Positions 1 through 64,000 of a stretch of DNA of 64,000 nucleotides are shown here, piece by piece. The stretch lies in assembly GCA_034780895.1 (NCBI GenBank), contig JAUZTB010000064.1:118914536-118978535 (forward strand), given 5' to 3'. The DNA is from Rhynchobatus australiae. Its lineage: Eukaryota. The notes under the pieces were generated by a model. It saw only the letters and a list, made by a program, of their open reading frames with translations, was not told the DNA's origin and ran no database searches. Each line of letters starts with the position of its first letter. Position 1 is the stretch's first letter. The position numbers and the translations under genes are program-made.

Positions 1-654
1 GAATAAAAAAAGTATTGAGAGTAGATGATGAGATTCTAATTGACTGCAGGGCAGTTGCCAATCATTAGCCTTTTGCAGTTATTGTTCAGTGTCCAGGAGT
101 CATATACCTTAGCTTCATAGCAGCGTGGAACAGCATGAAGGATGTACCAGTTAGTATCTCGAGGCCATAACCTTCTTGCTACCGAATACCTTTTGCAGCT
201 TCTCAAGAACAGGCAGCTTCTGCCTTCAGACTGTAATCTCCTCATATATCAGCTCATCATTTTGTAATTTTCTACTAAATTTCTGCTGCTCTTCACATGA
301 GCTGAAATTCTGATGATAGAAATTGGATGGCCCCGCAAATGATGGAAGTTTCAAAGACCAGCAATTGTTCTGAGTCCCAAGGCATGTCTAAAAGTCACAT
401 GGCTTGATATTGAATCAGGCTATTTTTCAGCCACGAAGTACAGGAGTTTTACCTATTGTATGCAACATTGGGGGAGAAGGGTGGTGATGGATGGTCTCAT
501 GTGTGCTATGAGCCTGTTCTGCTAAATACGCTGTGGAGCAGGAACCATGGCAGCTCAGGAACCTTAAGCAATTGCTCCAATCCAAGCAACAACTTTTATA
601 GTTTTTGTGACATCAGGAGGAGCAGGAATGCACAGTTAATTGCACACTGTTCTT

Positions 655-1000
655 GATCACCCACCATTTGGGTCATGCCCTCTTCTCATTGCTGCCATTA
701 GGCAGGAGGTGAAGGAGCCTGAAGACCCACACCTCGAGGTTCAGCAACAGCTTCTNNNNNNNNNCGTCAGGTTCTTGAACCGACCTGAAAAACCCTAATT
801 CTACCTCGGACTATATTTCCTTCAACTTGCACTAATGTTGTTAAGTTTATTTTTCTTTATTTTGTCGTGTACATTATGTTAATATAAAGTTTATATAATT
901 TATGTTTGTCGTAATGTACTGTGCTGCTACTACAAAAAGCTAATGTTCACATCATTTATACTCTGGGTATGTATTCCCATGAAAATAAACTTGAACTTGA
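655..1000 (+). mobile_element. Rex1/Babar-like LINE 3' fragment
   Basis: Decayed HPGHALFSLLPSGRR..LKTHTSRFSNSF-type ORF end, followed by an AT-rich tail ending aaataaacttgaacttga. Confidence 0.6.
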
Positions 1001-3099
1001 TGCCCATACCTCACCACACCTCCTGGATAGGATGAACATTTTTTTTAAAATGATACAACACGGCAACCAATAACCATTCCTGTTTGTGCTGTGCTATGAG
1101 GAAAGCATTGAGTTAGGATATCATCCATTTCAGGGTAAAGTAATGGCAGCCATATTGTGTATAACATCACATGCTGAGCATGCCTGCTATTCATATGAAT
1201 AAAAGAGCTGAACTGACTTCATTTTCCATCAAAATGTCCGCATGATCAATAAAAGGGAAAGTTCAGGATACGGAAGAATTGAGAAGTTGTTGCTGAGATG
1301 GTTGTACATGGGTGACCTTTGGTCCCAGAGAGCAGCAGGACCCAACTCAGAGAAAGGGTTTTTCCACTGCTGCTGTGAATTGTGGGAATAGCCATCCTTC
1401 ATTACTGAATCATTAACTGATTGAATCTAAATCCAAGCTCTTCTGAGCTGCAGGTACATTTCTGGGTTCTGCTACTTTCAGCTGCTGACCTGGATATTTG
1501 CAAGCTGGACTGGACCAGCCATCTTTGTAGGTCTGTGACTATTGGAAGACTTCAGTACAAATACTGCACCGGAGTCATTCAGCCTGAGACTGTGACTTGA
1601 TATTTATATTTGCAGGCCTGTCCCACACAAAAGGGGTCAGTTAGTCACTCTATTCCTGGACCTAACCTTATCGCTTTTGCAGGCAAGGATGGTCAACAGT
1701 ATAAAATAGGCAGTCTGTCTGTGGAGGATCAACTTGCAGCGGAAACTAACAGTTTACGCAATTGAGGGCTTTGACCCGATTACAGAGAATCGCACCTTTG
1801 GCCTTCCATTTGAGGCAGATACAATTGAAATATCAGCCACTGTTCCCACAGGCGATCATCACTGGAAAGTGCACACACTTCAGATAACAGTAGGGCAGAG
1901 TTTGGCTTTGATGTCTTTATTTCTCCCTCTTCAACACGTGCACGCATCCTGTTAACTTATTCCATGATTTAAGACATGTACTTCTGATGTTTTATGCTAT
2001 TCTAAAAATCAAGTATATTAGATTAGATATTGAGTTGCAGTGCTGTGAACATAAGCACAATGCATGAGCGATAATTAGTTACTTTGGAGCGGAATACAAT
2101 TCTGACCATTTCCAATCAAATCACACCCCTCCAAAAATTGATTTGGGCACTTCTAGTTGCAAAATGTACTTGCGCCAATAAGATGATTTCCCCAACAACA
2201 CACACAAAATGGTTTAGTTCCCATACACTTGTGTGGAATGTTGCCTGGGACATTAAGACACGTTGTGATGAATTGTGAAAGCTGTTGGGGATTCACAGAA
2301 CAACCAAGTTCCAGTGGCACTGTTGCCTCTGCAGCAGTGCGATTTAAACATGGTGCTACTGGGAGTTTGAATCTGACAGATCTCCTTTAATTTAATTACG
2401 TACTGCTTCCCCACTCTCCACCCTCCTCCGACAACTACACTATGCCAGTCCATGCATCCCCACAGCTGATCATCAGCAAGCCACATAATTCTCCCTCACA
2501 CCCAACTGATCGCACTTCAGCTGCCCCACACTGTCCCCTGGCCCTGTCAACCACGCCTTCAACTGGGTTTCCAATGCCCAACAGCTGGCCTCCTTTCTCT
2601 CATCCTTGGCCCATGTTGGACTTTGGACCCCCACCTCATTCCACTGCACAGGTCCCATTGGAATTCCAAGGACCTACTGCCAGCTCTCTCCCTCTACTGC
2701 TATTCCCATGGTGTGACTCCACTCTGGAACTTGTCTGCTCTGCAAAAGTACAGCATGAATACAGAGGATAAAGATCTTTCACTGGCATCTACTGAATTTC
2801 ACTATGGCAGGACCATGACCATGATCAACATGGTCATTGGCGTATGTTCAATAACCATTTATTGTAACTCCCTAGGAAAGTTGAATTTCTGGGAAATTAT
2901 ATCTTAACTATTTTTTCTATTTACCTTTGATAAGCTGCTTCGACACATGACTCCCAACCACTTAGCTGACTCTCTGAGCTCTAACTAACAATGAGTTTCA
3001 CTATACCAAAGAAAAACTCTTGTGACCCATATGTTAACTTAACTCTGGAGTTATTCCCTCTATTCCTACAGGATCAATGCAAAATGTCCCCAATTAATG

Positions 3100-3285
3100 T
3101 AGGCACATAGCTGGAAGAATTTTGGTTATGAGAAAAGATTAATAAGTAAGGAGTTATTTTCTTTGGAACAAGGAAGTCTTGGAGAAGATTTAATTGAGGC
3201 ATAAAGAATTATGGGAGGTCTAGACAAGGTGAACAGGAATGATCTATTTGGCAAAGTAGCTTGTAGCAGATTGGTCATTAGTTTA
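3100..3285 (+). mobile_element. CR1 LINE 3' fragment
   Basis: Decayed ERLxxLGLFSLEQRRLRGDLIEAYKIMGGLDKV-type motif. Confidence 0.65.
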
Positions 3286-3290
3286 ATGTA

Positions 3291-3490
3291 AAAACAAAAA
3301 ATACTGGAAGTACTCTGCACGTCAGGTAGCATCTGAGAAAAGAGATACAGAGTTAAGGTTTCAGGTCACTGACCCTTCATTAAGAACTGGTGAAGAATCA
3401 TTGACCTGACTCATTCATTATCTGTTTCTCCTTCCACAAATGCTGTCAGACTTTCTGACTATTTCCAGCATTTTCTGCTTTTATTTCAAC
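3291..3490. mobile_element. Palindromic Penelope-related element with degenerate hammerhead-like cores
   Basis: Left arm (aatactggaagtactc...gcatctg...agttaaggtttcaggtcactgacccttca) is an imperfect reverse complement of the right arm (tgaagaatcattgacctga...ccacaaatgctg...tttccagcattttctg). Confidence 0.65.
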
Positions 3491-4419
3491 ACCTTTGTTT
3501 TTTTTAAAATTTTCAATAGATTTAAGATAAATGATAGAAGAATTAGAAGGAAGTTGAAGAAATGTTATTTGAATGGAAGGGTGGTAGGGGAACTGGAACT
3601 CACTACTTGAAAGGATAGTGGAAGCAACAACATTTAAAAAGTACCTGGATGAGCATTTGNNNNNNNNNNNNNNNNNNNNNNNNNNNNNNNNNNNNNNNNN
3701 NNNNNNNNNNNNNNNNNNNNNNNNNNNNNNNNNNNNNNNNNNNNNNNNNNNNNNNNNNNCCTGGATGAGCATTTGACCTTACTGAGCACTTGAGGGCTGA
3801 CCTTCAAGGCTGTGAACTGAGAGGTGGAAACCAGCAGTAGCCTAAAGAGCTCTTTGTAAACTACATTGGCTAAATGGCAACCCTTTATTCTGTTAATTTA
3901 TACAATTCTAAGTTACCCTTAAATAGAGAATTAATTTCTCTAGAAAACCAGTGATGTTCTTCAGCTCAGGTTGGACAAACTGTAGCAAATCTGCCCTTAA
4001 GCATCGTCAAGACACTGACCTCACTTTAAACACCACTCCACAACCGCCCAAGGGCCTAACTAGTTTTTTTTCTCTCTTTTGTACCTCTTAACTATAGATC
4101 AGAAGCTCATGATACAAGGAACCCAGCACTGATACTTCCTTTAAGAGAGTGAACCCCAGGGACAGCAGCAATGAAGTTGTGGCACTGAAAATGATCATAT
4201 CTCCCTATCTGTAATGCAAGTTACTCTCCTGGATTCCCATTCACCAGTGCTGTCATACTCAGGGTCATGGTCCCTTTAATATTTTATCCACTCTCCTTCA
4301 GATAATGCACCTCTCCATTGTTAATCATGCCATCACTTCTCAGCAGCCATTCTATATTTAAAACTCTCAAATCCATGCATGCTTAGTTCTGCAGTGCTAC
4401 AAATTCTGCCACACTTTGT

Positions 4420-4675
4420 AGGCTCAAGGGAGATGTGCGGGGCTAGTTATTCACACAGAGAGTGATGGGTGCTTGGAACCCGCTGCCACGGGTGCTGGTG
4501 GAGGCAAATACGACAGAGGCATTTAAGAGACGTGTAGACAGACACGTGAACATGAAGAGATGGAGGGATGTGGATCACAGGTAGGCAAATGGGATTAGTT
4601 TTATTTAGCATCATGGTCGGCACAGACAAAGTGGGCCAAGGTGCCTGTTCCTATCCGCACTGTTCTATGTTCTAT
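4420..4675 (+). mobile_element. CR1 LINE 3' end
   Basis: ttcacacagagagtgatgggtgcttggaac...gtggaggcaaatacg...gcctgttcc...ctgttctatgttcta tail. Confidence 0.75.
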
Positions 4676-4862
4676 CTACCACAATATCGCATAATGCAAT
4701 TGACAAGAAAAATTACAATAGTTGGCATTCTGCCTATACAGTAAGCCAAATATATTATTGGATATAATTTTTTTTCCTCAACTACCCAAATAAAACACTT
4801 ACTTAGGTCAACATTTNNNNNNNNNNNNNNAACTAAACCCTGCAGGCAACATCACAGGAGAC

Positions 4863-4944
4863 CAACTTATGTATTTATGTAATCTTACACATTCTGCAAG
4901 CTGCCACTTGCAATATGTGTAAGATTACATAAATACATAAGTTG
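4863..4944. repeat. 82-nt inverted repeat (hairpin)
   Basis: 4863-4892 is the exact reverse complement of 4915-4944 (30 bp), with an inner tgcaag/cttgca pair and a 6-nt loop. Confidence 0.95.
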
Positions 4945-5499
4945 TACTTTCTGTCCATAACATTATTTCTCTGTCCCATTTTATATAGAAATATGTCATA
5001 ATGTAAGATTTGTTCTTAATTTTTGTAATGGGGATATCATAACTAAATATGTTAACAGCTTGCTATGAGGTTTTTTAAATCAATTGAAATATTTGAATTG
5101 CTTCTTGAAGTTCCAATACATAAACTAAGTTTTAGGAGAAATGAAAACATCGGAGAGGACTTTTAAGTAAATCTGGGCGTTCTGGACTTGTACAATTTGT
5201 AGAATTTCATTTTGTTTAAAAATCCACTCTGACCAGGTGCTGCTTGCAGAATCTTTCACCGTATAACTTAATGGGCAGTCTGCATTGAGTCTTCATCAGC
5301 GAGGACATGGGGGTTACACTGCCTTCAATTCAGTCTTGGGAAATGAGACTTAAACTAAGAATTGAGTCTGCATGTTTTCTGTTAGCACCTTAAATTCACT
5401 TATTTAAAAATTGTTGTGCATTATCGCGAACTACTTGCTGACAGAAAATAATTGTGATTCGTAGCCCATGTGATTTCTCTGTTTTTATTAGATTGTCAC

Positions 5500-5940
5500 A
5501 GCATTCCCATCAATCCCACTCTCCCACTTACTTCCCCATAACTTATTGTCTTTTACATGTCCATCAACTCCACCCTGATTCTTCTGCCACTCACCTACAC
5601 TGAGGGTAATTTATATCGGCCAGTTAATTTATTAGTAAATTCTGATGAAGCCTTTCAACCTGAAACATCAACAGACACCTTTTGCCTCCACAGATGCTGC
5701 TTGACCCATTGAGTTCTTCCAGCTTTCTGTTTTTTTAGTTCCAGATTCCAGCACCTGCAGTCTTTTTGCCTTCATAATTTATTAGCACGTCTTTGGAGTG
5801 TGGGAGGAAGCAAGAGCACTCGGTGGGGGGGGGGAGGGGGAATAACACAGTCACAGGGAAAATGTGCAAACTCAACATTAGCGTCCGAGATCAGGATCGA
5901 ACTTGGAATGCTGGAGTTCTGTGGCAGCTGCGCCACCAGG
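5500..5940 (-). mobile_element. HE1/V-SINE-like element interrupted by a nested insertion at 5636-5774
   Basis: Reverse complement shows a tRNA-like head (ggtggcgcagctgccacag) and V-domain (gagtttgcacatttt...ttcctcccacactccaaagacgtg). Direct repeats taatttattag flank the insert. Confidence 0.7.
5636..5774 (+). mobile_element. Penelope-related element with hammerhead-like core, single arm
   Basis: ttCTGATGAagcctttcaacctGAAAcatc...ccacagatgctgcttgaccc...ccagcacctgcagtc, flanked by an 11-bp duplication. Confidence 0.7.
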
Positions 5941-7258
5941 GCTGGATTTGTTTTGTTCAAAAACTTAGAAACTGGATATGCAATGCCCATTTGATCATTT
6001 ACATTCTTATTGAGTATGAAAATTTGTTTTTATTAAAGACAGTGTAGGGCCTAGAGATTCATATTTGCTTGTTGACCTGCGTTAAAATGGCAGTGTGAAG
6101 GGAGGTGGGTAGAGCACTGGTATGATCCAACACCACTGGAAATCCTTTTGCAGCAGAAAGTACCTGGCCAGATTTTGTGCATGAAGGCCTGCAGTTGGTG
6201 ATCTATTGTGTGCTTTTGCATATTAAGTGTGCATTATCTTCAGAGTTGCATGTGAACTATGAACAAGCCCTTGCTAAGTGACATTGTGCCTTATGTTCCT
6301 AAGGTAATGGAACTCATCTGCAACCTCTGTTAGAGGTAATAGAGCGACTTACAGTGAACTGGAGTAAAGAGTGCCAGACAGATGCAGGAATGGGCTTCCT
6401 ATCCCTGGTATGAAAATTGAGGAACAAAAGGTGGATACCCATNNNNNNNNNNNNNNNNNNNNNNNNNNNNNNNNNNNNNNNNNNNNNNNNNNNNNNNNNN
6501 NNNNNNNNNNNNNNNNNNNNNNNNNNNNNNNNNNNNNNNNNNNNNNNNNNNNNNNNNNNNNNNNNNNNNNNNNNNNNNNNNNNNNNNNNNNNNNNNNNNN
6601 NNNNNNNNNNNNNNNNNNNNNNNNNNNNNNNNNNNNNNNNNNNNNNNNNNNNNNNNNNNNNNNNNNNNNNNNNNNNNNNNNNNNNNNNNNNNNNNNNNNN
6701 NNNNNNNNNNNNNNNNNNNNNNNNNNNNNNNNNNNNNNNNNNNNNNNNNNNNNNNNNNNNNNNNNNNNNNNNNNNNNNNNNNNNNNNNNNNNNNNNNNNN
6801 NNNNNNNNNNNNNNNNNNNNNNNNNNNNNNNNNNNNNNNNNNNNNNNNNNNNNNNNNNNNNNNNNNNNNNNNNNNNNNNNNNNNNNNNNNNNNNNNNNNN
6901 NNNNNNNNNNNNNNNNNNNNNNNNNNNNNNNNNNNNNNNNNNNNNNNNNNNNNNNNNNNNNNNNNNNNNNNNNNNNNNNNNNNNNNNNNNNNNNNNNNNN
7001 NNNNNNNNNNNNNNNNNNNNNNNNNNNNNNNNNNNNNNNNNNNNNNNNNNNNNNNNNNNNNNNNNNNNNNNNNNNNNNNNNNNNNNNNNNNNNNNNNNNN
7101 NNNNNNNNNNNNNNNNNNNNNNNNNNNNNNNNNNNNNNNNNNNNNNNNNNNNNNNNNNNNNNNNNNNNNNNNNNNNNNNNNNNNNNNNNNNNNNNNNNNN
7201 NNNNNNNNNNNNNNNNNNNNNNNNNNNNNNNNNNNNNNNNNNNNNNNNNNNNNNNNNN

Positions 7259-7308
7259 TCTCTCTCTCTCTCTCTCTCTCTGTGTCTGTCTGTCTCTCTA
7301 TCTCTCTC
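7259..7308. repeat. (CT)n microsatellite next to a gap
   Basis: tctctctc... run with a few interruptions. Confidence 0.9.
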
Positions 7309-8705
7309 TGAAGTGGCCTAGCAAGTTCAGCTTATAAAAAAACAATTGCAACAGAACCCCCAGCATCAGCTTCTCGGGGCAATTAAGGAATAAGCAATAA
7401 GAGCAGCCTTGCTAATGATGTGCACATCCCCAGAACAAAATAACCTGAGCATGCACAGAGTCAAATCGCCTGCCACTTATTATTGCCTGGACTCTCAAAG
7501 CATTGACACCTGGGCACAGTACTGTAGGGTTTTTTGTCTCTGTGGACCTGAGCTGCAATATGATTATGAACCACCACCCTCAGGAGAAGAATAATAGGAG
7601 AAAATTAGGAGTGCTGAAATAAATGTAAAAATAAATCATTTTTTAAAGAATACTTCTTTTCCTCCAACTGATCTGTAGTCCTTAGAATGTTAAAAAAAAT
7701 AGTATTACCAGCTGCTACGTGATGTATGTAAATATTAATATTTGAGATCCTGCCTTTGTAAATTCATGCGTACAATTGTCAAAAGTGGAGATTGTAATTA
7801 TCCTTTGAAACAAGTGCATGCTTTCTTCTGATAAAGAACTGTTCTTTGTACTGTGTATGGTTTTTTTTAATGCTGTGACTCTTAGAATGTCAGCCTTTCA
7901 GTTTACTGAGTAATGTCTTAATGTGTAAGTGTAATAAACAAGCCAGTAAGACTGTGGTATATTGGAGCCTTGCCTGCTGATCGGTGGTATTGTACTAGTG
8001 GCAGGGGAGACATAACATTTTACTGTAACAATGCCAGACAAAATTAATCTTCAGTTGAGAATGCAGCAGCGTAGTGCCTTACGTGAAGTACAGTAAAGCC
8101 ACTGGTTGTTTAAAAGGCTGAAATAAAACTACAGCGGCTAATCCCCTGGGTTTCGTAGTCTACAGAAAGTCACTTGGTACACTGATGAAATATAGGCTCT
8201 CGTGAGCCATTTTATATAGTTTGATCTGGCTGGACTTTGCATTACAGTGGGTACTGGTTGTTTCACTTTGCTAATGAGCTATATTTCTTATATTCTGGTC
8301 TCCCACTTCCCAAACACAATTTTCTCACTTGATTTCTCCACTTTAGTCAGACTGGATGGGTAGATATTAGAAGAATATGAATACTTATCTCTTTATAATG
8401 AGCTGAATAGCCTTGTTTCCAGAGGCCTTGGGAACAAGCTACCCCACTCTCCTTATCATTTTAGAATTGTACATTGAGCAAAACACCAACTGCTGGGATG
8501 AGNNNNNNNNNNNNNNNNNNNNNNNNNNNNNNNNNNNNNNNNNNNNNNNNNNNNNNNNNNNNNNNNNNNNNNNNNNNNNNNNNNNNNNNNNNNNNNNNNN
8601 NNNNNNNNNNNNNNNNNNNNNNNNNNNNNNNNNNNNNNNNNNNNNNNNNNNNNNNNNNNNNNNNNNNNNNNNNNNNNNNNNNNNNNNNNNNNNNNNNNNN
8701 NNNNN

Positions 8706-8883
8706 CATGACTGGTAACCCTGGAGGCCCAGGTTACCTTGGAAACCAGCAGCAGGCAGTCATGATGAAACAGTTGTTGATGGAGCAAGAGAGACAGAGAA
8801 TGCATCAGATTCACATGATGGAGCAGCAAAAGCAGCAGCTATTCAGGGAGCAGAGGCAGCAGCAGCAGTTTCTGGCAGAGCAG
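8706..8883 (+). CDS. MAML3: Mastermind-like 3, internal coding exon (exon 3 equivalent); 5' part hidden in the N gap
   Basis: Translates MTGNPGGPGYLGNQQQAVMMKQLLMEQ...EQQKQQLFREQRQQQQFLAEQ, resembling recalled human MAML3 PGFLGSQPQAAIMKQMLIDQ...EQQKQQFLREQRQQ..ILAEQ. Donor CAG|gtaaat at 8883/8884 is phase 0. Confidence 0.88.
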
Positions 8884-9129
8884 GTAAATGATTATTATAG
8901 ATAGTTTCTGCAGGAAGGGCTGGAGCCCAGGATCCGTCTCGTACCTCAGAAGGGTACTGTCTTCAAGAATTCACAAATTAAATCCAAAGCTAGTCTAAAT
9001 GGAGGATACCCTTGTGAATTTGCCAAGTTCGTTATTTTCTCATTATGATCAGTGTCACACCGTGCTCTAAATCTGCGCACATATTTACTATATAATTTTT
9101 TTTATTTCTCACTCCTCCTTTGTGTCTCT

Positions 9130-9550
9130 ATTAGAAAAATAGGAACAGGAGTAGGCCATTCAGCCCTTTGAGCCTGCTCTGCCACTCATTACTATCGCAG
9201 TTGATCCCTTATCTCAATACCATATTCATGCCCTTCCCATGTCTGGAAATGTTACTATCTCCTTCTTAAATATGTTCAGTGACTTGGACTCTGTAGCCTC
9301 TGTATGGCGAATTGCAACTCTGGGTGAAGAAATTTATCCTCATCTAATTCTAAATGTCTAACCCCATATCCTGAGAGTGTGACCCACCTTGTTACAAACC
9401 CACCAGCCAAGAGAAACATCCTCCTCACATCCAGTCAGTATAGCCATGTAAGAATTTTGTTAGTTTCAATTAGATTCCCTTTGATTCTTGTAAGGTCTGG
9501 TGAATACAAACTCAGTCAACGTAATTTCTCCTCAGACATCAGCCCCACTA
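9130..9550 (-). mobile_element. CR1 LINE 3' fragment
   Basis: aataggaacaggagtaggccattcagccctttgagcctgc... is the reverse complement of a CR1 tail. Confidence 0.65.
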
Positions 9551-12500
9551 TTCCACCTCTCCCAGCTCAGATACAGTATTAAAGTGATATGTTTGCCCTC
9601 CTCCAGCTTTGTGTCGCTCCTTTCTAGTCTGTTTGACTTTTAATTTGCTTGGCTTTGTGATTGTCAGCTGCAATGGAATCCCTTGCCCTCTCCCGCCCTC
9701 CTGTCCACCCATTTGTCCTGGGCTGTGACCCTGTGCTGTCGGCCTAAACCTAATCACATTGTGGTTTTATTGTTTCCACAATCATCACCTTGGTACTTCA
9801 CGTGGCAACTTCAAAGTTCTGATGCCTTACCAACACATAGGCACTGTAAATTTTGTAGAGTGTAACCCACTGTCCTGTTGCACAGTGACTGGGACACTAC
9901 CAGAACCATGGAGAAATAGCACAAGTGACCTTTCTCAGCCTCTTAAGCAGTCTTGTAATCCTCTCATTTTCCCTTTTCTTGCCAATAGATTTCAAACTTC
10001 CTTTTTTCATCCCTGAAATCTGACCTTTCCTGCCATCCACTTTTTGAAGCCAGGACTTGTGCTGAGTTACAGTTCTGTAGACACTGGTGGTCTCCTTATG
10101 TTGCTTGGGCAGCTCTTCACCTGGGGACCAAGGCAGTGAATGTCACCCAACCAGTCCAGTCTGGGAGGACAATAGTAACCCCCAGATACCCTCACATCCC
10201 CACACACATTAATTTACCAGCAGAGGTCACTGGATAAGATCATGCATCTATACTGATGGATATTGAAACCCAACTCAAGCCAAAGATGCTGAGGTTGACA
10301 GTGGCCCCACTTTGTTGGCACCTGACAAATGGCACAGGCCAAGGTTTGAACCAAATCCAAATCATATCGTAGGTGGGCATCTCTCAGGCTTTTACCTGTG
10401 CCACTTCCATGCCAGCTGGATGTTGGGCCAAAACTGCCTGATTTGTTTTCCACATACTGTGAACCCAACTCATGCAAAGTGCGTGGTACCATTGGAGTGG
10501 TATTAGGAGCCTGAGTGCTGTGTACTTTGCAGAAGCACTGAATGTGAGCAGGATGGAGAGCTCCATCTGTGCTCTCAACCTTGAAATCAATTGATTTCTT
10601 CCCAGTTCTCCAGTATAATATAGTACTGGGATTTGGCTGGCTGTTGTTGCTCAGCTATTTTTTTCCCTGTCACGCAAATCTCCTTTTAAAAATTGGCTCT
10701 TTCCAGAATCTTTTTCAGTACATTAAGACACAAAAGGACGCAAGATTCTGTGTCCCAGACCCAAATGCTGAACCATCGTCATTTGCACTTTTCTAGAAAC
10801 CACCCACTTACTTGATGTGCCCCCGCCCCCATCCTTCCACCACCAGAATGAAACAGAGACTATGCTGATTTTGCCCCTCCACATTTTAAATGACTTCTGA
10901 ATTTTCTGTGGTAGTCAGTAATGTGGACATGGACGCATCCAAGACCAATCCTAGGTTAATGCAACTGTTGTTGATCTCCTTGGGTTATTGAGCCAGAGTT
11001 GCAAAGTGGTAACTCTCCAGCGGGTCACTGTTGTCTGTGCGTGATTCAGGGATTCTGCCAACTTCAAGTAATTTGGAAGCACTCAAGATGCAACTTTTGT
11101 GAGAGGTGGATGGCCTCAAAGATGAGGGTTCAGTGGATAGATGGCCTCTAGCATCCAACCTATCCAGGAAATCCATGAGCTTGCTTTTGCTGTTGGTTAG
11201 AAACCAGACTCTTACCTCCAGAGTCATTATATCAGAAGTTCCCACCCAAGAGAGTAATTGGGTGAAAAGTTATAAACTTAGAGGTTATAAACATTCAACA
11301 TTTGATTTGAAATCTATTTTGATCTAACACAAATACTAACCTTGGGCACATGTTCAACCAGGACCATCATTTATATAGAAATATTTGAAACTATGGTCTG
11401 TTCTAATACTGCACCCTANNNNNNNNNNNNNNNNNNNNNNNNNNNNNNNNNNNNNNNNNNNNNNNNNNNNNNNNNNNNNNNNNNNNNNNNNNNNNNNNNN
11501 NNNNNNNNNNNNNNNNNNNNNNNNNNNNNNNNNNNNNNNNNNNNNNNNNNNNNNNNNCTTTCGATGAGACCAAACCTGTTCGTGCTGCCTCCCTGTTGAG
11601 AGCTTAGGTCCACTAATGGTCTTCTGGGTGGAGCCAATTTCCCAAGATTAAAAGTCATTTGTGCTGCAAGGAGTATGTAACAAAATATTTGATGCTTTCC
11701 TGTTGAGGAAACTACCTTTATACATGATTAAAAGGAAATGTGCCATTTAAAGAGAGAAGATCCTGCCGAAGTTATGGGTGTGGCTCGTTTAGGCTACAAA
11801 TGTGGGGATTTGACGGTGCAGAAAGTCCTGTCAATGCAAGGGATTGAGCTAACTACAGACTATAAATTCTGGGCAGTACTAATTTATTCCTGCAAATAAA
11901 AGTTTTTCTTTCCCTCCTCAAACTGAATTGGCACTGTTGTTTAAATTGGGTAGAAAGCAAGAGGACTGTCCTGACCAAGTAGGGAGAGGCAATCATTCGA
12001 CTTCCAGTGCCCAGGCTAATGGTGACGCTCCTGTCATTTACTGCAGCTCTGTCCAGAATCTTTACATTGCCCCACATTACACCAATGACCTGAAAAACAA
12101 TGCAGCTTGATTTTACATGGATGTTAAGTCAGTAAGGTGAACAGCCTATGGTCACCACAGTGATAACAATCATATGGATTGATTGGAGGGCTTTTGCCAC
12201 AGGAAAGCATCCCAAGATGTGCATCCTGGAACCATACTCAAGAAACTTGCTGAAATAAGGAAGAAATGTTCTGAGAAGTGGCATAAACTGTCATTAAACA
12301 GATGGGTGTTCAGGAGGAGGTTAACGATGGGGAGGTGTTCTAGAACAGGGATAGGACAGCTGAAGGTTTAGCTGTTACTGGTGGAGCAAAGAAAGACAGC
12401 ATGGACAGAAGGCCTTAGTGCCCAGGCATTGTGTGGTTAGGCTAGATTGCAGTGATAGGGACACAGAACAATGAAGGGATGCAAAAAAGAGGAAGAAAAT

Positions 12501-13896
12501 GTTAAATTTGATGTATTGTAAGACAGCTAGAAGAAGTGTGATGGATGAGGATGGGACAGTGTGAAATAAAGTATGAGAAAAGCTTTGAAAAAGCTGAGGT
12601 TTATGCAGGAGGAGCACTAAAATCTGGTGGTGCCCTCGAAGTGTTCTGGTCTGGTGGTGACAAGGGCATGAATTAAGGTTCCAGCTGGCTCATTAGAAAA
12701 AGTAGCGAACAGTATTACTGTTGGAGAGGCAAAGTTAAAGTCCACCCTACTGTTGTGGAGTGGTTTCCAAAATCTACCTTTAATCTAAATTCAGCATCTG
12801 TAGAGGAGTCAGTTTATCAATGTGGGAGTGTCTGTTACAATTCTCTGCGCAATCATTCAAATAATTTCTGAACAATAATGGAAATAGATGGCATCACACC
12901 ACTGATTAGCTGGTGGGAAACTCCAAAGTTCCCAGGTTCAGTCTTAGGTTTGGCCTCTCTCAGCAGCTGACATGGTCTATGAGGAGGGGGCTTCATTTTG
13001 CCACGGAGTCCCAGGGTGAGGCTCCTGCTCCTCATGACTCTGCAGTGAATCTGATGGGAAGTCCCATTTCCATGTATATTGGGTGCAGATGAGAGAAGGA
13101 AACACTGTTCGCCAATTAGCTATCAAGTTCTCAATGTAGTAGTTCAGGCTTGAAGCTTAATCGACATGATTTCTCAGGCATTTTGGGGTTGAAAAGAGAA
13201 TATGCCTGTGAAAATCTATTGGCCTGCAAGTTTCACAGGGATCCTCCCAGTCTCCAGATGTAACTCAGTTCAGTGGTCAGCAATACTCCAATAAGATGAC
13301 ACTTTCAGTTCTTTCCACCNNNNNNNNNNTTTGTATATATTTTTATTATGAATAAAGTTTATATTTTTTAATTAATAAAGATATTTTAATGAATTTCAGG
13401 GCACTTAAGATCATCTGCAATAATCCACAATTTATAAAATTTACCTCAAGTTAACTTCACTGAAAACACTAGTAAACATTATAAATGAGGACCAACTATG
13501 TGTTAGTTACCAGTCACATAGTTGAAACCACTGCTCTGGAAACCACCACTGTTAGGGGTCTCACTCAGCTTACACAAGTAGGAGAAGCCACATAATAAAA
13601 ATGTCATCTCTCAGTAAATTTCAGCCGAGGTTTAATGCTGCAGGCTAATTTTCTGTGTCAAGGATCTAGCATTTATTTTCTCCTACCTCCCAATCGTTTT
13701 AGTTGGGTCAAATGAGCAAATGATTTGGGGAAACCCAAAAAAGTGGGAAGAAGAAAAATCAAGGTAACTTTCATTTACCTTGATGGAAAAAAGGAATTAA
13801 AGAAGTAAGCAAATTTAAGGAGATTGTAATGACTGCTCTGACTATAACAGTACAATTGTTTACCCAGAATAAATGGGTTTGCTTTCCTCCCGTCAG

Positions 13897-14017
13897 CAAC
13901 AGCAGCTACAACAACAGCAACATGAACAGATGCAACGACATCTCCCCAGACCACATCCACAGTGCAAGGACCAGCAGAGGAATCCATATCCTGTTCAACA
14001 GGTCAATCAGTTCCAAG
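13897..14017 (+). CDS. MAML3: Mastermind-like 3, penultimate coding exon (121 nt)
   Basis: Acceptor tttcctcccgtcag| and donor CAAG|gtaagt. Translates QQQLQQQQHEQMQRHLPRPHPQCKDQQRNPYPVQQVNQFQ(G); QRNPYPVQQVNQFQG is MAML3-like. Phases 0 and 1 fit both neighbouring exons. Confidence 0.92.
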
Positions 14018-15899
14018 GTAAGTCTGTGTAACATGCTGTTTGATCTGTACAATTGCATGTATGATATTAAATATGCTGTTCTGGTTATTGGTTATAAAAC
14101 TATTGCTGAATGGATGCAATAGTTTTTAATTAGGCGATGGTCTTTGTTTCATAAATAGAGTCACAGAAAGATGCAACACAGAAACAGGCCCTTCAGCTCA
14201 CTGAGTCAACTGACCATGAACCACCCACTTACACGAATCTTACACTGCAACTGAAACATAACCTGGTTTGGAACAGCAAAGAAGATTTGGATATTAAAAG
14301 TATTTGTTCATGAAAATTCTGCAGTCCACTAATTTAGAGAAACAAGGAGTGATGAGGCTTTGTAGTGTGACACTATATTCTCAACCTTGGACAAGAGGTG
14401 CTGCCTCTTGATTAGGAGTGAAGGAATTCATATCCAGTGTATGAGCTTTAAATTTGGATGTCATTGTTCCACAAGTAAAATAGAAGCTTGTGTAACATTG
14501 CTCATAGAGAGGCAGATGTTGTGGTTATATTACAATAAACATGTGTCACATGTAATGAACAAGACTGGACAACATATTATCCTGTGATAAAGTGGCTTTT
14601 AATAGAAATTTTATTTAATCTAATGGGTTTTCTGTGAAAGGTGCATAATGAGCAGCCATAATAATAAGTAGAATTATTAAACCCATTTCTCAACCAACCA
14701 ATGTCCAGACAGAAACCAAGTATGTCTGTCTACAAATAGGTCTTTCCCCTCTCCCCTTCCCTCGTTTGCCAGAGATGGCTGAGAGTCAATTTTGTTCAAT
14801 AAACACTCATAAAGAGCGATTTTAAGAGTAATTTCAGAATTGCAATTGGGGCACATGTGTTTCCTGGAACATGTTATAAACTCATGCCAAAACTACAGTG
14901 GCATTGGAAGGGGTTGAGGAGATGATCTGACAATAAATACTTAGCCACAGCCCTTCTTTCTTGGGTAATTTTGTGAAAGGAGTTGTATTGCTTCTTCCCT
15001 TATGGAACATCGGAAATTTGTATTAACTTAGTGAAATTTCAGCACTTTGTTTGGTTATCACATTTTGTATCTCTCTTTGGTCATTCATTGATACTGTGTG
15101 ACCCAGATTACATTGGACAACCACAAGCTCGATCTGTAAAACACTAGGCTGCTCCTTTCTCAGCAGGAGGGACTTCATGAGTTTGGTCCAGTTTGAAGGA
15201 ACCCATTCCCTACACATTAGCCCTACAGGCAAAGGATCACTTTTATTAATATGTTGGAACATTAGTGTCTCAGGATGCTCAGGCTATCAGTTAGAAGATC
15301 GTTGCAGCCTAGATGAAGATATGCTCTCTGATGGACCTGTTTAATATTCTCTACATCTGGTTGTAAACATGAGCATTGCTCTTTACATTTATGCCTGGGT
15401 TTTTTTCCAGGGCTAGATGGGAGACAACTGCTTTTCTTTTGAAGGTTAGTAATTGCATCNNNNNNNNNNNNNNNNNNNNNNNNNNNNNNNNNNNNNNNNN
15501 NNNNNNNNNNNNNNNNNNNNNNNNNNNNNNNNNNNNCCACTGAACATGTATGTATCAAGGCACTCCAGATTACTCAGGCATGTTTATTCTCCCTTCTCCA
15601 TGGAGTAGGTTTCCACTCCATTCGCAATCAATTGGTATGTCCCCAAGATCTTCCACTTAATATGTTCAAGGACTCCAGGCAGCTGCCATGATTCATTCAT
15701 CCTGTGATAGGCTACCTTCCTTGATGTCTTCAAATTTCCAAGCCCTTTTAAGGGCTATCTTCCTGGAGAATTTGGTTGTTGACCCCCATGAGGATCTGAA
15801 CTCAGGGAAAAGCCCAAGAAACAATATCCCAGAACACGATAACCAAAGCCAGCTATGGATTTATATCTTATTCTATGAGTTATAACCTCAAATAAAAAA

Positions 15900-17340
15900 A
15901 AACTCCACCAGCTTTGTCAAACATGGTTTTGCTTTCATTAGTCCATTTTAACTGCCTAATCCTATTAATATTTTCTAAATGCCCTGCTACCATTTCCCTA
16001 ATAGCATTTTCTCTACAACTGATGTCAGGCTAACTAGTCTGTAGTTCCCCATTTTCTTTCTGCATTTCTTAAATAATGGGATTATGGTTGCTACTTTTTG
16101 ATCTGTGGAAGCTATTCTAGACACTTTGAAATTCTGGAAGGTGGCAATCAGGGTACCCATTATCTCCAGTGCCACACCTTTCAAAACCTTGGGATGGACG
16201 ACTTCAGGCCAGGGGATTTATTGGCTTTCAGTCCCGCCAATTTCACTAATGCTATTTTCTTTCCACTCCTCATTCACTTTAGACCTACTTCTCCCTACCA
16301 TTTTCAGGAGGTCTTCAGTGTTTTGCTTCATGAAGACTCAAAAGTATTTGTTTAACTTCTCTGTAATTTCCTTAATACCCCAACATAATTTTCCTGTCTC
16401 AGTCTGTTAGGGATCTTGTATGATAAGATGGACTCTTGATTTCCTAGTACAATAAAATGGACCCTTGACCTCATAATCTACCTTGTTATGACCTTGCACC
16501 CTGTTGTCTACCTGCACTTTCTCTTCAGCTATTACACTTCATTTTGTATTCTGTATTGTTTTACCTTGTACTGTCTCAATGCACTGTGTAATGAATAGAT
16601 CTGTCTGAACAGTGTACAAGACAAGCTTTTCACTATACCTTGGTACAATTGACAATAATAAACTAATTCCAAAATCTGCATTAACTTATGCTTACCTTTT
16701 CCTTCTTTCATATCTATGGAAGATTTTTAAATGTTTTTATGTTTCTTGCGAGATTACTCTCGTATTCAACTTTCCTTTGCTTTCTGAATTTGCTGAATTC
16801 TGAAATGTTCCCAATCCTCAGGCTTACTGCTCATTTTTCTTTGATCCAATAATATCTTTAACATCTCAGGTTAGGTATGGCTGGACCACATTTCCTGTTC
16901 TTTTTAAATGCCTTGAAGGGATATATATTTGCTGGATACCAAGTTTTAATGTTAGCCATTGCTTGCTTACTTTCAATGTAGTTTCCCAATCACCATTGCT
17001 AGCTCATGCCTCACACCTTCATTGTTTGCCTTGTTTAGATTTAAGGCCCTGATTTTGCATTGAACTAAGTCACTTTCAATCTTCATATAAAATTCTGTCA
17101 TTCCTAATGGCACCTTAATTGCAAAACTATTAATTGCATTACACAATTCTACATCTAAAACAGCCTGTTCCCTTGTTAGTTTTCCAATCTCTTGTAGCTC
17201 CATGAATTCATCCTCCACACTATTATTGCTAATTTGGTTTCCCCAGTCTATGTAAATTGAAGTCCCCCTTGATTGTTATATTGCCTTTGTTACAATTTCC
17301 TCTAATTTCCTGATTTGTACTATGCCCTACTTTACCACTA
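15900..17340 (-). mobile_element. Decayed CR1 ORF2 fragment with a nested Rex1-type tail (about 16410-16670, +)
   Basis: Minus-strand KVATIIPLFKK...GNYRLVSLTSVVEKML and TREQAVLD motifs. The insert matches the tail sequences at 35920-36056 and 58801-59003. Confidence 0.75.
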
Positions 17341-18559
17341 TCGAGTACTGATCTTTGTCACTGCAGCTGGGGTGTTGCCTCATCCCATTGTCCTTCTTAT
17401 TTCAAGTGCTCTCACCTATTTCTTGATGTCATTTGGAGTGAATCAGGTTGGCTGAAGAGTGGCTTCTGTGACATTGCAGTCTCAGTCGGAGGCTGAGATG
17501 GATCATTCACCTGGCATTTCTGGCTGAAGCTGGATTGAAATGCTCCAACCTCATCCTTTCGTATGGTTTGCTGGACTCCCCCATTGACAAGGAGGATGTT
17601 GATGGAGTCTCCCTCCCCTGTTAGCTGTGTAGTTGTCCCATACCAGTCATGTGATAGGATTACAGAGCTTTGATCTGACCCATTGGCTGAGGGATCTCCA
17701 AACTCTTTATGCTGCACACTTTACTCGTTTGCGCACATGTAGTCCTGTGTTGCTCCTTTATCAGACTGGAACCTCATTATTAGAAGTGAATTCTGCATCC
17801 TTATTGAACAAGAAATAGTCCCCTGTCATGGTAACTGAAGACTCAAAAATATGACGTTACAGATTCAATGCCACTGCTGCTGATGCCCCAAAGTGCTTCA
17901 TTAATGTCATGATTTGAGATTCTGGGTCTATCCTGCATCATCTCATTTTACATAAGGGCAGCCCCACACAACATGATGGAGAGAGGCCTCACCTAGTCCT
18001 CTAGAGCAGAACTTGTGCAATCTTATCATCTGTGGAGCTAGACCCGAGCTAACCTTAACTGTGCTCTGACTGCAGACCACTTGTAGCCATTGACTTGCCA
18101 TGAGCAAAGCCCCTGTCGTACCTCCCCTTGATGACACATGGTGAGCACCACACCAAATAATTGGCTTCCTCACCCCCTGATTTTGTAACAGCTGGGACCT
18201 AACTGAGATGGGAGCCCAAGAGTAAAGGAAGGGGCTAAAGAAAAGACGCTTACACCTTGTGCATCTTATGAACCAGAAGAGATTGTGAGATGAGGAGGGA
18301 TTGGGATATGAGGAAAGGGCTTAAGTGTGAGCATAACATCATTTTCAGTGAATGTCTATATATCCCCTAGCAATGGACTCCTTGTCAGCAACACCATAAG
18401 GCCTGTACTCTGTACTCCAGGCCACCAAGCTAAAAGACACAAGCTTGTTCATTGCCATTCTATTATTATTGTTGATTCCAATTGTGTGCCCGCTTCTGCT
18501 GCAAGAAGGCAGGTATTGGTCTTGAGTGTGTTGCGATATGTCTATATTATATGCCTACC

Positions 18560-19000
18560 ATGGCTGAAATGCTGGCAGGGTCCATAGTCTATGAGATGTA
18601 GGTGTGATGGTTGGAATAGCAGTGAGTGTGTGAGAACGTGGTGGTGCAAATGAATGATAGGAATCATGACGAGTGGATATTGCTGGTAGGTGAGTAATGG
18701 GGATGTACTGCATGGAGCTGTATCTGAGGGCAAAGGTGTATTGATGTCTTCACTGGCCTTGGTCCTGCTTGCAAACTCACTAATTTATGCCACTACACCC
18801 ACGCTTTTGCTCCTGGCAATGATCTTGGGTGTAACCTTCCACTGTTGCACCAGTGCGGATGTAGATTGCTTCCTTGGACTCCACTTGCTCTTTTTTTCTC
18901 TTCAACTCAGCCACAGGGCAGGCAGGACTATGCTGGGGAATTGGAGGGGCTTCTTTGTTCCCTGCTTCAACACGACTTCCAGCAAGCTTCCCAAACATTG
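18560..19000 (-). mobile_element. Possible decayed Harbinger-type Myb/SANT remnant
   Basis: Frameshifted minus-strand reading loosely resembles the APRF...V.E..RR...RKPS..L..QW..I.ARS pattern. Weak and from recall only. Confidence 0.3.
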
Positions 19001-19074
19001 GGAATGAATTGCATCTTCATTTTCAGGCAACAGGCACCTCCCCTTTAGGAGGTGCAGACATGGTTTCAATCAGG

Positions 19075-19200
19075 ATCAACGAACAATCTGCTGGAGGAAC
19101 AATCAGCGGATGTGGGGCATCTTTGGGAGGAAAGGAATTGTTGACTTTTCAGGTCAAAACCCTGATGCAGATTATTTGTTGCTCCAGATTCTTGTGTTTC
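19075..19200. mobile_element. Penelope-related hammerhead-like element, internally deleted palindrome
   Basis: aacaatctgctggaggaac...ggaattgttgacttttcaggtcaaaaccctgatgcag...ttgttgctccagatt matches the 37648-37760 copy in both orientations. Confidence 0.6.
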
Positions 19201-20459
19201 CGTGATTTCAACCAACACCAGCTATTTTCAACTGGTGCTTACCACTCACAATACTGCATCTTATGGAGTTACTCTAAGATACTTACCAGCATGGCCGGCA
19301 CCACAGTGAAGCCAATCACAACAACAAGGTGGGAACACAAGTTCTCAATGCATTTAGCATCAGTTAATCACATATTGCAATTCCAGCACTCTTTTTCCAG
19401 CACAATCCATTTTCTACCCACCATCTGATTTTGGCATTTGTATTGCCATTGTACCAGTGTGCCAATTAATCTATTTTATCATGGTGTTGTCCTGTGAATT
19501 GTACAATAATAATTAATTGCACCAACGGGAATGCCAATGTAACATTGAGGAAAAGTAATTGGTGGCCGGGAGTATGTTTTAGCATTGTCTCTGAAATTGA
19601 GTATTACAGTTGGGGGTGTCTGACCTTAACTTGCTTCTTCATCCTGACACTTGTTTTACCAAAACAAGTTCGCACCACTGAGCCACCTGCAGCACTGTCA
19701 GGGATTCAGCCATGTGCTCCCTTTGATCCGTGTTATTTGTGAAATCGCCTCTTTGCTGAATGAATCATTTCACATATGGGGTTTGCCAGAGTATTCAGAT
19801 GGATTTGCAGAGAACTGTGAAACTAAATGTTAACACTAACACAATGATTCACTCATCAGTGAAATCAGTGAAATTGCAGCAACTCAAAACGCCTTCGTTC
19901 CCACTAAGGGCCTTTTTGGAAAGACACCTCACATGCCTTATTTGTCAGTTTTTTAGAGTGCTTTACATATGTTAAGAGAAAAACCTCTTTAAAACTGATG
20001 TGAAAATTTTAATTTAATACTATTTTACATGCAATTATCCCCAATCTTAAGTTGTTCTGCAAGATTTTAATAATTAAGGCGCTGTCAGTGCAGGAGTAAC
20101 TTCACTATAAGTATGTAGATCAGTAAAGACCCAAGTTCGTTCCATGTGGTTACAACAGACAGCTATTTGATTTGCTCCAATTAGATCACCCTAAGGAGGG
20201 AATGTTAACTCTCTGATCAGATCTGAAGTTGTTGGAGGTGAGGAGAGAAGGTGTAGTATGATACTTCTCCCCTGCACTTTGCCCGAACAACACCTCCCAG
20301 TTAAATATAATGCCATCACTGATTATTTAGGCTCACACAGGAAGAAAGGCCACTTGTATGGCATACAGCTTGGATTCATATAGCGCTTTTAATCATTCCC
20401 AGTCTTCATGGGAGTTATCGCTAAACAAACTATAACACTAAAGATTAGGACTCACAAAA

Positions 20460-20577
20460 AGTCTTGGACTGGAAACATTAATGCTGTTTCTCTTTCCTCA
20501 GATGCTGGCTGACCTGCTAAGAGTTTCCAGCATTTAGTTTTTACTTCATATTTCCAGCATCTGCAGTTTTTTGATTT
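20460..20577 (+). mobile_element. Penelope-related element arm
   Basis: gaaacattaatgctgtttctctttcctcagatgctggctgacctgct...tttccagcatctgcagttt. Confidence 0.6.
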
Positions 20578-20819
20578 GCAATAAACATGAGTTGGTGTCC
20601 ATAGAACTACATGAAACTATAAGCTGCTATCTTAGCGAGAAGGAAGCAAAGTACATACATTATTTTGCCATCTGCTTAAATGCCTGCAAGAAGGAACAAA
20701 GTAATCCTGCCTTATTCCACCATTTGAACTTGTGTACTGTATATGCTGGTTGTTATTGGAAAGGCCTCATTCTAAGGACCCTAGCTCTAATGTTAAGTGC
20801 AAGATACCAGCATATTAAG

Positions 20820-21112
20820 TGAACATAGAAAAGTATGGCACAGGAACAGGCCCTTTGACCCACAATGTCTGTGGTGACCATGATGGCAATTTAAACTGCA
20901 CATCCACCTGCATATGATCTGTATCCTTCAATTCTCTGCCTGTTCATGTGCCTGTCTAAATGCCTTTTAAACATTGCCATTGTATCTGCTTCCACCACCT
21001 CCCATGGCAGTGCATTCCAGGCATCTACCACTCTCTGTGTAAAAAATTTGCCATGTAAATCTCCTTTAAACTTTCCCTCTCTCATCTTAAAGCTATGCCC
21101 TCTAGTATTTGA
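20820..21112 (-). mobile_element. CR1 LINE 3' end
   Basis: Minus-strand ORF TRGHSFKMREGKFKGDLHGKFFTQRVVDAWNALP is the CR1 ORF2 C-terminus. Confidence 0.85.
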
Positions 21113-23729
21113 AAGTGCTTCATGCATCTGTCTGAATGTCTTTTCTCAACTATTTTACTAAAGACGTATATCTGTTTATATTACTTTGTACCTCTGCTCA
21201 AAGAGCCAAGAGTGGAACAATAGGCAGAAGTGTTTACCATTCATAGGCTTGTACTCTGTGGTGTAATTTTAGACCATTTTAGTTTGAAACTATTTAACAT
21301 CCAGCAAGCTTTTCATATTTGCATTTACTCAAAAGAACAACTTATCCCTTCCAATTTCCATTTGTTTCACACTGAAATTCTGGCCAGAACACCCATCGAG
21401 AACAGATTACTTACCACAAGGATTTACCATACTACTATTGCTTGTTATTATTCTCTGCTGTCTTCCAACAGTACTCCCATATACAATAGTGAAATAGCTT
21501 CTCCTTACAACTATTTTGATTTAATAGTTTTATAAATAATGAATTAAAGGAGTGCACAAGGATGAAGTTATTCATCTTTATAAGTACCTCATTTACCGCA
21601 CTATTTTTGATTAAGAAAATTTACATTTTGTTTTGTTTTTTTTCATTGACTTTCCTTCCTTCTCCTCCCCTCCCTCCTAAACATTGGCTCATTCTCATGC
21701 ATTGTACCATGGCTATTGGTACCTCAGTCATTCTTTATTCATGAGGCTGTGATAGTGATTCTCAGCAAGCTCTCCAATGATTTGAGACAGTAAAACTGGG
21801 CCCAGTGATATCCCCTGGAATGATTTTCTGACAGGGACTGCTGGATAGAGAATTTCCGCAGGGGTTCTCCTGATCTCCCACTGTAACTTCGGTGGAAACC
21901 TCAGAGGAATGGAGTGAATTGCTGCTTGTGCTTGCTGCTCAGCATTTCCACTTAGGTTATGACAGGACGTCAGCCAAATCACCATCACAATTCAAATCTC
22001 AGATCTTCTGAGTGGAACGGCACTGATTTTGTTTCCATTTTTCAAGTCAGTGAGCACAATATTATGCCCTGACAAGGTAACGTAGCGCACACCAAGAGTG
22101 GAAATGCTAAAGATTTTCACAGATATATTAAAAGAAATAGAGGACAGCTAGGAGTAATGTGGTACCTTACTGGTAGGTGCAAGGATTATTCCAATTGAAG
22201 GAAGAGGCAGACATGCTAAATGGCTCTCTTGAATTGACCTTCGTAATAGAGGATGAGAATAAATTGCAAAGGAATACATGGAAGACTAAAAGTCAAAAAG
22301 AGGAATAAACTGAATTCAATTTAAATACAAAAATAGCCATAGAAAGCGATAGATGGGAGTGGAAGTATGTGGAGATGTTGATAGATTTAAGTGAGTGAGC
22401 AACAACATGGCAGACAGAATTTAATGCAGGAAAGTGCNNNNNNNNNNNNNNNNNNNNNNNNNNNNNNNNNNNNNNNNNAAGCTGGGAACTTTGATGAATA
22501 AAGATATTCAGATGCCCAGATACAGAAATCATTAAAATTCTGATAGACTGGTACAGAAGCTATTTATAAATTCTGATAGAATTTTAACCTTGATCTCAAG
22601 TGAGCTGGAATACTCACTGGGTGGAATTCACTAGTGTTCCAGCTCTAGTTAGATTCCAACTGGAGTATCCCGCTTAGTCCAATACTGGAGCTGAAAGGTT
22701 TAAATTGTGAGGAATGATTGGATAGGTTTGTATGCACTTCCAGATAGAAAATCAAAGAGTCTTCTAAGTATGGTAATATTTAAGATGATTGAAGGAGCTG
22801 ATAGATAGGATTGATAGAGAGAAAAAATCTATTTCCCCTGTTGAGACAGCTGAAGAGGGGATTTGACTTAGGTATCAAGTATCAATGGCACCATCGATAT
22901 TTTTTGAAGGTGCTGCTGCTCTGTATGTCAAATAGGGTTGGAACACACCTATTTTCTATAGAATTACCCTTCTTTTAGCAGACGATCCCTTAGAGAACCA
23001 TCAGCTGACAGCAGTGCCTGGTCAACTCATCTCTAACTTTTGTACCTGCACATTGAAACACAGAAGTCAGAGGGACAAGGTGGAGGTCAGATGCCTCCCA
23101 CTCCTCCACTGAATCCGAGTTGGACAACTATCCCAACCTGAGGGGCCGGATGCAATTAGCATCCAACTCTTCAGCTGTACACTTGGAATGGCTGGCAAAT
23201 GTGGTATTAGGTTAAAATTATAAGTGCAGGTAAGCTGTTTGTTCATTCTTCATTTTTTAGTTTTGATTTTTTTTCAGTTTTAATTAACTTCTAATTTAGG
23301 GTTTTTAAGTAAATTTATTATTTATATATATATTTTAATTAATTCAATCCATTTGGACTCTGAGCTGTTGAGGTGTGAGTTTTGACCGTGGGTAGCATCA
23401 AGCATAACATAGCCCATTGACATACAGAACAAGACACTTTGGTTGTATAGTAACTCAGAAACCACCAGAAACCTCCACCATCAACGTACCAAGTTCAAAT
23501 TCGTGCTCAAGTTCCACCTTGCAATTGTGATACTGAACAATATTAAGTGGACTGGGACTAAAGAATGCAAATTGGAATCGTGGCAGGTTGAAAGATCCAA
23601 GGAGGCAGTGAATACTGGAATTCTGTAGACTGCATCAGGTTTCTTTACAGAGCCTGATAAACCATTGCAGATTTTAAGAATTGTTTATTATTTATTGTTT
23701 TGCCAGTCAGAGTTGAGTTGGATCACTTC

Positions 23730-24000
23730 TTGTGAGTGCTACACATTGCCTCAACTCCCCAGATTGTCAAATGGGAGGAGGACCAGAAAAAACAAATCAG
23801 CTGAGGTTCAAGTTCATGATTGATTTCCAACAACTCAGACTGGCAAGTGCTTGCATGCTTGTGAGCAGTGATGTTAGGATGAGGTCCAAATGCAATGCAT
23901 CATTTCGTTAAGAAGCCTACTTGGTTCACACATGGCGAATGGCCTCTTGGATGAAGAACCAGATATCTGGCAGTACCTGTTGAACTATATCCCAGCTTCA
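23730..24000 (+). mobile_element. LF-SINE-like fragment
   Basis: gagtgctacacattgcctca...aaatcagc...ggttcacacatggcgaatggcctcttgg...gaactatatcccagc resembles the recalled LF-SINE consensus. Related copies near 20120-20365, 47970-48165 and 54000-54135 (-). Confidence 0.5.
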
Positions 24001-24559
24001 GGAACCAGGAAGGGGCACCAATACTAGTATTGTATATCTCCTTCTCCTGATCAGGGTTTTTTTGATGCTGCTGTGCTGATTTCTATGTGGTTGCCTTTGA
24101 ATAGAATGTATTGCTTTTATCACTTTCGGATAATTCACCTCGTGTGGATGTGAGTGAAACTGCAAACTAACGAGCAGACCTTTTATTAGGTGTATTATAT
24201 TTAGTGACCTTGAGTGAGCTGGTAGCAAACTTCCAGCAGTTGAGAGAATCCTCGCTTTTAATGGTGTGCTATACTACAAAACTAAGGCAGGGAACAGTAT
24301 TCATCCTCCCAGAATACTGCAAGTCAGTGGTCTGTGTACAAAGTGCCACTGTACCTCTGGACAATAAATAGGAAAAGCTGCTGGATCTCTGCTGTTGGTT
24401 GTACCCAGTGGCCTTATTTGTAAGCTTGTGAGATATATCTGAATGTTGGCAATTTATAGGAATGTGTTCAGTTTTAATATCTTCATGTTTGAATCACATA
24501 ATCACAAGGACCAGGCACCAGAGTAGAGAATTGTACCTGTTCAATGACCGGAAGGGCGA

Positions 24560-24726
24560 GACGTGGCACAGATCGTAGAGCTGCTGTCTCACAGCTCATG
24601 TGATCCAGGTTCTGTCCTGACCTCCAGTGCTGTCTGTGTACGGTTTGCACATTTGCCCTGTGACTGTATGGGTTTCCTCCCATTTCCCAAAGATGTGCAG
24701 GATAGTAGGTTAATTGGCCACTGTAA
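24560..24726 (+). mobile_element. HE1/V-SINE-like element
   Basis: tRNA-like head, then gctgtctgtgtacggtttgcacattt...gggtttcctcc...ccaaagatgtgc. Confidence 0.75.
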
Positions 24727-27587
24727 AATGATAAAAATGGAGACACTTAGCTGGGGTGTGAAGTTATGGTTGGGAAAATCCAGAGCCATATCACTGCTAG
24801 AATATGCATTTCCAAACCTGCTGACTGCATGCTTTGTGTAGAAAGGGTTAATGACTGTAAGGATAGAATATTGTACAGTTTTGAAATGGAGACCACACTG
24901 TTTCACTATTTGATAATGAATTTNNNNNNNNNNAATTTCAAGGATGTTTTGTCTGGTGCTTGAACAACAAGGAAGAAAATTTCCAGGCTGAAAGACCCAG
25001 GTTCCTCAAGTGTTCCCTCATAAGTCACTCTCGTGACATGTGGAGTCAGCCTTATATCTGTTCTCTGTATTGCTTCATTTTTGTCCCTTGAGTCTCGGCA
25101 ATCAGAATTGGATGCATTATTCACAGAGCAGATGCTGTACTGTTTAGTCACCCTTCCTCTTGAGTTTTTTTTTACCCTTTTGCCTGGTTAGCTATAAACA
25201 TCTCACTTTAGTTTGGTCATCTACATCGATTGGAGAAGTTGAGTGCTAAATTGGCTAAGACCCACAGCTCTCTTTCAGCCACATACTTCGTAATTTCATT
25301 ACAATTAATGGAGTGTGCATGTTTTTATATCTCCACCTGTGTGTCACATTTTATATTTTTATGCAGTAAATTTCATGTGCCTTTTTCTGCCTCTTATTGT
25401 ACTGAGCTGCCTCCTCTACATCACACTGCTGCTCCAGTTTTAAAATTTAACCAATGTACTTTCTGATCCTGATTCCAGGTCAGTTATATAAGTAGTGGTC
25501 CCAATATCAGTGTCATTCCCTAGTACACTTCCAATTTTGCTAACAGTATTTTCTATCCTCCAGCCAATGTATTATTCACATTCAGAGTTCACCCCTAATG
25601 CCTAACACTTAGCCCAAAACTTGATGGAAGTGCACTGCCAGTCCCACACATCACAAGCTCCATACGGTTGCTGTTTTATAGTCTTGTGTCACTCCCAGAC
25701 AAATGTGGTGGGCTAGTACAAGTTTCACGTAAGAGTGGCTGAAACTTCAGCACACAACAAAGTCAAACTCTCAGCTCTGCCAGCTGTCAAAGCTATCAAG
25801 CTTTTGTTTTTGAATCCTTCGGAATATCCCTGGCATTTGAAAGCACTCACAAGCTAGTGAAAATCAAATAAACAGTTTACGAAATTGAATTATTAAAAAT
25901 AGAAAAATAAATTTTAATATGTTAGGAACATTAAAGGAAACACAAATATATGAAAAAAAATGTAATTTGCCTTATTTTTTTCCTGGCAGCCTTAAAAATT
26001 TCCATATGAATGAGCTCAGAGATCCTGTGCCAGGTCTAAACTGGCGCAGATTTGATGCATGTATTCTCCAGCAGGAGTGCAGATTTTTGCTCTGCCGGTG
26101 GATTCCATGTAGAGTACGTTGGTAGAACACAGTTAGAAATAACCAACAAGTTTGGAGTTCCAAACTTGCTGGCACTTGAAGGATGCAAATGCCAGCAGTT
26201 TGCCACAGAACAGCCATCAATTTCTCACGAGTTGCAGCCCTTTGAGTGAAATTATTGCCTTTAGGCAAGAATAAGATACGTACCCATGTCTTGAAGCTTT
26301 GAGTGTTCTGCAAATATTATAGTAGTTAGAATTTAAACAACACTCCCAGTCTTGTTTACTGTTCAGCATCAAATGCATGACAGATGGTGACAAAGATAGT
26401 TGTCAGTACTGATGCAGATCTGTACCTGTAGGAAAGGTTAGGAAAAGCATCATAGTTGCACTTCCAAAAGATTGCCCTTGATCACTGTCACTAAAGGCTA
26501 AAAGTAATGGTAGCCCACAGTCAAAAAGCAGCCACCGAGACTGGTCCAGAAACATGAGCAGCATCTCATGATTGCATGTGTCTGAGTTACTGTTATAATG
26601 GCATTCACTCCTCACATAATTGTTCCTTTAAAGAGACCAAGTGCTACTCACGCAAGAAGAAAGGGCGCTTACAAATCTAAACACAATGCAGCAGATAATA
26701 GCAATGTTTCTGAAGCAATATCAGCCCAGAGAGGGAAGTTCTCCCATAGGAAGCAACGAAGAGGGACTCTGTACAAANNNNNNNNNNNNNNNNNNNNNNN
26801 NNNNNNNNNNNNNNNNNNNNNNNNNNNNNNNNNNNNNNNNNNNNNNNNNNNNNNNNNNNNNNNNNNNNNNNNNNNNNNNNNNNNNNNNNNNNNNNNNNNN
26901 NNNNNNNNNNNNNACAGCAGGTTGTTCCATATGGGTAAGGGAACAAATGAGAAAAAGTTCAGTCAACTGACTTTTGCAAGGAGCACAGACAGTCTGCAAA
27001 TTTATTTAGGAGAAGTTTTGCAAGTATTAGGCTGTGCACAATATAATAAAACAGCCAGTATTTTACCTTACCAATAGTTGTAGCTGAGCATACTAGTCAT
27101 CCTGCTCGACTGGGCAAGGACTAGCACTGAGGCTTGACATTCAGAAGGATGTCTTCAAATTCCAGTCAGATACTCTAAAATTGCAATTTAGACACTGTTG
27201 TAAAGTAAGGTGACATCTTCACAGGAATCACCAGATAGATGGCATAAATATGAATTACGCCTGGTGCCAAACCAGTCTAGTGCAAACAAAGAATATTTCT
27301 TTCTTCCTTGAAGAGCCAAGCAGAAGAAGAGCTGGTGAAATCAGAAAGGTGTGGAGTTTTGGTGAAAGTAACTCATAACTAAGTAGTCATAACTAAGCTG
27401 AATAAACAAGTAGATTGCGTGGCATCTACAAAGTAACAAAATCAGACTGTCACCGATGAACAATATCCACTTCCAATGCACCAAGACCTGTTTTCACAGA
27501 TGGCAGGAGCTAGGTTTTCAGTTGAACCCAGATGAGGATAGTCAGAAATTCTTCATTATCCATACATATAAAGTTGTACCTAAAGAT

Positions 27588-27915
27588 GGAACAGTGATGC
27601 AGCGGTTAGCACTGCTGCCTCTCAGCTTCAGAGACTCAAGTTTAACCCTGACTTTGGGTGTTGTCTATGTTCTCCTTCTGACTGGGGTTTTCCCCTAGTG
27701 CTCTGGTTTCCTCTCATGTGCCAATGATGTGTTGTTGGGTGAGTATGTTAAATAGATCATGTGAGTTGCCCGTCATATAGTGGAATGGCAGGAGAACTTG
27801 CGGTGGGAGGAGTTGATGGGGTGCAAGAGGAGATATGAAATTCATGTAGGATTTATATGGATAGATGCTTGATGGTTAGCATAAAAGCAATAGGCTGAAG
27901 GGCCTTCTTGATGTA
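27588..27915 (+). mobile_element. HE1/V-SINE-like element with CR1-type tail
   Basis: acagtgatgcagcggttagcactgctgcctctcagc...gtgctctggtttcctc...ggctgaagggcct. Confidence 0.65.
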
Positions 27916-28519
27916 CACCAAGTTGCTGTACTGAGTCAAATCTCAGCAAAGTTCCTTCAGTCCACCATAGACAAAATTCTGCTGGGCATAGATAATGTCC
28001 GTGCAAGCAAGACCATCTCCTTATGGCTACGGCTAGTGCAGAGGATAATCTACACACCTCGGAGGAAGTCCTTAAGTACGTCTGCCATCACACTGTGAAA
28101 TTGGAACAATTTAAATGTACTTTTGTACTGCCTAAATGAGGGGTGATAATAGAGCAAAACCCCAAGAAAATCCAGTGAAAGAGTCAAAGTAACAGTACCG
28201 GACAGCACGTATGACACCAGTAAAGTGGTCCCAGTGTAAAACGCTATTTGATAGGCAATGGAAATAAGCGGAGAAATGTCTGTGTCCATGTTGATCACAT
28301 GGTCGCAGCAAGATAAAGATATATCCAGAGATACCAAGGAGTTACCCGATGACAAATTCATTCCAGCCTCAGTGATTGAGTAGCACATTGGGTGGTGTGG
28401 TTTATCACTAAGCATGAGGTGGACCACAATGACTTCTGAAGGCAAAAGCAATTCATTCACTCACAGGTACATTTACCAGCAAAGGTTCAATGGAATAGTC
28501 CCAAGAATGAAGAGCTATA

Positions 28520-28677
28520 GTTAGGTATTAGTACAGTTCCAGATGGAGCAGAAAATGCTTTGAACATGTTTAATTTGTGCTTTTTAAAACAATGAATTGT
28601 TAGGTATTAGTACAGTTCCAGATGGAGCAGAAAATGCTTTGAACAAGTTTAATTTGTGCTTTTTAAAACAATGAATT
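28520..28677. repeat. 79-bp tandem duplication
   Basis: 28520-28598 and 28599-28677 are identical except aacatg versus aacaag. Confidence 0.9.
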
Positions 28678-29780
28678 GTTTTGAGGAGGTAAGTAGCGAA
28701 CCTTACAATGATGAAGGAAGTCATCAATTGAAAATTGTAGCTGAGAATGAGGTGAGCAATTAAGAGAGATCTCTGAGCAGAAGTTATTAGATTATTGAAA
28801 GCATTCTTTCAGTAAGGGGATAAGGGAAGAGTCAATTAGACATTGGATTTGGAGTAAAATGTGGCAATGTTTAATGTTGACTAGTTTGCTGGATAGTTTG
28901 CAGAGGATTATGAATGCCAACCATAGGGTAGGTGTTTTTCAATAAAGAATAGGAGACTAAGGATGCTAGTCTTGGAAGGCAAATTCTAAGTATATATCGT
29001 CTGCTCCAAATCAAACTATGACAGGGTAACTTCAGTGACACAAGGAGGGGTAATGAATAAGTAGTATTTTCAAATATGAGGTTAATTCTTTGCAATGGTT
29101 TATCTGAGAACTTGATGAGGAAATCCACCATTTGCTGCATAACTAAAAGAACAGGAAAATCCCAGTTCAGTGTTGAAGTGGTTGATCTCAACAATGAGAT
29201 GTAATGGAGTGAAGACAAGTTAAGCTTGACCACACCTGAGAAGGACAGAAGAGGTGATGAGAGCCGAGAGTGCTCAGATGGAGAAACTGGCAAGAGAGCC
29301 CTTCTCCCAAAGATAATGCAGGAAATCAAGGGGTGGAAATTCCTTCTTAGTCGCATGTGTTAAATGCAGTATCTGTGCCATCTCTACTCATCTCCTGCTA
29401 GGAGCTGTGGCAGTTGGATTTGTGAGAGCCACTCTGGACATAAATCCCAGTCAGCTATATCTAAAACCTCCCAAGTTTGCACAAAAGGAAAGGCTTGACA
29501 AACATTCACAATGTTAAACTGTGTTGGTACTCATATTTTTAGCAGAATTCCCACTTAACCATGATACCAAGGAGCAATCAGACCAGTCAGTAGACCTTGA
29601 CATAAATCATTACTATCTAAACTTTAATGGAACTGATACTGTGAAATATGAGAAATACTTAATGCCATATCATTAATGTACAACAACAAAGTCTGATCAC
29701 AATCTGAATGAATATAATTTTAAAATGTTTTAACCCCATACAGTAAAAAAACAATGTTCTTTTATCTGTTTACACCACAG

Positions 29781-30751
29781 GCACAGCCCAGGAATTGGCG
29801 ACAGCAAGGAATCAAGCTCTCCAGAATGTGAGAAGTCCCAGAATGATGGCACAGAATCAGGGCATGATGCAGATGACACCGGTCCAGAATTCTGGTACGA
29901 TACCTGCCACCACTGGCCAGTCAGAGATTGGCATGGTACCCTACAATAATGCCCAGAGCAATCAACAAGGAATGTACAGTATGAGTCCAGGCATGAACCA
30001 AATTCTTCAGCATTCAAACCAAAGTAATGCGAACATGGCACGTAACGTTAGCCAGATGCAGAAACAGCCTGTTGCAGGACAAGGGGTTGGAATGGTAGCT
30101 GGTTATGGACAAAACTTACTTGGAAACCCTGTGTTGGCCCAACAGCAACAAGTGAAAGGACCGGTAGGGCAGCAGATGTCCAAGGCTCAAATTCAAAGAC
30201 TACAACTAATTGCAAGTTCTAGTTCTCCGGCTCAGAGTTGGCAGCAACATAGTTTACAGAACTTGCCCAACAGAACTCAGGCTAACAATGAGCTCAATCC
30301 ATTCAACAACAAATCAGCTTATCCAATGCAACCTGGTCAACCCAAGATGGCCAAGCAACATTTTTCCCAGGCAATGGGTCAGCCAGTTCTTGAGCCTGCT
30401 GGTGCAGTTGGAGGACAAATGATGCCTCATTTTGGAGGACAGCCAAGGACCAACCAGTCTAGACAAATAGTTATGTCTGGCATGACCCAGACAGTCCACA
30501 ATATGACTGGTTTTAACCAGGCCACAGGGCAACAGTTGGCAGGAGGCTGCTATGCACAGAGTAACCCAAGTCAAGGGTATCATACAAGAACCACAAGTCA
30601 GGACCTGTCCTTCAATTATGCCAGCCAATCAGGGGCTGGTTCCTTCTCTAATTTAACAGACAGTGTAGATCTGATGGACTCTCTAATCAAAAGTGGATCA
30701 ACAGAAGGCTGGATGCAAGAGTTTGACGAAATATTTGGTAGCCAGCAGTAG
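29781..30751 (+). CDS. MAML3: Mastermind-like 3, last coding exon (Q/M-rich region and C-terminal acidic domain)
   Basis: Acceptor tacaccacag|GC (phase 1). Reads (G)TAQELATARNQALQNVRSPRMMAQN...GQGVGMV...KGPVGQ...AQSWQQ...DLMDSLIKSGSTEGWMQEFDEIFGSQQ*, collinear with the MAML3 C-terminus. The convergent MGST2 neighbour matches human MAML3 synteny. Confidence 0.93.
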
Positions 30752-31320
30752 ATGAGTTTTCAATTATAAAAAAAGCTGTTAAATTACGGCTTCCTCTAAA
30801 TAAAAGTGTTTAGGGACCAAGTAAAGTAGACCTAGTTTTGTAGTTGCACTGCTGTTGCATTACGGTGCTGATGTACATGTAGACGTGATACAAACTGTAA
30901 TGGTTTCATGTAAATAGATTTTTTATAAGTCCAAATATAAGGCTTACCATTGGGTCTACTTCCTGTAAAGAATGGCTCTTTGTTTAACAAAATATTGAAG
31001 TATTTTTATTTCATTTTACAGTTTTCAATTCATCAACAAAGCAATGATATTGCACCAGACAATATCTTACTAATTATTTGTACTGTAAACTCTAAACAGA
31101 TGTGTTCATTGGATACAATTTTTTTCTAGATTTCATTTTTACTCTGTACCTTAAGCAGTGCTTGGAACCTGAGCTCCATTCTTTTTAAACCTGTACAGAA
31201 TCCTCTACTGTGTAAAAGTGTGATGTTGAATAATTTTTTTTTGGAGTGGGGGTTGGTTGGGGGTGGAAAATGTTATGTCAATGAATCATGAGATCTTATT
31301 AAAAAAGAATTTTAATGTGA
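30752..31320 (+). promoter_or_regulatory. Proximal MAML3 3'UTR with candidate polyA signals
   Basis: AT-rich and TGTA-rich. AATAAA 30799-30804, TTGCACT 30844-30850, TGTAAATA (Pumilio-type) 30909-30916, ATTAAA 31298-31303. The true 3' end is unknown. Confidence 0.5.
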
Positions 31321-31529
31321 CCCGTCACTAGTGGAGGTTTTGTTTCTCCCAGACAGATTTCAGGTGTACAATAATTCTGAAATTCAGGTGTATACGCTCT
31401 TCGCTGTGTAAGCAGGAACTTTCTTTATTGAGAGGATAAAAAAACATGGAGTTTTTAACAAAATGGGAAGTCTGCAGAATTATGGTTAGGTTTGTCAAAA
31501 TGCTCACTATTTTCATTGTTTATCCTTGC

Positions 31530-32710
31530 AAACAATGAGCCCACCTCCAACTTTGCTTTGTCCTCTGAAGTCTCTGAGCATATTCTCCCAAATCTATGCC
31601 CAAAATTCCCACAACCTCATACTTGAATTCCTTCAATTTGATTTTCACCCCTACCAGAGCAATGAAATGGCCTTGATGAAAATCACTTATCACAGTCTCT
31701 ATGTGACTGTGACTTTGGTAAACTATCCTTCCTCATCCTTGTTAACTTGCCTTCAATCTTTGGCATGGTCAACAGTACCATATATCTCCAGGAAGTCTTC
31801 CCCATTGTCCAGAAGGATGAACAGTTCTCACCAATCCTCTCTTATCTAAGTAGTTACGGTCAGAAAATCATCTCTCTTGCACCCAGGATCTAACCTATTT
31901 ATTATCTTCATGCTGCTCCTTAGCAATATTAATAATAAATACAACATAAAGTTCCATATGTGACATCCATATTTTTTCTCTACTGCCTGTAATTTGTCAC
32001 ATTGCTTGTTCAACATGCAGTAATGGTTAAGCAGAAAGATCTTCCAACTAAATATTGGGAAGACTGAAGCCACTGTCTTAGGTGAAGTTGGGGGCTCAAG
32101 AATGCTTCATGCTCCATTCTCCAGCCCCCAAATTTATCATGTCCCTGGAAGGTATAAGCGAATGAACCATTAGCAACATTAACGTCACATTTTTTCAACT
32201 TCAGATGAGTGTCTGACCACATAAACACTGCATCAGTGGGACTGCCAACTTTCTCCACCAGATCATCCCTCCTGACACTGCCTGTGTCTCATTTGCTACT
32301 GCAAACTTGTGGCCTCTATTCCAATGCTCTCCTGGCCATCTTCACACCATAAATCAGAGTGCATCCAAAACTTTGCTGCCTGTAACTTATAACACACCTT
32401 GGTCCTTCAACCCTCTACTCTTGACCTACATGGTTTCCTGGTCTGGCAATTACTCAGTTTTAAAGTTCTTATTGTTTATGAATCCTTGCATGGCTTCACC
32501 CCTTCATATCTCTGTGATCACCTCCACCTCTGGAAGCCTTTGGGATTTCTACACTTGTCTTATTTTGGCTTCTTGCACATCACCATCTTAATCGCTCTAT
32601 CAGTGGTGCAGTGCTGTCATCTGTGATTGCCCCAATCCATGGAAATTCACCCTCATACCTTTCACCTTTGTATCTCTTCTTTGTGATGCTCTTCAAACAT
32701 ACTCGTTTAA
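31530..32710 (+). mobile_element. Decayed L2 LINE
   Basis: LEFLQFDFHPYQSNEMALMKIT resembles the L2 RT motif FQSGFRPxHSTETALxKVT. An L2-type LHWLPV..FKVLI segment lies near 32420-32520. Confidence 0.6.
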
Positions 32711-32739
32711 TTAGGCCTAGGCGCAAACGTTCAAATACT

Positions 32740-32948
32740 ATAAGATATCTTTATTAGCCGCATGTACATTGAAACACACTGAAATGCATCTTTTGCGTAG
32801 AATGTTCTGTGGGCAGCCTGCAAGTGTCGCTACACTTCTGGCGCCAACATTGCATGCCCACAACTTTCTAACCTGTACATCTTTGGAACGTGGGAGGAAA
32901 CTGGCGCACGCGGAGGAAACCCACGCAGACACGGGGAGACGTACAAAT
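32740..32948 (-). mobile_element. V-domain SINE subfamily with taataaagatatctta tail
   Basis: Reverse complement matches the copies at 39890-40172 and 57545-57797. Confidence 0.8.
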
Positions 32949-33864
32949 ATAATACCCATTGTGAGATTTTCTGAAGCTTGGAATATTTTACTTTACTGAA
33001 GCTATAGAAATGCAAATTGTTGTAATGAATTTATGTGTATTTTTCTGCCAATTCCAATGTATTCAATTTTGATCACTAATTTATTTGGAATGTTCAGGTT
33101 TGATCTTTTTTATGCGCTGAAAAATATGCAACTGATTCTTCACAGATGTATTCAATGGCCACTTCTGGCATACACTAAAACTTTTGAAATGTACATTGTA
33201 ATATAAAAATTCATTTACAGCAGCAACATAGCTGAGGAATGCTGTTGCACACTGTTTCTCTACAGCACATTTTTTAATTAGTTACTTCCTGTTGTTACCT
33301 ATCCAGGTATCCTGTTCTATGTATTTCAGTACTTGCAGCTATGAAAATAGAAATTAGTTGGTACAAAGGCAATTCATTTCACCGGCCGTATTGGAATTGC
33401 ATCTCGCAGATAAGTGAATAAGAGTAATTTAATTTCTCTTGTCAGAAAAGAGGTGGCTGTAAAAATGAAGAGAGTTTTTGAAAAATTAGAAATTGGAGCA
33501 TTTTTATTGTGTTTGTGTTACAATTTATGACATGTTAGTGCTCCTGACATGCAGTGTGCTGGACTCGCCTTAACAGCAGCAACAAGTTAACAGAATCAAC
33601 AAGGTAGGTCACGAAGAAAATTCAGAGTAAGAGCAGCAGCTGTTTCTTTTGAATATACCTGTTGCCTGTGGAACACAGCCCTGCTGTGTGTATGTTCAGG
33701 AAAAGAAAGGAAACATTTAAATGAGAAAATTATTTTTCAAAAGGAAATAAGATTTTGCCAAACTAATCTAAGCTGCCATTAATGGTTAAAAAAATTGAAG
33801 TACGGTTAGAGTGTTCGGGTCAGTGAACTAAACAAGATTGCAAATAAAGGCAGGACTTCTTCAA

Positions 33865-34085
33865 TTAAAAATGTACAGCAGATTAGGCAGTGTCTGTGGA
33901 CAGGAAAAAATTGAGTAAGTATTACTAATGGAAAACCTTACAGTAGAACTGGGTAATTCTGACACAAGTGTGTTACTTGAAATTGTTGGATTTGCTATTG
34001 AGTTTCAAAGACTGCATTGTGCCCAGATGGAAGATGAGCTCCTCTGTTTCTCTGACCTGCTGTGTTTCCAGCATTTTTATTCTTG
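33865..34085 (-). mobile_element. Penelope-like element remnant (GIY-YIG C-terminus between repeat arms)
   Basis: Minus strand 33973-34041 reads ELIFHLGTMQSLKLNSKSNNFK*, resembling the PLE ending (LIFRLGTLQPxGLNxEFxNF). It is flanked by arms of the cagatgctgc/tgacctgctg family. Confidence 0.65.
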
Positions 34086-34724
34086 TTTTTAATGCAGGGC
34101 AAAGGCCTGACACAGGATCGTCACACCAGTTCAAAGTGCTCCTGCAGTTCGAGGTTCCGTTTCGGAGAGTTACCAGCTGGAGACCTGAATACAATGTATT
34201 CATTGTATAAAATCATGAAGGTGATGTCAGCCATACATAGCATGGCAACTGATGCTCTCAAATGGAGGGGAGAAGAAAAGCATAAACATTCCCCTAAATT
34301 CCACAATGGCTGCAATGGCAGAGGTGTGGTGGGTTACCTATAGAGGCCCTTTAGTGGAACTAATGCTGGATCCATCTAAGCTCCATGACATATAAGGTGT
34401 CCAAAGTCCAGAAAGGCAATGGAGAGCCCTTTGCTTTATTAAGCTGCTGTCAGGTGAAGGGAATTGTACAATGGCACTCAGTCTACCCTGGGATATCTGC
34501 TCAGTGTGCCATCATTTGGCCAAAGGTTAATTTAGCTCCTGACCTTGGTTTTAAAAAGGCCTCAGGAAAGACGGCTTCCAAAGGTCCATAAATCCATGAG
34601 AGGGCCAATTACTTTATGGTGCTCAAACGTTGCTTTGTTGCATTGTTGGACACTGGTTACTTGGAAAATAGGTATCTGCATGGAGTGGTGGAGCAAGCAG
34701 AAATATACAGAAGAATGAATGTTG

Positions 34725-35200
34725 AAATCAAAATCTGCAGATGCTGGAACTCCGAAAGTCNNNNNNNNNNNNNNNNNNNNNNNNNNNNNNNNNNNNNNNN
34801 NNNNNNNNNNNNNNNNNNNNNNNNNNNNNNNNNNNNNNNNNNNNNNNNNNNNNNNNNNNNNNNNNNNNNNNNNNNNNNNNNNNNNNNNNNNNNNNNNNNN
34901 NNNNNNNNNNNNNNNNNNNNNNNNNNNNNNNNNNNNNNNNNNNNNNNNNNNNNNNNNNNNNNNNNNNNNNNNNNNNNNNNNNNNNNNNNNNNNNNNNNNN
35001 NNNNNNNNNNNNNNNNNNNNNNNNNNNNNNNNNNNNNNNNNNNNNNNNNNNNNNNNNNNNNNNNNNNNNNNNNNNNNNNNNNNNNNNNNNNNNNNNNNNN
35101 NNNNNNNNNNNNNNNNNNNNNNNNNNNNNNNNNNNNNNNNNNNNNNAGATGCGGCCTGACCTGCTGAGTATTTCTAACATTTTCTGTTTCTATTCCAGAA
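34725..35200. mobile_element. Penelope-related element, inverted arms around a gap
   Basis: aaatctgcagatgctggaac before the gap and agatgcggcctgacctgctgagtatttc...ttccaga after it. Confidence 0.55.
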
Positions 35201-35889
35201 GAAGTAAAGTTGTCATGCAGGTTAATAAGGCCACAATAGACCAAGGGTTTATTTCTAGAAGAAAGGATTTGATGAATAGAGGTGCTAAATGTGCGACAAT
35301 CTTATTTAAACCACATTTGGAATACTATTTACAGTTTTGTTTGCAAGATTATAGAAAGGATATAGAGGTAACATCCAGCTGAGACACAATGGTCATTGGA
35401 GGAACAAAGGATACAACACTTCAAGACAACCTAGTCTGGAGGAATATTTTACAGCTACACTCCCCTACACTATCCCAGTTTTGGACAGTCCCTGAAGTAG
35501 TGCTCTCCAGCCTGTTCTATCGTTAAGGCCCACACTGTCCACATACTATATACTCATTGTATAAAGTCGTGAAAGTGATGTCAGTCACACACCACATGGC
35601 AAATGATGCTCCTCAACCTTCATACTTAAGCATATCATCTGCACAGAGGGCTGTGATTGATATACTTCATGAGCATATACAGTAAGTGGTTGAGTTGTCA
35701 ATCAAACACAGTTGTGAATCACATAAAATTGCTACACAATGCAGTGGAACTTCTTGCCAGAGTATTTTGTCAAATGCAGGAGCAAAATTAAAGGCCATTT
35801 CTATAAGGCAATTAGAGTGTACAATACTATGGGTTCCTAGCTTTCCAGTGATATAACAGGCAGTGTGTCCAGAGTAAGAAAAGAAACAT

Positions 35890-37220
35890 GTTACATTTGA
35901 CAATAATAAACCAAATTATCAAGGTACAGTGAAAAACTTTGTTTTGCATGTCATCCATACAGATCATTTCATCTCATCAGTGCATTGAGATAGTACAAGG
36001 GAAAAACAATAACAGAATGCAGAATAAAGTGTTACAGTTACAGAGAAAGTGCAGTGNNNNNNNNNNNNNNNNNNNNNNNNNNNNNNNNNNNNNNNNNNNN
36101 NNNNNNNNNNNNNNNNNNNNNNNNNNNNNNNNNNNNNNNNNNNNNNNNNNNNNNNNNNNNNNNNNNNNNNNNNNNNNNNNNNNNNNNNNNNNNNNNNNNN
36201 NNNNNNNNNNNNNNNNNNNNNNNNNNNNNNNNNNNNNNNNNNNNNNNNNNNNNNNNNNNNNNNNNNNNNNNNNNNNNNNNNNNNNNNNNNNNNNNNNNNN
36301 NNNNNNNNNNNNNNNNNNNNNNNNNNNNNNNNNNNNNNNNNNNNNNNNNNNNNNNNNNNNNNNNNNNNNNNNNNNNNNNNNNNNNNNNNNNNNNNNNNNN
36401 NNNNNNNNNNNNNNNNNNNNNNNNNNNNNNNNNNNNNNNNNNNNNNNNNNNNNNNNNNNNNNNNNNNNNNNNNNNNNNNNNNNNNNNNNNNNNNNNNNNN
36501 NNNNNNNNNNNNNNNNNNNNNNNNNNNNNNNNNNNNNNNNNNNNNNNNNNNNNNNNNNNNNNNNNNNNNNNNNNNNNNNNNNNNNNNNNNNNNNNNNNNN
36601 NNNNNNNNNNNNNNNNNNNNNNNNNNNNNNNNNNNNNNNNNNNNNNNNNNNNNNNNNNNNNNNNNNNNNNNNNNNNNNNNNNNNNNNNNNNNNNNNNNNN
36701 NNNNNNNNNNNNNNNNNNNNNNNNNNNNNNNNNNNNNNNNNNNNNNNNNNNNNNNNNNNNNNNNNNNNNNNNNNNNNNNNNNNNNNNNNNNNNNNNNNNN
36801 NNNNNNNNNNNNNNNNNNNNNNNNNNNNNNNNNNNNNNNNNNNNNNNNNNNNNNNNNNNNNNNNNNNNNNCTCTCAACCCTCTCGACCTCAGCACCATTG
36901 ATGTAAATAGGAGCATGTGTACCGTCCCCCTTCCTGAAGTCAATGACCAGCTCTTTTGTTTTGCTGACATTGAGGGAAAAATTGTCATGACACCATGCCA
37001 CTAGGCTCTCTATCTCTTTCCTGTACTCTACGTCATCGTTATTTGAGATTTGGCCCATTACGGTGGTGTCATCTGCAAACCTGTAGATGGAGTTGGCACA
37101 GAATCTGCCTACACAATCGTGATTGTACAGGGAGTAGAGTAGGGGGCTGAGGACACAGCCTTGTGGGCACTGATGTTGAGGCTAATCGTGGCGGAGGTGT
37201 TGCTGCCTATCCTCACTGAT
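35890..37220 (-). mobile_element. Rex1/Babar-like LINE (RT fragment to 3' tail, middle in gap)
   Basis: Minus strand reads QGCVLSPLLYSLY...FADDTTVMGQISNNDD..YRKEIESLVAWCHDN.SLNVSKTKELVIDFRK. Confidence 0.85.
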
Positions 37221-37647
37221 TACATGGAATTACATGGAGAACTGTAGAAGGTGCAGCAGGATTATATGAGATTCTGCTCAGACCACATACATCACATGGG
37301 GATGTCACGCTTATTTATAAGAATTATACTGCTTCCCCCTTTAAAAATAGAGACTGAAACTAGCAACATTTACAATATACAAATTTAAACTGTACTGGTG
37401 TCGCTTCAGTTAATCTTGCAGACTTAACAGTTGTTGATGCAGTGTCCATCTCTGGTTATCACTTCTTGAATCTCTTCAGCAATGTTCAATGGCAACTCTT
37501 CAACAACTGTAGGACTCACTTTGGGAGTGTATTAAGACACACAAACTTTTTCACTATCGAATTTCTTATGCTGAGATCAAGAGTTCTCTATCTCCAAACC
37601 TGTCTCCTAATCATAGCAGAGAGTTCCCGAAACTAAATACTTCCACA

Positions 37648-37760
37648 GAGTCCTGATGCAGGGTTTTGACCCGAAACGTCTGCAATTCCGTCCCTCCACC
37701 CCCCCCCACAGATGTTGCTCAACCAGCTGAGTTCCTCCAGCAGATTGTTTGTTGCTCCAC
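37648..37760 (+). mobile_element. Penelope-related element with the best-preserved hammerhead-like core
   Basis: gagtc-CTGATGCA-GGGT-tttg-ACCC-GAAA-CGTC (core 37653-37680), then cagatgttgctcaaccagctgagttcctccagcagattgtttgttgctcca. Confidence 0.7.
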
Positions 37761-38284
37761 ATACCTTCACAATCTGTTTGCTATCCATTTTCTTCTTCAA
37801 ACTGTCTGATGGTCTTAGCACATGAATCTTATATAATCCTCCCTTTACTGCAGGTGTCATGATATTTGCTTTGTTTCNNNNNNNNNNNNNNNNNNNNNNN
37901 NNNNNNNNNNNNNNNNNNNNNNNNNNNNNNNNNNNNNNNNNNNNNNNNNNNNNNNNNNNNNNNNNNNNNNNNNNNNNTTTCTTCTTCAAACTGTCTGATG
38001 GTCTTAGCACATGAATCTTATATAATCCTCACTTTACTGCAGGTGTCATGATATTTGCTTTGTTTCAACTTCTTACCTTGCCTTCCAGTTTCAGCCGAAC
38101 CATACCCAGAAGCATCTTGTGTCTTCTGTGCACCAGCATTTCTGCAAGAGTGTATTCATCATGGAGTGCCGTGTTACTCTGAAGCTTGCAAGAAAATCTG
38201 TGAGTTGATATTTCGTAGTGAGACCTGATGTGCTGTGCGTGACTTGCTTCTTTTGCACCTCTTTCACTACACCAACTGATCTCT

Positions 38285-39253
38285 CAGCTTTTGATAAACA
38301 TTAAGGTGAATAAGTCCCCAGGTCATGATGGAATCTATCCCAGGACACTAAGGCAGGAGGTTGCTGGGGCCTTGACCAAGATCCTTGTACCTCTTTTGCC
38401 ACAGGCACAGTCCCAGAAAACTGAAAAATAGCCAATATTGTTCCTTTGTTTAGGAAGGGCAACAGGGACAAACCAAGAAATTATAGGTCAGTGTGCCTTA
38501 CATCAGCAGTAGGGAAATTACTGGAGAGGATTCTTAGGAACAGGATTTACTCGCGTTTAGAAAAGCATTGACTAATTAGGGATAGTCAACATGGCTTTGT
38601 GAGGGAGAAGTCCTGTCTCACAAATTTGAGTTATTTGAGGAAGTGACAGAGATGATTGATGAGGTTTGGGCAATGGATGTTGTCCACATGGACTTTAGTA
38701 AAGATTAGACAAGATTCCTCATGGTAGCCTAGTCCAGAAGATTAAGTCCCATGGGATCTATGGTGTGTTGGTAAATTGGATACAAAATTGAATTGGTTGT
38801 AGAAGACAGTGTTGGAGGGGTGTTCCTCTGACTGGAGGTCTGTGTTCTGCAAGGATCAATGCTGGCACTTCTGTTGTTCGTCATATATATAAATGATCTG
38901 AATGACAATGTAGGTGGTCTGATTAGTAAGTTTGCAGGTGACACAAAAATTGGTGGAGTTGCAGATAGTGAGGAAGGTTGTCAAAGGGTACAGCAGGATA
39001 TAGATCAGTTTGGCATTTGGGTGGAGAAATGGCAGATGGAGTTTAACCTGGACAAGTGTGAGGTGTTGCATTTTGGGAGGTCAAGTGCAAGAGGAAAGTA
39101 TACAGTAAATGGTAGGACACTTAGGAGCATTGATGGACAGAGGGAACTTGAGGTACAAGTCCATAGCTCTCTGAAAGTGGCAAAACAAGTAGATAGGGTG
39201 GTCAAGAAGGCATACAGCATACTTGCCTTCATCAGTTGGGGTACTTAGTGTAA
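38285..39253 (+). mobile_element. CR1 LINE reverse transcriptase fragment with frameshifts
   Basis: KSPGHDGIYPR, GNRDKPRNYR, QHGFV, YINDL..ISKFAGDTKIGG, WQMEFNLDKCEVLHFG. Confidence 0.9.
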
Positions 39254-39889
39254 NNNNNNNNNNNNNNNNNNNNNNNNNNNNNNNNNNNNNNNNNNNNNNN
39301 NNNNNNNNNNNNNNNNNNNNNNNNNNNNNNNNNNNNNNNNNNNNNNNNNNNNNNNNNNNNNNNNNNNNNNNNNNNNNNNNNNNNNNNNNNNNNNNNNNNN
39401 NNNNNNNNNNNNNNNNNNNNNNNNNNNNNNNNNNNNNNNNNNNNNNNNNNNNNNNNNNNNNNNNNNNNNNNNNNNNNNNNNNNNNNNNNNNNNNNNNNNN
39501 NNNNNNNNNNNNNNNNNNNNNNNNNNNNNNNNNNNNNNNNNNNNNNNNNNNNNNNNNNNNNNNNNNNNNNNNNNNNNNNNNNNNNNNNNNNNNNNNNNNN
39601 NNNNNNNNNNNNNNNNNNNNNNNNNNNNNNNNNNNNNNNNNNNNNNNNNNNNNNNNNNNNNNNNNNNNNNNNNNNNNNNNNNNNNNNNNNNNNNNNNNNN
39701 NNNNNNNNNNNNNNNNNNNNNNNNNNNNNNNNNNNNNNNNTGTTTCTGCTTCAGAGCACTCAGATGAAGAATCTCATGGGCCAAGCTATAGGAGAAAATT
39801 GATAGGACTATGTACCAAATGCTTATGAATTCTAAGCCTGCATTCAATGCCTAGGAACTTGAGGAAATCTGGCACCAAACTGGCAAGTT

Positions 39890-40172
39890 TGTGCAGCGCT
39901 TAGTGTAACACTATTACAACGCCAGTAACCCAGGTTCAATTCCACTGCTGTCTGTAGGGAGTTTGTATGTTCTCCCCATGACTGCATGGGTTTCTTTTGG
40001 ATGCTCCAGTTTCCTCCCACATTCCAAAGACGTACAGGTTAGGAGCTGTGGGCGTGCTATGTTGGCGCCAGAAAAGTGGCAACACTTGCGGGCTGCCCCC
40101 AGCACATTCTACGCAAAGGACGCATTTCACTGTGTGTTTCGATGTACATGTGACTAATAAATAAATATCTTA
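39890..40172 (+). mobile_element. V-domain SINE, near full length
   Basis: tRNA-like head (agcgcttagtgtaacactattacaacgccag...ggttcaattcc), V-domain, and tail ...gtacatgtgactaataaataaatatctta. Confidence 0.8.
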
Positions 40173-40739
40173 AAACTTGGAACTCGGCCTTTGCAGCTGA
40201 GAACTGGTAACCTTCTCCATTTGCACATTGTAATCCCAAACATTATGCAGCACCAGATGACCAATGTCTTAAATTCTATTGTAGGACAAGCAACTATTTG
40301 AATGTAAAATGGACTACTGTATTGCAAGGTCATATTGCTGCCATCACGGCTGTGGATTATGGTGTTCAAAGAGTCTTGCAGGGTGTGTTAGAGTCCAGCA
40401 ATCTATCCTTCAACTGATTACTAGGTTTCCAGAAGCACCATCCTCATTGGTAATGATTCCATTGAGACAAACCTGCTATCCCCTCTCGTCCTGATGCCAT
40501 TTTTCCTTCCCATCCCTGCTCTCCACCATTACCCCTTTGCTATTTACTGTCAGCCAGCCAGCGAGCCCAGACTGTTGTTGCCCATGCCAGGATGGTTGAA
40601 CCAGGTATCCTCAACCTAGAACCTCAAGAGTATCTTTCAAGGCTGTTTACAGTCTCCTTCGCTGGAAGTCGGAAGCCTTCCTCCAGCCATGTTACAGCCA
40701 CTGGGGTAGCACTATGTAAAAACATACTAAAATAACGTA

Positions 40740-41830
40740 AGAAGAAGAACCAAGAAAAGTCCAATCAACTCCCATTTAGTAACATCACACATGTTCCTCT
40801 CTCACACCCATGTTCCTCTCTTGATTCCTTTAATGGCTATAAAGTTATAAATCTTAACCTTGAATATACACAAGGGCTAAGTGACTACGCCCTCTGGGGC
40901 AGAGAATTCTAAGGATTCACAGCCCTCTGAATAAGGATATTCTTTCCCATCTGTCCTAAATGGACGTCTTACTTATCCCGAGAAGATTCCCCCTATTTTT
41001 AGATTGTCTACACAGAGTAGCCAGTCTAACAGCATCTATCTTGTTATTTTCTCTCTGGATCTTGTATTTTAATGCATCAGCCTCGCTCTCTCAATCTCCA
41101 ATGAGTATTGGTCAATCTTCCTCAATGTTTCCCATCCCAGGAATCATGGCTGGGATTCCACTAAATCCCTGTAGGAATAACCAAAGAGGTTGCTGCACTG
41201 ATTCCAAGTATATCCAACTGTGCTATTACCAGAGTAGTGTATAATTTCAACAAAACTTCTTTACTCAACCTCTTTACAATATAGAATAACATTTAATTTG
41301 TCTTCCTAATTGCCTGTTGTACCTGCAGGGTAATCCATTGACTTTCTTCTGCTAACAGTGCCAGATCACCTCCTACACCAACATTTATTTGTTTCTCACT
41401 GTTTAAAAAATGTTCTATTTTTCTATTCTTNNNNNNNNNNNNNNNNNNNNNNNNNNNNNNNNNNNNNNNNNNNNNNNNNNNNNNNNNNNNNNNNNNNNNN
41501 NNNNNNNNNNNNNNNNNNNNNNNNNNNNNNNNNNNNNNNNNNNNNNNNNNNNNNNNNNNNNNNNNNNNNNNNNNNNNCTTAGCACTCGATCCTTTCAACT
41601 CAGTCACAGTACAGATTGTAAAGTAGCTGAGACCCTAGCACCAATGCTTGTGTCACACCTCACTGGTAGCAGTTTGCCAATCTGAAAGTGGCTTATTTAT
41701 TTCTACTTTCTGTTTTCTCCTCCCGACCAATTCTTCATGCTAATATAGAATCCCCAATCCTGTGAGTTCTTTTCTTTGCAATAACCTTTTGTATTAGATG
41801 CCTTTTGGAGATCAAGTACACTGCAGGGAG
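40740..41830 (-). mobile_element. Decayed CR1 fragments
   Basis: Minus-strand QVQQAIRKTN motif and CR1 3' end signatures. Confidence 0.55.
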
Positions 41831-42354
41831 AGATTAATGCATGCTAAAAAGGGCACAGATATTAAGGCAAAGCACAACGGTGATCAGTTTCATTTTGTAC
41901 TTGATACAGTATCAATTCATTTAAAAATTTGGTTTGGAATGTTTTGTGGTGAATTTTAATTCTGCATTATGGCCATTAACAAAGGGCAAGTAGTGTGGGG
42001 TTTTTTTTGTGAATGAGGAATTGAGAAGTGCTTACTGATATAATACTCAGATTAGTTCTTCATGAACAATCGAGCAGAAAGTGGGTGTCTGGGTTGCAGC
42101 CTTGGTTCTCCTCTTCCTCCTCCTCCTGCTTATGGTTTTGCTTCTCAGCAACACCTCACGGATTGGAGTGGGGGGGGGGGCGAGGGGGGCTCAAGAAGGC
42201 TGTTCCCACATGAAACTTCAACTCAGCAGATGGGTCAAATGGCATTTGTGGGGTTTTGGGAGAGTGAGAGTAGAGTTGGCACTCTGATTACTGACCAGCC
42301 ATGGGATGGGTGAGGGAGGAGAATGGGGGAATCATTGCCCCGGGACTTCAACTA

Positions 42355-42920
42355 TTTCCTCTCTCTGCAGATTCTCCTGAGCAGAAGACGGTTCGCAGGT
42401 TTTTCTGTTTTTGTTTCAAATTTCCGGCACCTGTGGTATCTTTATGCTTTGCAATCAATATCATATTCTAACATATCTCAGTTCTTCCATCTCCACAGAT
42501 GCTGCCTGACCTGCTGGGCTTTCCCAGCATGCTCTTCAGCTTCCGGTTTCCAGCAACTGCTCTCTTCTGTACCTCACAGTTCTAGCAGAATTTTTTTACT
42601 TCCTTCCTCTGCCCTCTCTCTATTTGCATCTCCTTCAGATGAATTAGCTGCCACTAACAAACTTTCATAGCCCTTTCCCAGTCACCACCACTCTGTGCCA
42701 TCCATTTTCTCTGAGTCTCCATTCTATCAAAGACATCTGATTTTCTCTCTCTATCGCTACAAATTTAAACATGTCTGCTTTCTAATTTTTTTCACATCTC
42801 TGAAGAAAAATCATCAACCTGAGGCATTAACTCTGTTTCTCTCTCCACAGGTACTACCCGACTTTTTGCGTATTTAGATTCTACTTCAGATTTCTACCAT
42901 CTGCATTTTTTTTTTGCTTT
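42355..42920 (+). mobile_element. Three direct, decayed arms of the Penelope-related element
   Basis: Arms near 42360, 42490 (ctccacagatgctgcctgacctgctg) and 42800 (ctgaagaaaaatcatcaacctgaggcattaactctgtttctctctccacag). Confidence 0.55.
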
Positions 42921-44346
42921 CTTAATTCATCATTCCTGTAACACGGAATCTGTTCAATATAAACTTTCTGAACAAAGTAATACAGATTTCAGATGGAGGT
43001 AAATATGTGCAGATCACTCCAGGATCTGAGCAAGTAAAGGAAGAATTGAGCACATAATACAGCCTGACAACTTCAGCACGAAAGAAAGAAATGTTGCATT
43101 ATTAGAGGCGAGATGTTAAATTAAGCATGTTTTGCCTGTTCAAGTGGATGTAAATAATCCCATGGCACCATTTGAAGAGGAAAGAAGCATTGTCCTGACC
43201 AATATTCATTCTNNNNNNNNNNNNNNNNNNNNNNNNNNNNNNNNNNNNNNNNNNNNNNNNNNNNNNNNNNNNNNNNNNNNNNNNNNNNNNNNNNNNNNNN
43301 NNNNNNNNNNNNNNNNNNNNNNNNNNNNNNNNNNNNNNNNNNNNNNNNNNNNNNNNNNNNNNNNNNNNNNNNNNNNNNNNNNNNNNNNNNNNNNNNNNNN
43401 NNNNNNNNNNNNNNNNNNNNNNNNNNNNNNNNNNNNNNNNNNNNNNNNNNNNNNNNNNNNNNNNNNNNNNNNNNNNNNNNNNNNNNNNNNNNNNNNNNNN
43501 NNNNNNNNNNNNNNNNNNNNNNNNNNNNNNNNNNNNNNNNNNNNNNNNNNNNNNNNNNNNNNNNNNNNNNNNNNNNNNNNNNNNNNNNNNNNNNNNNNNN
43601 NNNNNNNNNNNNNNNNNNNNNNNNNNNNNNNGGATATACAAGAACAACTAAATAGCAGGAGTAGGCCTTTAGGCTCTTCAAGCCTGTCCAGTGTTTAATA
43701 CGATCATGGCTAATCAACACCAGCCTCAACTCCTCTTCCGTGCCACTTCTATAAGAATATAAGCTCCACTCCAGGCACCCGGTGGCAAGCAGGAACAGGC
43801 TGGTTGGTATCCTGTGAGTAAATTAAAATTGAAATTCTTTAGACTTTGTCAGAGCCCCTGTTGGAGAAAGGAAAGGATCAGGAGGAAAACCATGAGGCAG
43901 GCAATAAGGTCTCAGCTACTCTTCTCTTCCACAGAATAATCTCACACGTGAGACTTGATCTATGACAGAACAACAGATAGAACTGGAGATTGCAGAGATG
44001 CCAGCCAGCACCTGTATCAATGTGCGTGTGAGTGAATAAAATATTTTGTCTAGAAAATTGCAGCAAGGACAAAAGATATTGAATTAAGGTATGTGTTTTT
44101 TTTTTGGGTACTTGGTGTATTCACAGTAACATTTAGAGTCAGCCTAGGGACCAATTATTTTTATGTAGTGAAATTAAATTAATGTTAATTTACCCCAACT
44201 TGTTCCAGCTTCTAAATGCAACCAACAAAATTAAAAAGCAAAATAAGGTCAGGTATCTTTTGTGCAATGTGTTGCAATGAGTTTTATAGACAAAAAGCAC
44301 AGATGATATTCAGTAAATGAGTAAATACCTGAGGATAATTAAGCAT

Positions 44347-44352
44347 TTTATT
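44347..44352 (-). promoter_or_regulatory. Candidate MGST2 polyadenylation signal
   Basis: Plus-strand tttatt reads AATAAA on the minus strand, about 120 nt after the stop codon. Confidence 0.5.
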
Positions 44353-44474
44353 TTGCATTTTAGTGTCATATATGTGAATTACAGATATTCATGAAAGACT
44401 GTTTTCAGTTCTGCAATATTTGAAGCATAAAATATACAATATCCATCTGTATTTTTGGGTCAACTACATGCACA

Positions 44475-44610
44475 TTATAAAAACATTTTTCTCATCCTTT
44501 TAGCCAAGTTAAAATCAAAATATTTGTCAGACAAAGAATTTGCGATCCCTCCAATACTCAGACTGGTTAATATCAGCAGCATCGCTATACCAATTCTGAA
44601 CCCAGGGAGC
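44475..44610 (-). CDS. MGST2: MGST2 last coding exon (136 nt including TAA)
   Basis: Minus strand tttgttttcag|G CTC CCT GGG TTC... translates (R)LPGFRIGIAMLLILTSLSIGGIANSLSDKYFDFNLAKRMRKMFL*, compared with recalled human ITGFRLSLGIL...GIANSFLDEYLDLNIAKKLRRQF. Exon 1 was not found and probably lies beyond 64000. Confidence 0.94.
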
Positions 44611-45009
44611 CTGAAAACAAAAATAACTGTATGAGAAGAGAATCACACAATTGTCTAATTACAATTTATTTTTGAATACACTTGATGTTATCATAGTCCA
44701 TTTTTTCCATTCCCGGCTCACATTGACTCAGTGTGCAAGTGGTCGAGCCTGTGAGCTGAATACAGACAACCAAATCTTCCCTATTGTTCCAAAGCAAGGG
44801 AAGAGCAAAAAAAAAACAAAGGTTTTGGTTTCCCTTCACCTTACTGATACCTGCTGCAATGTTTATGCAATGGACATTCAGTGGGAATATCAGATTAGAA
44901 AAGTCAGCAGACAGCCTCTGGCCACACAAAAGGATTGCACATGGTCCCAGAGATGCATCCATTAATGGAAAATGTAGGCTTTGGAAAATGGCACCCTTTT
45001 CACTTTCAG

Positions 45010-45775
45010 AAGGTTGTAGGGGTTGAATCCCTCTAGAACTCTGCAGTCATAAACAAGACCTACACTCCAGGGCAATATGGAACCAGCTCTGCTTTGAAGG
45101 AGGTGCCATCTTTCAGATAAAATGCTGAGGCCCCAACCAACCTTTGAGATTGATAAAAGAAACTGACTGAACTGTCCTGGCATCCTATCCATCAACTAGC
45201 AACTTCAAACCAATAACCTGGTTATTGATTTCACAGCCCTTTCTGCTGCCAGACCTGGGCTAAATTCATTCCTTAGTTACAACAGTGATCACAAGAGAGT
45301 AATGGAATATTCTCTGCTTGCCTGAGAGAGCTTAATCAAACAACTCAAAACCATAAAGGACAAAGTAGTCTGTTTGATTGGCACCCCACCAACCATCTTA
45401 AACATCCACTCTTTCCAATACTTGCTTACTTTAGCTTCAATGCCATCATCAAAATACATTGCAATTGCTTTGCCAATATTTTCTCAACAGCATCTACCAA
45501 ATCCATGACCACTTCTACCTCAAAAGACATGGGCAGCAGGGAGATGTGAACATCCAAATTCCCCTGTCTCAACTTGGAAATATATTGCTGATCCTTTTTT
45601 ATCACTGCATTAAAGTCCTAGAGTTTTCTACCTAAGAGCTCTGTGGGAGCATTTTTCTTCACATTATCTGAAGCAGTTCAAAATGATGGTTCACAACATC
45701 TTCTCAAGAGCAGTTTGGGATGAAATTTGAATACTGGTTTTGCCAGTAATGGCCCCATCTCATGAGTGAATAAGA
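45010..45775 (+). mobile_element. Deu-domain SINE fragment followed by a LINE 3' tail
   Basis: ggaggtgccatctttcagataaaatgctgaggcccc matches the Deu domain. The tail ends ...ttgccagtaatggccccatctcatgagtgaataa. Confidence 0.55.
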
Positions 45776-45843
45776 ATAATACAATATATCTGTCCTCTCA
45801 GTTGGAAATGGGGAGAGCATTGAGAGAGGGGTGGGAAGCCTAC

Positions 45844-45925
45844 CTTCTCTTTGTTGATTCTGCATATCCATTAAAGAACATGCACCGACTGAACAGGTAG
45901 ACAAGACCAATGACTGAGGCAATTT
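45844..45925 (-). CDS. MGST2: MGST2 coding exon 4 (82 nt)
   Basis: Minus strand ttttcattcag|AA ATT GCC...AGA AG|gtaggc translates (E)IASVIGLVYLFSRCMFFNGYAESTKR(R). Phases are consistent with exons 3 and 5. Confidence 0.95.
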
Positions 45926-48900
45926 CTGAATGAAAAAAAAGACAAAACATATAATTTTTTACACAATCAAAGTCATCTGATTAAAGTCAACATAATTTGG
46001 TGCATTTTATCAATTATATTTGCTGTATTGTTGGAATCCAAGAGCAAAATTTCAGCTTGAAATACCATGATACCATTTGGTATCAGTTATCACAAAGCAA
46101 TGACTATAAATTTTTATGGCAGTAATTGGGATGTAACAACTAGTTTTAATGTTTCTTGACTTGGCACTGGCCTCTGATGTAGAGGAAGTCCAATACTAGC
46201 TTAACTTCTTTGTGATGCTGCTGTGTATGAACACCAGGTAAATACTAGACTCTGCCAGACTATGATGCTTTCCATTGTCAAATAGCCTAATCCTTTAGGT
46301 TCACATATAGAATGGCAACTTAGATAAGGTGCAGGTGACCCATGTAACAGTAGTAGCCCAACCAAAGGAGGGGGTGGGGGGAAGATTGTAGAAATGGACA
46401 GGTCAAGGAAAATTTGAACAGGAATCCTTGAAAATATGAAGTAACCTATAATTTTTAATTGTGCCACATGGCGATGAAATGGTTAAAAGTAAAATGTTTG
46501 TCCTATGGAATGTCTTTGTAACAATTTAGTGAAAATGCTTTGTCAACAGAAGCTGTTCATGGTCGACCAGATTCACCTTAATCTCTGTAGGTCTAGANNN
46601 NNNNNNNNNNNNNNNNNNNNNNNNNNNNNNNNNNNNNNNNNNNNNNNNNNNNNNNNNNNNNNNNNNNNNNNNNNNNNNNNNNNNNNNNNNNNNNNNNAAC
46701 AAAATAGCCTGTTAAATTATGCTGCTATGTCCATTCTGCCTTGACTCCCTCCGAGCTGACAACAACTTGAAGACTTTAAACTGGAGGGAGAGGAGGCTGA
46801 CTGGAGAGAGGAAAGAAGTTAAAAACACAGGCAGAGGAATAGGCCATATGGCCAATCCAGCCTGCTTCACTAGTCATTAAATTGCTGGCTGATCTTCTAC
46901 CCCGGTGCCACTTATCTCCATCTCACTTCATTCCCTTAGAATGTGTGCATTTGTGTGAGAAGGAGACTGTGCAAGAAAAGAGAGCGAGATGGGGGGAGGG
47001 GGGGGGAAGAAGATAAGCATTGCATGACTTAACACAGGTGCCAGGATTTTTCCCTTCTTCTGTGGAAGCATCTACTTTTACAAGCCCACTTTACATTACC
47101 CCGGCTCAATTAGTAATTCTTAGCCATACGGAAACAACCCTATAACTAAAATTTTAGAATTACATTCAATTCCTATGATGAATTAAATTAAATTTGATAA
47201 GTCTTTCTTTTGAAGCTAGATTTAAACGTGATGGCATTCATTTTAATGCTCCAATGTGAATGTTATAACTGGCAATCTAATGATAGATTTCTATTTACCC
47301 TACAGAAGTCTATTTCATCCTCTCAGTTTTGTACCATGTGTCCTGCTGATCAACTCCCTGTCACAATCTGGCCTTGAATAGCACTTCCTCCTGTTCATCA
47401 GCCAAACTGTGGCGCAGTCACAAAACAAAGCTACATTAATAGGTACCAGCAGTCAGAACTGAACAGAAAATGTTGCACTGTAGCTTATGCAAAAGTCAGT
47501 GACGTGACAACTTATTGACGTTAGTACCAATGCTGTATTTAGTGCAAAGGTGACTTGTTAAACCTCTGCTTGTTCTCTCATTCCCTTTCAACCACTACTA
47601 ACTGAGTAGTGGCGAATTCAATCAAGCCATAATAAACCTCAGATTTGAGCATTCACCTCCTGAAGATGAATTTTGGCATCCAAACAAATTAATTGAGGCA
47701 AGATGTAGTGTTTCCTAGCTGCACCAGAAGGGACAGCACATTATTAATGAGAGGATATCAGCTTGCCATATTAGATGTGCTTACATAACCTATAAAGTTT
47801 CCTGCAGCTTTTATACAAAGGGTTTAATTAAGATCCAATTGTTTAGGAAAAAGAAAGTATTTTTTTAAAAATTGAATTATTGACAGCTTCATACTAAGCT
47901 GCACTAAATCCAAAATTCTGTGATGGCTTGATTGAATAATGCTGCACATAGTGTAGTCCTATGTTGCACATTCTGTGGAAGCTCCGGGCCCGATTGCTGA
48001 TTCGTGGTGCATTAATCTATGTGCCAATGAAGACCTATGACTGGCAAATAACTCCCAAGGCGAGACAGCCTGCCCAGACTGTGTGTCTCGGCTCAAGTGT
48101 GGAAAATGGCCACTTAGATGTGGTCCTTTGAGGGTCTGAAGCATGGTGGAACTTTACCTCAGGATGTCTGAACCATTGAGAGAGGAGGGTTGCAGAACTT
48201 GGAATGAGGTGGGGGCTGAAAACAATAGACATGAATGCATTTTCTAACATTTGCTGCAATGTTTATGACTTGTAACGTTTCATATCAAAATGACCACCCG
48301 CTTAACAAGGCTTTATGCAACATTTCACTTCCACAAAACCATCTTGTGAAAGTTGTTGAAATATTACCGTACTGTTGGATCCAGTTATTTTCGAATCCAC
48401 AGGTTCCCTCAGGAGGCCAAGAATGAATTGAAAACAACTTGATGCTTCACAAAGTTTTATTGGAAAAAATTAAAACAAAGAAACAGTCACAGATGACATG
48501 GCACTAGTTTTACTACTGGGAGATGAGNNNNNNNNNNNNNNNNNNNNNNNNNNNNNNNNNNNNNNNNNNNNNNNNNNNNNNNNNNNNNNNNNNNNNNNNN
48601 NNNNNNNNNNNNNNNNNNNNNNNNNNNNNNNNNNNNNNNNNNNNNNNNNNNNNNNNNNNNNNNNNNNNNNNNNNNNNNNNNNNNNNNNNNNNNNNNNNNN
48701 NNNNNNNNNNNNNNNNNNNNNNNNNNNNNNNNNNNNNNNNNNNNNNNNNNNNNNNNNNNNNNNNNNNNNNNNNNNNNNNNNNNNNNNNNNNNNNNNNNNN
48801 NNNNNNNNNNNNNNNNNNNNNNNNNNNNNNNNNNNNNNNNNNNNNNNNNNNNNNNNNNNNNNNNNNNNNNNNNNNNNNNNNNNNNNNNNNNNNNNNNNNN

Positions 48901-51049
48901 NNNNNNNNNNNNNNNNNNNNNNNNNNNNNNNNNNNNNNNNNNNNNNNNNNNNNNNNNNNNNNNNNNNNNNNNNNNNNNNNNNNNNNNNNNNNNNNNNNNN
49001 NNNNNNNNNNNNNNNNNNNNNNNNNNNNNNNNNNNNNNNNNNNNNNNNNNNNNNNNNNNNNNNNNNNNNNNNNNNNNNNNNNNNNNNNNNNNNNNNNNNN
49101 NNNNNNNNNNNNNNNNNNNNNNNNNNNNNNNNNNNNNNNNNNNNNNNNNNNNNNNNNNNNNNNNNNNNNNNNNNNNNNNNNNNNNNNNNNNNNNNNNNNN
49201 NNNNNNNNNNNNNNNNNNNNNNNNNNNNNNNNNNNNNNNNNNNNNNNNNNNNNNNNNNNNNNNNNNNNNNNNNNNNNNNNNNNNNNNNNNNNNNNNNNNN
49301 NNNNNNNNNNNNNNNNNNNNNNNNNNNNNNNNNNNNNNNNNNNNNNNNNNNNNNNNNNNNNNNNNNNNNNNNNNNNNNNNNNNNNNNNNNNTCATATTTC
49401 AAGGGCCCAAACCTTCTCCTGTCTTACTCAAGATGCTCCTCAAAACCTACTCCTTTGCTCATCACACGTGGCTATGTCAAACTTTGTTTAACAACACTCA
49501 CGTGAAGTTTTATGGGCTGTTTTAGTGTTAAATGCTATGTAAGATGCTGTTGTACGTAAATCTTCCGGTTTTGAAGTAGTAAATAAAACAGGACATTCAA
49601 TGAAATCCACTGAGCTTTTAAGCAAAAAAAATTCAATCAAATACATTTGACACTAGAATTTTTGTTTTAACAATAGTTAACTCCTAATGAAGATTTCATA
49701 CATTTATAAAAACACTTTTTGGAATTAGACCTTCCCAGATGATCCATTTTATTTGCTTTAGCAGATCCTTAGGCTAAAATTCTGCCGTACGATACTACTA
49801 ATGAACATTCTAATTTGTGCCATGAAATTTCTTGTCTTTTTGAGAGAAGAAATACATCTCATTTGGGAAAGTTCCTCATTAAAATAATGGCATTATACAG
49901 ATATATTAACACATACATTGTTAATTTCACTCAGAGCAATTTGAAGCCCCTACTTCAGATGTCAATCATCTGGGAAGAGGAAATTTTTGCATTAATGCTA
50001 GGGATACTGTAGCTTTGCAATGAAGTACTTCTCTTGCAACAGGTGCTGGTAATAACATGTTCCCATGCCAGGTACGGTGCAGACAAGAGAGGAGCTTCCT
50101 GTATTCCATCACAAAATACCTTAAATTTATAACTGGTTACCACATTACTTAGTGATACAATTTATCCCATTTGCCAGCATTCTCACTGAATGAAAATGGT
50201 ATCATAATATGCAGTTTTGGCCACTTTTTGTTACTGTTGGTTTAGTGAACCCTGTTCACCAGTAACATAGCTGGAGGGAGAGAAGGAGCACGAGAAAATA
50301 GGAGCAGGAGTAGGCTCCTCAAGTCTGCCTAGCCATTTAATATGCTCATGGCCTCAACTGCTCTTCTGTACCAGTTCCCCATAGCCCTCAATTCAAGTTC
50401 CTTCAAAACTTTGAGAGCAAGAATGGGTGTTTCTTGGGGGTGCGGGGGGAAGAATCCTATTAGTTTTCCCAGATTTGAAAATGTTCCAGAGAGTGAAGTG
50501 TTTTAATTCATCACAATACCAATTTCAGGAACAAAATCATATTTTTCCTCTTTACACATTCCCTGCACATTTATTAAAGAGGTTGCTCCAAGGTAAAATA
50601 AGAAATGCAAGAAATTAAGCTATTTGGTCTGCATTCTACTAACCCACTAGTCTTTGCTTTGTTTTACTCTGAGCTATTGCAGTGCTGCCAACTGTTCTCC
50701 AGCCGCACCATCTCCCTCCATTCACACTGCTGTACATGGTTTCGCTCCTGCTCTTTGTTCTAACTTGATGTTGCAGAGTGGATTTCCAAATTTCAACCCA
50801 TGTCATCATTCCATTAATATCATCGTCAATACCACTGAAGGTACATACAAGCCAAACTTTTTGCTGTCGCCTATTTCTTTACTCCATTAAGTACAAAGGC
50901 AAGATCACATTCTCTAGTGATATTCCTAATACCCTACTATCTACTTTTAAACTTGAGGACCGATCAATGTTATGGTTCATAAATGTGACCAACACCCATA
51001 GGATCCCTCAGAAGAAGACAGATCAAACAAACTGACAATGTACTTAGAT

Positions 51050-52495
51050 AGTAGAGTTAATGAGCAAGTGACAGGCCATTCAGTCCCCTGTTTCCATGCT
51101 GACCATCAAATACCTTTCTATACAAATCCCACTATCCTGCACTCAGCCCATAGACTTCTATGCCAATAACATTTCAAACACACATCTAAATAACAATGGA
51201 TTCCAGACTTCAACCACCCTCTGGATGAAAACAAATTCTTCCTCAAGTCCCTTCTAAATTTCCTACCCCNNNNNNNNNNNNNNNNNNNNNNNNNNNNNNN
51301 NNNNNNNNNNNNNNNNNNNNNNNNNNNNNNNNNNNNNNNNNNNNNNNNNNNNNNNNNNNNNNNNNNNNNNNNNNNNNNNNNNNNNNNNNNNNNNNNNNNN
51401 NNNNNNNNNNNNNNNNNNNNNNNNNNNNNNNNNNNNNNNNNNNNNNNNNNNNNNNNNNNNNNNNNNNNNNNNNNNNNNNNNNNNNNNNNNNNNNNNNNNN
51501 NNNNNNNNNNNNNNNNNNNNNNNNNNNNNNNNNNNNNNNNNNNNNNNNNNNNNNNNNNNNNNNNNNNNNNNNNNNNNNNNNNNNNNNNNNNNNNNNNNNN
51601 NNNNNNNNNNNNNNNNNNNNNNNNNNNNNNNNNNNNNNNNNNNNNNNNNNNNNNNNNNNNNNNNNNNNNNNNNNNNNNNNNNNNNNNNNNNNNNNNNNNN
51701 NNNNNNNNNNNNNNNNNNNNNNNNNNNNNNNNNNNNNNNNNNNNNNNNNNNNNNNNNNNNNNNNNNNNNNNNNNNNNNNNNNNNNNNNNNNNNNNNNNNN
51801 NNNNNNNNNNNNNNNNNNNNNNNNNNNNNNNNNNNNNNNNNNNNNNNNNNNNNNNNNNNNNNNNNNNNNNNNNNNNNNNNNNNNNNNNNNNNNNNNNNNN
51901 NNTCTGCCATTTTACATTCTGTAGCTGAAGATTACCCTCCTCACAATTGATACCAATTTTATGATTTCATCCTCAAACTTAATCCTCATACTTTGTCTAT
52001 TCATATCCAGATTGTAAATATATAGAAAACAAACAGCAAGGTTCCCTGCAAATACACCACTAGTCACAGGTTTCCAGTCATAAAGTAACTCTCAAAGATC
52101 AACAAACCAATTTCAGATCCAATGTGTCAAGTTGCCTGGATGCAAGGAACTCTTCCTTTTAGACCAGTCTCATTTGTGGGACATTTTCAAGGGCCTTACT
52201 GAATTACATGTAGACTACATCCACTGCATAATCCCTATCAATGCACTTAGTCACAAAAGATTCAATCAAACTAGTCAGACAGGACCTCCCCTCGACAAAG
52301 CCATTGCAGTTCTCCTTGCTGAATCCCCACCTTTCCCAGTGCAAATTAATCCCATCTCTCAAAACTTTTTCCAATTATTTCCTTACCACTGACATCAGGC
52401 TCCAGAGCCTGTAATTACCTGGTTTATCTCTGCTGCCCTTCCTGAATACAGGTATCAGAGGATACAGGTATCCTCTAGTCATCTGGTATCTCTTC
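51050..52495 (-). mobile_element. CR1 LINE fragments spanning a gap
   Basis: CR1 tail at 51050-51270 and RT-region remnants at 51900-52495 (GSRDKPGNYR on the minus strand). Confidence 0.65.
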
Positions 52496-52519
52496 TGAAA
52501 AAGATCTGAAAATTCTATG

Positions 52520-52845
52520 GGATGTGCCAGTGGCAATGCCAGTATCATCGTCTCCCCACATTGCCCCTGAACTTAGTGATTGCCATTCAGAGCCCAGATA
52601 AGAGTCAACCACATTGAGAGGTCTGAAGACGCACGTAGACCAGGGGAGGAGAGATGGAAGATTTTTTTCCTCCTCAAGTACAGTAATAAACCAGATGTTT
52701 TTAAACCACAATCTGGTCAACATCACTGATGCTAGCTTGTTATTTAATTGCTTGAATTTCATTCCCCCATTGGCCTTGGTGGGGTTTGAACCCACGATGC
52801 TGAATCAATTATCCAGTAACTTAACCACAGTGCTGCCGCACCCCA
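52520..52845 (-). mobile_element. tRNA-derived SINE
   Basis: Reverse complement starts gggtgcggcagcactgtggttaagttactggat...gtgggttcaaacccc (A/B-box-like). Same family as 54953-55320. Confidence 0.6.
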
Positions 52846-53369
52846 TTAATAGATCATATCCTTAAGATTATAATTTCAGCCCATCCTAATTTATTTCCTC
52901 TCAAATGTGTGGTGGCCAACAATATTTAAAGATTAATCTCCATCAGGTTTTATTGGTAATGAAGCTTTTGAGAAAGTTGACAAGGAATTCTGTCTTAGAT
53001 TAACGACTTAGTTTGTAGCTTTTTTCTCCCTTTCTCTGATTATATTCCAAGTGCTGATATCATCTTGGGGAGAGATGACAGAAAGGAGCTGCCATGCCTG
53101 ACAGACTGTGGAGCTAAATAAATTGCACTGTAGAATGACAAAATTGCTGGGCATCCTATGTTAAAGATGGTACCCACTGATGTTAATTAATTTCTGCCAG
53201 GGCTCAGTAATTCCTCCATCTCATTAGCCGCGGTTCTTTAAGTATGCAAGAATCTCTTTTTTAAGGGATGCTACTATTGGTCTGAGTTCCTTGTAAGCTT
53301 TTACACTGAGACAATATTCTCCCAACAGCTAAAAGCCAATTCCGCACATTTTCTGTGTATACACTAGCC

Positions 53370-53970
53370 TTCAGTCAGAACAGGAATATAGGAATTGGGA
53401 TGTTATATTGCAGTTGTACAAGATATTAGAGAGGCCGAACCTAGAGTATTGTGTACCGTTTTTGTTACCCTGTAATAGGAAAGATATCAATAAGCAGGAA
53501 AGAGTGCAAAGAAGATTTACAAGAATGTTGCCAGGACACGAGGGCCTGAATTATGGGGAGAGGTTGGGCAGGCTAGGACTTTATTCCTTATAGGAGACTG
53601 AGGGGTGACCTTACAGAGGTGTATGAAGTCAAAAGGAGCATAGATAGGGTGAATGCATCCAGGCTTTTTCCCAGGGAAAGGGAACTAAAAACTAAAGGGC
53701 ATAGGTTTATGGTGAGAGGGAAAAGACTTAAAGGGAGCTGAGGGGCAACTTTTTCACACAGTGGGTGGTGTGTCAATGGAATGAGCTGCCAGAGGAAGTG
53801 GTTGAGCAAGGTACAATAACACCATTTAAAAGACATGTGGACAGGTACACGGAAAGGAAAGGTTTGGAGGGATGGCCAAACTCAGGCAAATAGGACTAGC
53901 TTAGATGGGCATCTTAGTTGGCATGGACTGGTTGGGCCGAAGGGCCTGTTTCCATGCTGTATTACTCTAT
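53370..53970 (+). mobile_element. CR1 LINE 3' portion
   Basis: LQLYKILERPNLEYCV...ERVQRRFTRMLPG..GLNYGERLGRLGLYSL, followed by the tail. Confidence 0.88.
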
Positions 53971-54952
53971 TACTTTATAAATGTTATTGCAACAAATCCT
54001 CAAAGCATTTGTACCACCTACACTCCAGTACTGGCAGCAGTGGCTATCCTTCATGTGTGAGCCAAGGCAGGAAATTTTGACAGACTATTTGACTGCAGCA
54101 GTAACCCCAAGCAAGGGCTGATCCTGTGTCCATATTATGCCCTCAGATGACTCAGTGATAGGGGAAATTCTATCATGTAATGCAACTTTTATATGTACTA
54201 GATGATAGAATGTTAATGCAAACTAAAATATTCAAGTAGCACGTCTCAGAAAATTTTGCTCAGGTCCATGATAAACATGGCTTCTACTTAGCATGGGCTG
54301 TGACTTGCATCGTCCCTTTTGATATCATGTTCTTGAAATTGAATGGTGCAATGTCCGCATTGCATATCGAGGTAATCCTCAATCAGAGAGTTAACTCTAC
54401 CTCAGGGTTAATTAAAAAGGGCCCCATAGTCTTAAACATGTGGTTTAACTCTGATAACTGTTGTGCCCAGACACTTGTTAAGTTGATGCCGTGAATGAAG
54501 AATGTGTTGGTTAGGCTCCCTCTCAGTCTGAATGAATCTTCCTCACAGTAGGTTAACTGAAGCTCAGGGATACTAAAGACTAACTGTATGCTTGGCAGTT
54601 TCTGGTGAATCCAAGCCATTCCTCTTTATCTAGCTACTTTCTTTTTGACACACCTACTCCATGTGTCCACCCTCAGGCTAACCCCACCCCCACACTGTTC
54701 GCTTGCCTTGCTGACCATCTCTTGTTTCTCTTCCCAAACCTATCTTTCCTAATCAATTTCTTGACTGAACCCCACCCCGACTGACCACCGTAGACTGCCT
54801 CCAGCCCTGCAACTAACTCTCACCTTCATGATCAACCATCCCTTTCAAAGAGCTGCAAAACTATCACTAATGTTGGAGACAACAACTGAAAGCCCCTTGC
54901 ACAAGGTTCGTGTACAAATCTTTTTCTATTGCACACCTTGGGCCACAAAAGA

Positions 54953-55320
54953 CTGGGTGCAGTACTGTAGTGGTTAAGTCACTTGACTAGCACCAGTGGA
55001 CGACACCATTAAAACAGGGACATGCGTTTGAATCCCACTCTTTGAGGTCAGGAATTTAAATTAATTAAATAAATCTGGAAATAAAAGCCTAGCTTCAGTA
55101 ATGACAGCCATGAAACTACCACCAGACTGTGACAAAACCATTCCCAGAACATCATTGACTTGCGGGGAAGGATGGTCTTATCTGATCTGACCTGCCCAAG
55201 TCATCCCCATAGCAATGTGGTTGACTTTTAATTCTTAATGTTCCATCCTTAAAATAGACTGGACTGGATCTCCCAAATAGGATGGACAATAAAGGCTGAT
55301 CTTACTCAATCCTGAACAAA
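54953..55320 (+). mobile_element. tRNA-derived SINE
   Basis: gggtgcagtactgtagtggttaagtcacttgactag...gtttgaatcccac...aaataaatctggaa...ccatgaaactacc. Confidence 0.6.
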
Positions 55321-55522
55321 AATGGCACATTACCATTTATAATCCGGCATCAATGATTGAAAATCAAGGGTGAAAATCATAGCCAATATCTCCCGTCAAG
55401 GTTGGTGAACTGCTGCCTATAACGTTAGAGAAGGCCAAGGATCGATGGCAGGATTTTTCAATATGAAACAGCTCAGCATCACATTGGGCAGTGCACCTAC
55501 ACACTAAGTCATTTTGTGTGGA

Positions 55523-55640
55523 ATCAAAAAAAAAACAGCAGATGCTGGAAACCTGAAATAAAAACAGAAAACACTGGAAAACCTCAGGAGGTCAAGCAGC
55601 ACCTGTGGAAAGAGAAACCATTAACATTTCAGTTCTGATG
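55523..55640. mobile_element. Penelope-related element arm running into a gap
   Basis: cagcagatgctggaaacctgaaataaaaacagaaaacactgg...cagcacctgtggaaagagaaaccattaacatttcagttCTGATG, then Ns. Confidence 0.65.
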
Positions 55641-55861
55641 NNNNNNNNNNNNNNNNNNNNNNNNNNNNNNNNNNNNNNNNNNNNNNNNNNNNNNNNNNNN
55701 NNNNNNNNNNNNNNNNNNNNNNTATGGAAAAGTTAGACATTCTTACTCCACTTCAGCTGTGTCTCCTCAGCCCTCTGCAGGGCTTCTAAATAAGAGAAAA
55801 ACCAAGATGTGGAAGGGAATAGTTGAGAGATATTTTGTCTTCAACTGTGGTGCTCTACGGA

Positions 55862-56200
55862 AGCACAGTGGCACTGCAGGTAGAGGTGTCGTCTCACAGC
55901 TCCAGTGACCTGGATTCAATCCTAATCTTCGGGGCTGTCTGTGTGGAGTTTGCACATTCCATGACCACGGATGTTTCCACTGGGGGGGCTCCATTTTCTT
56001 CCCACAACTCAAAAATGTGCTGGTTGTTAGATTAATTGGCCACTGTAAATTACTTCTAGTGGTTCAGTGGGTAGAGGAGAAGTGGGCAATTTGATGGGTG
56101 TATCTGAGAAGATAGGTTGCAATGAAATAGGTGAGGAATGGGATTACTCCAAGAACTGCCATGGACTTACTGGGCCAAATGGCCTACTTTATCATAAGGA
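55862..56200 (+). mobile_element. HE1/V-SINE-like element
   Basis: gcacagtggcactgcaggtagag...gctgtctgtgtggagtttgcacatt...gggccaaatggcct. Confidence 0.75.
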
Positions 56201-56374
56201 AATACGAAAATTATGAGTAATTAACCTTCCCCTAAAAGAGAGCAAGTGCTCAGCCCAGGCTCCATACTGCTCAAGAAATTAATGGTACAGTATATGCTTT
56301 GCGACCAAACTGGTCGTATACAAGTCTGAGTGATGGAGAAGTTCTCTTGTCACTGTTAAATGGTTACAGCTCAC

Positions 56375-56445
56375 CTTCATTGAAAAACAATCCAGAACTC
56401 CATAATACAACCAAGAATGGGGGATAGAATTCAACCGAGTTCTGC
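56375..56445 (-). CDS. MGST2: MGST2 coding exon 3 (71 nt)
   Basis: Minus strand atacag|G CAG AAC TCG...AAT GAA G|gtgagc translates QNSVEFYPPFLVVLWSSGLFFNE. QNxVEFYP favours MGST2 over LTC4S (VNCSEYFP). Confidence 0.95.
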
Positions 56446-56924
56446 CTGTATAGGTTCAAACATATAACAAACATCAAGTTACAAAAGGCATTTCTTTTAA
56501 ATTGCTTAAACAGTTCACCCCATCAAACCTTCACTCTTCATCTGAAGGCGTCGACTCATTCCCAGAACTTCTTAGTGGCACAGGCTAGCCTCTCCAGTGA
56601 TCTAAAAGCACCTGATCAGGATATTTTAAAGAGTAAGGAGTTGGGGTCGATGCTGGTAGAGGAAGATTAGGATGGAACTGGTATTCTTTTAACCCTAATA
56701 CAGACCTCATCATACTAAGGGTGGGGGCTTTATTGAATTGGGGTCAGAAATAGAAATCCTGGCTGATTTGTTCTGGGCAGTCAACAACAGTGAGATGAAT
56801 ACAAACCTGCAACTTTCTGCTGGCAGTTCCACAACTGGGACATCAAGGGAGCTGTTCTGAGTTTTGATATAAAGCATAATCAAACCATCAGGAATGGATG
56901 TCTTGTCAGCTGCATTTAGTTCTG

Positions 56925-57235
56925 CGTGGGTGCTGCACCGTTGAGGTTGCCACCTGTCAGGTGAAACACTAGACCAAAGTCCACTAGCCTTCTCAGAAGG
57001 CATATAAGGACCCATGGTATCATTTTGAAAGAGAGTTAGGCAGTTAGCCTTGGTGTCCCGGTCAATATTGATCCCTCACTCACCTTATCCAAATTAGATT
57101 ATTTGGTCATCGTCAGCAGTGTTGTTGAAGGGAAGCATGCTGTGTGCAAATTGGCCGCTGTATTCCAACAGAGATTACACTTTAAACATGGTTCATTGGC
57201 CACAAAGAATTGGGCATCACACAAGTGCAAGTCTC
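56925..57235 (+). mobile_element. Deu-domain SINE (SacSINE1/AmnSINE1-like)
   Basis: gtgctgcaccgttgaggttgcc...cccatggtatc...ggtgtcccggtcaatatt...gattatttggtcat...gctgtgtgcaaattggccgc. A related fragment lies at 43060-43212. Confidence 0.65.
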
Positions 57236-57544
57236 CCTTTTAATGTGACAGCTATAGTTTAACTGGAAATGTTTTGATTGACATTTGTATTCAAACGTCC
57301 TCAGGACCAGAGTATTGAAAGCAACACTACATCATCCGTATTCAAGGAAGAAAAGGGAGGGGAAGTAGGATCACTCCCTACATTACCCAGATTGTTCTCT
57401 CAGCATGTTACGGTTTGAAGAGGATTACAAAATCCAAACTATATCAATATCCCTAATCATAAGCACCACCCCACTTGGAACAGATAGCATTGAGATGGGG
57501 CAAAAGAAAGAAAAACTGCAAGTAGTCTTTAACTTGCCACATAT

Positions 57545-57797
57545 TGGTGGTGTAGTAGTTAGCATAATGCTATTACAGAGCCAGTGACCCGAGTTCAATT
57601 CCAGCCACTGTCTGTAAGGAGTTTGTACATTCTCCCAGCGTCTGCGTGGGTTTCCTCCAGGTGCTCCGGTTTCCTCCCACATTCCAAAGAAGTTGTGGGC
57701 ATGCTATGTTGGCACCGGAAGTGTGGCAACACTTGGGGGCTGCAAAGATGCATTTCAGTGTGTTTTGATGTACGTGTGACTAATAAAGATATCTTAT
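57545..57797 (+). mobile_element. V-domain SINE subfamily copy
   Basis: Same head, body and tail as 39890-40172, with internal deletions. Confidence 0.8.
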
Positions 57798-58800
57798 TTT
57801 GAGATGGGAACAACAGTACCTCAGGTGAAAATTATGGAAATTACTACACTCTGGTGAAAATTATGGAAAGGGTGATTACTGGCCTTGAAAGATTATAAAT
57901 TAAATACATCCAACTTGAAGCAGTCAGATCACAATAGGTCTTCCACATTTATTTTGCTGGGAATAACACTTGTGTAGATGTGAAATAGATTGAAAAAGAA
58001 TGATAAAGATATATTTATCAGAGATAAGTCTCCTATCCTCTATTGTTAAATTGTGCTTGTACTATTTGGGCATGTAGCCATCACAGTACAGTTGCACACA
58101 AGTGATTCATACTCCTGTGAAATTAAATCTTGTGTTACCTAAAGAGTTGTTCCAAATTATTTACCAGCACTGTATCATTANNNNNNNNNNNNNNNNNNNA
58201 GAAAGGGGCTGAGACATTAATTGCTGGCAATCAAAGATTGCAGCTGTAAGCAAATAAAACCAACCATTTCCCCCCTACTTTTGAGTTGGTAAAATAGAGT
58301 TTTCCTTCACAGAAACCAAAGAAAAGTTCTCTCATACAAATAGCAAGGCTGCTGACAAAGTTTTAAGCTGTACACACCTCCTGTTCAATCCTAAACTCAG
58401 CTTCCAACACCCAAATTCTTTTATGTCACAGAAGGTCAACTAATTTTACCTCCAGTCCTATTCCATCTATCAGTGAAACCTTTGTTCACTTCACATTCGA
58501 GTTTGCTGTCTACATGCTATGCTGCACCAAATCCTTTCTGGCTATCACCATTACCCTTATCGACATACAGTGGCTTCCACTTCCTTCGTGGATTGGGACT
58601 TCCCATTTCTGGACCCACCTCCAACTCTGCTGTCTGCTCTTCTGACTCTGGTTTCTAGTACATCCCCTCCTCCATTCACCCTGTTGCTGGCAGCCATACT
58701 TACAGCTCCTTGGCCTCCACTCTCTGGAATTATTTGTTCAAATCCCTCTATCTACATCCTCCAAGTTCAGCTTGAAACCAAATCTCCCCCCACCCTACCT

Positions 58801-59003
58801 AAATTGGTTTATTATTGTCACATGTACTGAGGTACAGTGAAAAACTTGTCTTGCATGCCATTCATACAGACCAATTTATTACACAGTGCCTTGAGGTAAT
58901 ACATGGTAAAACAATAACAGGATGCAGAATAAAGTGTTACAGTTACTGAGAAAGTGCAGTGCAGGTAGACAATAAGGTGCAAGGTCATAACGAGGTAGAT
59001 TGA
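58801..59003 (-). mobile_element. Rex1-type LINE 3' tail
   Basis: aattggtttattattgtcacatgtactgaggtacagtgaaaaac... is closely similar to 35920-36056. Confidence 0.75.
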
Positions 59004-59289
59004 GACCTCAATAACCTCTGGTAACCTTCCTAATATGACCCCCTTTGTCGGGGCATCTTCTCTTTCATTGTATCTCTCTGAAGCCCCTCAAGATATGTTG
59101 TCCTCAATAAACTCACTATACAGAAAGCAAGCTATTGCTGAACAGTTTAACATTACCATCTGCATTTCCTCAACAAATTTCCTAGAAGCAAAATATTCTA
59201 GCAAATTTCCTCCAGGAAATACCTTCTTAAAGTTTCCAGTAATCACTTCCCTGTAACTGGCCTGAGTTGTGCTGGGCTGGTAGAGCAGA

Positions 59290-59625
59290 GAGCACAGTGG
59301 CACATCTAGAACTGTTGCCTCACAGCACCAGAGATTTGTTTTCAATCTTGACCTCCAGTTATCTCCGTGTGAAGTTCAGGTGTGACTGTGAGTGCATGGG
59401 TTTCTTTCCCCCCAAGTGCATCAGTTTCCTCCCACATCCCAAAGTTGTATGTTTTGGTCAATTGACCTCTATAAATTGCCAATAAAGCGTAGGTGACAGG
59501 TNNNNNNNNNNNNNNNNNNNNNNNNNNNNNNGGGAGGGTGGGCTGTAAGGAAAAGCTAGTGGTTGAATGGGATTGCTCTTGAACTGACATAGACTCAGTG
59601 GGCCAAATGACTTCCTTCTACGTCT
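59290..59625 (+). mobile_element. HE1/V-SINE-like element
   Basis: gcacagtggcacatctagaactgttgcctcacagcacc...gtttcctcccacatcccaaag...gggccaaatgac. Confidence 0.7.
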
Positions 59626-61099
59626 AAGGGAACATGGAAAAATGGGTGGTATGAAGGAAAATCAGCCCCGGATACAGCCTTGACTACTAACCAACTGGTT
59701 TCCAACACAAATGGAAGTAGTATTGCAAAGAAATTGGACTGGATCCAATTAACTACTCTAAAACCTTGTTGCATGCTACACTAGTGCCATTTCAGATATT
59801 TCCCCCACCCCAAAACAAAATGTTAAATTGAATGAAAACATACTACAGTACTATGTTTCTTGCCTCGAATGAATTGGGAGTCTTGAGCTGTGCGTTTCCC
59901 AGCGACAGCTGCACAAAAACCTCCCAACATTCATATTATTGCCATGTTGATCACTGGGAAACCTTAAAGCATCTCTTCCCAAGATAGCTATAGACCAGCT
60001 GCACGAAAGACTGCATTGAAAGTGAGGGAAAGGGCGAGTGGTGGGAGAAACAAATCACACAGGCCCAACGTGACCATTTACTCCGAAGGAGTTCCATGCC
60101 ACTGAGAGATGCAGGATAATCAGTGAGGCAGAGATTGCAGCATGGTACACTAACATACATAAAATAGAAAAGGCTGTAATCATTAATGGAGCAAACAACA
60201 ATGAGTTTGCAAAATGTGGCTGACAGATGGTGTGTGCAATATATCGATCTCAGAACTGGGACTATGTTTCACTGGCGATCTTCTTTTGCTCCTTATTTTT
60301 GTGACTGTCACACAACATTTTTTCTATCAACGTAGGAGGTCCGTTTCCAGCTGGCAGTGGATGAAAGGTTCATTGCCAAATATGTAATAGCAAAGGTCAG
60401 ACATGTTAGTGTGGATCCTGAAGTGCCCAGTCCAATATTCCAATGGTCTTGAATTCACTCATATCATCCCCAGTAAGTTCTGCTTCAGGTAAAAATCAAT
60501 ATTTGCATGCTAAATGCCTGAAAACAGGCACAAATTGATCCATTTTTTGACACGTATGTGTGTGAAGATGTTGTCAGAATAGCATCAAGCTCAGTTGCGA
60601 TGTGCTCTACAGTTAAGCAGCTACATAGAATTTACAGCCGAGACTCATTAATCAGGAATGTGCACAGACAGCAGAAAGTTGCCATGGTGCTGAATACCTT
60701 CAAGAAGGAAGGCAAAGAACATTGAAAATGTAATTGATTATTTGCTTTGCACAATCAAAAATATATCAGAGAGCTTGTTCTTAACAAGAAAGCAGGTGAC
60801 TTGTGGAAGTATAATTCTTTTCGGGGATGTATACGATTCAAATTGTTTTTTTAAATGCTAACCCCTCCCTATCATAAAACGTATTATATCTTGGCTAGAG
60901 TCATTGGGAACTTTAAGGCTGCATTGCTGAATTGGACACAGTTGTGAAATGCCAGAAAGCATTTTATGCTACCAATCTGGCTCTTCCCCAGCAATAGCTG
61001 TCAAATTAAAAACCCTGTTAATTATTCAACTTTAAAAAAATTAATTTACAGCTAATAAAGCTAAATTGATATTTAATTGTGGACAACTACACTTAGAAC

Positions 61100-61890
61100 A
61101 TATGGCTGGATATAGATCACATAGAAAGTTGGGCAGAGTGTGGGAAGACAGAACTTAATCCTGACAAGTGCAAGGTGATGAAATTTGGAAAGTCAAATAG
61201 GGTTAAGATGTAATACAGTATATAGTAGGACACTAGGGTGTATTGATGGACAGAGAATCCTTGGGGTTCAAGTCCATAGTTCCCTGAAAATGGCAACACA
61301 GGTAGTTAGGGTGGTGAAGATGACATATGGCATGCTTGCCTTCATAGCTTAGGCCACAGAATATAAAAATNNNNNNNNNNNCTGGTTAGACTGCACTTGG
61401 AGTATTGTGTGTAGTTCTTGCCACACTATAGGACGGATGTGATTGCACTGGGGAGAGTGCAGAGGAGATTCACCAGGACGTTGCCTGGATTAGAGGACTT
61501 TAGTTAGATGGAAAGATTGGATAGACTGGGCTTGTTTTCCCTGGAGTTAAGGAGGCATGGAATCATGAGGAGGCACAGATAGGATAGATGGCCAGAATCT
61601 TTTGCCCCCAATGTAGAGGGCATAGTTTTAAGGTGAAAGGAAGGAAATCTTTAAAGGGAATCTGAAGTAGCGATTTTTCTTACACAGAGACAGGTTGATA
61701 TCTGGAACTTGCTGCAGAGGACACGATGGAATCAGATACAATGGGATGGGTGCTTTTAAAAGGCATTTGGACAGGCACTTGAATAGAAGGATACGGACAC
61801 ATGGGATTCATGTAGATGGGTAAAAAGACCAGCATGGATATGGTGGGCTGAAGCACCTATGATCCTGCCATACAACTCGATGACTACAAC
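61100..61890 (+). mobile_element. CR1 LINE 3' portion
   Basis: NPDKCKVMKFG, LGVQVHSSLKMATQV and RVQRRFTR motifs, followed by the tail. Confidence 0.85.
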
Positions 61891-62032
61891 TTCTTTGAAG
61901 TTTAGTGACAAGAAAATTAGAGCAACACTAAAAGACTGATAACAAAATCATTTGGGAACAAAATGGAATAAAGTTCTTTGGTCAGTTCAGAGCAATAACA
62001 AACTGTTAACGTAAACTAAAAAATAGACTTAC

Positions 62033-62132
62033 TGTGCACGGAAAATTCTCTCAAAGTCAGGCGATCCTGTAACCGATGGTGGTATCACTTTATACTTCTT
62101 CCTGGCATTTCCTACTTGCACTGCAAAGTATG
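62033..62132 (-). CDS. MGST2: Microsomal glutathione S-transferase 2, coding exon 2 (100 nt)
   Basis: Minus strand gcatgcag|CA TAC...GCA CA|gtaagt translates (A)YFAVQVGNARKKYKVIPPSVTGSPDFERIFRA(Q), containing the MAPEG FERxxRAQ signature. Confidence 0.95.
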
Positions 62133-63677
62133 CTGCATGCACAACAGAAAAGTCAATTCCTGGGCATTAAAGATTCTTCTTTAAAAAAAACAGGTGGCAT
62201 TTCAACAATGGAATTAAAAAGCAACATTATTATATTTCAGAGATATAATAAAATTCTGAATAACTTGTACACAATACCAAAAGTCACAGAATATTCATGG
62301 CTTACCAACAGATATTACATAGACGCATGTTTCAAATAACTCTTGTTTATTAAGTTATCCCATATTTAATCACCTATACACAACTACACTGTTACTACAG
62401 GGAAAGATAGTATACAAANNNNNNNNNNNNNNNNNNNNNNNNNNNNNNNNNNNNNNNNNNNNNNNNNNNNNNNNNNNNNNNNNNNNNNNNNNNNNNNNNN
62501 NNNNNNNNNNNNNNNNNNCAAAGCGGTTACAATAGATATGGAGCAATGTTTAAGAGGTTCACTGCAGGTGCATGTGGATCTCAGGACTCATGCGGAATAC
62601 TGACGTTCAGATACTGCAACTCTTCCATTCCAGACATTATCATTCAGGTTTGTTTTCAAGGTGGTGCTTCAGTCATTAATTTTTAAGGACCAACAGCAGA
62701 ACCAGACCTCTGCTAATGACACCTCACCAAGCCCGCATTGCTCAGAACTATATCGAACACAAGAGGAGAGATTTCCTTTGAAGCTGCCTAGGAGAGCTGC
62801 AGGGATCACCTCTGGCAGGGAAAGACAGTGTAGACAACAAAGCTATCCACTAGGACAAGCAACCATTGATAGGCAATCCTGAGTTTACCAGCTTTCAAAT
62901 GAAATTCTTAGCCCAAGGATCCATTAGGCATTGAAGTATATTTTGTTTTCTATCTCCTTGATTCCAACTTTTTAATGCCAGTTTGAAGCAGGTTTCAGGA
63001 AACTTGGATGATGCAACAACCAGTCCATATGTTTTGAAGATCAAATACAATAGAACAAGAGGCAAGTCAGCTCCATTTTATTGTTACACCTGAGTGCATA
63101 GCCATAGAAACTCAATTAGCCTGAATAACAAAGAGATGAGTTGCACTGTGATAAATCGCTATGAACAAAGATTCCTGGCCTGCAGTTCAATATCACCCAG
63201 TGTTCACTTCGCATACATTCCTTTCCAAATGAGGAATTCACCTCATAGCACAGGAAACTGCAGGAATCCAGCACTCCCTCCCAAACTCTGTACCACCAAT
63301 TTTGGTGGTGCAGGCAATGGAAGTGAGCCACAGGCAAGACTGGACCTGTTCTCACCCTTCCCCACACCCCTTCACCTGCCAGAAAAAGAAGAGCATATGT
63401 ATTCGTTCAGCAGATGTCATCAAATGGCAAACAGAAACAGGAATCCTGCCAAAGCATTCCCCTCCTTCTCCAAGGGTTTCTAAACCACTCAGCTTGCTCC
63501 TACATCTCTCCAAGCTGATTCAGCACAGACAGACAATGGGATGTTGTACTTTCCAAGTCATTTCTAACTCAGCATTGTGGCAAGCACGCAGCTAACTACT
63601 GATCCAGCCCACAAGTATTAAGGAACGATAAACCATCCAATTAGTGTGGTCAATGATGTTCTACTGTAGTGGCTCCA

Positions 63678-63737
63678 AGATTGCCATCTAGCAGTCCACT
63701 TAGGACATCTAGTGGCGACAGTGTAATATTGCAGCAA
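63678..63737 (-). promoter_or_regulatory. Tandem CTCF-like motifs in MGST2 intron 1
   Basis: Minus strand TGCAATATT-acact-GTCGCCACTAGATGTCC, then GACTGCTAGATGGCAAT 21 bp further on. Confidence 0.45.
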
Positions 63738-64000
63738 TATGTCACTGAACAGACCCTGAAGAAAACAATCTGACACCCAAGTCCCAGATTAGTACAGCAA
63801 CACATACGTTGTTACGCTCTGAATTTCTTGCTTTGGGTCTCTTCAACGTTTTCACCAGCATGTCCTGCAACTCCAGATTCAGAAGATTTATTAACGTAGC
63901 AACATGCTATGGATTCATTGAAAGGAGAAAGATGAAGGTGCTCCGTTGAAAGTTAGCAAAATCTTTTGTCTGATCTCAGCAAAACATTATCAATATCAGA

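Follow-up and report, generated by a model that had tools for sequence, protein, structure and literature searches.

The window analysed here is a stretch of 64,000 nucleotides of Rhynchobatus australiae (contig JAUZTB010000064.1). On its plus strand, at 37649..37759, a profile match (E 5e-35) marks a putative stub of a Neptune-type Penelope-like element (PLE), that is, a 5'-truncated and tail-less pseudo-LTR (pLTR) belonging to the C-core subfamily described below. According to sequence and alignment, the first part of the stub, at 37650..37683 (+), is a minimal type I hammerhead scaffold with the architecture reported in PMC4209133. Indeed, the 5' strand of stem I (37650-37652) is followed on the same strand by the core CTGATGC with C at position 9 (37653-37659), an extra A between core and stem II (37660), a stem II of 4 bp (37661-37664/37669-37672), GAAA (37673-37676), the palindromic CG of ACGU (37677-37678), U16.1-C17 (37679-37680) with the predicted cut after 37680, and the 3' strand of stem I (37681-37683), which is mutated in the window copy. 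A preliminary description of this DNA had placed a hammerhead-like core at 37653-37680, and this is where it is found. The rest of the stub (37684..37759, +), referred to as the arm, would be the leader of the element's ORF, given that long copies run into the ORF N-terminus, and would end at a reverse-transcription start site, as suggested by the clustering of copy ends. Compared with the subfamily majority, the window copy shows 8 substitutions over ~ 102 aligned bases and a C-rich insertion, and its 3' end corresponds to the first of the two clusters of 3' ends described below. With its broken stem I, this copy is probably inert. No target-site duplication was found adjoining its ends.

Other features were noted in the vicinity. 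A 334-aa Q-rich frame at 29747-30751 (+) matches the Mastermind-like 1/3 TAD2 (PF20801, E 1e-26) and likely corresponds to the final exon of a MAML gene, of which a Q-rich piece at ~ 8700-8900 may represent a further exon; the hammerhead stub lies ~ 7 kb downstream of the MAML frame. The frames at 35964-37181 (-) and 38832-39248 (+) presumably resemble RT fragments of other non-LTR retrotransposons. Finally, an 89-nt near-exact duplicate (37789-37877 and 37978-38066) flanks a 100-N gap and is an assembly artefact, of the sort that also accounts for the apparent tandem in L284.

Further copies were searched for with profiles built from genomic copies, both in the window and in 40 evenly spaced 10-kb stretches (345,747 non-N bases). 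The search returned 13 matches in the window and 81 in the genome sample, compared to 0 versus these 94 in the reversed-sequence control, in agreement with the earlier claim of a multi-copy element. For the bases sampled, this is a density of one copy per 4.3 kb. The genome size is 2.2 Gb, and a rough extrapolation would give ~ 450,000 copies of all subfamilies genome-wide, while C-type copies, roughly extrapolated from 13 sample matches, would number in the tens of thousands. The copies had also been described as degenerate, and none of the 18 near-full C- or A-type copies of the random sample was found to keep the intact motif, CpG sites being the most decayed positions.

Within the window, the arm had been reported to recur at eight other sites. 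Profile matches are observed at seven of them (3291, 5636, 19075, 20460, 33865, 42355 and 55523), but the site at 34725 retains no more than a tail fragment of ~ 35 nt, found by eye, that abuts an N gap. As delimited by the profile search, two older-subfamily stubs form a head-to-head pair at 3274..3490 (minus strand 3274-3389, plus strand 3383-3490), and a decayed stub, in which position 9 is A, lies at 5637..5766 (+; profile match E 3e-20, alignment). Another older-subfamily stub, whose core is largely lost, is located at 20449..20574 (+), and two older-subfamily fragments on opposite strands occupy 33876..34101 (33876-33954 minus, 34052-34101 plus). The tail fragment seen by eye (34725-34760, minus) and a piece of arm (35147-35207, plus) flank the N gap within 34725..35207. 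Three decayed older-subfamily stubs follow on the plus strand at 42330..42907 (42330-42440, 42486-42558 and 42793-42907), and a last one, at 55533..55637 (-), runs into an N gap. The second insertion of the C subfamily in the window, at 19062..19190, was delimited by profile search and sequence and is inverted head to head, with a minus-strand stub at 19062-19165 and a plus-strand piece at ~ 19161-19189. The CTGATGCAG noted earlier near 19162 does belong to the C subfamily, but it is not a second intact core, as it sits at the pivot of the head-to-head inversion (19161). At 19161-19169 the C gives rise, within the core, to a short inverted repeat (CCTG/CAGG), where the inversion of this insertion, as well as that of several fetched loci, has its pivot. 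Head-to-head inversions of stubs are hence observed at 3274-3490, at 19062-19190 and in fetched loci, and inverted 5'-truncated copies are described as typical of PLEs (PMC8557442).

Core variants were counted as exact 27-nt genome-wide patterns with the same stem II. Sorted by position 9, the exact cores number 499 with A, 403 with C and 36 with G or T together, and the control patterns gave 0. Clustering on the sequence downstream of the cut site, of copies many of which were fetched by core pattern, separated a group of 173 copies (164 with C) from one of 57 (53 with A), and BIC favours no extra clusters inside C. Moreover, C is found at position 9 in 56 of the 63 C-type copies fetched without core pattern. 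The C is thus common to its cluster, including copies collected independently of it, which places the change in the master element. The existence of several subfamilies, with the position-9 C as a trait of one of them, had been proposed beforehand; both points are upheld by these counts, and U4A and older subfamilies are to be added to the C and A groups. Regarding position 4, cores without U gave 586 exact matches and, among the matches listed, 78 of 100 are U4A, from which the size of the U4A subfamily is estimated at about 450 exact cores. This subfamily (e.g. G000, L306-L324) has its own linker and an intact 5-bp stem I, and a colinear GIY-YIG remnant is seen in one of 16 loci. Positions 4 and 9, which are changed in the U4A and C subfamilies, are normally invariant positions of the hammerhead core.

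The subfamily majority has stems I and II, GAAA, the palindromic 15.2-16.2, NUH and the extra base before stem II, and the earlier assignment to the minimal type I hammerheads of the Penelope kind can be retained. As for conservation of the consensus core CUGANGA, the lack of which had been named as a possible refutation, it is present in the A subfamily, and the C subfamily consensus departs from it through the C at position 9. The scan with Rfam covariance models, suggested at the same time, gave no match in the window or in four near-majority loci, one of them with a canonical core; the models miss the minimal form. Stem I is reduced from 5 to 3 bp in the C subfamily, the predicted pairing of stem II is 0.98 in A versus 0.54 in C, and a competing hairpin is predicted at 0.23 only in the C subfamily. 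Both stems, GAAA and the ACGU palindrome are nevertheless kept in all subfamilies and the older subfamily displays a compensatory change in stem I, which together argue for some constraint. Between the A and C subfamilies, 2 of 34 positions differ in the ribozyme and 14 of 86 in the arm, a contrast that is not significant (p = 0.23) and is compatible both with relaxation and with purifying selection on the C ribozyme. In four runs labelled as different organisms, one of which may be the source sample, contigs likewise hold the C-type stretch; the C variant is therefore probably not private to this genome.

Minimal hammerheads are known from the pLTRs of metazoan PLEs (Cervera and de la Pena 2014, PMC4209133). 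Upstream of the hammerhead in the longer copies, a ~ 470-nt pyrimidine-rich UTR is met first, then the end of a GIY-YIG domain, and then an RT. A stop-free RT piece of 260 aa gives matches to 15 proteins among 902 candidates, carrying PF00078 and/or PF26215, and its best five named matches are from cartilaginous fishes, including Chiloscyllium, Hypanus and Rhincodon. In the full-length relative P0008, which aligns colinearly to many genomic loci, RVT_1 and GIY-YIG are both above Pfam cut-offs. Single genomic copies are below these cut-offs (RVT_1 E 0.014, GIY-YIG E 0.14; sub-threshold matches in 2 of 11 open pieces), and none of nine read-through frames of broken copies has a Pfam match. When loci were fetched by RT DNA alone, a core could be read downstream in 12 of 30, and it has C at position 9 in 12 of 12 (one is the query's own locus; 11 of 11 besides). 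On the other side, the sequence that follows the arm is homologous to the beginning of P0008 and P0009, and loci fetched by the ORF N-terminus carry the arm directly upstream in 7 of 29 cases. The pLTR is thus found on both sides of the ORF, and in locus L303 the order is UTR piece, ribozyme, arm, ORF and UTR. Taken together, the RT and GIY-YIG upstream, the ORF start downstream and the order in L303 indicate that the motif is the pLTR of a PLE and the arm its ORF leader. On these sequence grounds, the window feature is classed as a truncated pLTR of an EN+ PLE, encoding an RT followed by a C-terminal GIY-YIG.

A C-x4-C-x2-C linker between RT and endonuclease is read in the translations of L049, L137 and L140 and in P0008/P0009. 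According to PMC8557442, a CX2-5CxxC linker at this place distinguishes the Neptune and Nematis clades, and the element would consequently be of Neptune (or Nematis) type, the clade being assigned by the linker motif alone. It shares with the Neptune-type EN+ PLEs of the same source a single ORF for RT and C-terminal GIY-YIG, the Cys-rich RT-EN linker, the pLTR, 5' truncation, inverted 5' copies and a 30-40-bp tail, but differs from them in that no intact copy, and no intact ORF, was found among the element copies. In the C-subfamily leader (majority sequence; L237, L223 and others), an AUG of the arm sits after a strong pyrimidine-CAG splice-acceptor-like site and opens an upstream frame of ~ 39 codons, whose stop lies just past the likely main start codon; the A-subfamily leader differs in frame from that of the C subfamily.

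Copy ends were mapped in a set of 59 copies for which the 27-nt core was the sole criterion of choice. Of these, 54 had readable 3' ends and 56 readable 5' ends; the 5'-end set had to hold the whole core, and ends inside the core are therefore excluded by design. The 3' ends form two clusters ~ 35 nt apart, at +87..+100 (22 of 54) and at +125..+135 (24 of 54), a spacing that matches the optional 30-40-bp Penelope tail and the two RT start sites described in PMC11167929. The 5' ends lie at most 10 nt upstream of the core in 29 of 56 copies, the remainder being spread over 200 nt or more. In a second list, similarity is lost right before AGTCC in 48 of the 100 copies listed (hand count). Copies of the random sample likewise mostly start near the ribozyme 5' edge and not at the cut site, from which we infer that uncleaved RNA was the template.

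Several origins of this 5' edge were considered. Ends defined by cleavage are ruled out, given that copies neither begin nor end at the cut site. A spliced template, in which the 5' edge would behave like a 3' splice site, is ruled out as well, no upstream exon being common to the short copies. A cap-derived G was suggested by GAGTCC starts, which proved to be a query bias: the unbiased list has no G excess at the 5' edge (A 17, C 17, G 10, T 4; 48 of 100 copies listed, hand count). The ribozyme 5' edge resembles an initiator element, and it is conceivable, as a tentative reading on the weaker side of even, that transcription starts there; the RNA reads described below show no pile-up of starts in its favour.

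Nearly fixed 5' and 3' ends in about half of the copies could also mean that the short copies are a separate non-autonomous SINE-like element of ~ 135 nt, derived from the pLTR and having its own master, instead of stubs; pLTR sequence alone is able to drive insertion in trans (PMC3846280). We regard this as unlikely, as one majority sequence is common to short and UTR-linked copies, the clustering prefers the two groups C and A over short versus long, and the 5' ends scatter over ~ 10 nt and often pivot into inversions.

The preliminary description had seen here a non-autonomous, retrozyme-like family. A non-LTR retrozyme would consist of tandem hammerhead-bearing monomers spreading via circular RNA, and such elements, derived from PLE pLTRs, are reported in one chondrichthyan (bioRxiv 10.64898/2026.07.22.740005). 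The type I hammerhead and the pLTR origin are indeed common to these and to the present copies, but the retrozymes of that report are tandem units each with a complete hammerhead, of which none was seen here. The copies are single or inverted, though assembly gaps could hide arrays. The one close same-strand pair that was fetched (442-bp, C27) is a duplicate across an N gap; a second close same-strand pair is listed at C1:77969346/77969935. Together with the position of the ends away from the cut site, the existence of ORF-linked and RT-linked copies speaks against a protein-less retrozyme, which makes this explanation highly improbable. The retrozyme-like label is accordingly replaced by that of dispersed single or inverted stubs of an RT-/GIY-YIG-encoding element, given the same C-core in the RT-bearing loci and the arm before the ORF start, and the arm, as read from its genomic context, is an ORF leader and not a free-standing RNA.

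Very probably, then, the window feature is a 5'-truncated end-piece, made up of a minimal hammerhead and an ORF leader, of an RT-/GIY-YIG-encoding Penelope-like retrotransposon, likely produced when the element's own protein began to reverse-transcribe uncleaved RNA from within the arm, and the ribozyme of its subfamily is predicted to be weak or dead. In such a process, the endonuclease would nick the DNA, the RT would prime in the arm, at either of two sites, and would copy back through the intact, uncleaved ribozyme, and about half of the copies would stop at the ribozyme 5' edge, maybe the transcript 5' end. The Poseidon element of Anolis (PAc; PMC11167929) resembles this situation, with two RT start sites downstream of the hammerhead that define the tail and with uncleaved RNA as template, as inferred here. 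However, PAc belongs to a different clade and its ORF starts inside the hammerhead, whereas the likely start codon here is ~ 165 nt downstream of the core. The A9C and U4A subfamilies each reach copy numbers like those of the canonical one, hence self-cleavage is likely dispensable for their spread; it is also conceivable that canonical elements mobilised them in trans. In vitro, hammerhead mutants are reported to be without effect on PLE insertion (PMC11167929), and the role of the hammerhead in PLEs is called unclear in PMC8557442.

The predicted weakness of the C-subfamily ribozyme is in keeping with the part played by A9, which anchors the general base G12 and whose phosphate binds the catalytic metal (PMC6961537). 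In PMC3088659, C3-A9 is taken as the consensus core and repeat-borne mutants are rejected, and single mutants of the CUGA turn, where U4A lies, are described as having low activity (PMC9901934). A register shift could still keep the C-core active, in that the extra A would serve as A9 and the C would be bulged between G8 and A9, perhaps with the help of the element's protein. In fact, G10.1 is still immediately preceded by an A, as it is in canonical hammerheads, the C-subfamily majority keeps all other core bases, both stems and the palindrome, the Anolis PLE ribozyme is reported to cleave only with protein (PMC11167929), and activity is reported to survive some natural core insertions (PMC3088659). 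On the other hand, the C subfamily has its stem I down to 3 bp and the predicted competing hairpin; the phosphate of A9 and the 2'-OH of G8 belong to one catalytic metal site (PMC6961537), which an insertion between them should disturb; and the sister subfamily with its change in the CUGA turn points to general relaxation. Activity of the C-core is thus considered quite improbable, and a weak or dead ribozyme is preferred. If the C-core were active and kept because the retrotransposon protein aids its folding, it would mean, together with U4A, that changes at two "invariant" positions are tolerated by natural hammerheads, over genomic copies numbering in the tens of thousands.

The element resembles the minimal hammerheads of PMC4209133 by its type I fold without loop III, the palindromic 15.2-16.2, G10.1-C11.1, the extra base between 9 and 10.1, and the predominance of solitary or opposite-strand copies from truncated PLEs. 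It differs by the C at position 9, the A at position 4 in the sister subfamily, where U3-A8 is the only core variant in the text consulted, and by a stem II of 4 bp and a stem I of 3 bp. In a literature search covering listings and passages, no report of A9C or U4A PLE hammerheads or of shark PLE hammerheads was found. What appears new from the sequences is hence the A9C and U4A subfamily variants, the element class and the window copy themselves being ordinary. The genome offers a natural experiment: a subfamily with the canonical core can be compared with two sister subfamilies, about equally abundant, whose cores are changed at conserved positions. Should the variants fail to cleave, evolution itself would testify that spread does not depend on cleavage; should they cleave, the core of the hammerhead would be more plastic than its consensus suggests.

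RNA reads were available as three raw runs of "organism A", which may not be the source species, with 15,678-35,750 matching reads each, on both strands. Of these matching reads, 97-98% run on into unrelated sequence, and no pile-up of read starts or ends was seen. The reads fit passive read-through and are silent on cleavage. In run X20, ~ 3,000 reads at L280:995-1031 contain a short C-type core with the same flanking sequence, both left and right of it, and a single host transcript of "organism A" thus carries a C-type stub at high level.
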